From Eledone cirrhosa (taxonomy: Eukaryota): a DNA stretch of 64,000 nt. The position numbers were made by a program, and so were the translations under genes. The stretch is from assembly GCA_964016885.1 (NCBI GenBank), contig OZ024745.1:106082001-106146000 (forward strand). Direction: 5' to 3'. The notes under the pieces are model-generated. The model searched no databases, had not been told where the DNA came from, and saw only the letters and a program-made list of their open reading frames with translations. This document shows, piece by piece, positions 1 to 64,000 of this stretch; the first letter of the stretch is position 1; every line of letters starts with the position of its first letter.

Positions 1-1908
1 AAATATTTGAGTTAATTAGTTTGCACCTATATGTAGGTGTATGTACTTATATTCTTGTTATGAGATGACATGTTCCTTTATTATATAAGTGTTTGTGTGT
101 GTTTGAGCGGTGTGTGAATGCACTTTATGTAGAAGTGTGTGCGTCATACACATTTACGAGGTTTTGTACATACTTTCTTCCCAGGAAAGTCAAATGGATG
201 ATCTTAGGGAATGCTTGGTAAATCTTCACTGTACCACTACTTAATTTGAATTTGTAAGGAGCTTAGTAATATTTATTCTTTCTTAGGAATACACAGTCTT
301 GTTGATAAACACATGTATACTTACAGAGCACCTATGATAATAGTTACAAAAGTTTATAACCAAGATAATAGAGTTACGTGCTTTGCATTACATCACCATA
401 CATGCTCACTTTTTCCTTAACCTTAGATGATATATTCCGATGCTTTAGTCATCTAATCTGTACAATCTCTCTCGTTATCATGTCTGTTTTATTTGCACAA
501 GATTGCTGGTTCTTATTTAAATGTTGCGCTATCGTTTTGTATATAAGGTTCTGGATACGTTTTAGTTCTGCTGTACATTTTGTATGAGCGTCAAGGTAAT
601 TTTTCTTGTGGATAGCATTGTAAATAATATTTGCTTTTATAACATGTTTCTTAGAAATCTAGTACCATGTGGACATATTTGGACAGATGCTGATGGTGTA
701 TAGCACTTAAATACAAGATTAATAAAAGGATAAGGATATCTATCCACCTACAAGTTGGCATAGAATTTGTCCATTATATATGCCTGATTTCTCCTCATCA
801 TCAGCAGTTGTGCATAAATATCTACATGGTGCTACATTCCCACGAAACAGGACATAATATCATAACATGTGTGATGGTGAAAATGGATATAAAATAGTCC
901 TCATTATCAATAGATCCAATTGATACAACCAGAGCAGTAGATATGTTATCAATATGTTATCAACATTTAGGCTTTAATCTCTTCAAACGATTATAAATTT
1001 CGTTGCACAAACCGTAATTTGAGTAATGTTTCTGAAGCAATATATACTAACAGTATAGACGTTATTGGCCATGCTTAAGATAGCTATAAATGGATGAAAA
1101 TGTAAAAACATTTTAGAGAACAACAAATAATGAAAATTAAAGAATAAGTAACAGACTAAAGTACAATGAAACACAACAAATATTGGAGAGGTAGGAAGCT
1201 GTTGAGGGAAAGTGATTGTAATACTTAGAAAGATAATGTCTGTAGGGAGTTAAAGCTTGGATTCCTCACCAAAATGTCAGCGGAAGAGCAGGCCATAGTT
1301 ACATGCAAAGAAGAGGAACGAGATGAACATTCACACAGAAACATTCTCAAATATAAAGTAGGTATGTATTTACGTGAATATATGACTGATTGTATTTATA
1401 TGTGTATATAACTCTTGCCAGCTGGAGTTTGGCTATAGCCAACTACACATGGTTGGATCACTGGCGAATAAAACGGAGAAACGGCAAGCCCTGCAGGAGA
1501 CCACAAACAATTCCTGTAAAGTAGAGAATGAATTCATGTGCATCAATTGCCTTATAAGTGAAAGCTTTCGCGACTCACTGGTTGCAATTGATGCTGCGCA
1601 TTGTCTGTGGTTATGAGGTGGTATCATGGTCTTGCTTGTATGAACGTGTGTGTCAACAAATACCTGTACATGATGTGCGTCTGTACGTATTTGTGTACGC
1701 GCATGGGTAGTTTCATCATTTATATAAAATGAATAAAGATAGATAATTTTGGCAAACGAAAAAAGATGAGTAAATTTAATAAGATGCAATATCCTTTATT
1801 TACATGAAGTATTTTTCTATGCAATTAAGTTTTCAATTTTTTGTTAATCAATTGTTTTTTATAGAATTATTCTTTAAACTTTTGTGCTTTTATTATTCTG
1901 GATGAGCT

Positions 1909-2094
1909 AGGGTGGTGTATTGGCATTATTGGTAGAGCGTCAGACACCATGCTTTGCAGCATAGAGTTATGTCCCTTTAAGTCCATTACTGGTGCTTTAT
2001 TTTATCGACCCAGTAACGATGAAATGGACTGGGTTCGATTTAATCGACTATCTCCTCCCCTTGAAATTGCTGGCCTAAAGTAGAAACAATTATT
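1909..2094 (+). mobile_element. tRNA-derived SINE family 1, internally rearranged copy
   Basis: Shares the head (TTGGCA..GGTAGAG..GACACCATGCTT) and tail (TGCTGGCC..AAAGTAGAAACAATTATT) with copies at 2705 and 7503. Confidence 0.7.
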
Positions 2095-2704
2095 GTTGTA
2101 TGAGTTACAATCTTGCTACAATCACAGCTGAACGTTTAATATGTTTGCTTTACAAGCATGTAGTCCCATGTTTGACCTGACAGCATAGCGAATGGAGCAA
2201 GTTTTGCTACTTATAGACTCGGTTAAAGCAAACTTACTGACTGAGAGTAGAAGTAACCAGTCGGTTGAGTTATACTTGCCATTAAATTTTCCACACCATA
2301 TCATGTACTAGTTGTCGTGGTTGCATAATGCGTGGAAAGAAACAATATTATAAATATCTATAAGTTTGTTCAAGAAAATATAGATAAGAATGTTTATAAA
2401 ATGTTTCTCACTAGACACATCAATATAATCCTGTTACTAAATTCAATACATCAGTTCATAAGCATCAACTCATTTCATCTTTGTCAGTCAATGATGTCAT
2501 ATCGTTTCGAAATTTTCCATGTCTGAGATGATTTATAGAAAAAGATTATAATTCCTTAGACAAATAATTTCATCTTTCCAGATATAAGGTGTTTCAGAAC
2601 TTTTCAATATTTATATGTACATTGCGTTTCGATTGGTTTGATTTTCGATAACTCTCGAAGTCTTATTCATGGATGCATTCATTGAGCCAAACTTGATTCA
2701 AAAT

Positions 2705-2891
2705 AGGGGATTGGCAGTATCGGTAGAGGGTCGGACACCATGCTTTCCAGCATAGTTACGTCCCTTTACGATCTGAGTTCAAATCCCGCCGAGGTTGACT
2801 TTGCATTTAATCCTTACGAGGTCGATAAAATAAAGTACCAGTAATGCACTGGTTAATTGCTGGCCTTGTGCCTAAAGTAGAAACAATTATT
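2705..2891 (+). mobile_element. tRNA-derived SINE family 1
   Basis: A-box-like TGGCAGTATCGG, B-box GAGTTCAAATCC; six copies in window. Confidence 0.85.
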
Positions 2892-3229
2892 TTTATATTG
2901 AAATTAAAACCTTTCTTAAATAGCATATCCCTGTGGAAATATAGAGTCGGTAGGAAGCTCAGGCTGGTAGTTTGAAATATTATATTATAAATAGCAATAC
3001 CACTCAGCCATTAAGACATTTAGGATTAAAATGTTCCTACAATATAACACTCATGATTACCAAAGTTGAAATAAAGATTATTTTATCAACAAGAGTGAAG
3101 ATTTTGTCAGAATTATGTATATATGTATATGTGACTCGTAATTCCTGATTTTAATAGTTTTATTTAAACCTGCTCTACGGACTTGAGTTGTTCTATATCT
3201 TGGTATATTTTTACCTACCTATACTATAC

Positions 3230-3331
<102 letters not shown>

Positions 3332-3400
3332 CGTTACGTGTGTGCGTGCGTGTGCGCGCGTGTGTATGTGTATGTAAATATATACATATATATATATATT

Positions 3401-3905
3401 AAAATAACAGATTAAAGTTTACGCAAAGAATCGCTGCTTTCACCCTTAACGGGATCTTCTGAAATTAAAAAAATCAATCTGTGGACGCAGAAGTAAATAT
3501 TTCGAAAAACGTTGTAACCAAAGGAAGACAGGAAGACGATACTTTGGTTCGTGGAGAGGTTCCCTGGCAATGAACGGAACAAAACGAAGATAATACGTCA
3601 TTATGTGGAGCGATGATGAACAATTACACGCAAAGACAAAACCACCTTTATGGTATAAATGGAGTCATAGACTAAAATTCTATTTAGATGGTTCGTGGAT
3701 ACGTACCCTGACAATGAACGGGAAAAAATGAAGATAACACATCATTATGTGGAGCGGTGAGAACAATTGCACGCAAAGACAAAACCACGTTTATGGTATA
3801 AATGAAGTCGTAGACTAAAATTCTATTTAGGAAACCGAATGATTCTCGGCTTCAGAGTTAAGAATAATGTAAATAAATTACACCGGTTATTGAAATCAAC
3901 AATAA
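3401..3905 (-). mobile_element. Dispersed repeat, probable PLE 3' end (also 30297-30725 and 55390-55595)
   Basis: Near-identical to 30297-30625; has an internal tandem duplication of about 145 bp; abuts (TA)n; HHR-like CAGAAGA-TCCC-GTTAA-GGGT-GAAA on minus strand. Confidence 0.65.
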
Positions 3906-6900
3906 TTAAATATATACATGCATACATCCATATACGTACACTTGCATACGTGAAAACACCCGCCATGGATATGTTTATACAAGCACGTACACAAAAACAC
4001 GCGCACACATACAAAAACAAACGCAACGCCTGTACCCGTACACATACGAACGTATACACCAAATACACATACAAATATATTTAAAAAAAATATATATGTG
4101 TGTTTGTGTGTGCATGTATACATATAATTATATAAACGTATATAAATATACACACTTAAATACGTATATAACGCGCCGACTCACATACCTATAGGTAAAT
4201 ACACATATGTTCGCTAAACGTACGTCAACCAAAACACAATGTACATATAAACACACCCTACATACGTGCAAACCCGCATTCACACTCGAACGCAAAATAC
4301 ACGTATACACATGTAACATATACACATGTACCAGTATATATAATGTAATATATACACCTATAACAAATACAAGCAAATATACGTACGAGAAAATATAGTA
4401 CCTTCACAAAAATACAAGTAAGGTATACTTACCTATACAAATATGTAACGGTATAAACATAAAATATACTTAGCTATCATATCAAGACGTAAATTATCCG
4501 CGTATTGTTCGAACTTTCCATTAGGGTATAATGTGGGGCTGTAATACAGGAAAGTTTTATGCAACTTATGATTACAAGCCGAAATTGCCTCGAATTTTTG
4601 TTTAAGATATGGTTATTGGCGTAGATTATTTCCAGGGTTTCAGCGGCGCAGAGGTCACATGATCTTTTATTTCTGTTTACGATCTAGCCTAAGCTAGGAT
4701 CTCCCAGTGTAACCTATATTGGGTGTGGTTGTCTTATAGACTCCAGATATAAGCTGAAAGTGACGTCATATTCCTTCTTAACGGGTTAAGAAAAGAATAG
4801 GTATAAATGTAAAGACGCTGCTCGAATCTATTGGCGGTTAAGCCTATGCAGGCCCTACGGGACGTGGGTGTTTCAACCTTGCATTTGTAGACAATGTTAC
4901 TGGAGAGGCATTTTCCGGATAAGGAGCAGTCAACCCGATTCCTACAATTACAGTTAGTACTAGCTACAGGGTTGCACGTGTTCCTACGGCTAGGTAATTT
5001 AGTTAAATTTGGAGCAGTGATGTTATGTGCAAGGTTAAGAGTCGTAGAGTAAGAAATTTTAATGGTATTTCTATTAAAAATATTATTATATTTATGTTGA
5101 GGATATTTGAGCTGCAGATTCTACGGTGGAGGAAACATATTTAAGTTATATGTTAGTGTAAGGTTAAACATGGATGAAAACTTCACATTTCATTTAATTT
5201 TTAAAGCACACAATTATGACTGCAACCGCCATAATATTTGTCATTTGTTTCCTTCTATTTATTTGTTCATGGAGGGTCTAGAATCAAAGAGATTAAAATA
5301 TTGATCTATTATACAGAAATATACCTGTATATATTGTGGTATATAAATATAGGAATATATAGAATAATGTCTATAAATATTAAAGAACCAAATTTCTATT
5401 CAAGCCAAGTTGATAAACAAGTGTTATTTTTATCAAGGAGAATATCCGGTATTGACTTCGATTTTCAAAGAAATATCAATTCTAATATTTTACTGTGTTC
5501 GAAAACAATGTCGTTTGGTGTGGTCCAATGAGTTTTTCGGACTTATTTCCGATATTGGTGAAAATCACCTCCACAAAACCATCTATATTTTGTGCTGTGT
5601 TTAACGATCTGCGACAAGGTGAAAGCTGACGTCTATATACTAAATATGACTTCAAAGTCATGACCAACTACTTCTCTTCGCTTCAGTACTACAAAGCTTT
5701 CTCTCAGCCACATTTCAAACATTAACTACTGTCTGAAAATAAAACTATTCAACAGCACAACATTTACAATAGTATCAAGAATTAACTGAAGTTAGAAGTT
5801 CCTGTCAATGCGGACACGTGGTTCAAGCGATTTCCTGACACAATTTTCTCTAAAGATAAAACAAAATCAAATCGAATAAGTCATACAGTTAGATTATAAT
5901 CTAAATCTGTAATTTGGACAAAGAGAGGCTCTGTTATATTTCCAGACAGAAAATATACTGATACATAATGTTTATAAGAGGCTGTGTCATATAGGTTTTC
6001 AACAATTACAGTTTTGGGCAGAATGTTTTTGTGATAAATATTGATTTTCTACATTGGCACAACATTTTACTAAAAAGCTGTGAGTCGATTATATGTATTT
6101 TATCAATTTCGGAAAGAGGGATGGTCAATCTCACCACAGTTTGTTTTTACGCTCAAAATAGAAAATCATAACCAAATTATCACACGACATTACAAACCAA
6201 GCTACATCCAAACATACTCCTAATTACATCCTGCAATCTTGAATAAAAACAAATAATACGTTAGTCGTAGGAAATAAGAAGCCATATTCAACACTGGAAC
6301 GGCTTTGTTCAAGGTTTGTTTGACCAAAGTTGTTATGTATCACAAAAACAAGACGTTCAAGATATTTCATTTTTTTCGGTGTTGTACAGAATTTGTCATT
6401 TTATCCATTTGTTTCTTGAAAATATCAAACTATTTTCAGAAGTCTCGGGGATTGACTAAATTATATTAATTATTTAAGAGCTCTTTTCTCAATTGTTTGC
6501 TTCTGTAGACGAGTTTCTAAATTAATTACAATATTTATTTATTGATTTATATACATGTTTCTAATTTCTTAGCATTCTTTTGTCGAATCTATATACAATA
6601 TTATACATGTGTAACTAGTTGTACATTTTAAATTCTTTCGCTTTTTATAGCTTGCAGGTATTTAGTTTATATCATATCAAGTTGACAAATGGGTTGTTAC
6701 AGAAGAAATAGCAAGCCAAAGATTGAACCTTATCAATTTCACTCAACGTTTTAGAAACAGCAGACAAATGTTCATCAAATTACACGCTACAGTCTATAAA
6801 AAGAAACGATATTTTTTACTGGAAAAATCTAATTCATTTCTTACGAATGAAATATTTTAATCATACTTAGGCATACTTAAACAATGTTAAATTATTATCT

Positions 6901-7056
6901 ATGATGACTAAACAAAATAAATGATTGTATAACTATACCTTCCTTGAGAATTACATAGGAAGTTGTATGTAGCACAAATATACGCTGTTACATACAATCG
7001 CATACATATGTATTAAAATCACATACACATATACGCACACAAATACATCCAGACGC

Positions 7057-7133
<77 letters not shown>

Positions 7134-7199
7134 TGAGTGCGTGTGTGTGTGTGTGTGCGCGTGTGAGGTATGTATGTGTGCGTGTGTGTGTGTGTGAGC

Positions 7200-7415
7200 C
7201 TGTATGCCTGGTCGTGTCCGTTTTTCCGTCTACACCGATAACAATGGTTGATGTGTATTTATGTCCTGTCTCTTAGCATTTCAACAAATACCGTTTGATG
7301 AAGTATGTATCGGACTTTTAAAAATATGTATAGGGGTCGATACGATCGATTAAACACTTGATGGCGATGTTTCAGCTTGGAGGCTGTCCAATGACTGAAA
7401 GTAGAAAAATATTAA
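7200..7415 (+). mobile_element. Degenerate SINE 3' half following a (TG)n tract
   Basis: GGGGTCGAT...ATGACTGAAA tail resembles abundant octopod SINE tails (from memory, not searched). Confidence 0.4.
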
Positions 7416-7502
7416 GAAGATTATGTATATACATACTTATTTATGAATAATCATATATATACATCTATAGAAATATATTCAACTAGTTATATATATATAT
7501 AT

Positions 7503-7692
7503 AGGGCGGTGAATTGGCAGTATCGGTAGAGGGTTGGACGCCATGCTTTCTAGCATAGTTACGTCCCTTTACAGTCTGAGTTCAAATCCCGCCGAGGTTA
7601 ACTTTGCCTTTCATCCTTACGGGGTCGATAAAATAAAGTACCAGTAATGTACTGGGTAATTTGCTGGCCTTGTGCCTAAAGCAGAAACAGTT
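7503..7692 (+). mobile_element. tRNA-derived SINE family 1, complete copy
   Basis: GGCGGTGAATTGGCAGTATCGG head, GAGTTCAAATCCCGCCGAGG B-box, flanked by (TA)n. Confidence 0.9.
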
Positions 7693-7716
7693 ATATATAT
7701 ATATATATATATATGT

Positions 7717-7894
7717 GCTCCTACATGGACACACTAGAAGAGGAAGACCAAGGTTAACGTATATTGATGCCCTAAGGACAGACACTGGTCTATTGGAGAC
7801 GCAGGACATGGCAGCGATAATGAGGGACAGAGACCGCTGGAAAGAACTCGTCCATGGATCACGGGAATTTTACCCGCCTTAGAATAGAATAGAA
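7717..7894 (+). mobile_element. RTE-clade LINE 3' end
   Basis: Encodes HGHTRRGRPRLTYIDAL..DRDRWKELV; (TAGAA)n tail; matches 54680-54856 and 63844-63929. Confidence 0.85.
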
Positions 7895-8237
7895 TATATG
7901 TGTGTGTGTGTGTGTGTGTGTGCGTGTGTGTGTGTATAAAGCAAATAAAAAATGGAGTTAAAGACTCACGTTAAACCTCTATAATTTAATGAGCTCAAGG
8001 AATAAATTCTGGGCTCTTTATAAGACAGAGCATAGAGAAAAATACACAAAGAATTGTGTTCAATTATAGGTGATAGAATACCACCAGAGTGAAAACCATA
8101 TTGTCTACGAACGGAATGGAGCATTCATTTATAACTATAACACCTCGACATAGTGTAATCATGTTTCACAGTAAATAAAGTGTCGATTCATACCGTTGAA
8201 CTCATACATCTTTGTGTATTTCTCTCTCCCACCCCCT

Positions 8238-8393
<156 letters not shown>

Positions 8394-8587
8394 TACATAC
8401 ACAAAGATGTATGAGTTCAATTATAGGAGATAGAATACCATATATATGTATGTATGTATATATATATATATATACACACACACACAGACACAAAGGCTCT
8501 GCTTAGTATTACACCACTATGCTTACTGGAAACTATGCATCGAGTACACTCTCTAGTGAACCTACAGTAACTCGACGTTACAATCCC

Positions 8588-8636
<49 letters not shown>

Positions 8637-8647
8637 ATATATAGATA

Positions 8648-8748
8648 TGGTAGAGAATGTTGAGAAGCCAGAGGGGATCAGTAATGTAGGCGGGAAGCCG
8701 CTAGAATTGGTTGAGGACTTCCTGTATTCGGGAGCAAACATTGGGAAT
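8648..8748 (+). mobile_element. Internal RT fragment of the same RTE family
   Basis: VENVEKPEGISNVGGKPLELVEDFLYSG matches the minus-strand ORF at 63274-63945. Confidence 0.8.
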
Positions 8749-8875
8749 ACACATATATGCACACACTGTTACATAAATAAACACGCATATTAAACGATCT
8801 ATATGCCTAGGTATGTATTGTTGAAACGCATATGAAAAATCATACAAATGTACATGCCCTTCACCACACACAATC

Positions 8876-8954
<79 letters not shown>

Positions 8955-9000
8955 TATATTTATTATTATTTTGAAGTAATATATATATATATATATATAT

Positions 9001-9302
9001 ATATTACTTCAAAATATTAATAAATATAGACATTAATGTGATCAAATATATTTTATTATACATATTTCAGAGATACTGAGAGATACTGAGCTATTTCAAC
9101 AGTACGTCCTCATCAGATAAAATAAGTTGATGCCTGACATACCTTGACTATGTTGATGGTTATAATTTAGTCGTGGCTAAATTATAACCATAGTCAAGAT
9201 ATGTCAGGCATCAACTTATTTTATCTGATGAGGAGGTACTGTTGAAATAGCTCAGTATCTCTGAAATATGTATAATAAAATATATTTATTAATATTATGA
9301 AG

Positions 9303-9308
<6 letters not shown>
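9001..9308. repeat. Palindromic insert in (TA)n, HHR family A
   Basis: Arms of roughly 130-170 bp mirrored around 9171-9176; each arm carries the HHR. Confidence 0.9.
9217..9282 (+). ncRNA. Type I hammerhead ribozyme (family A)
   Basis: Stem I TATTTTAT/ATAAAATA; CTGATGA; stem II GAGGTACTG/CAGTATCTC; GAAA; short stem III; AUA cleavage triplet. Confidence 0.75.
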
Positions 9309-9348
<40 letters not shown>

Positions 9349-9620
9349 GTATGTGTATGTATGTGTGGATGAAGGTATGTGTGTGTATATTGCTTCCACC
9401 GCCTCACTGACCAGCAGCTGGCTATTGCTAAATCTGACCTTTATAAAATAACCCACACCCCAAATAACTTCTCATTCACTACCAGAAAGGGACACAGCAG
9501 TCAACCTGTTGTTGCTACCTAGATGAAAACTGCTATGAAATCCCACAATGAATTTTATACTTGAATTTTCAAGTCTCAAATTTTAACTCTTCGTATTATT
9601 AATTTTTCTTAATATTAATC

Positions 9621-9668
9621 AACATTTGAAAAGATGGCTTTTGCAGACCCATCGAAACCGGTCATTTT
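9621..9668 (+). ncRNA. Type I HHR, U3-A8 core variant
   Basis: TTGAAAA-GATGG..CCATC-GAAA-CCGG-TC; palindromic stem III ACCGGT; weak stem I. Confidence 0.6.
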
Positions 9669-9768
9669 TTATACCCTTTATTATTTCCTTACCTTATAAA
9701 ATTATGTTTTTTCACAAAAAAGTATTCTGTCTCTTATATATTCCATGTGCCATTACCAACCTCAATTT

Positions 9769-10226
<458 letters not shown>

Positions 10227-10242
10227 TATATATATATATATA

Positions 10243-10297
<55 letters not shown>

Positions 10298-10649
10298 GAT
10301 TGTGTGTGGTGAAGGGAATGTACATTTCTATGTTATTTCATATGCGTTTCAACAATACATACCTAGGCATATAGTTTGTTTAAGATGCGAGTTTATTTAT
10401 GTAACAGTGTGAGCATATATGTGTATCACTCTGTGGGAGGCGTATAATTCAATTTTTAATTTGAATTTATGTGTTGTCTTATCAGTTGATACTTAAGAGT
10501 CTGCACTCATTTCTTTTACAAGTCAAATCAAACGTTTCTAAATTTGGTGTGTAATTCGATAATAAATTTGAAATTCAAAATCCAGACAAATTACACTTTT
10601 CGAAATCTCAGGCGTCGAAAGTTGAACCATTTTAAAGGTATACACAGAC

Positions 10650-10786
<137 letters not shown>

Positions 10787-10794
10787 TATATATG

Positions 10795-10844
<50 letters not shown>

Positions 10845-10911
10845 AACGAGTAGGACCCCTACCCTGGTTCTTTACCACATTTCTTTCGTTATATATATAT
10901 ATATATATATA

Positions 10912-10971
<60 letters not shown>

Positions 10972-10976
10972 TGCTA

Positions 10977-11024
<48 letters not shown>

Positions 11025-11214
11025 TAGTACAGCATCAACGAAGCCATGGTTGCAGCCAGGCTAACTAATGCAGTTTCGGTGTGCAGCTAAGCACTCGGAT
11101 GGGGTATATAACCCTAGAGTTATAACATTACGTTTAGACAACTTTGCAAAATGAAGACAGCGACCGATAGAAAGGCCGCAGTGACCAACCATAGCCTCGA
11201 AAAAGACTGAACTC

Positions 11215-11347
<133 letters not shown>

Positions 11348-11397
11348 AAAAAATGGGGAGAAGAATACTGCAGGTTGTACATGGATAACATGTAATA

Positions 11398-11872
<475 letters not shown>

Positions 11873-11914
11873 TATATATGTATATATATACACGCGCACA
11901 CATATACACATACG

Positions 11915-11985
<71 letters not shown>

Positions 11986-12023
11986 GTGTGAAAAAGTATA
12001 TATGTATATATATATACACGCAC

Positions 12024-12054
<31 letters not shown>

Positions 12055-12186
12055 CACACACACAGACATACATATATATATGTGTGTGTGCGTGTAAAAA
12101 GTAAACAGAAATAAAAGAAATCAAACGACACAGTATAATAAAGAAATATATTAGTTTAATGCTTGACATATTAGGAAAAACGTGTG

Positions 12187-12216
12187 AACGTTTCGGACAC
12201 TAGACCTTCATCAGAA
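12187..12216 (-). ncRNA. Minimal HHR, PLE4-type 3' end
   Basis: Reverse complement CTGATGAAGG-TCTAGTGT-CC-GAAACGTT; flank matches 60060-60165. Confidence 0.55.
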
Positions 12217-12310
12217 GGTGTAATGAGAAAAAAAAGATGAAATTTAAAGATAGAGAGTGAAAAGAGGAAGCAACAGGAAAAAAATGTGTTTTGGGTAAAA
12301 TACTTTTGTG

Positions 12311-12428
12311 AAGGCGTGTGGCTGATTGGTTAGATAACTGGATTCGCAACCGCGAGGTTGTCAGTTCGATTCTTGGACCAGGTGATGCGTTATGTCCTTG
12401 AGCAAGACACTTTATTTCATGTTGCTCC
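12311..12428 (+). mobile_element. tRNA-derived SINE family 2, 5' part
   Basis: GTGGCTGATTGGTT A-box, GTTCGATTC B-box, TGTCCTTGAGCAAGACACTT. Confidence 0.75.
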
Positions 12429-12540
12429 TTCTACCTGGAGTTGCGATCGATTAATAGTATTAGCAATTGTAGAGACCATCGGAAACATTGTTTCTTCGGT
12501 CCGATTTGACGAAAGTCGATCATCAAATTTTATATATATA

Positions 12541-13602
<1,062 letters not shown>

Positions 13603-13622
13603 CTTCGTGAGAAATCATCAGC

Positions 13623-13675
13623 AAGCTTCCTGATGATTTCTCACGAATGAAAGAGTTCTAGTCCTGTAGAAGCTT
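13623..13675 (+). ncRNA. Type I HHR (family C)
   Basis: AAGCTTC-CTGATGA-TTTC TCAC GAAT-GAAA..CTGTA-GAAGCTT; insert 13596-13758 has a short inverted arm. Confidence 0.75.
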
Positions 13676-13755
13676 TTCTATATTAAAACATTTATACTCT
13701 GCTATGTATTGAGTACCTTACTTACTGTGGTTACCCCCTATTCAACCCGGAATAA

Positions 13756-13808
<53 letters not shown>

Positions 13809-14437
13809 TAAAATATATAAAATATATAAAATATATATATAAAATTTGACGATCGACTTTCGTCAAATCGGACCGAGGAAACATATACATGTATATATAT
13901 ATATATATATATAGATGTATATAAACACATGCCAAAGTACATCAACAACAAAATATTGATCAATAAGTCATGTAAATATAACGTTCTGTTGTTCTAGTAT
14001 TGGCTTGTCTTGAAATTTTCTGTTCTCATTTTCAGAGATAAAAACAAAAGATATCGAACTGAAATATAAATTCACACCTACTTTTAGAGAGTAATGGTGG
14101 GTGAGGGATATGGAAGGGTGTGAGAGAAAGAAAAGGATATGTGAATATGTATTTTTGGTACATAACTGCTTACAAAGATCGATATCTTACTCCCTTGAAA
14201 GAGATTAGATGATTACTTTACTCAATGAAGAAATATTTTACAAGTGGTTGTTACAACTAGGTTAATTGTCAACAAGAGTATGTACATACAGACATAACGC
14301 GGTGGGGTTGGGTAGGGAGAAATACCCATTCACTTCAACGGACGATTAAATGTCTTACGCATCCTATATGTTAGAGTATGGTAAACAGAAGCTGGAAGGA
14401 AAAGAAGGGAGAGACTTATATATGCACATATATGGGG

Positions 14438-14495
<58 letters not shown>

Positions 14496-14614
14496 CAACC
14501 GTCCGGTTGTAGAACCAACCAACCAACCGGAAATTTATAAATTTTTTGAAAGAATTTTTAATTTATAATAAATTGGAGTGAAAGCAGCTGGTGCGTGTGT
14601 TTCTTATTGGCAAC

Positions 14615-17600
14615 ATGACCCTCCCAAAGTATAACAATATCGGTTTCAACACACGTTTTCAGATAAAGGATCTTTTTCTAAACAAATTCAGAAACGAAAT
14701 ATCGTAAGCCTTACCCGAGGTAACAAGATACTGAAAGCCACCATGTTCTTTTGTCTACGAAATACAATAACATCTCGACAACTACACTTCATAAAAGAAT
14801 GTGCCTCATCCCGAGTTTACACCAACACCATCAACACCGATAAGAAGATTACAACTTACTAAAAGACAAGCAGATAGGCTAAAACGAACACTAATTCTAA
14901 ACATAAAAAAGAAGATTTACAGAGAATTAAGTCATCAAGAAAAACATAAGCGTAACCTAATATAAGAAATAACTAAGATCACCACACCAAGAGAAAAATT
15001 ACAATACATTATACGGGAAGAAAATTACATCATCCAAGAATGCAACAAACACTTTAACAAGAAATTAAAGTAGCTCAAACAGATGAAACTAAACCAAGAA
15101 ACTTCAGAGAATAGAGATAAATATCCAGAAAGAATTGATGGTATAAACTTGGCCGACATCTCATTAACGCATGAATTCAACAATAACAACACAAATATAT
15201 ACGGCAACCCTACAGTAGACCCTGGCGAACTATCCATATTACAGCTACCACCTAAATATGCCACATATAATAAGGTAAATATGATAAGACTCTTGTCAGA
15301 AATAGAAAAATTATTTACAAAATTACGTTGGAGCCACAAAAACAACAACAAGAACAAAAACAAAAGTAACAACATACGCACACACACACATATACAACAC
15401 ATATCCCAACAACAACAGACACACAGGCACAGACAACGATAACAACAACAACACACACAACAACAATAATAACATACTCTGAGACAACAACATACACAGA
15501 GACACAAACAATAACAACAACACACACAACAATAATAACAACAACACACATCAATAACACAAATCAACAACACACAGCAACAACAACACACAACAACAAC
15601 AACAACACCCACACATCTTATGCCTCTCACCACCACCACAATCTTAACAGACACACAGACACAGAAAACAGATAATGACAGTAACACAGAAGTAAGGGAA
15701 GGTATTGCGATTGAAATAAGAAGGGAGACTACCGATACTGACAGAGAAAATAACCAGGACGAACACACAGACACACAAAATAGAGTAGATAATAACAATG
15801 AGCCAGACGAAAGACACAGGATTAATAATGAGTGACATAGAAACAACCATGAGGCTGTTGGTGAAAATAGAAACAACACAACTAACAATAGCAACAGCAA
15901 TAGTACACATAAAGCAGCAGCCTGGAACTCTACTTTTTATAACCCTTCGGATATGTCCTTCGACCTACGACGAGTCCACGCCAAGACTTTAGCTTTTAAC
16001 AAACGCACGCAATTGCCGTCGCAGGTCGATGAACAAACAGAAGCACAATTTAGTATAGCTAAATATAAACTTAGAAATATTATAAAACAGTATAGCAAGA
16101 AGAAAAATAGAATGAAAGCCCAGCAGCCGGGAGAAAAATCTGCAAATGGCTTGCGTAAGCTCATGCAGCGCACACGTAATGGAGAGATTGTATGCTTTCC
16201 AACAGACAAGTCTGGCAGAATGTCGGTTGACAGTCTGTCAAACTACATCCAGGCAATGCAACCCACATCACTAACACAAGAGAAGTAACACCACAAGAAC
16301 ATGAGGATAGGGCGAAAACCCCCAATGTTCATATGATGATGTGGACAAACATAATGCAGCCTAATAAACGGACAGCCAACAACTTCCAGGCCTGGAACAA
16401 TGACGTTCCAGCGTTGTATGGGCTTCGAAAAGACCATAAGACGAACAGTGACCCAGTCACAGGACAACCAACATGGGCAGTCTGTGGAGCTAACATTGCT
16501 AATAACCACAGACTTTCTTACTTCCTCTCCCTGATCATACGCCCCATCATTGAAATGTCCCCGGATATATGTGACAGCACGGAGGACCTCCTCAGCAGAA
16601 TCAGCGAAAATAACCGATCTAGGGACCTAACAGACTGTATAATAGGTAGTATGGATGTTGTGTCCCTATATCCATCCATTGACGTGGATTTTGCTGTGGA
16701 GAAATGCGTAGGAATGATCAGGGAGAGCAATGTTGAATTCCGTGGGATTGATACCAGTGAGCTGGGACTCCTACTTAAACTTACTTATAGTAATGATTAT
16801 CTAGATATGTATGACCTTAGCAACCTCTGCCCCACAAGACCAGCAAGAAGCAGACCACCTACCATTACTTCAATGGCCAAGAAAACCCGCACGGAAAGAT
16901 GGACCAGAGCCATACGGACCCCGAAAACCACGATCAAATAATGAAAATGATTGCACATGCGGTGGAGGTCTGTATAAAACTAACCCTTAAGGAACATATG
17001 TTCAAATTTAATGGAAAAACATATGCCCAAGAGGAGGGAGCAGCCATTGGTGTTAGCATTGCAGGTGACATAGCTAATCTATTCATGGTATGGTGGGATA
17101 ATAAACTTAAAGAACAATTAGAAAACAGCAACCGCTTAACCCTCATAATGTACTCTCGCTACGTTGATGATATAAACATCGTAGTAAAAACACCCCCACT
17201 AGAGAACAGTCAGGAATTAGAGAAAAACACCATGGAAAGCATCCTGCAAATAGCTAACTCCATCCACCAGAGTATTAGAGTTACTATAGACTACCCAAGC
17301 AAACACCCCAACCATCGATTACCTGTACTAGACACATAGCTCTGGTTAGACACCATTAATAACAAAAAACAAATCCTCCATTCCCATTATGCCAAACCCA
17401 TGACTTCCAAATATCTGATCCACCGAAACTCAGCTGTTTCTGATCACACAAAAATCAACATACTGATTGCGGATTTGGTACGGGTGATGAGAAACGTGTC
17501 CCGCATGTGCTACATCAAAGAACTAGAGAGACACATACAACACTTCATCCACTGTATGCAGTTCTCTGGTTACAATCAGAGAGGTAAAATCAGAGTATAT

Positions 17601-18284
17601 AGAGGAGCCAGAATCAAATGGGAAAAAATGGTAAATAACGATGCATATAGAACCTGCCACTTGTATAGGAGCAAATTTGGGAATAGAATAGAAAGAACTA
17701 GGAATATGGTTAATAGAATAAACTCATGGTATGATAACAATAAATACCAGAGTGTAATATTCATCAATACAACCCCTAGAGGTGAATTAGCTTACAAATT
17801 TAGAAGGACCCTAGATAAACTTAAATTTAATATTAAGATAGTAGAAAGACCAGGTACCTCCATAAAAACAATTATTAGTAATACATACCCTTTTCAAATA
17901 CCTCCCTGTGTAGATAAGGAATGAATAATCTGTAAACTAAACCCCCATATTAACTGTAAAACTAGAAACATAGTATATAGAATAAGATGTACTGAAGGAC
18001 AATGTAAAGATAAGAATATAGTTAACATAGGTGAGACAGCTCGTAGTACAGGAGAACGGTTAAATAAACACTGGCGAGAGCTTCAAGATAGAAAAGAATC
18101 ATCAATACTCCACCAACAGGCTAAAATAGAACATAAGAGCAAATTAGAGAACATAGAAATAAAAATCTACACACCGAAAAGACGCAATGTTTAGACAAAT
18201 CACAGAGGCAATAAACGTAAATGTACTCCAACCAAAATTAAATAGAAAACATGAATGGAATAGCAACACCACAACTTACAATTG
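14615..18284 (+). pseudogene. PLE1 RT + GIY-YIG ORF, disrupted by stops and frameshifts
   Basis: ATG at 14615 (MTLPKYNNI); ORF pieces 15953-16288, 16333-16941, 16899-17339, 17400-17924; ends PKLNRKHEW. Confidence 0.85.
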
Positions 18285-18482
18285 AGGACAAAATGAAAAC
18301 ACACACGCATAGAAAAAAATAACCAACCAGTAACATGTAAATAAACAAATAAATAAACAAATAAAAATACACACAGACACCCGGATCTAACACATGCGCA
18401 AACTAAGCACACAACACACACAAAAACAAGATGGCGTAGGACAGAACAAAGGAGAGGCACAAAACAAAGAAAATAATCCCCA

Positions 18483-18525
18483 GTCACTGAAGAGGTCACA
18501 TAATGTGTGACGAAAGAACTTTGAC
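18483..18525 (+). ncRNA. Minimal type I HHR of PLE1
   Basis: GTCA-CTGAAGA-G-GTCACA TAATG TGTGAC-GAAA-GAACTT-TGAC. Confidence 0.75.
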
Positions 18526-18663
18526 AATATATGAACAACCGTCCGGTTGTGGAACCAACCAACCAACCGGACATTTATAAATTTTTTGAACAAATCTTTT
18601 AATTTATAAATAATTGGAGTGAAAGCAACTGGTGCAACATGACCCTCCCAAAGTATAACAATA

Positions 18664-18732
<69 letters not shown>

Positions 18733-18735
<3 letters not shown>

Positions 18736-21705
18736 ATGAAACTATATTCATAAAACCATATTCTATTATATATATTTCAAGGGTACCAAAAACTTTTGTA
18801 CGCCTTTTTCAGATAAAATACAAAGTTTGTTTTCAAAATTTTGACATAACCAAGAAACAAAAAATACCTTAACGGTTCAAGTTTTTCCTGGATAGTGAAG
18901 AAAAAGAGAAGGAAAGTAATATATTTCAAATTATTAAGATAAGTATGCAAATGAGGTTGAAATATATGGCTGAAAAAACGTTATTTTTAGACGCTATGCA
19001 GAATTTAAATAATTAGGATATATGTATGTATAAGTAGGAAGAAGAAAAAAAAAGAAAGAAGAGCTTGTACTTACGTTAATTTAAAAGTAATTAACATTTT
19101 GCGGGAATGGTGGAATATCATTCCAGAATTTAAAATTTATTTAGCTATATTATAAGTTATAATATTGTATATATAATCAATTAGATTATATGAAGAATTA
19201 TGGTTGTAAGTAGATTTTATTTTATTACATTACAACCGGTTGTAAGTATATAAATATCTATATAGAGTAATACTTGTGCATGTATAAGTATTATAGAAAT
19301 AGAAATGTTACAATTTCTCATATGAATTACGAAGGATGATAATTATGAATTTTACATTAAAAAAACCGTAGTTTAAGTTGTAAGAGGAGAACAATTTTGT
19401 AGATTCAAATATTTTGTTCCAACATTGGAAATGTTTTCAGAATATTGTTAATTTAGCGAAGTAATATAGTTTTTCATACATATTATATTATAATATAATG
19501 TTTATGTTTGCTCGATTTAAAAGGAAAAGATAACTCCAATCTTGTTTGCTAACCGTTAAATTTGATGAAAAATTTACTCAGAAAATATATATAGAAAATT
19601 ATACATCATTTTGTGTGAGATTAATTTCAATTATATATTGTTTTAGTTGAAAGATGTGTGAAAGTTTGAAGATCAAAGAAGAGGGAAAAAAGCAATGTGA
19701 ATTTTGAAGAACTATCGTAAAGAGGATAACTTTCAGAATGTCAGTTAAAGGTTATCAATCTACATCTAAAAAAATATATTTATAGGAGTATCATTAAGAA
19801 AATAATGCCAAATGGTGAAAATAGTAAAAATATTAAAAATTAAAAATTAGAAGGAAGATCGTCTAAAAAACTTTAAATTCAAATGTTTAAAGAAAATACT
19901 TAGTAAATAATAGGATCATTTTAAAGGTGCATAAGATATAGTCAAGTGTAATAAATATCATGAATTAAAAATAATCTTGAAAGTGGAATTTTGGCGATGT
20001 CTGCAACAAGAAAATAATTCTGTTTTAAGATTAACAGAATTTTGACAGTTAATTATATAAAAAATTTCTTCGATACACAAGTTACATAATCTTGAGAAAG
20101 CCATATTTCGGTATGCAGGTGCTTTCGAAGTCGTTCCCCCAAGATATTGTTGTGCTTTAAATTCCAAATTAAATGTGAAAGTGAAGTGGAAGATTTTTTA
20201 TCGGATCTATTAAATGTGTGTTTATAGTTATACCAGCGTTCTTTGAATTTTGTAGAAGTGGCACCAATATAGTTAAATATTTTGTCCCTAGTTTTAACTG
20301 TGCATTTATATATTACGTTTTTGTCTAAGCAATTATTTTGTAAGAGGCAGTTTGATTTAATTCTAGTTACATTTTCTGGAGTTGTTATTCGGAACGGTAC
20401 TATTATTATGGATATTGTTGTTAGAAATATTATTATTGCTATCTTTGTTTGTTTGGTTAGGGTTTAAATTTAAGTTCCTATTATTAATTCTATTTATATT
20501 TCGTGCTATGTTCATAGTAGTAGAGTAGGATAGTTTTATAGTGTGTCGGTTAAAAAAGAGTGGTATCTGTGGGCTTTAGGAAAACACTTATTTAGTGCTT
20601 TAAAAAATAGTATTGCTAAAGGTGTTTTAACGCTTAATGAGAATGGGGGAGAGTACCAAATAATATTTCTAGTTCTAATTTTTTTGTTTGGTGTAGTATT
20701 TAAGTTAAATTGTTTATTGTTATTATAATTAATTCTAGGATGATTTGTCATGTTATTGTTATCTATGTATTTAATTTTGTTCGAGTATCCGGCTCAATGT
20801 AAAGCTTCATTGTAATATTCTGCCTTATTATCAAAAATATTTTTATTAGCAGAGATGCATGAAATCCGTTGTTGGACGCTATTGACAATAGTGTTTTTTT
20901 TATATATCTAGGATGATTAGAATTGAAACTTATGTAACGTAGATTTTCGTTAATTTTATGGACTGGATAATAAAGACCTGTGCTAAGGTTTAAGGTTACA
21001 TCTAAGAAGTTAACGATTTTGTAATTATTCTAGATTTCTAAATTAAGGTTGTAGTTGTTGAAAAATTGTATTGTGGATTTCCTTTTCCTATTAATTTCAC
21101 TATTGTTATGGTTTTCAATTAAAAGTAACATATCGTCGCGATATAAACCTCCGGTCATCTCTGGCCTTTTCCTATGCAGTACTATATTAATAAATAATCC
21201 AACGCGGTCCGTTACTTGCGCCGAGTCAGATGATCCCATAGTGATATCCAAATTGTTTTTACTGTCGGCTATTGTCCAGAGATGATTATTAAATTCTATT
21301 AGGGTTTTACGTGATATTAGAATTATATTCATTTCTTCACTAGATAGGTCTGTATGTTTAGACGTGTAGATAATTGCCTTATTAAGTAAGCTAGGGGTAA
21401 TAGAGGAATAGTAATTTGCAATATCCATTTGAATGAATTTTTGCTTATGTTTTAATTTTATGTTATTAAACCAATCTATAACTTCATTAGTACCGTTCCA
21501 TAGTTTAAGGTGTGATTTTTCTTTAAGTAGTAGTATAATTCTATCTAATATATGCTTGCTAATTAGGCCTAAGTCAGATTTAGATGGTGCGTTGAGTCTG
21601 ACTGGGAGTTCAATTTCAAGATTTATTCAGGTTAATCTTCAGTTTTCTGGGTATAAAGGGTTCGGGCCTATTTTGAATGCCTAATTTATATATATATATT
21701 AATAA
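18733..21705 (-). mobile_element. 5'-truncated PLE2, Naiad-like
   Basis: DIANYYSSI, DITMGSSDSAQVTD, GLYRDD, IWYSPPFS, NVIYKC..YIG, LCNLC, SCCRH; AT-rich tail ends in a decayed family A HHR at about 18760-18820 (contiguity of tail assumed). Confidence 0.85.
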
Positions 21706-21873
21706 TAAAAAGAACTAAATGTTAGGTCTTCATTACGTTTATTGAGTAGTGACGCGCATTTCGCGATTGATCAGCTCAAGGTTCGATCTATATCGATATG
21801 GCCCGACTTTGGAATTAAAAGCTCCTCGCACTTCTGTTGAAGCTACAGTAACTGGACGTTACAATCCCTAAAC

Positions 21874-21906
<33 letters not shown>

Positions 21907-23567
21907 AGTGTGTGTCTGCGTGCTTATGTATGAGTGTGTGTACGTACACATTCATACGCACATACTTATATGCCCATACGCACACACACACACATACATA
22001 TATATGTGGTGTACATGTGTGTATGTGTGTATGTATATGTGCGTATGTATATTTATATATATATATGTATTTTGGGTGTTTTTACTGACTCACCTGATTA
22101 CCGATTGTTTAATGTTAGCTGTATATTAATTTTTGTTTATGAGCATAATTGATTTGTGTAATATATCAATAATTTGTATGTCTTTATTGATTGATTTAAT
22201 GATTGTTATGTCATTAAACTGATGAAATTGTTCAACTTTTGCCATTTCACTACCGAATTCCATACTCTGCAACTGATTAACTCCAGAAAATCTAGAGTAA
22301 TGGTGGTCCATGGGTAGAAAGATTTTGAGAACCACTGGTCTAAAGCAAAGTTATTATCTATTTGGTTACGCACACCTACGCATATATAAATAGGGAGAAT
22401 GCTTGGAATCTATCTAAACAAGTAATTATATTACTATTCCACTTATCGGTTCTTACTGTGCAAGAAAGAAAACTGTTCTTAGTTTGTTATTTAAATAAAT
22501 GTCCACGAATTTATATGGATAAAATGAATCTGAGAAAAGTTAATCTTTTTCTCTGGATAGATACTTGCTATGGGTAAGGGAATTTGCTTACAAAGTTAAC
22601 GTATTCTGGATTTGGTACACCAATAGCTTGCTATATCTAAACCAATTGTTTCCAACTCAACGATTCAAAAGGGCTATTAAAGCGGAGGAAAATTACAAAG
22701 GTTGAAGAAAATATCAGTCACAAAAATTGTTCTGCCACTGATCAACGAAATGTAGTTTGCGGGCTGCTTGTTTGAGACCCATGATTTAGAGGGATACCTG
22801 CCATAGCTCAGGTTATAACTAGTGTATGATTTTTTTCTTATTTACTTTTACTTCCAGTCACTTGTAGAACAGTATTTATGAAGGGGAATCTCAGACCAGT
22901 AACATTGTGTGCGGTTGACACTCAAATTAAAGATTGTTTGATAAATGTTTGCTGAAAACGCTTGAGGTGGGAATTAAATGTAGTATTCATTTCTATACTT
23001 GTTTTGTTTTTTTGTTTTTTTGTTGTTTATTTTTATTTTTTTATTTTTGTAAAGAATATATTTAGCGTGGAATATGTGAGGTTAATGGCGGAAGTAAAGC
23101 CACATGGTTAACTATTTCAGAAGAGCAGATGACATCGTTGAAGCAGACAAAAAGAAAAGAGAGTAAGCTTAGAATGTTTGCGTTTGAGATTGTAACGTGT
23201 TGATTCATAAATCATTTCCATTATTTGATGTCCTCTCTTGGATGTGAACTAAAACATTAATGCACACATATTTTCAGAAGGTAGTCTCCATAAATCCATG
23301 CAAACGTTTCAGGGACAATCAAATATAAATTTAAGTTTAATTCCATTACACAGGACATAAAACTCCCAATGAGCCACCAAAATATCTGTAGGGGCCACTG
23401 ATGATCCACTCAAATAACGGAGTGCATTACTGGTCTAAGATCTTTGTGTGTGTGAAATTTGGCGTGCCTATGTTCATCGGCTAACCCTAGACCTAAGGAT
23501 TTATTCAATATCCAAGGTACCCAAAATTCTATTCTTGGATTATTATACTTATTCTTATTTTATCTAT

Positions 23568-23783
23568 AATGATTTCTTATATAGGCACAAAGCCAGCAAT
23601 TTTGGGCGAGGGGTAAGTCGATTAAATCGACCCCAGTGCGTGACAGGTACTTTATTTTTGCGACCCCGTAAGGCTGAAAGGCAAAGTTGACCTCGGAGGG
23701 ATTTGAACTCAGATCATATAGGACCATAACTCTATGCTGCAAAGCATGGCGTCTGACCCTCTACCGATACTGCCAATCCACCG
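23568..23783 (-). mobile_element. tRNA-derived SINE family 1
   Basis: Reverse complement match to 7503-7692. Confidence 0.85.
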
Positions 23784-23799
23784 AAAGTGAATCGTACAA

Positions 23800-24372
23800 T
23801 CTGACATTATGTTGTTATAGAAATTCTTCCATGGTAATGTTGTTGATATAGAAGCTATTGTTAATGTTTTCTGTTGTTATGGACATTGATGTTTTTGCTG
23901 TTGATGTTGCAACATTTAGTAATGTTGATATCATTATTATTGTTGCTGTTGCTATCCCTGTTGCTGTTTCTTGCTGCTATTGCTGGTATTTGTTGCTGTT
24001 GTTGTTTATGTTGCAGATGTTGTTGTTGTTGATGCTGTAGTGCTGTTAAAGTTATTGTACATATTCTCAGTAGTGTTGATATTCTTATTGCAACCGTTAT
24101 CTTTTGTCATCCTCGTCTTCATCATCATTGTCGCCTTCACCACCGCCATCATCATGATCATCATCATCATCATCACCGTAACCATAATCATCATCAACAT
24201 AACCATAATCACATCATAACCATAATCACATCATAACCATAATCATCATCATGACCAAAATCATCATCGTAAACATAATCACCATCATCATCACCACCAC
24301 CGCCATCATCATCATCGTCATCATCATCATCATGTTTCTCAATGGCATTATGCCCCCGCATCATCATCATAG
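23800..24372. repeat. Degenerate (GTT)n / (CAT)n trinucleotide tract
   Basis: Direct reading. Confidence 0.85.
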
Positions 24373-25149
24373 CTGGTTTTGTTGTTCAATATTTTGAAAT
24401 TTGAAAACTTTCTACTGTTGGAGGTAGAAAGCTAGATGTGAGAAGACGATACCATATATTTCATCACTCATTAAGCAAGAAAGCAAAGATGTGTTAAAAT
24501 ATCTAAAAGTAAGAAAAGAATAAAACAAAACAATGAATCAATAAATAAATAAATAAACAAATAAACTATCGCTTTTTTAAACATCTAACACCAAGCATAA
24601 ACATAAAGAAAAGAAAATGTTCACTATTTGTGAAAGCTTACAGAAGAATGTGGGTGTTTATCTGCAGGAGAGGAGCTGTAATGGGAATATCTTTCGAATG
24701 AATCCGAAATCACCAAAGTTCAAAGAACTCCAGCAAAGCGAAGCAAACGAAAAAGAAGAACAAATTGAAAAAAGATAACAACGAAATTATAGGCAAATTC
24801 TTGGTCTCGGCAGCTTTGGTTACTCTGTAAATAGTTTTGTGAAATAGTAAGAGGGATGATCAAATCATAAAACAGAAATGTTTGAAAAATAAATGACAGA
24901 AGAGAGACGAAGAGGGAAGTAGTTAAAAACAAAGACGCAGCGAAAGAAGGGGTGGGGGAAAAGAAGATTTAGACAACGAGAGTAGGAATATTGAACGACG
25001 TGAGAGAAAAAGAGAGAGGTGGAGAGAAGAAACGTAACTGTTAATAAAATAGATGCTATAGGAATGTATGTTAAGATGAATAGAAAAGTTATCTTACTTT
25101 TTGTTCATGCACACGTGTGTATATAATCTTTATATGTATATATATATAG

Positions 25150-25423
25150 TGGAGCATGTGGCCTAGTGGTAAGAGTGATGGACTTACGATCATAATGTCG
25201 TGGGCTCGATTCCTGGGTTGCGTGTTGTGTTCTTGAGCAAAACAATTCATTTCAGGTTGCTCCAGTATACTCCGCTGAAAATGAGTACCAGCAATAGCTG
25301 GAGGTTTAACTCTGCGATGGACTGGCGTCCTGTGCAGGAGGGGAGTCTTGTACTCTCAGTCGCTTCACGCCATGAAACCGGGATAAGTACCGGCCAAATG
25401 CGCCTTCTGGCTTAAGACAGACT

Positions 25424-25426
<3 letters not shown>
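25150..25426 (+). mobile_element. tRNA-derived SINE family 2, complete, V-domain-like middle
   Basis: GTGGCCTAGTGG A-box, GCTCGATTCC B-box, CTGCGATGGACTGGCGTCCTGTGCAGG, GAAACCGGGATAAG; fragments at 31894-31965 (+) and 32654-32743 (-). Confidence 0.85.
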
Positions 25427-25462
<36 letters not shown>

Positions 25463-25554
25463 TTATATATATATATATTTATATATATATATATATATAT
25501 ATATACGATAGTATATATATATATATATATACGATAGTATATATATATATATAT

Positions 25555-25952
25555 ATACGATAGTAAACAAATGGAAACTATATTTATAAAACCATATTTA
25601 TTTCATTATACATATTTCAGGGATACCATATTAAAAATATGGCATGCCTTCGTCAGATAAAATACAATATATAAACTGTTTTATAAATAATTTTGACGTA
25701 CCATAAATATAAGCCACCATTAAGGTAGGAAGCTGGCTTGGTAGTCTAATATGGTATCCCTGAAATATGTATAATGAAATAAATATGGTTTTATAAATAT
25801 AGTTTTATAAATATGGTTTTATAAATATGGTTTTATAAATATAGTTTCCATTTGTTTACTATCGTATATCTACTCCAAAACTTGTCGAGTGCTTTATATC
25901 GGTTATAAAATATTTACTTGTTGTAACCCAACAATTTTAAATAAAACTTTTG
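25555..25952. repeat. Family A fold-back insert with HHR (minus strand, 25599-25664)
   Basis: Inverted repeat 25555-25633 / 25748-25867; reverse complement TATTTTAT-CTGACGA..GAAA-TATGTATA-ATGAAATA. Confidence 0.85.
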
Positions 25953-25953
25953 C

Positions 25954-26008
<55 letters not shown>

Positions 26009-26116
26009 TAAGACTCCAGTTGCATTTTCGATTTCATCTTTTTTTCTTTATACTTTCACTCGTGTAGGACACCTCGGTTATTTTGCATTTTGTAAAAAAA
26101 AACCTCACTTTCTAAT

Positions 26117-26222
<106 letters not shown>

Positions 26223-26344
26223 TTACCTGGGTCCAGTATTTTCTTACCTCATATGAGTGCTAAAGCTACAAACCGAATAAGCATACACGCTGGCTTGGCC
26301 GTATACTAAAGCTTCGTCTATGCTGTACTAAAATTTATATAATA

Positions 26345-26422
<78 letters not shown>

Positions 26423-26464
26423 GTGTATATATATATATATATGTATATATATGTGTGTGTGTGT

Positions 26465-26501
<37 letters not shown>

Positions 26502-26504
<3 letters not shown>

Positions 26505-26692
26505 CGAAGGAAGTGTGGTAAGGAACCAGGTGGACTATAACGCACCAGAGTACTCGATACTTATAAATAGTAGAGTGGGTAATAGGAAAAGAGTCAGGGC
26601 CCCGACAGCTGAACTCCGGCCGTTTTGACAGCTAGCTCTGAATGCTGTCGAAACGACCGTAGTTCAGCCGTCGGGGTCCTGGCTCTTTTCCT
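26502..26692. repeat. Family B fold-back insert with HHR 3' half
   Basis: Inverted repeat 26582-26692; homologous to 32383-32621, 57371-57574 and the remnant 10843-10891. Confidence 0.85.
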
Positions 26693-26695
26693 ATA

Positions 26696-26871
<176 letters not shown>

Positions 26872-26944
26872 AATATATATGTTTCTCTGTGTGCGCGCGT
26901 ATATACACATATGTATATATATGCATTTATATATGTACATATAG

Positions 26945-26985
<41 letters not shown>

Positions 26986-27573
26986 TTATCTATATATATA
27001 TTTATATATATAAATATATATATGTTTCTGTGTGTGTGTGCGTATACTCACATATATATATATATACAAATGAATATATGATAGGGGTAAATACTTATAC
27101 AAGTATACAAGTGTTTGCATTGCAAATGACCAACTTAGCTAGATTGAAAAATACTAATTAAAATAATACGTTTGCCTGTCTCTATTTAAAATAATAAATC
27201 AATAAAAACAAACCTATATTGGCGATAGCCGTGATACCTGGACAAATTTTAAATTAAGTGAAAGTTCCCATTCCTGTGCTCTTCTGCAGGTATACAGAAA
27301 TTGGTAATTTTCACTTCAAAATACTTAAGAAGACTGTGAGGAATGTGTTGCTGAACGCACATGTCCCATACTCGTAAAAGACTATTTGAGTTTATAACTC
27401 TATATATAATATTCTCGGCTCCATACGTGAGCTAATTTTTTGTCCCATAAAACCGGCTGCTATTTTTAGCGGCGCGAGTATGGGACGTGCTAGGCACTGT
27501 AACAGATGTGCGTTCATCAACACATTTCTCTCAGTCTCACTTACTTTAATTTTCAGCAAACAGTGGGGGATAA

Positions 27574-27618
27574 AGCTGACAGAGCTCTGTTTCGCACTTT
27601 TTGCTGCTTATCAAAGCT
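27574..27618 (-). ncRNA. Type I HHR, U3-A8 core variant
   Basis: AGCT-TTGATAA-GCA..TGC-GAAA-CAGAGCTCTG-TC-AGCT; 3' half duplicated at about 27895-27925. Confidence 0.7.
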
Positions 27619-27943
27619 AACTACTCCGCCTGTTTGCAGAAAATCCTGAACGTTTGATTCTTATAGAATTCTAGTAATAATCAGGAACTTATTATACAGA
27701 GCGGTTGTTGGTCAAGCAGAAATTGAAAATTAGAATTGGTGCTCTGAAATAGCGATATATATATATATGAATGTATATATAGTGTATTTTGCAATACACT
27801 GTATGCTTAATTAAAAGCATTTCGAAGACTTTACGCTATTGTTTTAGAGTAGTGACAGTCTCACTTACTTTAATGTTCAACAAACAGGGGAGATAAAGCT
27901 GACAGAGCTCTGTTTCGCACTTTTGAAAGCTGGTCGTACTTAT

Positions 27944-28081
<138 letters not shown>

Positions 28082-29355
28082 AATGGTGGATATTTGATTG
28101 CCTTGCTACAAAGTCACCAATTCTCAAAGAATCTTCTCGAAATTGGCCATTGGAATCCAGATAACTTCTAGGATACGCTATGTCCAATATAGTCCCAACG
28201 CCAAATTTTATGTAATAAGTATGGATATAAGAAATGAAAAAAACGGAAATTTCTGATGCCGTTTGAGAGAAACAGTTGAAAATAGTCGTTTTGATGCATA
28301 ATATTTTCATTTATTGGAATGAAAATACATTCTCTTTGATTAGTGCATTTCTCATCTTTTACCATGAATCTATTTCTCTTCAAATAGCAATTCCTTTCGC
28401 GGTCACTCTATTTATTCACTTTTTCTATTTATCTACTGCACACCCAATTTTCTCAGCCCCTATACTATATGTGTGTATATGCATACTAATGTATGAATTC
28501 ACATATATGCATATGTATCTGTGTGTTTGAGAATGAATATGTATGCGCCTATGCGTCTTTGTAGATCTGTAAAGGAATATATACATATGTGGTTCTATAT
28601 TTGTTTCATTGGTGTTTTTATATGAAGATATATATGCATGGCTGTTCTGCGTGGACGTATGAGCGTGTATGTATGGATTTGTATGTACACCTTAGGTGTT
28701 AGCGTGTGTTTCTATGACATTCTTTAGAGAGTTCATACGTGTAAATGTTTCTAAGTAGGGGATATATATCTGCATTTTGATGTTTATGAAAGCGTAATTG
28801 AAAATGTAAGGATTTCTTTGCGTATGTTTTCTCTGAATATATGTTTATATGTGTGTGTGCTTATCAGTAATTGCTAACATTTGTGTGTGTTGCCGCAAAT
28901 GTTAGAGTGTTTCTTTATCGGTGATTATTTAAAGAAATTCTTTAAAAATCTATAAATTACCTCATGTAAGTTTAAGACAATAACATCCTATACATTCGAC
29001 ACACAGGCAACGCTCGTTTCTATTGCTGGCTACGCTATATATGTATGTATGCATAAAGAAATCCAGAAAATGTATGCATGTTAAGAGGGAAGTGGATGTA
29101 ATACAAAGGTGTAGAGAAAGATATAGATTCTATTGTTTGTGAAGGGAAAACGATTATAAAAAGAAACAAGTAGAGCAAAGCATAAAAACAGATGCAAAGC
29201 AGGTGGTGGTATCAAAGGAATAGAGTGAAGTAGAAATCACATCGAGATAGATGTACCGAGAAAAACGTATATATATATATATATATATATATACATTTAT
29301 ATATATTAATATATATGCATATATATTAATATATATATATATGCATATATATACT

Positions 29356-29430
<75 letters not shown>

Positions 29431-29485
29431 ACATACCTATATATATTAATATATATATACATACATACATACATATATATATATT

Positions 29486-29519
<34 letters not shown>

Positions 29520-29559
29520 TACACACACACACACAGATATATATATATAGAGAGAGAGA

Positions 29560-29876
<317 letters not shown>

Positions 29877-30063
29877 TATATATGCATATATATACACACA
29901 CATATATATATGATTATAATATATATACATATATATATGCATATATATATATATATATACATATATATACATAATATATATACACATATATATATACATA
30001 TATATATATAAATATATGTATGTATATATGTATATATATACATACATTTATATACGTATATAT

Positions 30064-30201
<138 letters not shown>

Positions 30202-30296
30202 TAATAATTATAAATTTGAAGACTAAAATCGAAAGAGGGCTCGATAAGGACAAATATATATCAAATATTTAAGAACCCTAGAGCAAATATTTGTTA

Positions 30297-30725
30297 AAAT
30301 AACAGATTAAAGTTTAAGCAAAGAATCGCTGCTTTCACCCTTAACGGGATCTTCTGAAATAAATATTTCGAAAAACGTTGCAACCGAAGGAAAACAGGAA
30401 GACGATACTTTGGTTTGTGGAAACGTTCCCTAGCAATGAACGGGAAAAAAGCGAAGATAATACATCATTATGTGGACCGGTAAGAACAATTACACGCAAA
30501 GACAAAACCACGTGTATGGTATAACTGAAGTCGTAGACTAATATTCTATTTCGGAAACCGAATGATTCTCGGCTTCAGAGTTAAGAATAATGTAAATAAA
30601 TTACAGAGGTTATTGAAATCATCAATATTTACTCCTGCGTTCACAGATTGTTTTTTTTTGGTTTCAGAAGATCCCGTTAAGGGTGAAAGCAGCGATTTTT
30701 GCTTAAACTTTAATCTGTTTTTATT
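30297..30725. repeat. Fold-back copy of the 3401 family
   Basis: Terminal inverted repeat of about 60 bp, 30297-30359 / 30662-30725. Confidence 0.8.
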
Positions 30726-30780
30726 TTATAAATTAATATTTATATATGTATATATATATAAATGTATATATATATATATA

Positions 30781-31068
30781 TAAGTTTTTCCGGGTTCAAT
30801 CTGGGGTAACCGCAGTAAGTAAGGTACTCAATACATAGCAGAGTATAAATGTTTTAATATAGAAAAGCTTCTATATATATATATATATATAGTACGTTAT
30901 TCCGGGTTGAATCGGAGGTAACCACAGTAAGTAAGGTACTCAATACATTGCAAAGTATAAAAGTTTTAATATAGATGAGATTCTACAGGACTAGAACTGT
31001 TTCATTCTTTAAAAATCATCAGGAATCAGAGATTCCTGATGATTTAGAATCTCATCTATATTAAAACT
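30781..31068 (-). repeat. Two tandem family C inserts; the second has an HHR (30979-31027) and a short inverted arm
   Basis: Reverse complement GATTC-CTGATGA..GAAACAG-TTCTAGTC-CTGTA-GAATC. Confidence 0.8.
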
Positions 31069-31107
31069 ATATATATATATATATATATAATATAATATAA
31101 TATAATA

Positions 31108-31292
31108 TAATCGTTTCTATGTTTGACACAATGCCAGCAATTACACAGTACATTACTGGTACTTTATTTTATCGACCCCCTACGGATGAAATGCAAAGTT
31201 AACCTCGGCGGGATTTGAACTCAGATCATAAAGGGACGTAACTCTATGCTTCAAAGCATGATGTCCGACTCTCTACCGATACTGCCAATCCA
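31108..31292 (-). mobile_element. tRNA-derived SINE family 1
   Basis: Reverse complement match to 7503-7692. Confidence 0.85.
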
Positions 31293-32018
31293 ATATAATA
31301 TAATATATGTATGTATGTATGTATGTATGTGTAAATTAAATGTCTGAATACAAACGTTCTTTCTCTCAAAACGTTTATTCATTCCTTCCTCTACCCAATC
31401 TCTAGCTTTCTGATGAAGGACTAGCATCCAAAAGAAAAGGCCCCTTTTCCTATAATATCAAGCGTCATATTAATATTTTCCCATTGTACTGTGCATCCAT
31501 TGCTTCGTTGTTTCTGTTTATTTATGCCAGAGTTAGGAATGAGCATTGACAGTTGTCTCCCGCTGGATCTGCTGGAATCCGCTAGACGGCACTAGACGTC
31601 ATTCAATATTCAACATTCAATATTCATGGTTACAAAAGCTTTCCAAATGTTTATCTATTAATCATACCGTATATTGTTAGATATACAAGATTCACACATA
31701 CACATACAAACACTCACATATATATATAAATAAATAGTGTAAGTAACCGAAACTGCACCAACATGTATAGATATCATACACATACATATATCTAATATGT
31801 AGCAATTAGTATGAATTGCGCTAACGGACGGGATGTATGGTACAGTAATATCTATATCTATTCTTACTATAAAAATGTATATATACATAAGTTTACTCGG
31901 TTGCTTCATTCCAAGAAACGGGATAAGCACCTGCCAAATGAGGCTTCTGGTTTAAGACAGACTTTAGACTTATATATCTATCTATATATAGATAGATAGT
32001 TAGAAATATATCTATCTA

Positions 32019-32621
<603 letters not shown>

Positions 32622-32916
32622 TATATATATTTATATATATATATATATATATATGAAATGAAGTGTGTTCTTCAAGAACACAACACGGAACCTAGGAATC
32701 GAACCCACGACGACCTTATGATCGCCAGTCCACGACGCTTACCATATGTATATATGAATGTTTTTTTTTTTCTGAGGGGTCTTTTAATAGACCCGTATCA
32801 GCCGCCCAGCTATGTTCCGTTTTTATAGTGCAGAACGTTGCACACGGATCGGCAAAACTGCAGTCTTGAAAAAGTAGGTATATTTTTATCTATTACTACC
32901 TCATATTTGTAACTTG

Positions 32917-32978
<62 letters not shown>

Positions 32979-33002
32979 ATGTGTGCGTGCGTGTGTATAA
33001 GC

Positions 33003-33055
<53 letters not shown>

Positions 33056-33419
33056 CATAAAGATAGAGAGGGAAAAATAGAAAAGAGAGCGAGAGCGGGA
33101 GAGAGAGAAAGTTACAAATTCACTGGCAATTTATTTCGTTTTTTGTCAAAAAAGATAAAATTTTAAGTGAAGTAGATTGCAAAACAATAAAAACATTTTT
33201 TCTTTTCAAATATAATTGATTTTCAAATCTTTGAATATCTTTGATTTCCTTTCTCTAAAGCATTATGTCTTCATTCTCTGCTTTCCCCTCTTCCTTTCTT
33301 TATTCCCATTTCTTACATTTTTACTCTACTTACTCTTCTCCAGGTGTTGCATTATTCATGACACTGTGTATATTTTGCTTGGTTTTGACACATTTATATA
33401 AATATGTATATATATATAG

Positions 33420-33540
<121 letters not shown>

Positions 33541-33896
33541 AAAGAATAGAGGTGTAACACACGAGTTATGATATATTGGTAAACGGAAAAGAAAATGCTG
33601 ACAAATTGTTCCCAGTGAAAAATAGTTTAATTAGGAATAAGTAAAAATTAGTAATAGTATTGGTTAGTATTCAGTTTTGGTTTTAAGTTTTACCGGTTGC
33701 GCATTTCTAATGCTTTTCAAAAATAATTTTGAGACAGAGCGCCCGTGATGTTTGCTCTAATCTGATAAGTTTTCGAAATTCTACCTGTTTTATGTGAAAA
33801 AAGTGGCTCCAGATGGAGCTCCCGGGAGCTTCCAACAGTAATGGTTGCATTCTTTAAGGGTATGTCAATATATATTTATAAAACTGATCTATATTA

Positions 33897-33961
33897 TATT
33901 TTATCTGATGAAAGCACACCATAATTTAACTTGGTGTCCTTGAAATATGTATAATGAAATA
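33897..33961 (+). ncRNA. Type I HHR (family A)
   Basis: TATTTTAT-CTGATGA-AAG..ACACCA/TGGTGT..CTT-GAAA-TATGTATA-ATGAAATA. Confidence 0.75.
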
Positions 33962-34091
33962 AATATGCTTTTATAAATATAGTTACCATTTGTTAATATC
34001 GTATTTTTACTCCAAATATTTGTTGAGTGCTTTATATCAGTTATAAAAATATTTGCTTGTTGTATCCCAACAATTTAAATAGAACTCTTAC

Positions 34092-34130
<39 letters not shown>

Positions 34131-34227
34131 TGTATGCATATATATATATATATATATATATGCATACATACATATATATATGTATATTTATATATATATA
34201 TATGTGTGTGTGTGTGTAGCGAAGAAA

Positions 34228-34750
34228 AGTATCTTGTAGTCGTGATCACGAGTGATGGGAGGCAGAAGGATGAATTAAATCTAAAAACTGCAGGAACTGG
34301 TGCATGAGCCAGTTTCAGCATCCTGTATTCAGAAGAGACGTGGGCGAAATAGCCAAACTCTATCTTTAATGCGGTATTCGTGCCTGGCCTTACTTATTGC
34401 CATGAACGGTGGGTAATTAACGAAATGATACGATCTCGAAAAAGTGTGTAGCTCGGAGATCAGAGAGTCGCTCGAAGTAGAGCTGCTACTTTTCCGAATT
34501 GAGAGATCAGACCTGTGATACTATGGGCATGGGTCTAGAATGTCTCACGAATCAATTACTGAACAGATTCTACGGGAAAATGAAACCATCGGGAGAGCCA
34601 CGTGTAAGCCTCGAGCAAGATGGTTGGATAATATCCAGAATCTCGCCTAGTCTCGCTTGGGGATCCAGTCGGATCATTTAGACATGTTTGCTTCTGACAG
34701 GATCCGCTGGAAAACGTTTTAGAGGTCTCTGCACCTACAACCCAGGAATA
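34228..34750 (+). mobile_element. Decayed RTE (Rex3/Expander-like) 3' fragment
   Basis: Manual translation gives [12 protein letters not shown] and SSEIRESLEVELLLFRIERS. Confidence 0.6.
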
Positions 34751-36066
34751 AATGTTCAAATCGAAGCCTGAGTATGAGGCACGGGGGTTAGGTAGCTCTA
34801 ACAGTGGCTGTCGCAGGTCATACTCTGTGGCAATAACTTTGATAATTTGTCCTCGAAGCTCAGCTGAAATACCGCTTAGATTGGGGTGCAGAATTTATCG
34901 CTTCCTTCCCCTTTCTCTTTCTTCTATTGGTTAATTACTTTTTTTCTTACACTTTTTCTTCTTTTCATTTTTTTGTCTCTGTATTGCCATGCATTTGTAC
35001 AGTTTTTATCACAATTAGTATATTCTTTGTATCAGATGTTGTAAATATAACAGGTATTCGTTATGAAAAATACGAATAACAAATTGCTTGGTAAATAGAT
35101 AACTTAGTGCATTAGTGATGTGACAATATATTTATGATAAATATTGAACATGATCCAAAAGTTCAGAAAGTTCAAATCCATCAAATACATGTGGAATGTC
35201 CTGCTTTCTACGCAGCGATAAGTCTTATATCTGCAACTAGAACATGCTCCATGTTTCATCGGCAGACACAAGAAAAAAAATATATATATATATATCGCTC
35301 GATATTTCCTTGCAATCACAACTAAGCGTTTTGAATGGTGTTCTGAACGAATCGAGACACAAAAGGAACTTAATGAACCTAAATTGATTGTCGACTTGAT
35401 AATAATCAATTTGTATAGGACTAATGTCCTCATCTTGGCTATTATAATTACAGTTCCTCCATTGTGTCCCCCGGATTTAAGTAAGCGATTGTTATATTCT
35501 CGAAATTTCGAATAACAACCTTTATTAAAATTATGGAGGCAGATATTTCTTACTCAATTACCCATGCCCGTTGTATGTATGTCCTAGTTAATTAACTACT
35601 AGCTTGCTCTGATCGAATTTCTGTATATATAGATATAAAAACCTGTTTTATGTGAGTGCAATAGTTGTGATATGAGATTCAATGGAGGAATCACTTGTCC
35701 TAATAAATCAGCTGATAATAATCATAATCCCTCATCATTGAAATTCAGATGAAACTCATTATTAAAGAGACGATACCTTGGAGTATTCAACTGTGTGAAA
35801 AAAAAAAAAAAAAATGTGTGTACTGTAAACACTTTAAAATATCTTTCTCTACACAGAAAAACAATTTTCAATTGCAAAAAGGTAGCTATACCTATTTTCG
35901 GATTACATTAAGATCTTCAGAAATACTCTGTCTTTTAGCTTAAATATTTATGTTTTTTCTGTAAGGGAGGATAGGAAAAAATGTTTTCATTTCACATTTC
36001 ATTCTTTTTACAGCGCAGGCATGAAAATAAATATCCGAATATAGGTCTACCTTAACTTTATTTAAA

Positions 36067-36229
<163 letters not shown>

Positions 36230-36231
36230 GC

Positions 36232-36269
<38 letters not shown>

Positions 36270-36271
<2 letters not shown>

Positions 36272-38477
36272 GTTAGAATATGTGTAATAAGGCCAAGACA
36301 ATGCAGATATGGACATAGAAAAAAGAATGCAATAGTGAGAGATATTGATGAGAATTCGTCTTTCACCTTGAATTTATTTAAATGTCCTTAATTTTCGAGA
36401 TAATATCTCTTCTTCGGAGGGAAGTAAAAGTCTCAGACCAGCGTCTTAAATTTCCAATGAAGCCATGCTGACCGGAAATAGTATAGAGTTCTAACTTTAA
36501 TATCAAAGAATTAAAATTAGGTGGGTAAATAGTAGTCTCCCTTTAAGAGGGGTTTGTTTATGTTTTTGTTGTGTTTTTTTAAATTTTATATGCGCGCCTG
36601 TATATGTGTGTGGGAGAAAGCATGAAGGTGTAGAAATCGAAAATGCACCTGGAGTCTCTTTTTATAAAAATATATATTTATTTGGTTCCTTTACTGATTT
36701 CGCAGTTCTTCTGCTTTTCAAAAGTAGATTTGAGATGGAGTGTTTGTGGTTTTTCTCACATCTGGTTGGTGTTTGAATATTACTTCTGTTTTATATGGAA
36801 AAAAGTGGCTCGAAATGCTAGGTTTTAGAGAAGTAATTTGGTTGGTTGGTGAATAATTATAATAAATTTCGCGCCAGTTCGCGTTACAAATTTCTTATTA
36901 TATTTGACTTCAAAAAAAGAGGGGAGGGGTTCAGGTTGTTTTTTCATATATGAGTGAAGTTTGGTTGGTTGATGCAGTCACGTGAATAAGCACATCAGCT
37001 TTCGCGCCAGTTTGTATTTGAATTTCTTTTTACTTAAAAAAAGATGGCTCACTAAGGCTTTTTTTTATAAATGTAATTTGATTGGTTATAAATGAAATTA
37101 TGACTGCCACGTGAACAAGTACATTAAATTTCGCGTCCGTATTTTGGAATTTTTTTTTTTGTAACCATTTAGACAATTTTGTGCCAAACAAAACATAATG
37201 GTCAAGAAAAAGGGATGGAGAGAGTTGTTCTGAGTATGACTGATGTGCTGATATGTAATTTGATTGGTTATAAATGAAATTATGACTGTCACGTGAACAA
37301 GTACATTAAATTTCGCGCCCGTATTTGGGAATTTATTTTGTAGCCTTTTAGAGAATTTTATGCCAAACAAAAGATAATGGTCAAGAAAAATGAGAGGGGG
37401 ATAATTGTTCTGGTTCAGTGAATATGGCTAGTGCGCTGGGGTGTCAGAATTCAGACTTTCTATTGAAATAAAGAAAGTAGAGTTATGTATGTTTATTTGT
37501 GTGCTGGTGTGTGTAGGAAGATGATTCTATTAGTAGAAATAGGGGAGGGAGTTGTGTGTGTGTGTGTATGGGTGTTATGTGTGTGTTATGTGTGTGTGTA
37601 TGTGTGTGTGGGAGTATGATTAGCATGTTAAGATGGAAAGAATATATATATTTTTTTGTGTGTGGGGTGGGGGGAATGATTCCGTTAGTAGAAATGGGAG
37701 AGGGAGTTATGTGTGTGTGGGTCGTGTGGTTAGCATGTTAAGGTGTTAGAGTATTAACGTATGTTAAGGTTTATTTAGTTCTGGTTTTTATTTTCTTAAA
37801 TAGAAGGTGTTATGTGTGTGTGTATGTCTGTGTCTGTTTGAATGGTTAGCATGTTATGGTGTTGACATAATTTATATTAAACTATATTTGTTGCTGGTCT
37901 ATATTTTTGAATAAACATATTTTCCTTATTTATTCGTATTTGTTCTGTTGTATTGTCAGCGCAAAGATAAAATGGGAAGACTTGGAATTTGGGTGTCTTA
38001 TTACTTGCGCATATGTCTAGATGTGCACTTAGTGGTATCTGTCTTGTGGTAGGATCTCGTAATTGTTGGCTATGAGCTGTCATTCTGTTTCTGAGTGTTT
38101 AGTTTGTCCTATATAATCTTCATTGCATACTTTACATTTAATGGCATAAATTAGATTTTTTGATGAGCAAGTGAAGTGATTTTTTACAGCAAAATGTTGT
38201 CCTGATTGAAATGTTTACGTGTTGCCTTCAATGATGTGAGTGCAGGTTCCACAATTAGAGCGACCACATTTTTTGACAGTTAGTTGTGCGTTTGTGGTAG
38301 GTCATTTGGCATTGGTGAGTAATGTTTTTAGTGATTTCGGTTGTCTTTTGCTTTTGATTATTTTGTGTTTCAAGGGCTTTTTTCATTCTTGGGTCTTGTT
38401 TCAATAGTAGGATGTTATTGTGAATAGTGTTGTGAGCTTCCGCATTTCTTGGGTTGTGTGTTGAGATATATGATAGA

Positions 38478-38480
<3 letters not shown>
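36270..38480 (-). mobile_element. PLE5 3' fragment, Neptune-like (linker, GIY-YIG, 3' UTR)
   Basis: RQPKSLKTLLT..CGRSNCGTC..FTCSSKNLIYAIKCKVCNEDYIGQT..KENMFIQKYRP; HHR-like motifs at about 36386-36420 and 36687-36723. Confidence 0.8.
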
Positions 38481-38534
<54 letters not shown>

Positions 38535-38692
38535 ATGTATGTGTATATATATATATATATATGTAGATAAATCTACCAAAATATACGGTAGTGTCCAATC
38601 CGTATGAAGAACTCAATGTAATTCAAATATCATGAAGAGAAGAGATGCATTCAAAAATTTTCGATGAAAATCATAGGAAAACAGAGTCAAGA

Positions 38693-38970
38693 TAAATTAA
38701 TATAAACACAATGAATAAAAACAAAGAACAAGTTCCTTATATTAAATAATGCATCATTTTATGATCGTTTCTAGGATGTATATGGGTTTTGGCATGTATA
38801 TCATATAGATCTATGTAAATATATTATTTCCTCTGATAGTTTGCAATATTTTTACTTAGATCTATATGATATACATGCCAACACACATATACATCCTAGA
38901 AACGATCGTAAAATTATGAATTTTTTAATATAAGGAACTTGTTCTTTGTTTTTATTCATTGTTTTTATTA

Positions 38971-38977
<7 letters not shown>
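38693..38977. repeat. Fold-back insert with HHR 3' half (family E)
   Basis: Arms of about 125 bp; right arm has AGAAACGATCGTA (palindromic stem III, GUA). Confidence 0.85.
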
Positions 38978-39025
<48 letters not shown>

Positions 39026-39028
39026 ATG

Positions 39029-39084
<56 letters not shown>

Positions 39085-39329
39085 TAAGTATGTATGTATA
39101 CGTACATACATATATGTATACAGACGTACAGTAGCATGCATATATATATATTTATATATATATATACATATATACATACAGGTACACATATATATATATG
39201 TACGTATCAGTTTAGCGGACGTTTATTATAACGCCCGCTTTGTCCGTTTGTAAACAAACTGACAGCCTGATTTATGCCGTACGGTGTTAAGGTAGCCACG
39301 TCACCCTTTTGTTCAACACTGACACAGGA

Positions 39330-39372
39330 ACGATGTACTAGTTTCAAGCTTCTTAGCTATCATCAGCACCGT
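39330..39372 (-). ncRNA. Minimal type I HHR
   Basis: Exact reverse complement of 39704-39746. Confidence 0.85.
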
Positions 39373-39703
39373 ATACCCTGTCTGCCAGATGGTTGAACGT
39401 TCGAAAGTATATACTTTCCTTATGAAAATTAACGGCTGAGCAGCCTAATTTGCATATCGAGTGACTTCAGTCGGCCAGGCGTACCGAAAACGATAAGTTG
39501 TAAAAGAATGAAACGAAATTTCATTTCTCACTCTTAGTACGGCACTTACTTAAATGTAAGTATGTATTTATACGTACATACATATATGTATACAGACGTA
39601 CAGTAGCATGCATATATATATATTCATATATATATACATATATACATACATTCATAAGGAAAGTATATACTTTCGAACGTTCAACCATCTGGCAGAAGGG
39701 TAT

Positions 39704-39746
39704 ACGGTGCTGATGATAGCTAAGAAGCTTGAAACTAGTACATCGT
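39704..39746 (+). ncRNA. Minimal type I HHR
   Basis: ACGGTG-CTGATGA-TAGCT AAGA AGCTT-GAAA-CTAGTA-CATCGT. Confidence 0.85.
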
Positions 39747-40084
39747 TCCTGTGTCAGTGTTGAACAAAAAGGTGACGTGGTTGCCTTAACACCGTACGGC
39801 ATATATCAGGCTGTCAATTTGTTTGCAAACGGACAAAGCGGGCGTTATAATAAACGTCCGCTAAACTGATACGTACATATATATATGTGTACCTGTATGT
39901 ATATATATATAAATATATATATATATATGCATGCTACTGTACGTCTGTATACATATATGTATGTACGTATACATACATACTTACATTTAAGTAAGTGCCG
40001 TACTAAGAGTGAGAAATGAAATTTTATTTCATTCTTTTACAACTTATCGTTTTCGGTACGCCTGGCCGACTGAACTCACTCGAT

Positions 40085-40092
40085 ATGCAAAT
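40085..40092 (+). promoter_or_regulatory. Octamer motif ATGCAAAT within the repeat unit
   Basis: Exact match, also at 39448-39455 (-); function untested. Confidence 0.35.
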
Positions 40093-40166
40093 TAGGCTGC
40101 TCAGCCGTTAATTTTCATAAGGAAAGTATATACTTTCGAACGTTCAACCATCTGGCAGAAGGGTAT

Positions 40167-40209
40167 ACGGTGCTGATGATAGCTAAGAAGCTTGAAACTA
40201 GTACATCGT
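40167..40209 (+). ncRNA. Minimal type I HHR
   Basis: Identical to 39704-39746. Confidence 0.85.
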
Positions 40210-40515
40210 TCCTGTGTCAGTGTTGAACAAAAAGGTAACGTGGTTGCCTTAACACCGTACGGCATAAATCAGGCTGTCAGTTTGTTTACAAACTGACAAA
40301 GCGGGCGTTATAATAAACGTCCGCTAAACTGATACGTACATATATATATGTGTACCTGTATGTATATATGTATATATATATAAATATATATATATGCATG
40401 CTACTGTACGTCTGTATACATATATGTATGTACGTATACTTACATTTAAGTAAGTGCCGTACTTAGAGTGAGAAATGAAATTTCTTTTCATTCTTTTACA
40501 ACTTATATATATATA

Positions 40516-41168
40516 AAATTTATATTTAATCCTAGAATTAAAGATTAACTGATTAATTTTATTAGATGATTCTATTGATTAATTAATTGTTTAAGTTTGT
40601 TTGATAACTTCTAGTCGAGTGCTTTATTCGGTTTGTATAAGGGGATTCATTCCTTTATCTCAAATTAGAATACACCGCCTAAGCGGGGGTTACCTCCCTT
40701 GGATAAAACCACGTGTCTGTGCCGACCTTTAAAGTTACAACATACCCGCTTTGGCTAAGAACGAAAGACTTGCTGAAGAAGTAAATCCTATGTTCTGTCG
40801 TCAAAAACCATTATATTGCAGACTCCTGCAATAGGAATTTGTCGATCATGGATTTGCAGAAACTTAGCGCTGATGTTGCGTGCGATATTGCGATCTATAT
40901 TGTGGATACCCGATGTGTGTTATATATTTTACACTCAGCCTCAGCGTTATATCCAGGTCAGTAAAAAATCTTTTCCTGGGTCCTGTATTTTCGTTGCTCT
41001 GGTAATGCGGTCGGACTGCCGACTGCTATATCTGATTTGCTAAGCTGTCTGAACGCAATGTTATTACTCTGGGGTCTTACCTCATCTGAGTGCTAAAGCT
41101 ACAGGCCGAATCTGCATACACGTTAACTTGGCCGTATACTAGAGCTTCGTCTATGCTGTACTAAAATG
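40516..41168 (+). mobile_element. Non-coding insert with degenerate long-stem-II HHR
   Basis: CTGAAGA-A-GTAAATCC..GGATTTGC-A-GAAA at 40773-40862; 3' end matches 26240-26337 (+) and 11019-11150 (-). Confidence 0.55.
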
Positions 41169-41204
41169 TATATATATATATATATATACAGAGAGAGAGA
41201 GAGA

Positions 41205-41289
<85 letters not shown>

Positions 41290-42145
41290 TCCTACACATA
41301 GATGGAACTGGCTGATACGCGATTCTACGACATCTCTTCACAATCATGAGTTCTGTGGCTCGCTCCATGCTATTTTGGTCATATATATATTCTATCATAG
41401 TGCATTGTCAGTGTAATTGTATTTACTTCAACTATGTGGAAGCCTCTCAAATTGACAGTAAGCATTACAAATCTATCACCTTTCTTTCACATCGTGCCAC
41501 GTTGCTTTTGTCTGGGCCTTTCTTTAATGCTACCAATATCCCCGTTTGATACACGTTAATTCAATGTGTAGGGAATTAAGTTCTTCGAAAAATTGAATCA
41601 TTAATTATAGAAAACAATGAATGAATGATTTATTTATTACCTTCATATGTATATATGTTTGTATATGTGTATCTTGGTGTGCGCACTTCTGAGAAAGTAG
41701 AGAAACATTGTGTCGCAATACATAGACATATACAGGCAAGCAAGCAGGAATATTATCATACAATATTCATGATAAAACAATATACTGTACGTGTTTACCT
41801 ATTTGCATACGAGAAAGAAAAAAAAGAATACTCAACGAATAAAAAATCTGTGGAGAGGTAATATTTAGTGCGATATGCAAAAGTAGAAAAGAAGTATAAT
41901 ATGGAAAATGATTGAAATAGGTAAAAGAAATCATGAAAGTATCAAATATAAATTAACAGAACTTGCTATATGTAAAAGATTTTGAAGTACCATCAAGATT
42001 GTGAAGAGAAGAAAGTAAAGATACAGATTTACAGATTGATAACTTTCACAGATATCTATGTTGATAAACTGTCTCGTGGAGATATGATGCTTAATTGACG
42101 AGGTATGTTATAGATTACACTTATTAACCACGCCATTAAGTTGAA

Positions 42146-42333
42146 AATAATTGTTTCTACTTTTGGCACAAGGCCAGCAAATACCCAGTGCATTACTGGT
42201 ACTTTATTTTATCAACCCCGTAAGGATGGAAGTTAACCTCGGCGGGATTTGAACTGAGAATGGCAAGGGCCGTAACTCTATGCGTCAAAGCATGGCGTCC
42301 GACTCTCTACCGCTACTACCAACCCATCGCCCT
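42146..42333 (-). mobile_element. tRNA-derived SINE family 1
   Basis: Reverse complement match to 7503-7692. Confidence 0.85.
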
Positions 42334-43404
42334 GAAAATAATGTTGACAAATGTTCAAAAATAGCATTAATGTGTGAAAATATATTATTTTATTGGTTTC
42401 ACACATTGTATGCATATAGATGCTGGAACACTACGTTCGCTGTTACAGTCGACTATACCGATCACAGCACTAGATTGGTGTACCTTTTGGGGCAACTACA
42501 AAATCAATCTCAAAAATTAAACTGACGTTTATATAATATCAGATGTTATAATGTCTGACGTTCAGGCAATTCTTCCATATATTTGTTGGAAATCTAAAGA
42601 CAACCTGATATATTTCAAAATGCTTGCTGGTGATATTTATATAGAAACAAAGACTTCGAAAATCTGTCCTCAAACCAAATAACTTCAAGTAAACATCACA
42701 TTGAAATTAAAATTGATGTTTTTCTGTGAAAAGGAAACATCATAAACACATGTTAAATTATCAAAATAATTGACATCTTGCTGAGGTTTAGATTTCCAGA
42801 AACCCATTCCGACCTTTTATGTTACGTCTACCATTTGCTAGAAGCACCTAATTATATTGGTATGTCAATCCCAGTACATTGTTGCCTTCTCTTTTGTGTA
42901 TATGTCAACATTCTGTGTCACCTAAAGTTCGACTCATAACTATGTCATATCGATTCTTTCACTGTCTTATCGGCTGAAAAGGAAACGCAGCAATATCACC
43001 GACAAATCAATATAAATCACTTAAAAGCTTCCTTGTTTGGCAGACGACATTATAAAACACAAAATATAAGTTTATTGGGTGTATTGCCGAGAAAATATTC
43101 GTTCGGCTATGATTTACCAAACAAAATTGTTGCAGTGAAAATCTTTGGCGATCAGATAGAAATATTGCAGTATTTTCTTTATTGGAAATAGTTTATGTTT
43201 TAAATACAATAACCGACAATGTTAAACCTATACATAACTGAAATTGAGTATCGTCTTGTTTAATATAGCTGCAGAAATTGCTTCTAAGTTTTAGAAAGAG
43301 GCATTTCGTTATGTCTTGGAGAAATACATTTCTATTTACCTTGCAGTAGTAATACCAATGTCTGTACATTTTGTCAGAATTATAAGTATATATCCATATA
43401 AGTA

Positions 43405-43486
<82 letters not shown>

Positions 43487-44973
43487 AGAAACCTGATATG
43501 TAAGAAGATAAAATTGATATGTAAGAAGTTAAAAGAAAAATCGTGATAGTTAATTCTCCTTACAACGACATTACATCAAATCATATCCATCAGAGATTTC
43601 CTTTACTCCATTCATAGAATGGTAATAGGCACCTTATTGAAATATGGATTTTTTTTGTGAGTTTTATATGTCATGTCACTCTTGAATGATACTGGTAGCA
43701 TGTACCCCAGTACAACCTGTCGCATAGTAGGGTCGTTGGTGACTAAACCGGCAACCCCACCAAGATTACTTGGTGAGGAGTGTGATATTGGGCACTCTGC
43801 AGGACAAAAAACAAAACTTGACAAAGGTCGGAAGAACTCATAAGAGTCAACGTCCATCTAAAAAAATGTTTTTTAATCCTGGAAAATCAATTGATGACAG
43901 TAGTTCCAGCTGCACGCATCGAAAGACTGGTGTAGTGGTTCTGAGAACAATCCGGCTTTGCAGATGATTAATGCAAATTGACAATTCTAACTCCTGCTCG
44001 AGTTAGAAGAGAACTATTGACCTTCAGGAGAAGCAGCGACCGAAAGAAAAAGAAAAGAAAAAGATTTGCGAGTGTAAACTCGGCCGAAGAAGAAGTTGTA
44101 TGCCACAAACCGAGTACTAGAGGAGAGTAAAATAAACTTTTAATTATACATGACCATATATAATTTAGATAGAAAATAATATATAAATTTTTGGAATTCA
44201 ACATAGATCATGCCTTAAATGAAAACATCCTTATTCATGTTACATAAATGAAGTTTTAAAATCTATTCATTTGTTTTAAGTATCTGAAGGACTTAAGTCA
44301 TTCACATTTTATGAGTTAATGATTCATAATAAAATCTTAAATATGTCTCATATTAGAATACTGCTCATTCATGATGGAGAGTTCTGCTAAACATTTAGAA
44401 GCTGGCCTCTATCATTTTGCACAAAATAGAAGCAAATACTATTTCGAAATGCAGCCTACTATCTTAAAAAAAAAGACAAATTACATTAGAAAATGTAATG
44501 TTACTCAACAATAAAATGTCGAGATTGTCACGTCTGGAATGCGTTTGATAAAAAGTTTGCCAGATCTAGGTTGATCTTGACCTAAATATTATCATTCAGG
44601 TAACAGACTGGGTCTCAAAATACTTTAAAACAACTAGCCTGTTTCTCCTCGCTAATTTTCCACTGCAACTACAATGATATCTGCTCGTTTCAGTTAGCAG
44701 ATCACGTGTAATTCCCTTCTTTGCCCTAACTTCACTTCCTAACCCAAGTCACTATCATCATTAGCCCCCCACTCTAAAACTTTGTCAGAACATCCTCCTC
44801 AATGCTACAACACTAACATTCTTCCCTTGTACATTTTTTGTTTTTGTTTTTCCAGAGTAATATCAACCTGCTAAAATTCAAGCTGTACATCTGCAACAGA
44901 GATTTCACCAGTCACTGTAGATCTGAAAAGATCGGTGATTCTGCCCATCTTTCAGTCCATAAAAGTCTTTCAT

Positions 44974-45443
44974 TTTATATCTCCAAAATTATGTTCAAAT
45001 AGTATGTGTAACGGCTTGTATGATTGTGAAAGCCATTACGGTTCTCACATTTCGTAAAGATGGCTGTTCATGTTAGTATAATTTGTAGAGAGTTGTATAT
45101 TTATATATATATTTGTGTGTATGTGACTTGTAAACTGTGTTCAAAATTCTACGTATCAACCACAAGATTTCCGTTATCTCTACACGTGCTGAATGCCGTG
45201 AAAGTCTTTACTGCGTGTGGACTTCTTAAAGATAGGTGTTAAATTTATATCTTCAAAATTATGTTCAAATAGTATGTGTAACGGCTTGTACGATTGTGAA
45301 AGCCATTACGGTTCTTACATTTCGTAAAGATGGCTGTTCATGTTTGTATAATTTGTAGAGAGTTTTATATATATATATATATGTGTGTATGTGACTTGTA
45401 AATTGTGTTAAAAATTCTACGTATCAGCCATTACGGTTCTCAC
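44974..45443. repeat. Local direct duplication, about 185 bp, period 270
   Basis: 44974-45157 versus 45244-45426. Confidence 0.8.
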
Positions 45444-48400
45444 TTCCCACCCACCTCTACCACATTCGGTATACATGCCTGACGCTGTATGATAACCACA
45501 CCTTCGTGAAGATATCGTAGAATAGACAAGGGGCGGAGGGAGACTCCGTAAGCCGCAATGTAGGCAACTCGTCTAGGAGAGCTACCACTCCGAATAAAGT
45601 GGTACGGGGTAGAGAAGTCCTCTAAGTTCAGTAAGACAACTTCCCTAGTGTTGGTGACACGAAAAAAAGCACTCAGTCCATGCTGTAAAAATGGAGAGGT
45701 GGTTAGGGCCCCTGAGTCCAGTAAGATGACCACTCTAGTGCTGGTGGCACGAATAAAAGCACCTAGTCTATGCTGTAAAATGGAGAGGTAGAGAGGGCCC
45801 CTGAGTCCAGTAAGACACCCTCTCAAATGCTGGTGGCACGCATAAAAGCACCCAGTCCATGTTGTAAAGTGGTGCTGGTGTTAGGAAGGGCATCCAACCA
45901 GTATAATAAATGCCAAAGTTATAAGCGCAACAAATAAAAATTGCAACAACTACGTCAACAGCAATAACACCATGTTAGGGTTGCGCACGGTAGTGGGGTG
46001 GCTGGTGAGGCCATGTGCGAGAACCCCCCGACCGTCATGAAGCAATCGCACTACAGGAACTGGTAAAGGAACAAGAATATGAAGACGTCGCATCTCAGAG
46101 TTGCAACACTTAATGTTGGTACTCTCACAGTTAGATCTGGTGAAATAGTGGAGATGTTGGAGAGAAGGCATGTGGATTGTTACTGTGTGTAAGAGGTGAG
46201 ATGGAGAGGTGCCTCTGCGAGACTAATCGCAGGCAAACATCTTACTTATAAGCTTTCCTGTGTGGGTAATGATGATGGGTTAGGGGGAGTAGGCATTTTC
46301 CTGGCTGAGAGATGGATCAATAAGACAATAGAGGTAGTTAGAGTTAGTAATAGAATAATTAAGCTTAGATTAGTTGTAGGCAACAGACTACTGCAATCAT
46401 CTCTGCCCATGCTCCCCAGGCAGGCCTAGGTAAAGATGAGAAAGACTGCTTTTACGAGCAACTTTTACAAACAGCTGCAATGACAAAGGACGGAGACATC
46501 GTTATGCTAGCAGAGGATTTCAATGGTCATGTTTGACAGCTCCAGGATGGTTACAGTGTGGTACATGGTGGGCACGGTTACTGCTCAAGAAATGAAGAAG
46601 GAGTGAGACTTCTTGAATTTTGTGATGCAAGTGCACTAACCATTTGCAACACTAACTTCCAGAAACCTGCCAAACACCTAATGACCTACAAATTAGGCGA
46701 GCACATAAGCCAGATTGACTTCTTCCTAGTTAGGCAGCGGGACAGACAGATGGTGTCAAATACCAAGGCATACCCCGGGAAAAAACTACCCCACAGCATA
46801 GGGTAGTCGTTAGTGATATCGCAGTAAGCAAGAGACGGAATGAGACATACAGGAAGGTGTGGAGAAGAAAGGTCTGGAAGTTAAAAGATCTTTCACTAAA
46901 ATACAAATTTAGGAAAGCCCTTCAAGATGTGCATGACGAAAAAGAAGACGATTTAGAGTTGTATGATATAGATGATAGCTGGAATTTCTTACGTGACAAT
47001 TTACTGCAGGCTACTGAAGAAACTTGTGGCTGGAGCAGAGCTCCAACCAGACAGAGAGTGACCTAGTGGTGGAACAGCACGGTAGATAGGGCCATTAGAG
47101 ATAAAAGACTAGCATGGAATGTTTGGAAAAATGGTTGGAGTGGAGAAAGATATACAACTGCTAAGAGAGAAGCTAGACGTCAGGTGTACTTAGCATGCAG
47201 GGAGGCTGAGAGTAGTATGTTTGCCAATGTTCTGCGACGGGATGATCAGAGACGTGCGGTGTTCCACATTGCAAGGAAGTGTGTCAGTGCAAATCAGGAT
47301 GTTGTTGGAGATAAAGGTGTCCGGAATGATGCTGGTTTACTTAGTATCACGAATGATCAGAAAAAGAAGGCCTGGAAATGTCATTATGAGAGACTGATGA
47401 ATGTGGAGAACGAATGGGAGAGAGAGAAATTACCTCCAGTAGATCCGGCAGAGGGACCAGCTATTGAGATTGACGAATATAGGGTCCAAGAGGCGATTAA
47501 GGAAATGAAAAATGGTAAGGCTGCTGGAGCGTCGGGGATAGTTGCTGAGATGCTGAATGCGTCAGGGGACGTAGGCACTAAACTGGTTGCACGCATCATC
47601 AATCAGACTATATATGGCGGTGCCATACCCAAAGACTGGTGCAGCAGTATTCTCATAAATTGCTACAAAGGTAAATTGCTCTAGAGAGGAGCAATTATAG
47701 GGGCATAGAACTGATGGATCTGGCCATGAAAGTGGCAGAAAGGATATTAGCGCAACTAATTAGAGAAAGGGTCAAAGTAGATGAGATGCAGTTCGGTTTT
47801 GTGCCTGGAAAAAGTACAACGGATGCCCTCTTCTTAGTGAGACAATTACAAGAGAGGTTCTTAGAGAAGAATAAGCCACTATACTTAGCTTTTGTTGACC
47901 TAGAGAGGGCCTTTGATAGGGTACCCCGATCTGTCATCTGGTGGTCCCTAAGGAAGCTGGGTGTTGAGGAATGGCTTGTGAGGACAGTGCAAGCTTTGTA
48001 CAGAAGCGCTGTCAGAAAAGTGAGGGAGGAATCGAGTTTAGTGAGGAATTCCAGATACAAGTAGGAGTACATCAGGATTCGGTCCTCAGCCCGCTCTTGT
48101 TCATTATAGTCCTCCAAGACATAACCGAGGAATTTAAGACTGGCTGTCCATGGGAACTTCACTATGCTGACGATCTGGTTCTTATAGCAGAATCAGTAGA
48201 AGAGCTGGAGAATAGATTCTGGCTATGGAAACAGCAGTTGGAATCAAGAGGACTGAGAGTGAACCTAGCTAAGACAAAAGTGTTGATGAGTAGAAAAGAG
48301 GACAAAACTCTGATTCCGTCAGGGAAATGGCCATATTCGATATGCAGAAAAGGAACTGGCATAAATTCTATAAAATGTACACAATGCAGATCTTGTGTAC

Positions 48401-49158
48401 ACAAGAGATGTAGTGGGATAGTAGGAAAACTAACAGGTAGGGAGAAATACGTATGCAGTAGATGTGCAGGGAAATTTGACAGTAGAAGTCGCATTGATAG
48501 ACACATTTTTCAAATGCAGGTGGGTGCTTTAGAAGTGGTTGATAGCTTCCGGTACCTAGGTGATCAGATTAGCATGGTAGAGGGGGGGGGGGTCCGAGGC
48601 CATAGTATCTAGAATAAGGACGGATTGGAAGAAGTTTAGGGATCTGCTTCCTCTGCTGACGAAGAAAGGTTTCTCCCTGCGTACGAAAGGCCGCTTATAT
48701 GATGCCTGGCTTAGGGGCGCGATGCTGCATGTTAGTGAGACATGGGCAGCAACTGCAGGGGTTATTCAACAGCTGGAGAGAAATGAGGCAAGCATGCTCC
48801 GTTGGATGTGCAATGTCAATGTGCGTGAACGGCCGTGCATGGATGTGTTGAGAGAGAAACTGTGTCTGAGAGGGATAAATTGTTGTGTGCGGGAGAGGAG
48901 ACTGCGATGGTATGCGCATGGAGGATGAATGATCGTTGGGTGAAGAAGTGCCAAGAAATGCCAGTTGAAGGAAGACGTAGTAGAGGAAGACCACGAAAAA
49001 CATGGGCGCAGGTGGTGAGAACAGACATCAGATCGCTGAAGCTCACGGTAGAGATGACAAAGCACGGTGACAAGTGGAGAGATGCTGTGCTGAATAGGAC
49101 CCTTCTCACCCTTGCAAGCAGGGAAAAGCGGACGTAAAATGATGATGATTATGATGAT
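45444..49158 (+). mobile_element. Near full-length RTE-clade LINE (APE + RT), frameshifted
   Basis: LRVATLNVGT, GVGIF, DFNGHV, SQIDFFL, QFGFVPGKSTTDA, AFVDLERAFDRV, YADDLVL, FRYLG, RLRWYAH, RGRPRKTW; (GAT)n tail; 5' end approximate. Confidence 0.92.
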
Positions 49159-50044
49159 TTTACTTTAACGCGCACTCATCGATTATTGCTTATAGCTATT
49201 TCCTTCAAATCACACAATTCCAGACCATTTTTCATATAAATCTTAGTCCTTATTTCTTCATAAGAGAAAAATATTTCTTTACAACTCTATTGGTAATATG
49301 TAAACCTATTACAGGCGAAGTTGCGATGCAAGTTCTTATAACAATTAAAACTATATTTTAAATGCGATGCTTGCAACAAGTAGCGTTCACACATATTTCC
49401 TTTTCGTTTCCTCCAAAATATAGGACATTTATGCATCCTGAAATGTAAGCTATACTTGCTATATGCTGGCAAGTGAGACGATTTCGATTCTATGTTGCAG
49501 CAATGTATTATACGTTTTTAATTTAGTTACAATGATAACAATATCGCATATAATCTTATTTCTCAGTTTGCATAAAACTAGGACATTTATTATTATATAT
49601 AAAAAACGAAATCAATACATATTTTTCAAGTCGGTAATACTACTTCATATTTACTTTAATCCATCGAATAACTGACTTTAAATTAGCTTATTTCTTATTC
49701 TATACATAACTTTCTTACATTCTGTCTTTCTATGTTTTGCTCTCTTCTAGGTGCAGGGGAGGATTTTATTTTAAATCCGTTGCCATCGATTTCTCATCTC
49801 CTTAGCAATCCCCTCAACAATTGTCTTGCCAATCCTCCTCAAGTGAAATAAACAGCATTCTTATTCTAAGTCGGATTGATATCACTCTCTACCTTTTCCC
49901 ATTTCATATTGCGTTTAAACACAGAGAAGACAAGTAGATACATACACAGGTACACATTCAGTGTTGTGAAGCATCCCCTACACTAATAACAACGTGTAAC
50001 ATATGCCACCAAGAATAATCCGAAGAAATCAATACACACACACA

Positions 50045-50134
<90 letters not shown>

Positions 50135-50377
50135 GACCAAACCTTATTCATGCACACACACATGTGTGTATGTGTATAGTACAAATAGTGTGGCGAATGT
50201 ACCATATCAAAGCAAATGTACGGTGGTAAAGCAAAAGTTTTGATTCCTTATGTATTAGACTTTCGAGCACAACTAAACTGATAAACAGATTTATATTTTA
50301 CGTCATGTATAGAAATTGAATTACCATGAATTACCATGAATAACATTTGTATAATATACACAAACATACAGATACAC

Positions 50378-50459
<82 letters not shown>

Positions 50460-50794
50460 CAACACAGTTGCCTGATACCAAAGGTTTCAGAGCCTACTCA
50501 TGCATAGGTCATAGAAAGGCTATATCCTCTAGTATTGCTTATTTGCCCGGCAAACAGCATCGCTAGGAAAGCGAAAATCTTTTCTGTATTTCAGCTGCTT
50601 GTCACCCACTTTGCGGATTGTCTCTCTGTTGACCACTGGCCGCTGGTCTCTGTTTTCCCAGGCATTTTTGGTGATTGCTGTCTATGACAGCATTTGGCTG
50701 TTTTAACGGTTGTTCTGGCGATGAGGTTTCTCATTTTCATATGTATTCAAATACACGCTTGCGTCGTCTCAAATGGGGACGACATGGATTTTTT

Positions 50795-50879
<85 letters not shown>

Positions 50880-51040
50880 AGTTCCACAAAAAAATCAACA
50901 AACCATCTCGTGTTGAATAAATCTTTGGAGAAACCACGCCTTCTGAAGTTTGGTTTGTTAATTTGTTGTGGTACAAACTCTATACCGAACTTTAGACTTA
51001 ATGTTCTACCAGATTAGATATAACATCCTGTTTTGTTCAC

Positions 51041-51123
<83 letters not shown>

Positions 51124-51135
51124 TGATTTATATAT

Positions 51136-51701
51136 ATATATCCAAAATTAAGATAATCAAAATTATGGATATAGATATATAAATACGGCTCCTTAATTGT
51201 AGAGCTAACTCTGTTGAAAGGATTTGACTGCTCTTTCTAGTTGTCGATAACCCTATTCACGCCACTGTGACGAAGCTGGTATGATGTGTGTATTTCTAGT
51301 AGATACAGCACGTGTTGCTGGCCAGTCGCTGATTTGAACTTGAAGTGTAAACATAGATCGCTGGACTTCTTCCTTGTTGAAAATCCAAGTACCGGCCTCC
51401 ATGGTTTACCATTCGATTAATTGGTGAAATATATTTCTTTAATGGAATATATACAGGGAAGATTAATCATATTATAATGTATCTATTTTTGAAGTTCTGG
51501 TTAACTTTATTTAGTTACCTACCTAGCTATGTGTGCTTACACACTTGTAAAAATTATCTCCTGTGATTATTCATGTTTATTTATATGTTAATCAATTTCT
51601 AGTTATAAAATGGTCGTTAGAATCTTAGAGCTTATTTTGCGAGTGATATTGCGCATGTCTTTCTGGCATGACACCCATAATTTTGATTATCTTCATTTTG
51701 G

Positions 51702-51706
<5 letters not shown>
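51136..51706. repeat. Insert with about 32-bp terminal inverted repeats in (TA)n
   Basis: TCCAAAATTAAGATAATCAAAATTATGG / CCATAATTTTGATTATCTTCATTTTGGA; decayed HHR-like motif at about 51265-51327. Confidence 0.7.
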
Positions 51707-51784
<78 letters not shown>

Positions 51785-53508
51785 ATTGTGAAAAGTAAAC
51801 AAAACAACAAAGCAATCAAAACAATTCAAAGAAGAAATATATTAGTGGTTTGATGTGCCAATGACAATAGACGTGTTGTGCTTCATTCTGTTGGTATTTT
51901 CGTTGTTATTGCTACTGATGTTTATATTTCTAGCCCTCTTTATTGCAATCGTCGAAACACTGCTGTGGCCCTCTCTCCGTTATCGGTGGATGTGTCATCT
52001 GTTGAAGATATGAAAGTTATGTCACTACTTATCCAGTGACTTCGTCGCCGTCTCCATCTTCAACTAATCGATAACTATATATAAATTTTGACTTATTCCA
52101 GGCTAAAAAAAAAACAATTCGTAATCTAGCAAAAGAAGACTTTGATACAAATAAAAAAGTTACTAAACTGATATATGTAGTGGGGGAGAGTCAAGGAGGA
52201 TAAAACTCTTTAAATCTCTCCCAGAGTACTGGTGTTGGTTTATTACTGAAGCCAGCAAAATCAATGTAGAACACGTAACCGCCTTCATATTGTCGTTTTA
52301 GTCCTCTGTTGTCTCTGAACTTTCAACCAATCACACACTTGAAAGTTTACAATCATTATAATTTAAAAGAAATCTGTAATGTATGCATTCTGTTAACACT
52401 GTTAACGCATCATTACATAAAGTGACGCATATAAACTTTACATTTCAAACTCAAGATAATATAACTAAGGCGTTTTTGTTTTGCAGCGTTCTCGCAACAT
52501 GCTTATCTAGTTCTCTCCCTTTCTCTCTCTCGCTCTCTCTCGCTCGCTCTCCCTCTCGCTCTCTCTCTCTATATATATATACATATATCTCATATGTATG
52601 TATTATGTCTGTATGTATTATGTATGTATGTATGTATGTATGTATGATGACCCCTTAGCCTTTGTCAAGGCAGAATTCTAGGAGAAGGAAAACTCTGATA
52701 TAACACCTGCAACCCTGATGGTATCCAATGATGTTGACTTGTTCTTCTTTTTGGTAAATATCATCTTGGTTAAGAGAGTGGGACTGGCTTTGTGCAGTGC
52801 CTTTGCTCACTATAAAAGCTTCACGGCACAGGCATTGTTTTATATCTGGAGATCTCTCTGCACTTGTCGTCACATGGTACTATGGGCCCAGCACTATGTG
52901 TCAATAATTGTCACAAGTGTAGTGTTTGTACCAGAGTTTTCAAGTCGCTGGCTGGACTAAAAAGTCACACTCGTTCAGCGCATCGTTAGGGGTTCTCCTA
53001 CATGGATATAAAGTAGTGGCCGCACTCGAAAACGAGTTGGCAGCCACCATGTATGTATGTATATCACTCTTCAACATTTCTAATGCGCGCGAAAGTAGAA
53101 TCTGTCTTAAAATGTCGGTCAGACATATCTAATAATTCTCCGCCAATCGTTTAAATGTCAACCGTCCAGCGGATTATTGCTTTACCTGAAATCTACTTTT
53201 AGATAATCCTGCCTGAGCTTAGAAAGATTTAAACAGTCACGAGATCGACCAAATTGAATTCATAATGTTACTTAACAAACTATATTGTGCATATCTTTTC
53301 AGATTTCAATGCCGAACAACAATCATACTATGTTATTCTGAGATCTGAAGGCCAAACGTTAGAACCATATTTATACACAACCAGTTCAAAAACCACAACA
53401 ATAACAATACGAATCTATGTATAGAGTCTTCAAGTTTGACCTCATAAAGATTGCGAAATATTTCTAGATACACGTAATATTGTCATGACGATTGGATACA
53501 TTGTATAA

Positions 53509-54348
53509 TCTACTTATATATATAACCAGCAATTTCTCTGTCTGTCTGTCCGACAGTGGAAACACGTGCGTAGAGAGAGAGTGAGACTGAAAGAAAGAGA
53601 CAGACTACGAGAGGGGGATAGCGGGAGGGAGAGAGGAAGAGAGAGAGAGTGAATAGACGCTAAAACGCGTGCTACAGAAACATTACCTTTCCCTCTCCAC
53701 TAACTTTGGTCACTGAGGCCGAGGGAGTCGCGCTGAGCGCGTCATAATGACGTAATGCAGACAGCCAGACATACAGACAGATATTATAAGGGCGCAACGT
53801 TATATCTATGTATCTATCTAAAAAGAAAGACTAAGAATTATATAGAGAGAACGCTAAATCGCCTAATGCGGTCCCTAGGGCATCGAAAATCTGCGTTTTT
53901 TCAGGTTTTTAGGGGGTTTTTTGAGGCGTTTCCTCAGACCGATTTCCTTGAAATTGTAACTATGTATTAGTCAGTATATTCTACATACCGTGATTAAAGA
54001 AAATCCAACTTTTTTATGGCATAGGGCCCGCATTAGGTGAAAAACTTCATTTTTTCAGCTTTTTAGGGCATTTTTGAGGCGTTACGTTTAGCCAATTTTC
54101 CCGAAATTTCAAGGCATATTTTGCACATAAAAAAATTCATTTTCTTGATCCCCTAGGGCCCGCATTAGGTGAAAACCTGCATTTTTCCTGCTTCATCGAG
54201 GAAAATCTTAAAGATTATCCAGCCATCAGAGTATTCGGTTTATTTTCTTTACATATTGTCCAGGCATGCAGTTCTTTCACAATTAGGTGTGTTAGCGGAC
54301 GGCGTTCCAAAATACCTTATCCCGTGCAACGCCGGGTACCACTACTAG
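53509..54348 (+). mobile_element. Non-autonomous Helitron
   Basis: Starts A|TC, ends CCCGTGCAACGCCGGG hairpin-N8-CTAG|T, no target-site duplication. Confidence 0.8.
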
Positions 54349-54474
54349 TGTAGTACTAGATAGCATTACAGAACAAAAGGCGTTTATGGCTGATGAAATT
54401 AGAATATCTGTATGGAACTATATGTGTTTATATTTGTGTATGCATTATTGAACGTATATATGTATGCATGTGCA

Positions 54475-54529
<55 letters not shown>

Positions 54530-54545
54530 TATATACTATATACAT

Positions 54546-54856
54546 AGGTTGAAAAACTCAGAGCTGTATGGGAGTATCCCAAAAGTCAGCTCAAAAGTGA
54601 CAAGAGGAGACTGAGGTTAGCTGGACATGCTCACCGACATCCAGAGTTGACATTGCACTCAGTACACCTTTGGGAGCCCCTACATGGACACACTACAAGA
54701 GGAAGACCAAGGTTAACGTATGTTGATGCCCTAAGGACAGACACTGGTCTGTTGGAGATGCAGGACATGGCAGCGATAATGAGGGACAGAGACCGCTGGA
54801 GAGAACTCGTCCACGGATCTCGGGAATTTTACCCGCCTAAGATAGATAGATAGATA
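54546..54856 (+). mobile_element. RTE-clade LINE 3' end
   Basis: NSELYG..RLRLAGH..RGRPRLTY..DRDRWRELV; (GATA)n tail. Confidence 0.85.
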
Positions 54857-54896
54857 TAGTATATATATATATATATATTGTATATATATATATAGT

Positions 54897-54947
<51 letters not shown>

Positions 54948-54990
54948 TAAAAAACGAAACTTCAGTGATGCATCTGGATTCAGTTTATTG

Positions 54991-55081
54991 CGTGTTACAA
55001 TTGTTTCGCCGGCCGGTAGCTCGAGACATAATCACTGTATTGATCTGGCTGATTCTACGGCTGCAGGTTCCTTCGGACACG
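54991..55081 (-). ncRNA. Degenerate type I HHR with long stem II
   Basis: CGTGT-CCGAAGG..GCCGTAG/CTACCGGC..GAAA-CAATTG-TA-ACACG, then AATAAA. Confidence 0.55.
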
Positions 55082-55110
55082 GGCAGTTCGTTCGGAGCAA
55101 ATTTTCTCTT

Positions 55111-55171
<61 letters not shown>

Positions 55172-56316
55172 TAATTTTTTGCAAAGTCTATACAAATCCA
55201 CATTTCTACTCCGATTGACTTCACACTTGCATTTATATCCTTGCGGTCTAAAGATATTAACAGCAGCTTTTATTTTTCAACGTTCTGTTGTTAAAGTGGT
55301 GTTAGGCGCCGGTTATCGATCTCTCTGTAATTCTTAGTCTGTCTTTTTAGATAGATACATAGCTATAACGTCGCGCCGTTATAATATCTGTCTGCGTTAC
55401 AACATTATGACAAACATTGTTCTCATTGATGACGTATATATCTTCGCTATTTCCCGTTCATTGCCAGGGAACGTCTTCACGAACAAAAGTATCGTCTTCC
55501 GGTTTTCCTTCAGTTACAACATTTTTCGAAATATTTACTTCTGCGTTCACAGATTTATTTCTTTAGTTTCAGAAGATCCTGTTAAAGATGAAAGCACACG
55601 TTGTAAGCAATGTCAATGTTATTGCTGCTACATAGGACTCCGATTACCATGCCAATAAACATTACATGCCAATAAACATTGACCCTTTGTGCGCCATTCA
55701 TCTAACTGTAGACCAACAAATACCAACTAAACGGAGCGTTGACAAGAACGTTGGCGAATGAATCTTCGAGGTAAGCAGTTTCCTCGCGAGCTATTAGTTC
55801 ACGCGGGATTTTTTAATAATACCGAACAACGTACAGCTGGTCACTCCTTCCTCCAAAAGCCGTACAGAGCGGACATATGCATCGGGCAGATGGATCGGGT
55901 GCACATCTACACCAGGCCTACGCGAGAAATTCGCAAGGCTCTGCACCGAGAGGGATAGAGAGAAAGAGTAACTTAGTGGAAAGAGTGCGAATGAACTTTT
56001 GAAGGTAAGTAGCCTACGCCTTACTGCTATGACACTGGAACCTTCTGCCAACTTAACCTGTGACTTTCTCTTTCACATTTAGTCCAATATACCAAAACAA
56101 AGTGGAAACGCCGGGGGACAACTGTCACAGAAGGAATATGAAAAGAAGGGGCTCAATAATATTTCTATGAACAATGCACGTTGACAGCTAAACTGTACTT
56201 TCAACTTCTTAATTTTCTCCAAATAAAACAAGTTACCTGTCGGTATATTTTCGTGAGTTTTTAACAGGCACTCACAAATAAATGTTTCTCATTAGCGGTG
56301 TTATTACCAATGTTCT

Positions 56317-56448
<132 letters not shown>

Positions 56449-56780
56449 TCAATCAAATTTACAACACAGCTGGATTTTCATGATGTATTTCATATTTTCA
56501 TATTTTCACAAGTAATATTATATATTCTGTGACATTATTCAAGTGATCATATATTGACATCACCAAGTTACGTGTAATGTAACGAGGTCAACATTCTACA
56601 GAAAGCTGTCCCAGAAGACATTTAAAGTAATTGCGAAAATATTAAATAAAGTGTGAAAAAGTAGGTGTATAGAATGTGAACATTTCTACAAAGTCTAAAC
56701 TACGTCACACAAACACACACGAAAGCACACCCATTCACATTCTTTCTCTCTCTCACACACACATATATATATACATATAA

Positions 56781-56874
<94 letters not shown>

Positions 56875-56913
56875 GATATTAACAAATGGAAATTATATTT
56901 ATAAAACCATATC

Positions 56914-56978
56914 TATTTTATTATACATATTTCAAGGATACCGTGTTAAATTATGGTATGCTTTCATCAGACAAAATA
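56914..56978 (-). ncRNA. Type I HHR (family A)
   Basis: TATTTTGT-CTGATGA-AAG..ATACC/GGTAT..CTT-GAAA-TATGTATA-ATAAAATA. Confidence 0.75.
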
Positions 56979-57158
56979 CAATATATACCAGTTTTATAAA
57001 TAAATATTGACATACCCTTTCAAAATGCAACCGTTACTTTTGGAAGACCTTTTGTGTATATATGTATATATATATATTTATGTATATATATATATATATA
57101 TATACATTCAGAGACCAACCAGATGTGAAAAAAACCACAGACCCTCCATCTCAACTCA

Positions 57159-57196
57159 CCTTTTGAAAAGCAGAAGAACTGCGAAACCGGTAAAGG
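57159..57196 (+). ncRNA. Type I HHR, U3-A8 variant (PLE5-type 3' end, 57110-57335)
   Basis: CCTT-TTGAAAA-GCAG AAGAA CTGC-GAAA-CCGG-TA-AAGG. Confidence 0.7.
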
Positions 57197-57327
57197 AACC
57201 AAATAAATATATATATTTTAAAAAAAAATAAGACTCCAGTTGCATTTTCGATTTCATCTCTTTTTCTTTATACTTTCACTCGTGTAGGACACCTCGGTTA
57301 TTTTTCGATTTGTAAAACAACCCTCAC

Positions 57328-57370
<43 letters not shown>

Positions 57371-57374
<4 letters not shown>

Positions 57375-57574
57375 AACCAGTAAGACCCCGACAGCTGAGC
57401 TCAAGCCGTTTCGACGGCTAATTCTAAACTCAGAAGTTCAGAATTAGCCGTCGAAACGGCTTGAGCTCAGCTGTCTGGGTCTTACTGGTTCCTATTACCC
57501 ACTCTACTACCTCAAGTATTGAGTACTTTGGTGCGTTATGGTCCACCTGGTTCCTTACCACATTTCCTCTGTTA
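57371..57574. repeat. Family B fold-back insert
   Basis: Palindrome 57371-57494 plus a 3' tail. Confidence 0.9.
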
Positions 57575-57624
57575 TATATATATATATATATTTATGTATA
57601 TATATATATATATATGGATATACA

Positions 57625-59728
57625 CAAATATACATCTTTGTCGATACTTGCCGGCGTACTGTGAATCGGTTCCGTTTTTACCAGCATTCTCGTCGCACTA
57701 ACATCACGCGAACTAGGCTCTCCGCTCTTCGCAACCTTTGGCGTCGCGATGACATTGTCATCAAACCCGCTGACAAAGGTGGCGCTGTGGTGGTTTGGAG
57801 CGCTGAACTCTATAGGGCTGAGGCTGTTCTCCAGCTTCACAATACTCTTTTTTACCGCCCTTTATCCTCGGACCCCACACCTGGCTACCAGCAACTCGTG
57901 TCCTCCTCCATCCACGAGCTCATCTCCTCCTCTCACCTACCCCCACAGCCACCAACCTTATTGTACGCACCCCTTGCACACCCACCATCTACTTCCTCCC
58001 CAAAATACACAAACAAAATAATCCTGGCCATCCTATCGTTTCTGCACGCAACAACGCCACCGAGATAATTTCTGAATATTTAGACACCATCCTCGCCCCC
58101 TTGGTCAGCAATCCCCCCCCCCACACACACACACACACATCCACGATACAAATCACGCCTTTAAACTCTTCAATTCTTTCTCCTTCCCTCCTGGTCCCTC
58201 CCGCCTTCTCTTTACCCTGGACATCACTTCTCTATATACCGTCATCCCTCATGATAACGGCCTCCGCGCTCTCCAGCATTTTTTAGATTAACGCCCTACC
58301 CTTTACCCCAGCACTACCACTCTTCTCCGTCTGGCTGAGCGTGTTCTCGCCCTTAATGGATTTTCTTTTTCGGGTGAATTTTACCAGCGGGTCTCTGGGG
58401 TAGCGATGGGAACCAGAATGGGTCCAAACTATGCCAACTTGTTTGTTGGATACGTCGAAGCCCAGATCTTCTCCCTGTACTGCTGAGCTATACAGTCGTT
58501 ATATCGACGACTGTAACGGCGCCACCTCTCTATCACGAGAACAGCTCGACAGTTTTCTTTCTTTTGTCCATCCTGCTCTCAATTTCACCGCTTCCGTCTC
58601 CGATTCTTCTATCGATTTTCTAGATATCTCTCTATCTATTAATCACTCTCACCACACCCTCTCTACTTCCATCTTCATTAAACCAACAGACTCCCAACTT
58701 TATCTCGACTTCACCTCCTCCCATCCAACCCACACCAAACACTCCATACCCTATTCCCAATTGCTCCGTCTTCATCGACTCTGTAGTCAGGACGACGATT
58801 TCGAAATTCATTCCCTTCGTAGGCCTTCCTGCTTCATCCAGCGTGGATATCCCCCCCACCTTGATCCAAGCTGCACGGCCCTCTCACCTCACCCCTCCCC
58901 TCCCAACACCCGTGTTCGTTTCCCTCTCACCTACCACCTCATCACCCTACGACTCCGGCGACATATCCTCCGTTCCTTCCGTATTCTCTCTTCTGACCCC
59001 GTCACTTCTCGCTTTTATCCAAACCCACCCATTACTGCTTTTAAGCGCGCCCGCAACCTCCGTGACCTCCTGGTTCGCAGTTCCTTTTCGTCCTCTCCCA
59101 CGACTCCACCCGGCTCTCATCCTTGTTCCCGTTCCCGCTGAAACACTTGTCCCTTTATTTCCACCTTCACCACTCTTACAGGCCCTAACGGGTCTTTCCG
59201 TATCCGCCATTCCTTCACCTACACATCCATCCACGTTGTCTATGCCCTCCGGTGTTCCCTTTGCGGGTCTTTATATATCTGACTAACGGGACGCCGTATG
59301 GCGGACCGTTTTGCCGAGCATTTGATGGACATACGACTCGGTTTGGATACTCCTGTCGCCCGTCATTTCTGTTCTTCTGGTCATTCTTCCCTACATGTTT
59401 CAGTCCTGGGGCTCTTTTTACATCATGGATCACAGGCCTCGCGCACCAGGACTGAACAAAGTCTGATTCACCGCCTTGGGTCCTATTCCTCTCTTGGACT
59501 CAACTCACCTCCACAATTTCTCTAATATCCCGTCCATTATCACACACCTAGATTCCTATCGCTTTCTCTTGATGATTAGCAGCTTCTCTTACAACTAATA
59601 CATGCCGATACACACCCTTATATTAACATACTTTTGCTCATAGGTTCGTACTTACATGCAGACACACTCTTTTACTCACATATACACACACATTTCTTCT
59701 TAGCTTCGTACGGACCTATAATAACACA

Positions 59729-59818
<90 letters not shown>

Positions 59819-60166
59819 CACACACAATCAAACACATGCTTACGCACGTGCTCAAGTATAGCTCTTTTTAAAAAACGTTTTTTTCTTCCATTTCAGGTAG
59901 ACGCGCGCCATCATCCACTTTTCTAAAAAACAATTCATACACAAATCGCCAGCACCAACAGTTTTGCAAGAGATGTCAACATGAATAAACCTGTTATTTT
60001 TATCTAAAGACATGTTTTCCAATTCAATCCCGACCTTCTCCTCAATCTATTTTATTTCTCATTGATGAAGGACTAGCGTCCGAAACGTTAAGGCTATGTC
60101 AAGCGTTAACCTAATATATCCCTTACATATACTGTACCGATTGTGTTGCTATTTCTGTTTACATTT

Positions 60167-60168
<2 letters not shown>
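57625..60168 (+). mobile_element. 5'-truncated PLE4, Neptune-like
   Basis: KPADKGGAVVVW, LPKIHK, DITSLYTVIPH, GVAMGTRMGPNYANLF, YSRYIDD, KPTDS, SIPYSQ, GIY-YIG region RMADRFAEHL; HHR-like TTGATGAA-GGAC TAGC GTCC-GAAACGTT at 60062-60090. Confidence 0.9.
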
Positions 60169-60205
<37 letters not shown>

Positions 60206-60209
<4 letters not shown>

Positions 60210-60893
60210 ATTTGAATGGATACAGTTTAGTTGAAAGGAATTTATTGACACGTGTTTCTATAACAGTTACATAACCTGAAAACAGCTGCTATCTACAAAG
60301 TATTAGTTATGCAGACATTCAATATTTACTGTCATTTCATCAGAATAATATTACTGAGGACCTGTTTGGTTTTTATAGAGAATATTAGGAGGGAGGGGTG
60401 AAGTTGTTAGAAGAATAGTTGACGGAGTGGTTTTTTGATAGCAGTGAGAATTTTTGGTGGCAGTGAGTAATTAGATTCCCATCTGTTGTTTTGACATTTT
60501 TATAGAATGTATTATTGGTTATTTTTCTAAATCTATAGAAGGATTAGAGATAGTAAAGATTCGCGTGGTTGGTTTTGTGTTTGCACTTAATTAACATTCA
60601 GACTTAAATTTTTCTTTCAAGTGTACGTATCCTTTCGCCCACGCATTCACACACAAACATATTTGCACACCTCTACAAAATACATATACTCACATTCACA
60701 TAGTAACATGTTCATACTTACATACATATACACATGCATACATATATACATACACACATGTATTCATGTACATACATACGCGCTCATGTGTATACATTTT
60801 CATACTCAACTTATCTTTATATACACACGTATAGACACACACATATATACATACATACTCTAGTCTATGTGTATATATATATATACACACATA

Positions 60894-60975
<82 letters not shown>

Positions 60976-63280
60976 TATGTAAGCACTTTAATACATGAAT
61001 ACACTTACATCTAACTATACACATCAAACATATATATATATTTACTTATTTATATACATTTTCACATATATATACATACTTATGGTCGCTTTTAGACACA
61101 TTCATTATCGCATATTTGCACCTATTCTCATCAGCATATCTTTCCATTATTAGTGTGCTAATTTAAGGTTATTAATATACATATATATATATGTTGAGAA
61201 GAGTTTGTTTTTATATTTTTCTAACTAGATTGAGGTTTATATAGTTGGGGGGATGTCCCTCTTTTATGTAATATTCTGCTTGTAGTGGGAAAAAAGGGTT
61301 TTAGTTCAGTGACGGCAGAATAATGTTCGTTCAATTCTGTTATTCAGCAATTTCTTCTTGTGTGTGATTATGTAATAAATCTCAAGATTACACAATTTGC
61401 AGAAATTTTGGCTCCTGCAAAAGCTTTGGGTTTTAGCTAATTTCTCCCATTTTAGGGTAAACTTTTGATCGCTATCCCTGAGCGTCCAAGCTTTTTCTGC
61501 TAAAGTTGTTACATTTCTTTGGCTCTGGTGTTTTATTGAGTAAGAATGCCTATATAATCGAGATTTAAACGATGTTGCCGTTGATCCCACGTAATACCAC
61601 TCGTTGCCTCCGGATTTAATGGTACACTTATAAATAATATTTTTTTCTAGGCAGTTATTGCCGAGGGGGCAGTTGTCAGGATAGGTGCAGTTACAGTTGT
61701 GTACGTTGGGTTTTCTCTGGAGTAGTATTGCGGACGAACTTAGGTGTGGTTTATTTATGTTCTGTAGTGTATTGTCTACTGTTTTTTTTGTGTTCTTTGT
61801 ACTTAAGTTTTTATTGTTTTCGTTTAACCTTCTAGTATTGATCTTTTTTATGTGTTGTTCAAGGTAGAGTATGACAGTCTTATAGTGGTAGGGTTTAGGA
61901 TTTTGTGGTATTTGTGTGATGTAGGAAAATGTCTCTTAATTATTTTAAAGAAGAGTACTGGTAAATTTGTACTAATGGAACTATTGTATTCGGGGTTATA
62001 CCATAAGTACTCTTTGCATCACTTTCTATTAGTTTTGTTTGTTGGTTTACTGGTGTGCATACTATGGTAGTAAGTGTGGTTTGGTGTTGTGTTATTATAT
62101 CTACCTATGTGGGATTTATTTTGGGTGTTTTGATTGTTCCCATCTATATACTCTATTTTGTTGAGGTAGCCTGCTTTACTAAGGGCGTTATCGTAGTACT
62201 CGGCGTGTTCCTTAAATACTTGTATGTTAGAAGATAAACCCGAGATTCTAAGGGAAATATTTTTAGGGATAGATTTAATTATAGAGATGGGGTGGTTAGA
62301 CCCAACATTTACGTATTTGAGATTTTCATTCAATTTATGAAACGGTTTAATCAGACCAGAGTTTAAATTGAGTGTGACATCCAGGAAGTTAACTACTTTA
62401 AGGTTGTATTCATATGTTATAGTTAGTCCTATTTCGAGTAGTAGTTTTCTTATATCTTTGCGTAGTTTTTCTAGTTTTTGGTTATTTAGGTTTTTAACTA
62501 GGAGGAGAACATCGTCGCGGTATATTCCGCCGTGGAGATTGCTGAATTTTTCCTGGAGTCTAAAGGCGATAAATAACCCCACAATATCAGTTATTTCCGC
62601 CGAATCGTTAGAGCCCATTGTTATGTCAAAGTTAGAGGGTCTATCTTTACGTACACAATAACTGTTCTCAAATTTGACTATAGTTTTCCTAGCTTCTAAT
62701 ATAATCTTAATTTCATCGTTTGTAAGGTCAGAGTTATCCTTAGCAAACTTAATGGCTCTATTCAAAGTTTCAGGTGATATCGATGAGTACTATTCATCGA
62801 TATCAAACTGGATAAACTTAGATTTATTCTTATTGCTAATGCTATTAAACCATCTTATTGCTTCTTGGGTGTTCCCCCAGAGTTTAATGTTAACCTTAGG
62901 CTTAATTTGGGGGATGATTCTATCTAAGATATATTTGCTTATTTTACCTATATCTGATTTAGAGGGGCAGATTAATCTAATTTTAGGGTCATTATCAAAG
63001 TTTACCTTATGGTCCTTAAGATTGAAGGTGGGTACCGCCGGTAAGAGTGGTCCTGTCCTATCTTCGATTCCGAGATTTTTCACTATTTCGCATGCCTCAT
63101 CATTGATGTGCTTAAGAGTTATTTCATTCGTTTTTCTATATTTTTTATGTAATTCTTTTCGAATGAAGTTGTTGTATGTAGTGCAATCCATAGTATACAT
63201 GTTTGATGTTTTGTCCGCTTTTACTACAATTCCTTTGGTGTTTTTAAGGTCGTCCAGTAGTTTTTTAATATCTTTAATAT
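60206..63280 (-). mobile_element. 5'-truncated PLE3, Naiad-like
   Basis: KADKT, LKDHK, FIQFDI, FDITMGSNDSAEITDIVG, YRDD, NFLDV, SNHP, CNC..CPL..CLEKNIIYKC..YVG, CKLC, CRH. Confidence 0.92.
60242..60348 (-). ncRNA. Type I HHR of PLE3 with extended stem II
   Basis: TTATT-CTGATGA-A-ATGACAGT..(about 60 nt)..ACTGTTAT-A-GAAA-CACGTG-TC-AATAA. Confidence 0.75.
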
Positions 63281-63305
63281 CTATATATATATATATATAT
63301 ATATA

Positions 63306-63929
63306 TTCTCGTGTAGCACCCATCCACCATCTGAGTGAGTTTCTTGGTCAGTGTCCAAGTTTCAGACACATACAGCAGCACAGACTCCACTACAGCAATG
63401 AAGAGACGGATTTTCAGGTCTTTACGAAGGTCCGACTTCCACACCGATCTCAAGCTGTGGCACGCCGCCCAGGCTTTGCTCTTCCTATCAACCACATCAT
63501 CTTCCGTATTCCCAATCTTTGCTCCCAAATATAGGAAGCCCTCAACCAATTCTAGCGGCTTCCCGCCTACATTAGTGATCCCCTCTGGCTTCTCAACATT
63601 CTCTACCAGATATTTTGTTTTAGTCTCATTCATTCTCAGCCCCACACTCATCGACACAGTCTCAACCTCCCGCATCAAATCCTCTGCCTCCCTCACTGTA
63701 TTTGTCACCAAAACTATGTCGTCGGCAAATTCAGCATCCGATACCTTTTTCGCCCTAACTCTCCTGCTCGAAGCCGGTGCTACAGTAAAGCCAGAGTCCT
63801 GGTGTTTCTCCAGTGCAAGGCGCATACAATAGTCCACTACGATGACGCAGGACATGGCAGCGATAATGAGGGACAGAGACCGCTGGAGAGAACTCGCCCA
63901 TGGAATTTTACCCACCTTAGAATAGAATA
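63306..63929. mobile_element. RTE LINE copy with 5' inversion
   Basis: 63306-63843 is minus-strand RT (FADDIVL, FLYLG, ESVLLYVSETW); 63844-63929 is the plus-strand 3' tail with (TAGAA)n. Confidence 0.85.
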
Positions 63930-64000
63930 AAATATATATATTCAAATTAAAATGAAGAATTAGAAATAGGACTATCCATCATCAGTGGTCTACTAGCCAT

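What the first reader, a model, noticed from the sequence alone, without database searches (positions are those of the whole stretch)
39085..40504. 463-bp hammerhead tandem (retrozyme-like) with a candidate snRNA-type promoter
Seen: a non-coding unit repeats with period 463. Each copy has an identical minimal type I HHR (palindromic stem III ACTAGT, GUA site), and the array is divergent within (TA)n. The unit also has a perfect octamer ATGCAAAT about 80 nt upstream of the HHR, then TTCATAAGGAAAGTAT, which loosely resembles a vertebrate PSE, plus hairpins GAAAGTATATACTTTC and AGCGGGCGTT/AACGTCCGCT. Known: non-LTR retrozymes are HHR tandems that yield monomeric circular RNAs and are thought to be mobilised by PLEs; newt satellite 2 is reported to use octamer/PSE elements. 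Inference: a self-transcribing, self-processing circRNA element of about 463 nt in a probable cephalopod.
Basis: partly seen in the sequence, partly recalled or inferred. Interest (0 to 1): 0.85.

Follow-up and report, generated by a model that had tools for sequence, protein, structure and literature searches.

The report
Retrozyme with host U6-like promoter block
This is one insertion of a very abundant protein-free jumping repeat with a predicted self-cutting RNA motif (a retrozyme, a known kind of element); its ends bear the footprint of Penelope-type retrotransposons, and just ahead of the ribozyme it carries the same 12-base word found upstream of the host's own U6 RNA genes, so it likely has a built-in promoter, though transcription, cutting and circular RNA are untested.

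Summary
Confirmed: two head-to-head arms of a 463-nt non-coding unit between (TA)n tracts, with three identical type I hammerhead cores. It is a dispersed family: 479 exact cores and about 31,900 related ones, in families as little as 60% identical that share one compensated fold. No PLE ORF lay directly upstream of any fetched copy. Arms end at two internal sites about 60 nt apart, one site per arm in 26 of 29 inverted insertions: the PLE 'tail' signature. Young arrays hold up to 16 identical units across both arms, favouring a circular template. The octamer, however, sits in TATGCAAATTAG, the longest invariant run across subfamilies, and the matching block lies at -77 to -79 of host U6 genes (12 of 20 loci). 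It is followed by a TATA-like word, though 4-6 bp closer than in U6, and it is also a hairpin arm. No RNA evidence was available. Verdict: animal non-LTR retrozyme with a probable snRNA-gene-type internal promoter. The scan found this kind of element before, in this and other genomes.

The parts
39651..40506 (+). Right arm: one full unit (39651-40113) plus q1-397; 3' end at site E2 (..CAACTTA|TATA)
39079..39650 (-). Left, inverted arm: q244-463 plus q1-339; 3' end at site E1, running into (TA)n
39694..39752 (+). Type I hammerhead with extended stem I; core 39710-39740; predicted cut after GUA at 39740
   Evidence: stem I and stem II compensatory pairs
40157..40215 (+). Second hammerhead; core 40173-40203; predicted cut after 40203
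39324..39383 (-). Third hammerhead, on the inverted arm; core 39366-39336
39741..40203 (+). Cut-to-cut 463-nt monomer; branched fold closed by stem I (z -7.3 linear, -8.0 circular)
40084..40095 (+). TATGCAAATTAG block (octamer 40085-40092), identical to the block upstream of one host U6 gene; also the 5' arm of a hairpin
39445..39456 (-). Same block on the inverted arm
40127..40132 (+). TATATA 34 nt after the octamer (also at 39664 and on the - arm); if it is a TATA box the start is predicted near 40157, at the start of stem I
   Evidence: start site inferred
39869..39970 (+). Long TA-rich internal hairpin of variable length; frequent site of the inversion junction
38974..39080 (.). (TA)n target tract on the left (short (TA)n on the right at about 40505-40515)

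Best explanation
This is one insertion of a non-autonomous hammerhead retroelement (animal non-LTR retrozyme) that is likely transcribed from an internal promoter resembling the host's U6 upstream region, is predicted to cut itself into ~460-nt monomers that would circularise, and is likely copied into (TA)n microsatellites by a Penelope-like (PLE) reverse transcriptase-endonuclease. Shown: the tandem and head-to-head anatomy, copy number, conserved fold, two fixed internal 3' ends, identical units in young arrays, and the U6-shared block. Inferred: (1) a start about 30 nt after the TATA word, just before stem I, so the promoter lies inside the unit and is rebuilt in every tandem or circle; (2) cleavage at GUA, probably as a dimer through the palindromic stem III; (3) ligation to a circle by a host ligase; (4) a PLE enzyme cuts both strands of (TA)n and starts cDNA at two internal sites (q329-339, q387-397), one per strand, running round the template to give two back-to-back arms of repeated units. 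Odds: retrozyme mobilised by a PLE 0.9; circular template 0.6; block acts as a promoter 0.55.
For: Family: 479 exact cores; 31,924 looser matches against 27 control; 8,703 octamer-linked cores of other stem II types, mostly family C. Fold: families A, B and C (A vs C 60% identical) give the same helices; 28 of 126 pairs show both-side changes against 12.7 in shuffles and 4-12 in slid controls. PLE footprint: 84 of 119 terminal runs end at two sites, 75 of those 84 followed by (TA)n, 0 of 119 end between q398 and the next core; 46 of 84 segments are head-to-head; 26 of 29 classifiable inverted insertions have one arm at each site, binomial p 8e-6. This matches two-site internal initiation on both strands shown for an anole PLE (PMC11167929) and the PLE inverted-plus-tail layout. 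Template continuous over the cut: 0 of 30 inspected copies (of 1,696 matches) start at the cut. Single template: 16 monomers with 0 differences over both arms, 17 with at most 1, nearest elsewhere about 3; 6 identical family A cores over both arms. Promoter: TATGCWAATKAG at -77 to -79 in 12 of 20 U6 loci (three promoter types), displaced to -271 in 6 more, absent from 12 of 12 U1/U2/U5 promoter types; shuffle frequency 0.00075 and background 0.003 per unit; it is the longest invariant run among four subfamily majorities; octamer-to-TATA-like distance 33-34 nt in A, B and C although the sequence after it varies in length.
Against: The block is also a hairpin arm (helix 21, 96% paired). A run of 10 or more invariant columns arises in 30% of shuffles, and the U6 comparison was made after the octamer was flagged. 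Octamer-to-TATA spacing is 33-34 nt against 38-40 in U6; family C has CATATA there; the distal TTACCTCCCTT-type word of most host U1, U2 and U6 promoters is absent from the unit. T4-T6 runs in every monomer examined would be expected to stop Pol III before a full unit. 9 of 20 family B monomers lack the exact octamer. Older arrays are heterogeneous (mean 4-17 differences; 35 of 89 within-array variable sites have both alleles in other arrays, 27 of them not CpG-type). In the anole PLE uncleaved RNA was the dominant substrate. No partner PLE was found: the neighbouring PLE family showed no hammerhead motif next to its long ORFs beyond one weak motif and no similarity to the unit.
Confidence: 0.6

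Rival explanations
1. Same element and same PLE enzyme, but the template is an uncleaved multimeric transcript of an existing array and no circle is needed.
For: Unprocessed RNA was the dominant substrate for the anole PLE in vitro. The ribozyme is weak as a monomer (active fold -1.1 kcal/mol; U-U mismatch, 1-bp stem III). The same hairpins form in a multimer. A homogeneous parent array would also give identical units. 8 of 9 Xenopus dimers did not cleave.
Against: Arrays of 16-17 near-identical units would need 8-kb transcripts uncut at ten or more ribozymes from an already homogeneous parent, while many arrays are heterogeneous. The ribozyme core and stems are kept with compensatory changes across families.
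Confidence: 0.3
2. The octamer and TATA words are kept only as RNA structure or a protein-binding site on the RNA; the element has no promoter and is transcribed by read-through.
For: Both words lie in predicted hairpins. Spacing differs from U6 by about half a helical turn. A review states that metazoan retrozymes seem to have no promoter (PMC7761336). In one family B array the octamer is changed in a way that improves pairing.
Against: The invariant run coincides with the block defined from U6 alone. The octamer arm stays fixed while its partner arm changes between A and B. TATATA stays at the same distance in B copies that lost the hairpin around it.
Confidence: 0.4
3. The unit is simply the pseudo-LTR of an autonomous PLE, and these are truncated copies.
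For: The ends and inversions are PLE-like. Xenopus retrozymes are homologous to PLE pLTRs. A PLE endonuclease fragment lies about 630 nt to the left.
Against: No tested PLE ORF piece lies within 400 nt upstream on the same strand of an element copy in 211 overlapping loci (five PLE query proteins only). Only 1 of 29 other copies of the neighbouring PLE has the unit nearby, beyond its own 3' UTR. Arrays are pure unit tandems up to more than 35 kb. Descent from a pLTR remains possible.
Confidence: 0.07
4. Satellite DNA spread by unequal crossing-over or another DNA-level mechanism.
For: A heterogeneous array of about 70 units at G000:C2:60.57-60.61 Mb shows that local expansion happens.
Against: It does not explain the fixed paired 3' ends, (TA)n targeting, identical inverted arms or RNA covariation.
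Confidence: 0.03

Closest known systems
Animal non-LTR retrozymes (Cervera and de la Pena 2020, PMC7229834: outline, passages, sections 14, 15, 17 read; Li, Clavereau and Pollet 2026, 10.64898/2026.07.22.740005: parts 1-3 of 5 read)
   Same: Non-coding tandem unit with one type I hammerhead per unit, low GC, highly self-paired monomer, tens of thousands of copies, co-occurring PLEs. Stem III resembles axolotl HHR_Amex1 and the U-U mismatch resembles HHR_Amex2.
   Different: Unit 420-600 nt against 170-400 in the 2020 paper (within the 51-972 of the 2026 preprint). The 2020 review saw no promoter and no clue to the mobiliser; here there is a U6-shared block and a two-site PLE end signature. Expression and circles are not shown here.
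Newt satellite 2 (Coats, Zhang and Epstein 1994; paper not held; seen only as a passage and reference in PMC2220036)
   Same: Hammerhead tandem reported to be driven by an internal snRNA-type promoter (Pol II).
   Different: The newt element layout (octamer, PSE) is recalled, not read.
Endonuclease-bearing Penelope-like elements (Frangieh et al. 2024, PMC11167929: parts 1-2 of 4 read; Craig et al. 2021, 10.1101/2021.04.23.441226: passages read)
   Same: Two internal reverse-transcription start sites giving a tail on one end, inverted 5'-truncated copies, partial tandems, AT-rich or (TA)n targets, type I hammerhead.
   Different: No ORF; tail about 60 nt against 30-40; many identical units per arm; partner not identified.

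Membership tests
Animal non-LTR retrozyme | Type I hammerhead in each unit of a tandem (two or more consecutive) | tested here: met
   (170 cut-to-cut monomers)
Animal non-LTR retrozyme | Non-coding, no LTR, dispersed high copy number | tested here: met
Animal non-LTR retrozyme | Highly self-paired monomer | tested here: met
   z -7.3 to -9.3; covariation
Animal non-LTR retrozyme | Self-cleavage in vitro | not testable with these tools
   Core intact; predicted weak as a monomer, palindromic stem III duplex -4.8 kcal/mol
Animal non-LTR retrozyme | Expressed as monomeric linear and circular RNA | not testable with these tools
   Only contigs of unrecorded library kind were available
PLE-mobilised element | Two internal 3' ends (tail on one end), inverted 5'-truncated arm, microsatellite target | tested here: met
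   searches compared
PLE-mobilised element | Identified autonomous partner sharing terminal sequence | tested here: inconclusive
   None among the families tried; the search was not exhaustive
pLTR of an autonomous PLE | Unit directly follows or precedes an RT-GIY-YIG ORF | tested here: not met
Pol II snRNA (U1/U2/U5-type) promoter of the host | TCAGT at about -57, TATA-like at -30, distal TTACCTCCCTT-type word | tested here: not met
   Best + strand score -3.1 bits, null mean -0.7. Only TCAGC at the right spacing (shuffle frequency 0.034, absent in family C). No distal word.
U6-type (type 3) promoter of the host | TATGCWAATKAG block upstream of a TATA word | tested here: met
U6-type (type 3) promoter of the host | Octamer-to-TATA spacing of 38-40 nt and distal word | tested here: not met
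   33-34 nt; distal word absent
U6-type (type 3) promoter of the host | Start site about 30 nt after TATA; polymerase identity | not testable with these tools
   Predicted at q44 only

The most novel reading that the evidence does not exclude
About 30,000 copies of a self-sufficient circular-RNA retroelement that has captured the host's U6 upstream element and re-spaced it, places its start just before the ribozyme so that the promoter is regenerated inside every circle, and is copied by a PLE enzyme that primes both strands of a (TA)n break at two sites on one circle: genomic evidence for rolling-circle reverse transcription of retrozymes, with a defined promoter.
Probability: 0.3. Interest if true: 0.8.

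Novelty: new variant of a known kind. Interest (0 to 1): 0.55.

Why it matters
How animal retrozymes are transcribed and which enzyme copies them are open questions; the 2020 review saw neither a promoter nor a clue to the mobiliser. This family gives exact, testable predictions for both: a start near q44 under a 12-nt block shared with host U6 genes, and two cDNA start sites. If active, the block would also be a compact promoter for an animal group with few tools (inference). The class itself is known and this window is one of many copies.

Tried and rejected
Expression: no RNA holder listed. Laying contigs was uninformative: library kind is not on record, and run X23 tracks the deep runs roughly in proportion over both the element and the flanking repeats, so an apparent depth rise near the predicted start was dropped; X22 and X1 laid nothing. 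miRNA-family Rfam hits on the TA hairpin are all far below gathering score. Neighbouring PLE fragment as the element's own ORF: rejected. A second (TA)n-targeting hammerhead family in the window (13625-13757) as a link to the partner: similar AACTTA end, but no ORF link in 30 loci and no similarity beyond TA tracts and separate insertions. Search for further distant families with the same stem III: the first 100 of 5,671 matches were almost all family C or variants of A/B. 5' ends at the cut site: 0 of 30. The RNAalifold consensus mis-paired the octamer region because family C aligns poorly, so the window monomer's own fold was counted instead, which favours that fold against the slid controls. 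Rows dropped: the C2 60.57-Mb satellite was left out of the end counts and the polymorphic-column table; the TA tract was left out of family A/B distances. Literature searches with no description of this family in their listings: (on mollusc U6 promoters gave nothing relevant). Supplements of PMC7229834 were not opened and those of the 2026 preprint are closed; they, Repbase or Dfam could list cephalopod retrozymes.

Full report
Observation. With q1 = window 39651, the + arm is q1-463 then q1-397 (39651-40506) and the - arm is q244-463 then q1-339 (39650-39079). Both outer ends run into (TA)n. Three identical cores CTGATGA-TAGCTAAGAAGCTT-GAAACTAGTA lie at 39710(+), 40173(+) and 39366(-). Stem I is ACGGUG/CAUCGU with extensions, stem II is 4 bp with a U-U mismatch at its base, and stem III is one A-U pair plus a palindromic loop. 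These combine features of the two axolotl ribozymes, which cleave well only as dimers (PMC7229834 section 15). Rfam gives no hit at gathering score and only sub-threshold HH9 hits.

Family. The exact 31-nt core occurs 479 times; a looser pattern 31,924 times against 27 for the reversed control. Fetched copies fall into family A (the window's; 432-607 nt), B (420-503 nt, 84% identical to A) and C (461-469 nt, 60%), plus a B-like variant with a GUU site. Most are short dispersed arrays; one is a satellite of more than 35 kb. Folded separately, A, B and C monomers give the same branched structure closed by stem I (circular z -8.0, -9.3, -8.5). On 18 monomers, 28 of 126 pairs show both-side changes against 12.7 in shuffles. 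The sequences are related and the structure came from one of them, so this is supportive rather than a formal p value.

Not a PLE terminal repeat. A broken PLE endonuclease fragment lies at 38445-37877 (-). Its family is abundant and has frames up to 791 aa with RVT_1 and GIY-YIG domains, but its 3' UTR is unrelated to the unit and only 1 of 29 other copies has the unit nearby. No tested PLE ORF piece sits within 400 nt upstream of an element copy in 211 overlapping loci. Only five PLE query proteins were used, so the partner is unidentified, not excluded.

Insertion footprint. Of 119 terminal runs, 45 end at q329-339 (E1) and 39 at about q387-397 (E2); 75 of these 84 are followed by (TA)n. 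Another 15 stop at the internal TA hairpin or could not be followed past it. None ends between q398 and the next core, and none of the 6 runs lost just after the cut is followed by (TA)n. 46 of 84 segments are head-to-head, with scattered junctions that favour the TA hairpin. Purified anole PLE protein cuts and extends both strands of AT-rich DNA and starts cDNA at two adjacent internal sites, which explains the PLE tail (PMC11167929). The match is close, so PLE mobilisation is the best inference.

Template. Of 1,696 copies whose base before the cut is not A, 0 of 30 inspected start at the cut, so the template is continuous across it. Young arrays are clonal: 16 family C monomers with no difference over both arms, 17 with at most one, nearest monomers elsewhere about 3 away; 6 identical family A cores over both arms. 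This fits repeated copying of one circle. Against: older arrays differ internally by 4-17 sites on average, 35 of 89 within-array variable sites have both alleles elsewhere, and uncleaved RNA was the main substrate for the anole PLE. Circle 0.6, uncleaved multimer 0.3.

Promoter. Host U1, U2 and U5 genes share TCAGT at about -57 and a TATA-like word at about -30; most U1 and U2 also have TTACCTCCCTT at about -260. None has an octamer within 300 nt. Host U6 genes differ: TATGCWAATKAG lies at -77 to -79 in 12 of 20 fetched loci (three promoter types; most loci are one tandem cluster), at -271 in 6 (in the one printed, an insertion displaces it), and is absent in 2; TATA is at -30. The element has TATGCAAATTAG, identical to one U6 gene, in 106 of 115 A, 35 of 35 C and 6 of 20 B monomers (11 of 20 allowing TGG). 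Chance is 0.00075 per shuffled unit and 0.003 per background unit. It is the longest invariant run among four subfamily majorities, longer than the ribozyme's GAAACTAGT. A TATA-like word follows at 33-34 nt in all families, while the distance on to the core varies. A start 30 nt on falls at q44, exactly where stem I begins.

Limits of the promoter case. The spacing is 4-6 nt shorter than in U6, the distal word is missing, and the block is a hairpin arm. Long invariant runs alone are not significant (30% of shuffles reach 10), and the test was post hoc. T4-T6 runs in each monomer examined argue against simple Pol III transcription of a full unit, so a Pol II octamer-TATA promoter or read-through is at least as likely (from general knowledge of Pol III termination). 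I put promoter function at 0.55.

Known versus new. The element meets every testable criterion for an animal non-LTR retrozyme (PMC7229834; 10.64898/2026.07.22.740005). An internal snRNA-type promoter has precedent in newt satellite 2 (seen only as a passage in PMC2220036). My searches listed no description of this family, of a U6-shared block in a retrozyme, or of the two-site end signature in retrozymes; supplements and repeat databases were not seen. Earlier notes of this scan report the same kind of element many times in this and other genomes, with divided views on the promoter; they are not independent evidence. Verdict: new variant of a known kind, interest 0.55.

Noticed in passing
window 37877-38445 (-): 5'-truncated, broken PLE fragment (linker Zn finger plus GIY-YIG) of an abundant family (10,175 candidates; frames up to 791 aa) that shows no clear hammerhead next to its long ORFs; a separate insertion in the same (TA)n cluster.
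   Followed up: yes
window 38563-38970: Another head-to-head repeat element between (TA)n tracts, found in several other fetched loci at 75-95% identity; looks like the 3' end of a further PLE-type family.
   Followed up: partly
window 13625-13757, 29689-29740, about 31022: Second (TA)n-targeting hammerhead family with a U-U mismatch at the base of stem II, inverted arms and the same ..AACTTA|TA end; longer copies have CCAAT and TATA-like words just upstream of the ribozyme.
   Followed up: partly
window 9116, 9225, 12214, 25656, 31410, 33905, 56970: At least three further hammerhead-like families in this one window.
   Followed up: no
window 20212-21512, 58404-59525, 61522-62930, 4782-5117: Fragments of other PLE families.
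   Followed up: no
G000:C2:60568700-60606000 (L088-L091): Satellite of about 70 family A units with an apparent ~4-kb higher-order period, interrupted by a PLE fragment.
   Followed up: partly
L306, L307, L309-L312 (G000:C19, U6 cluster): In 6 of 16 fetched genes of a tandem U6 cluster the upstream block is displaced to -271; in L306 a SINE-like insertion sits between it and the TATA.
   Followed up: no
L031-L048, L300-L302, L320-L326: Host snRNA promoter words: TCAGT at -57, AATTAAA near -88, TATA at -30 (U1, U2, U5); TATGCWAATKAG at -78 (U6); TTACCTCCCTT near -260 (most U1, U2, U6).
   Followed up: partly
window 40690-40701: TTACCTCCCTTG, the distal snRNA word, inside an unrelated repeat just right of the array.
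   Followed up: no
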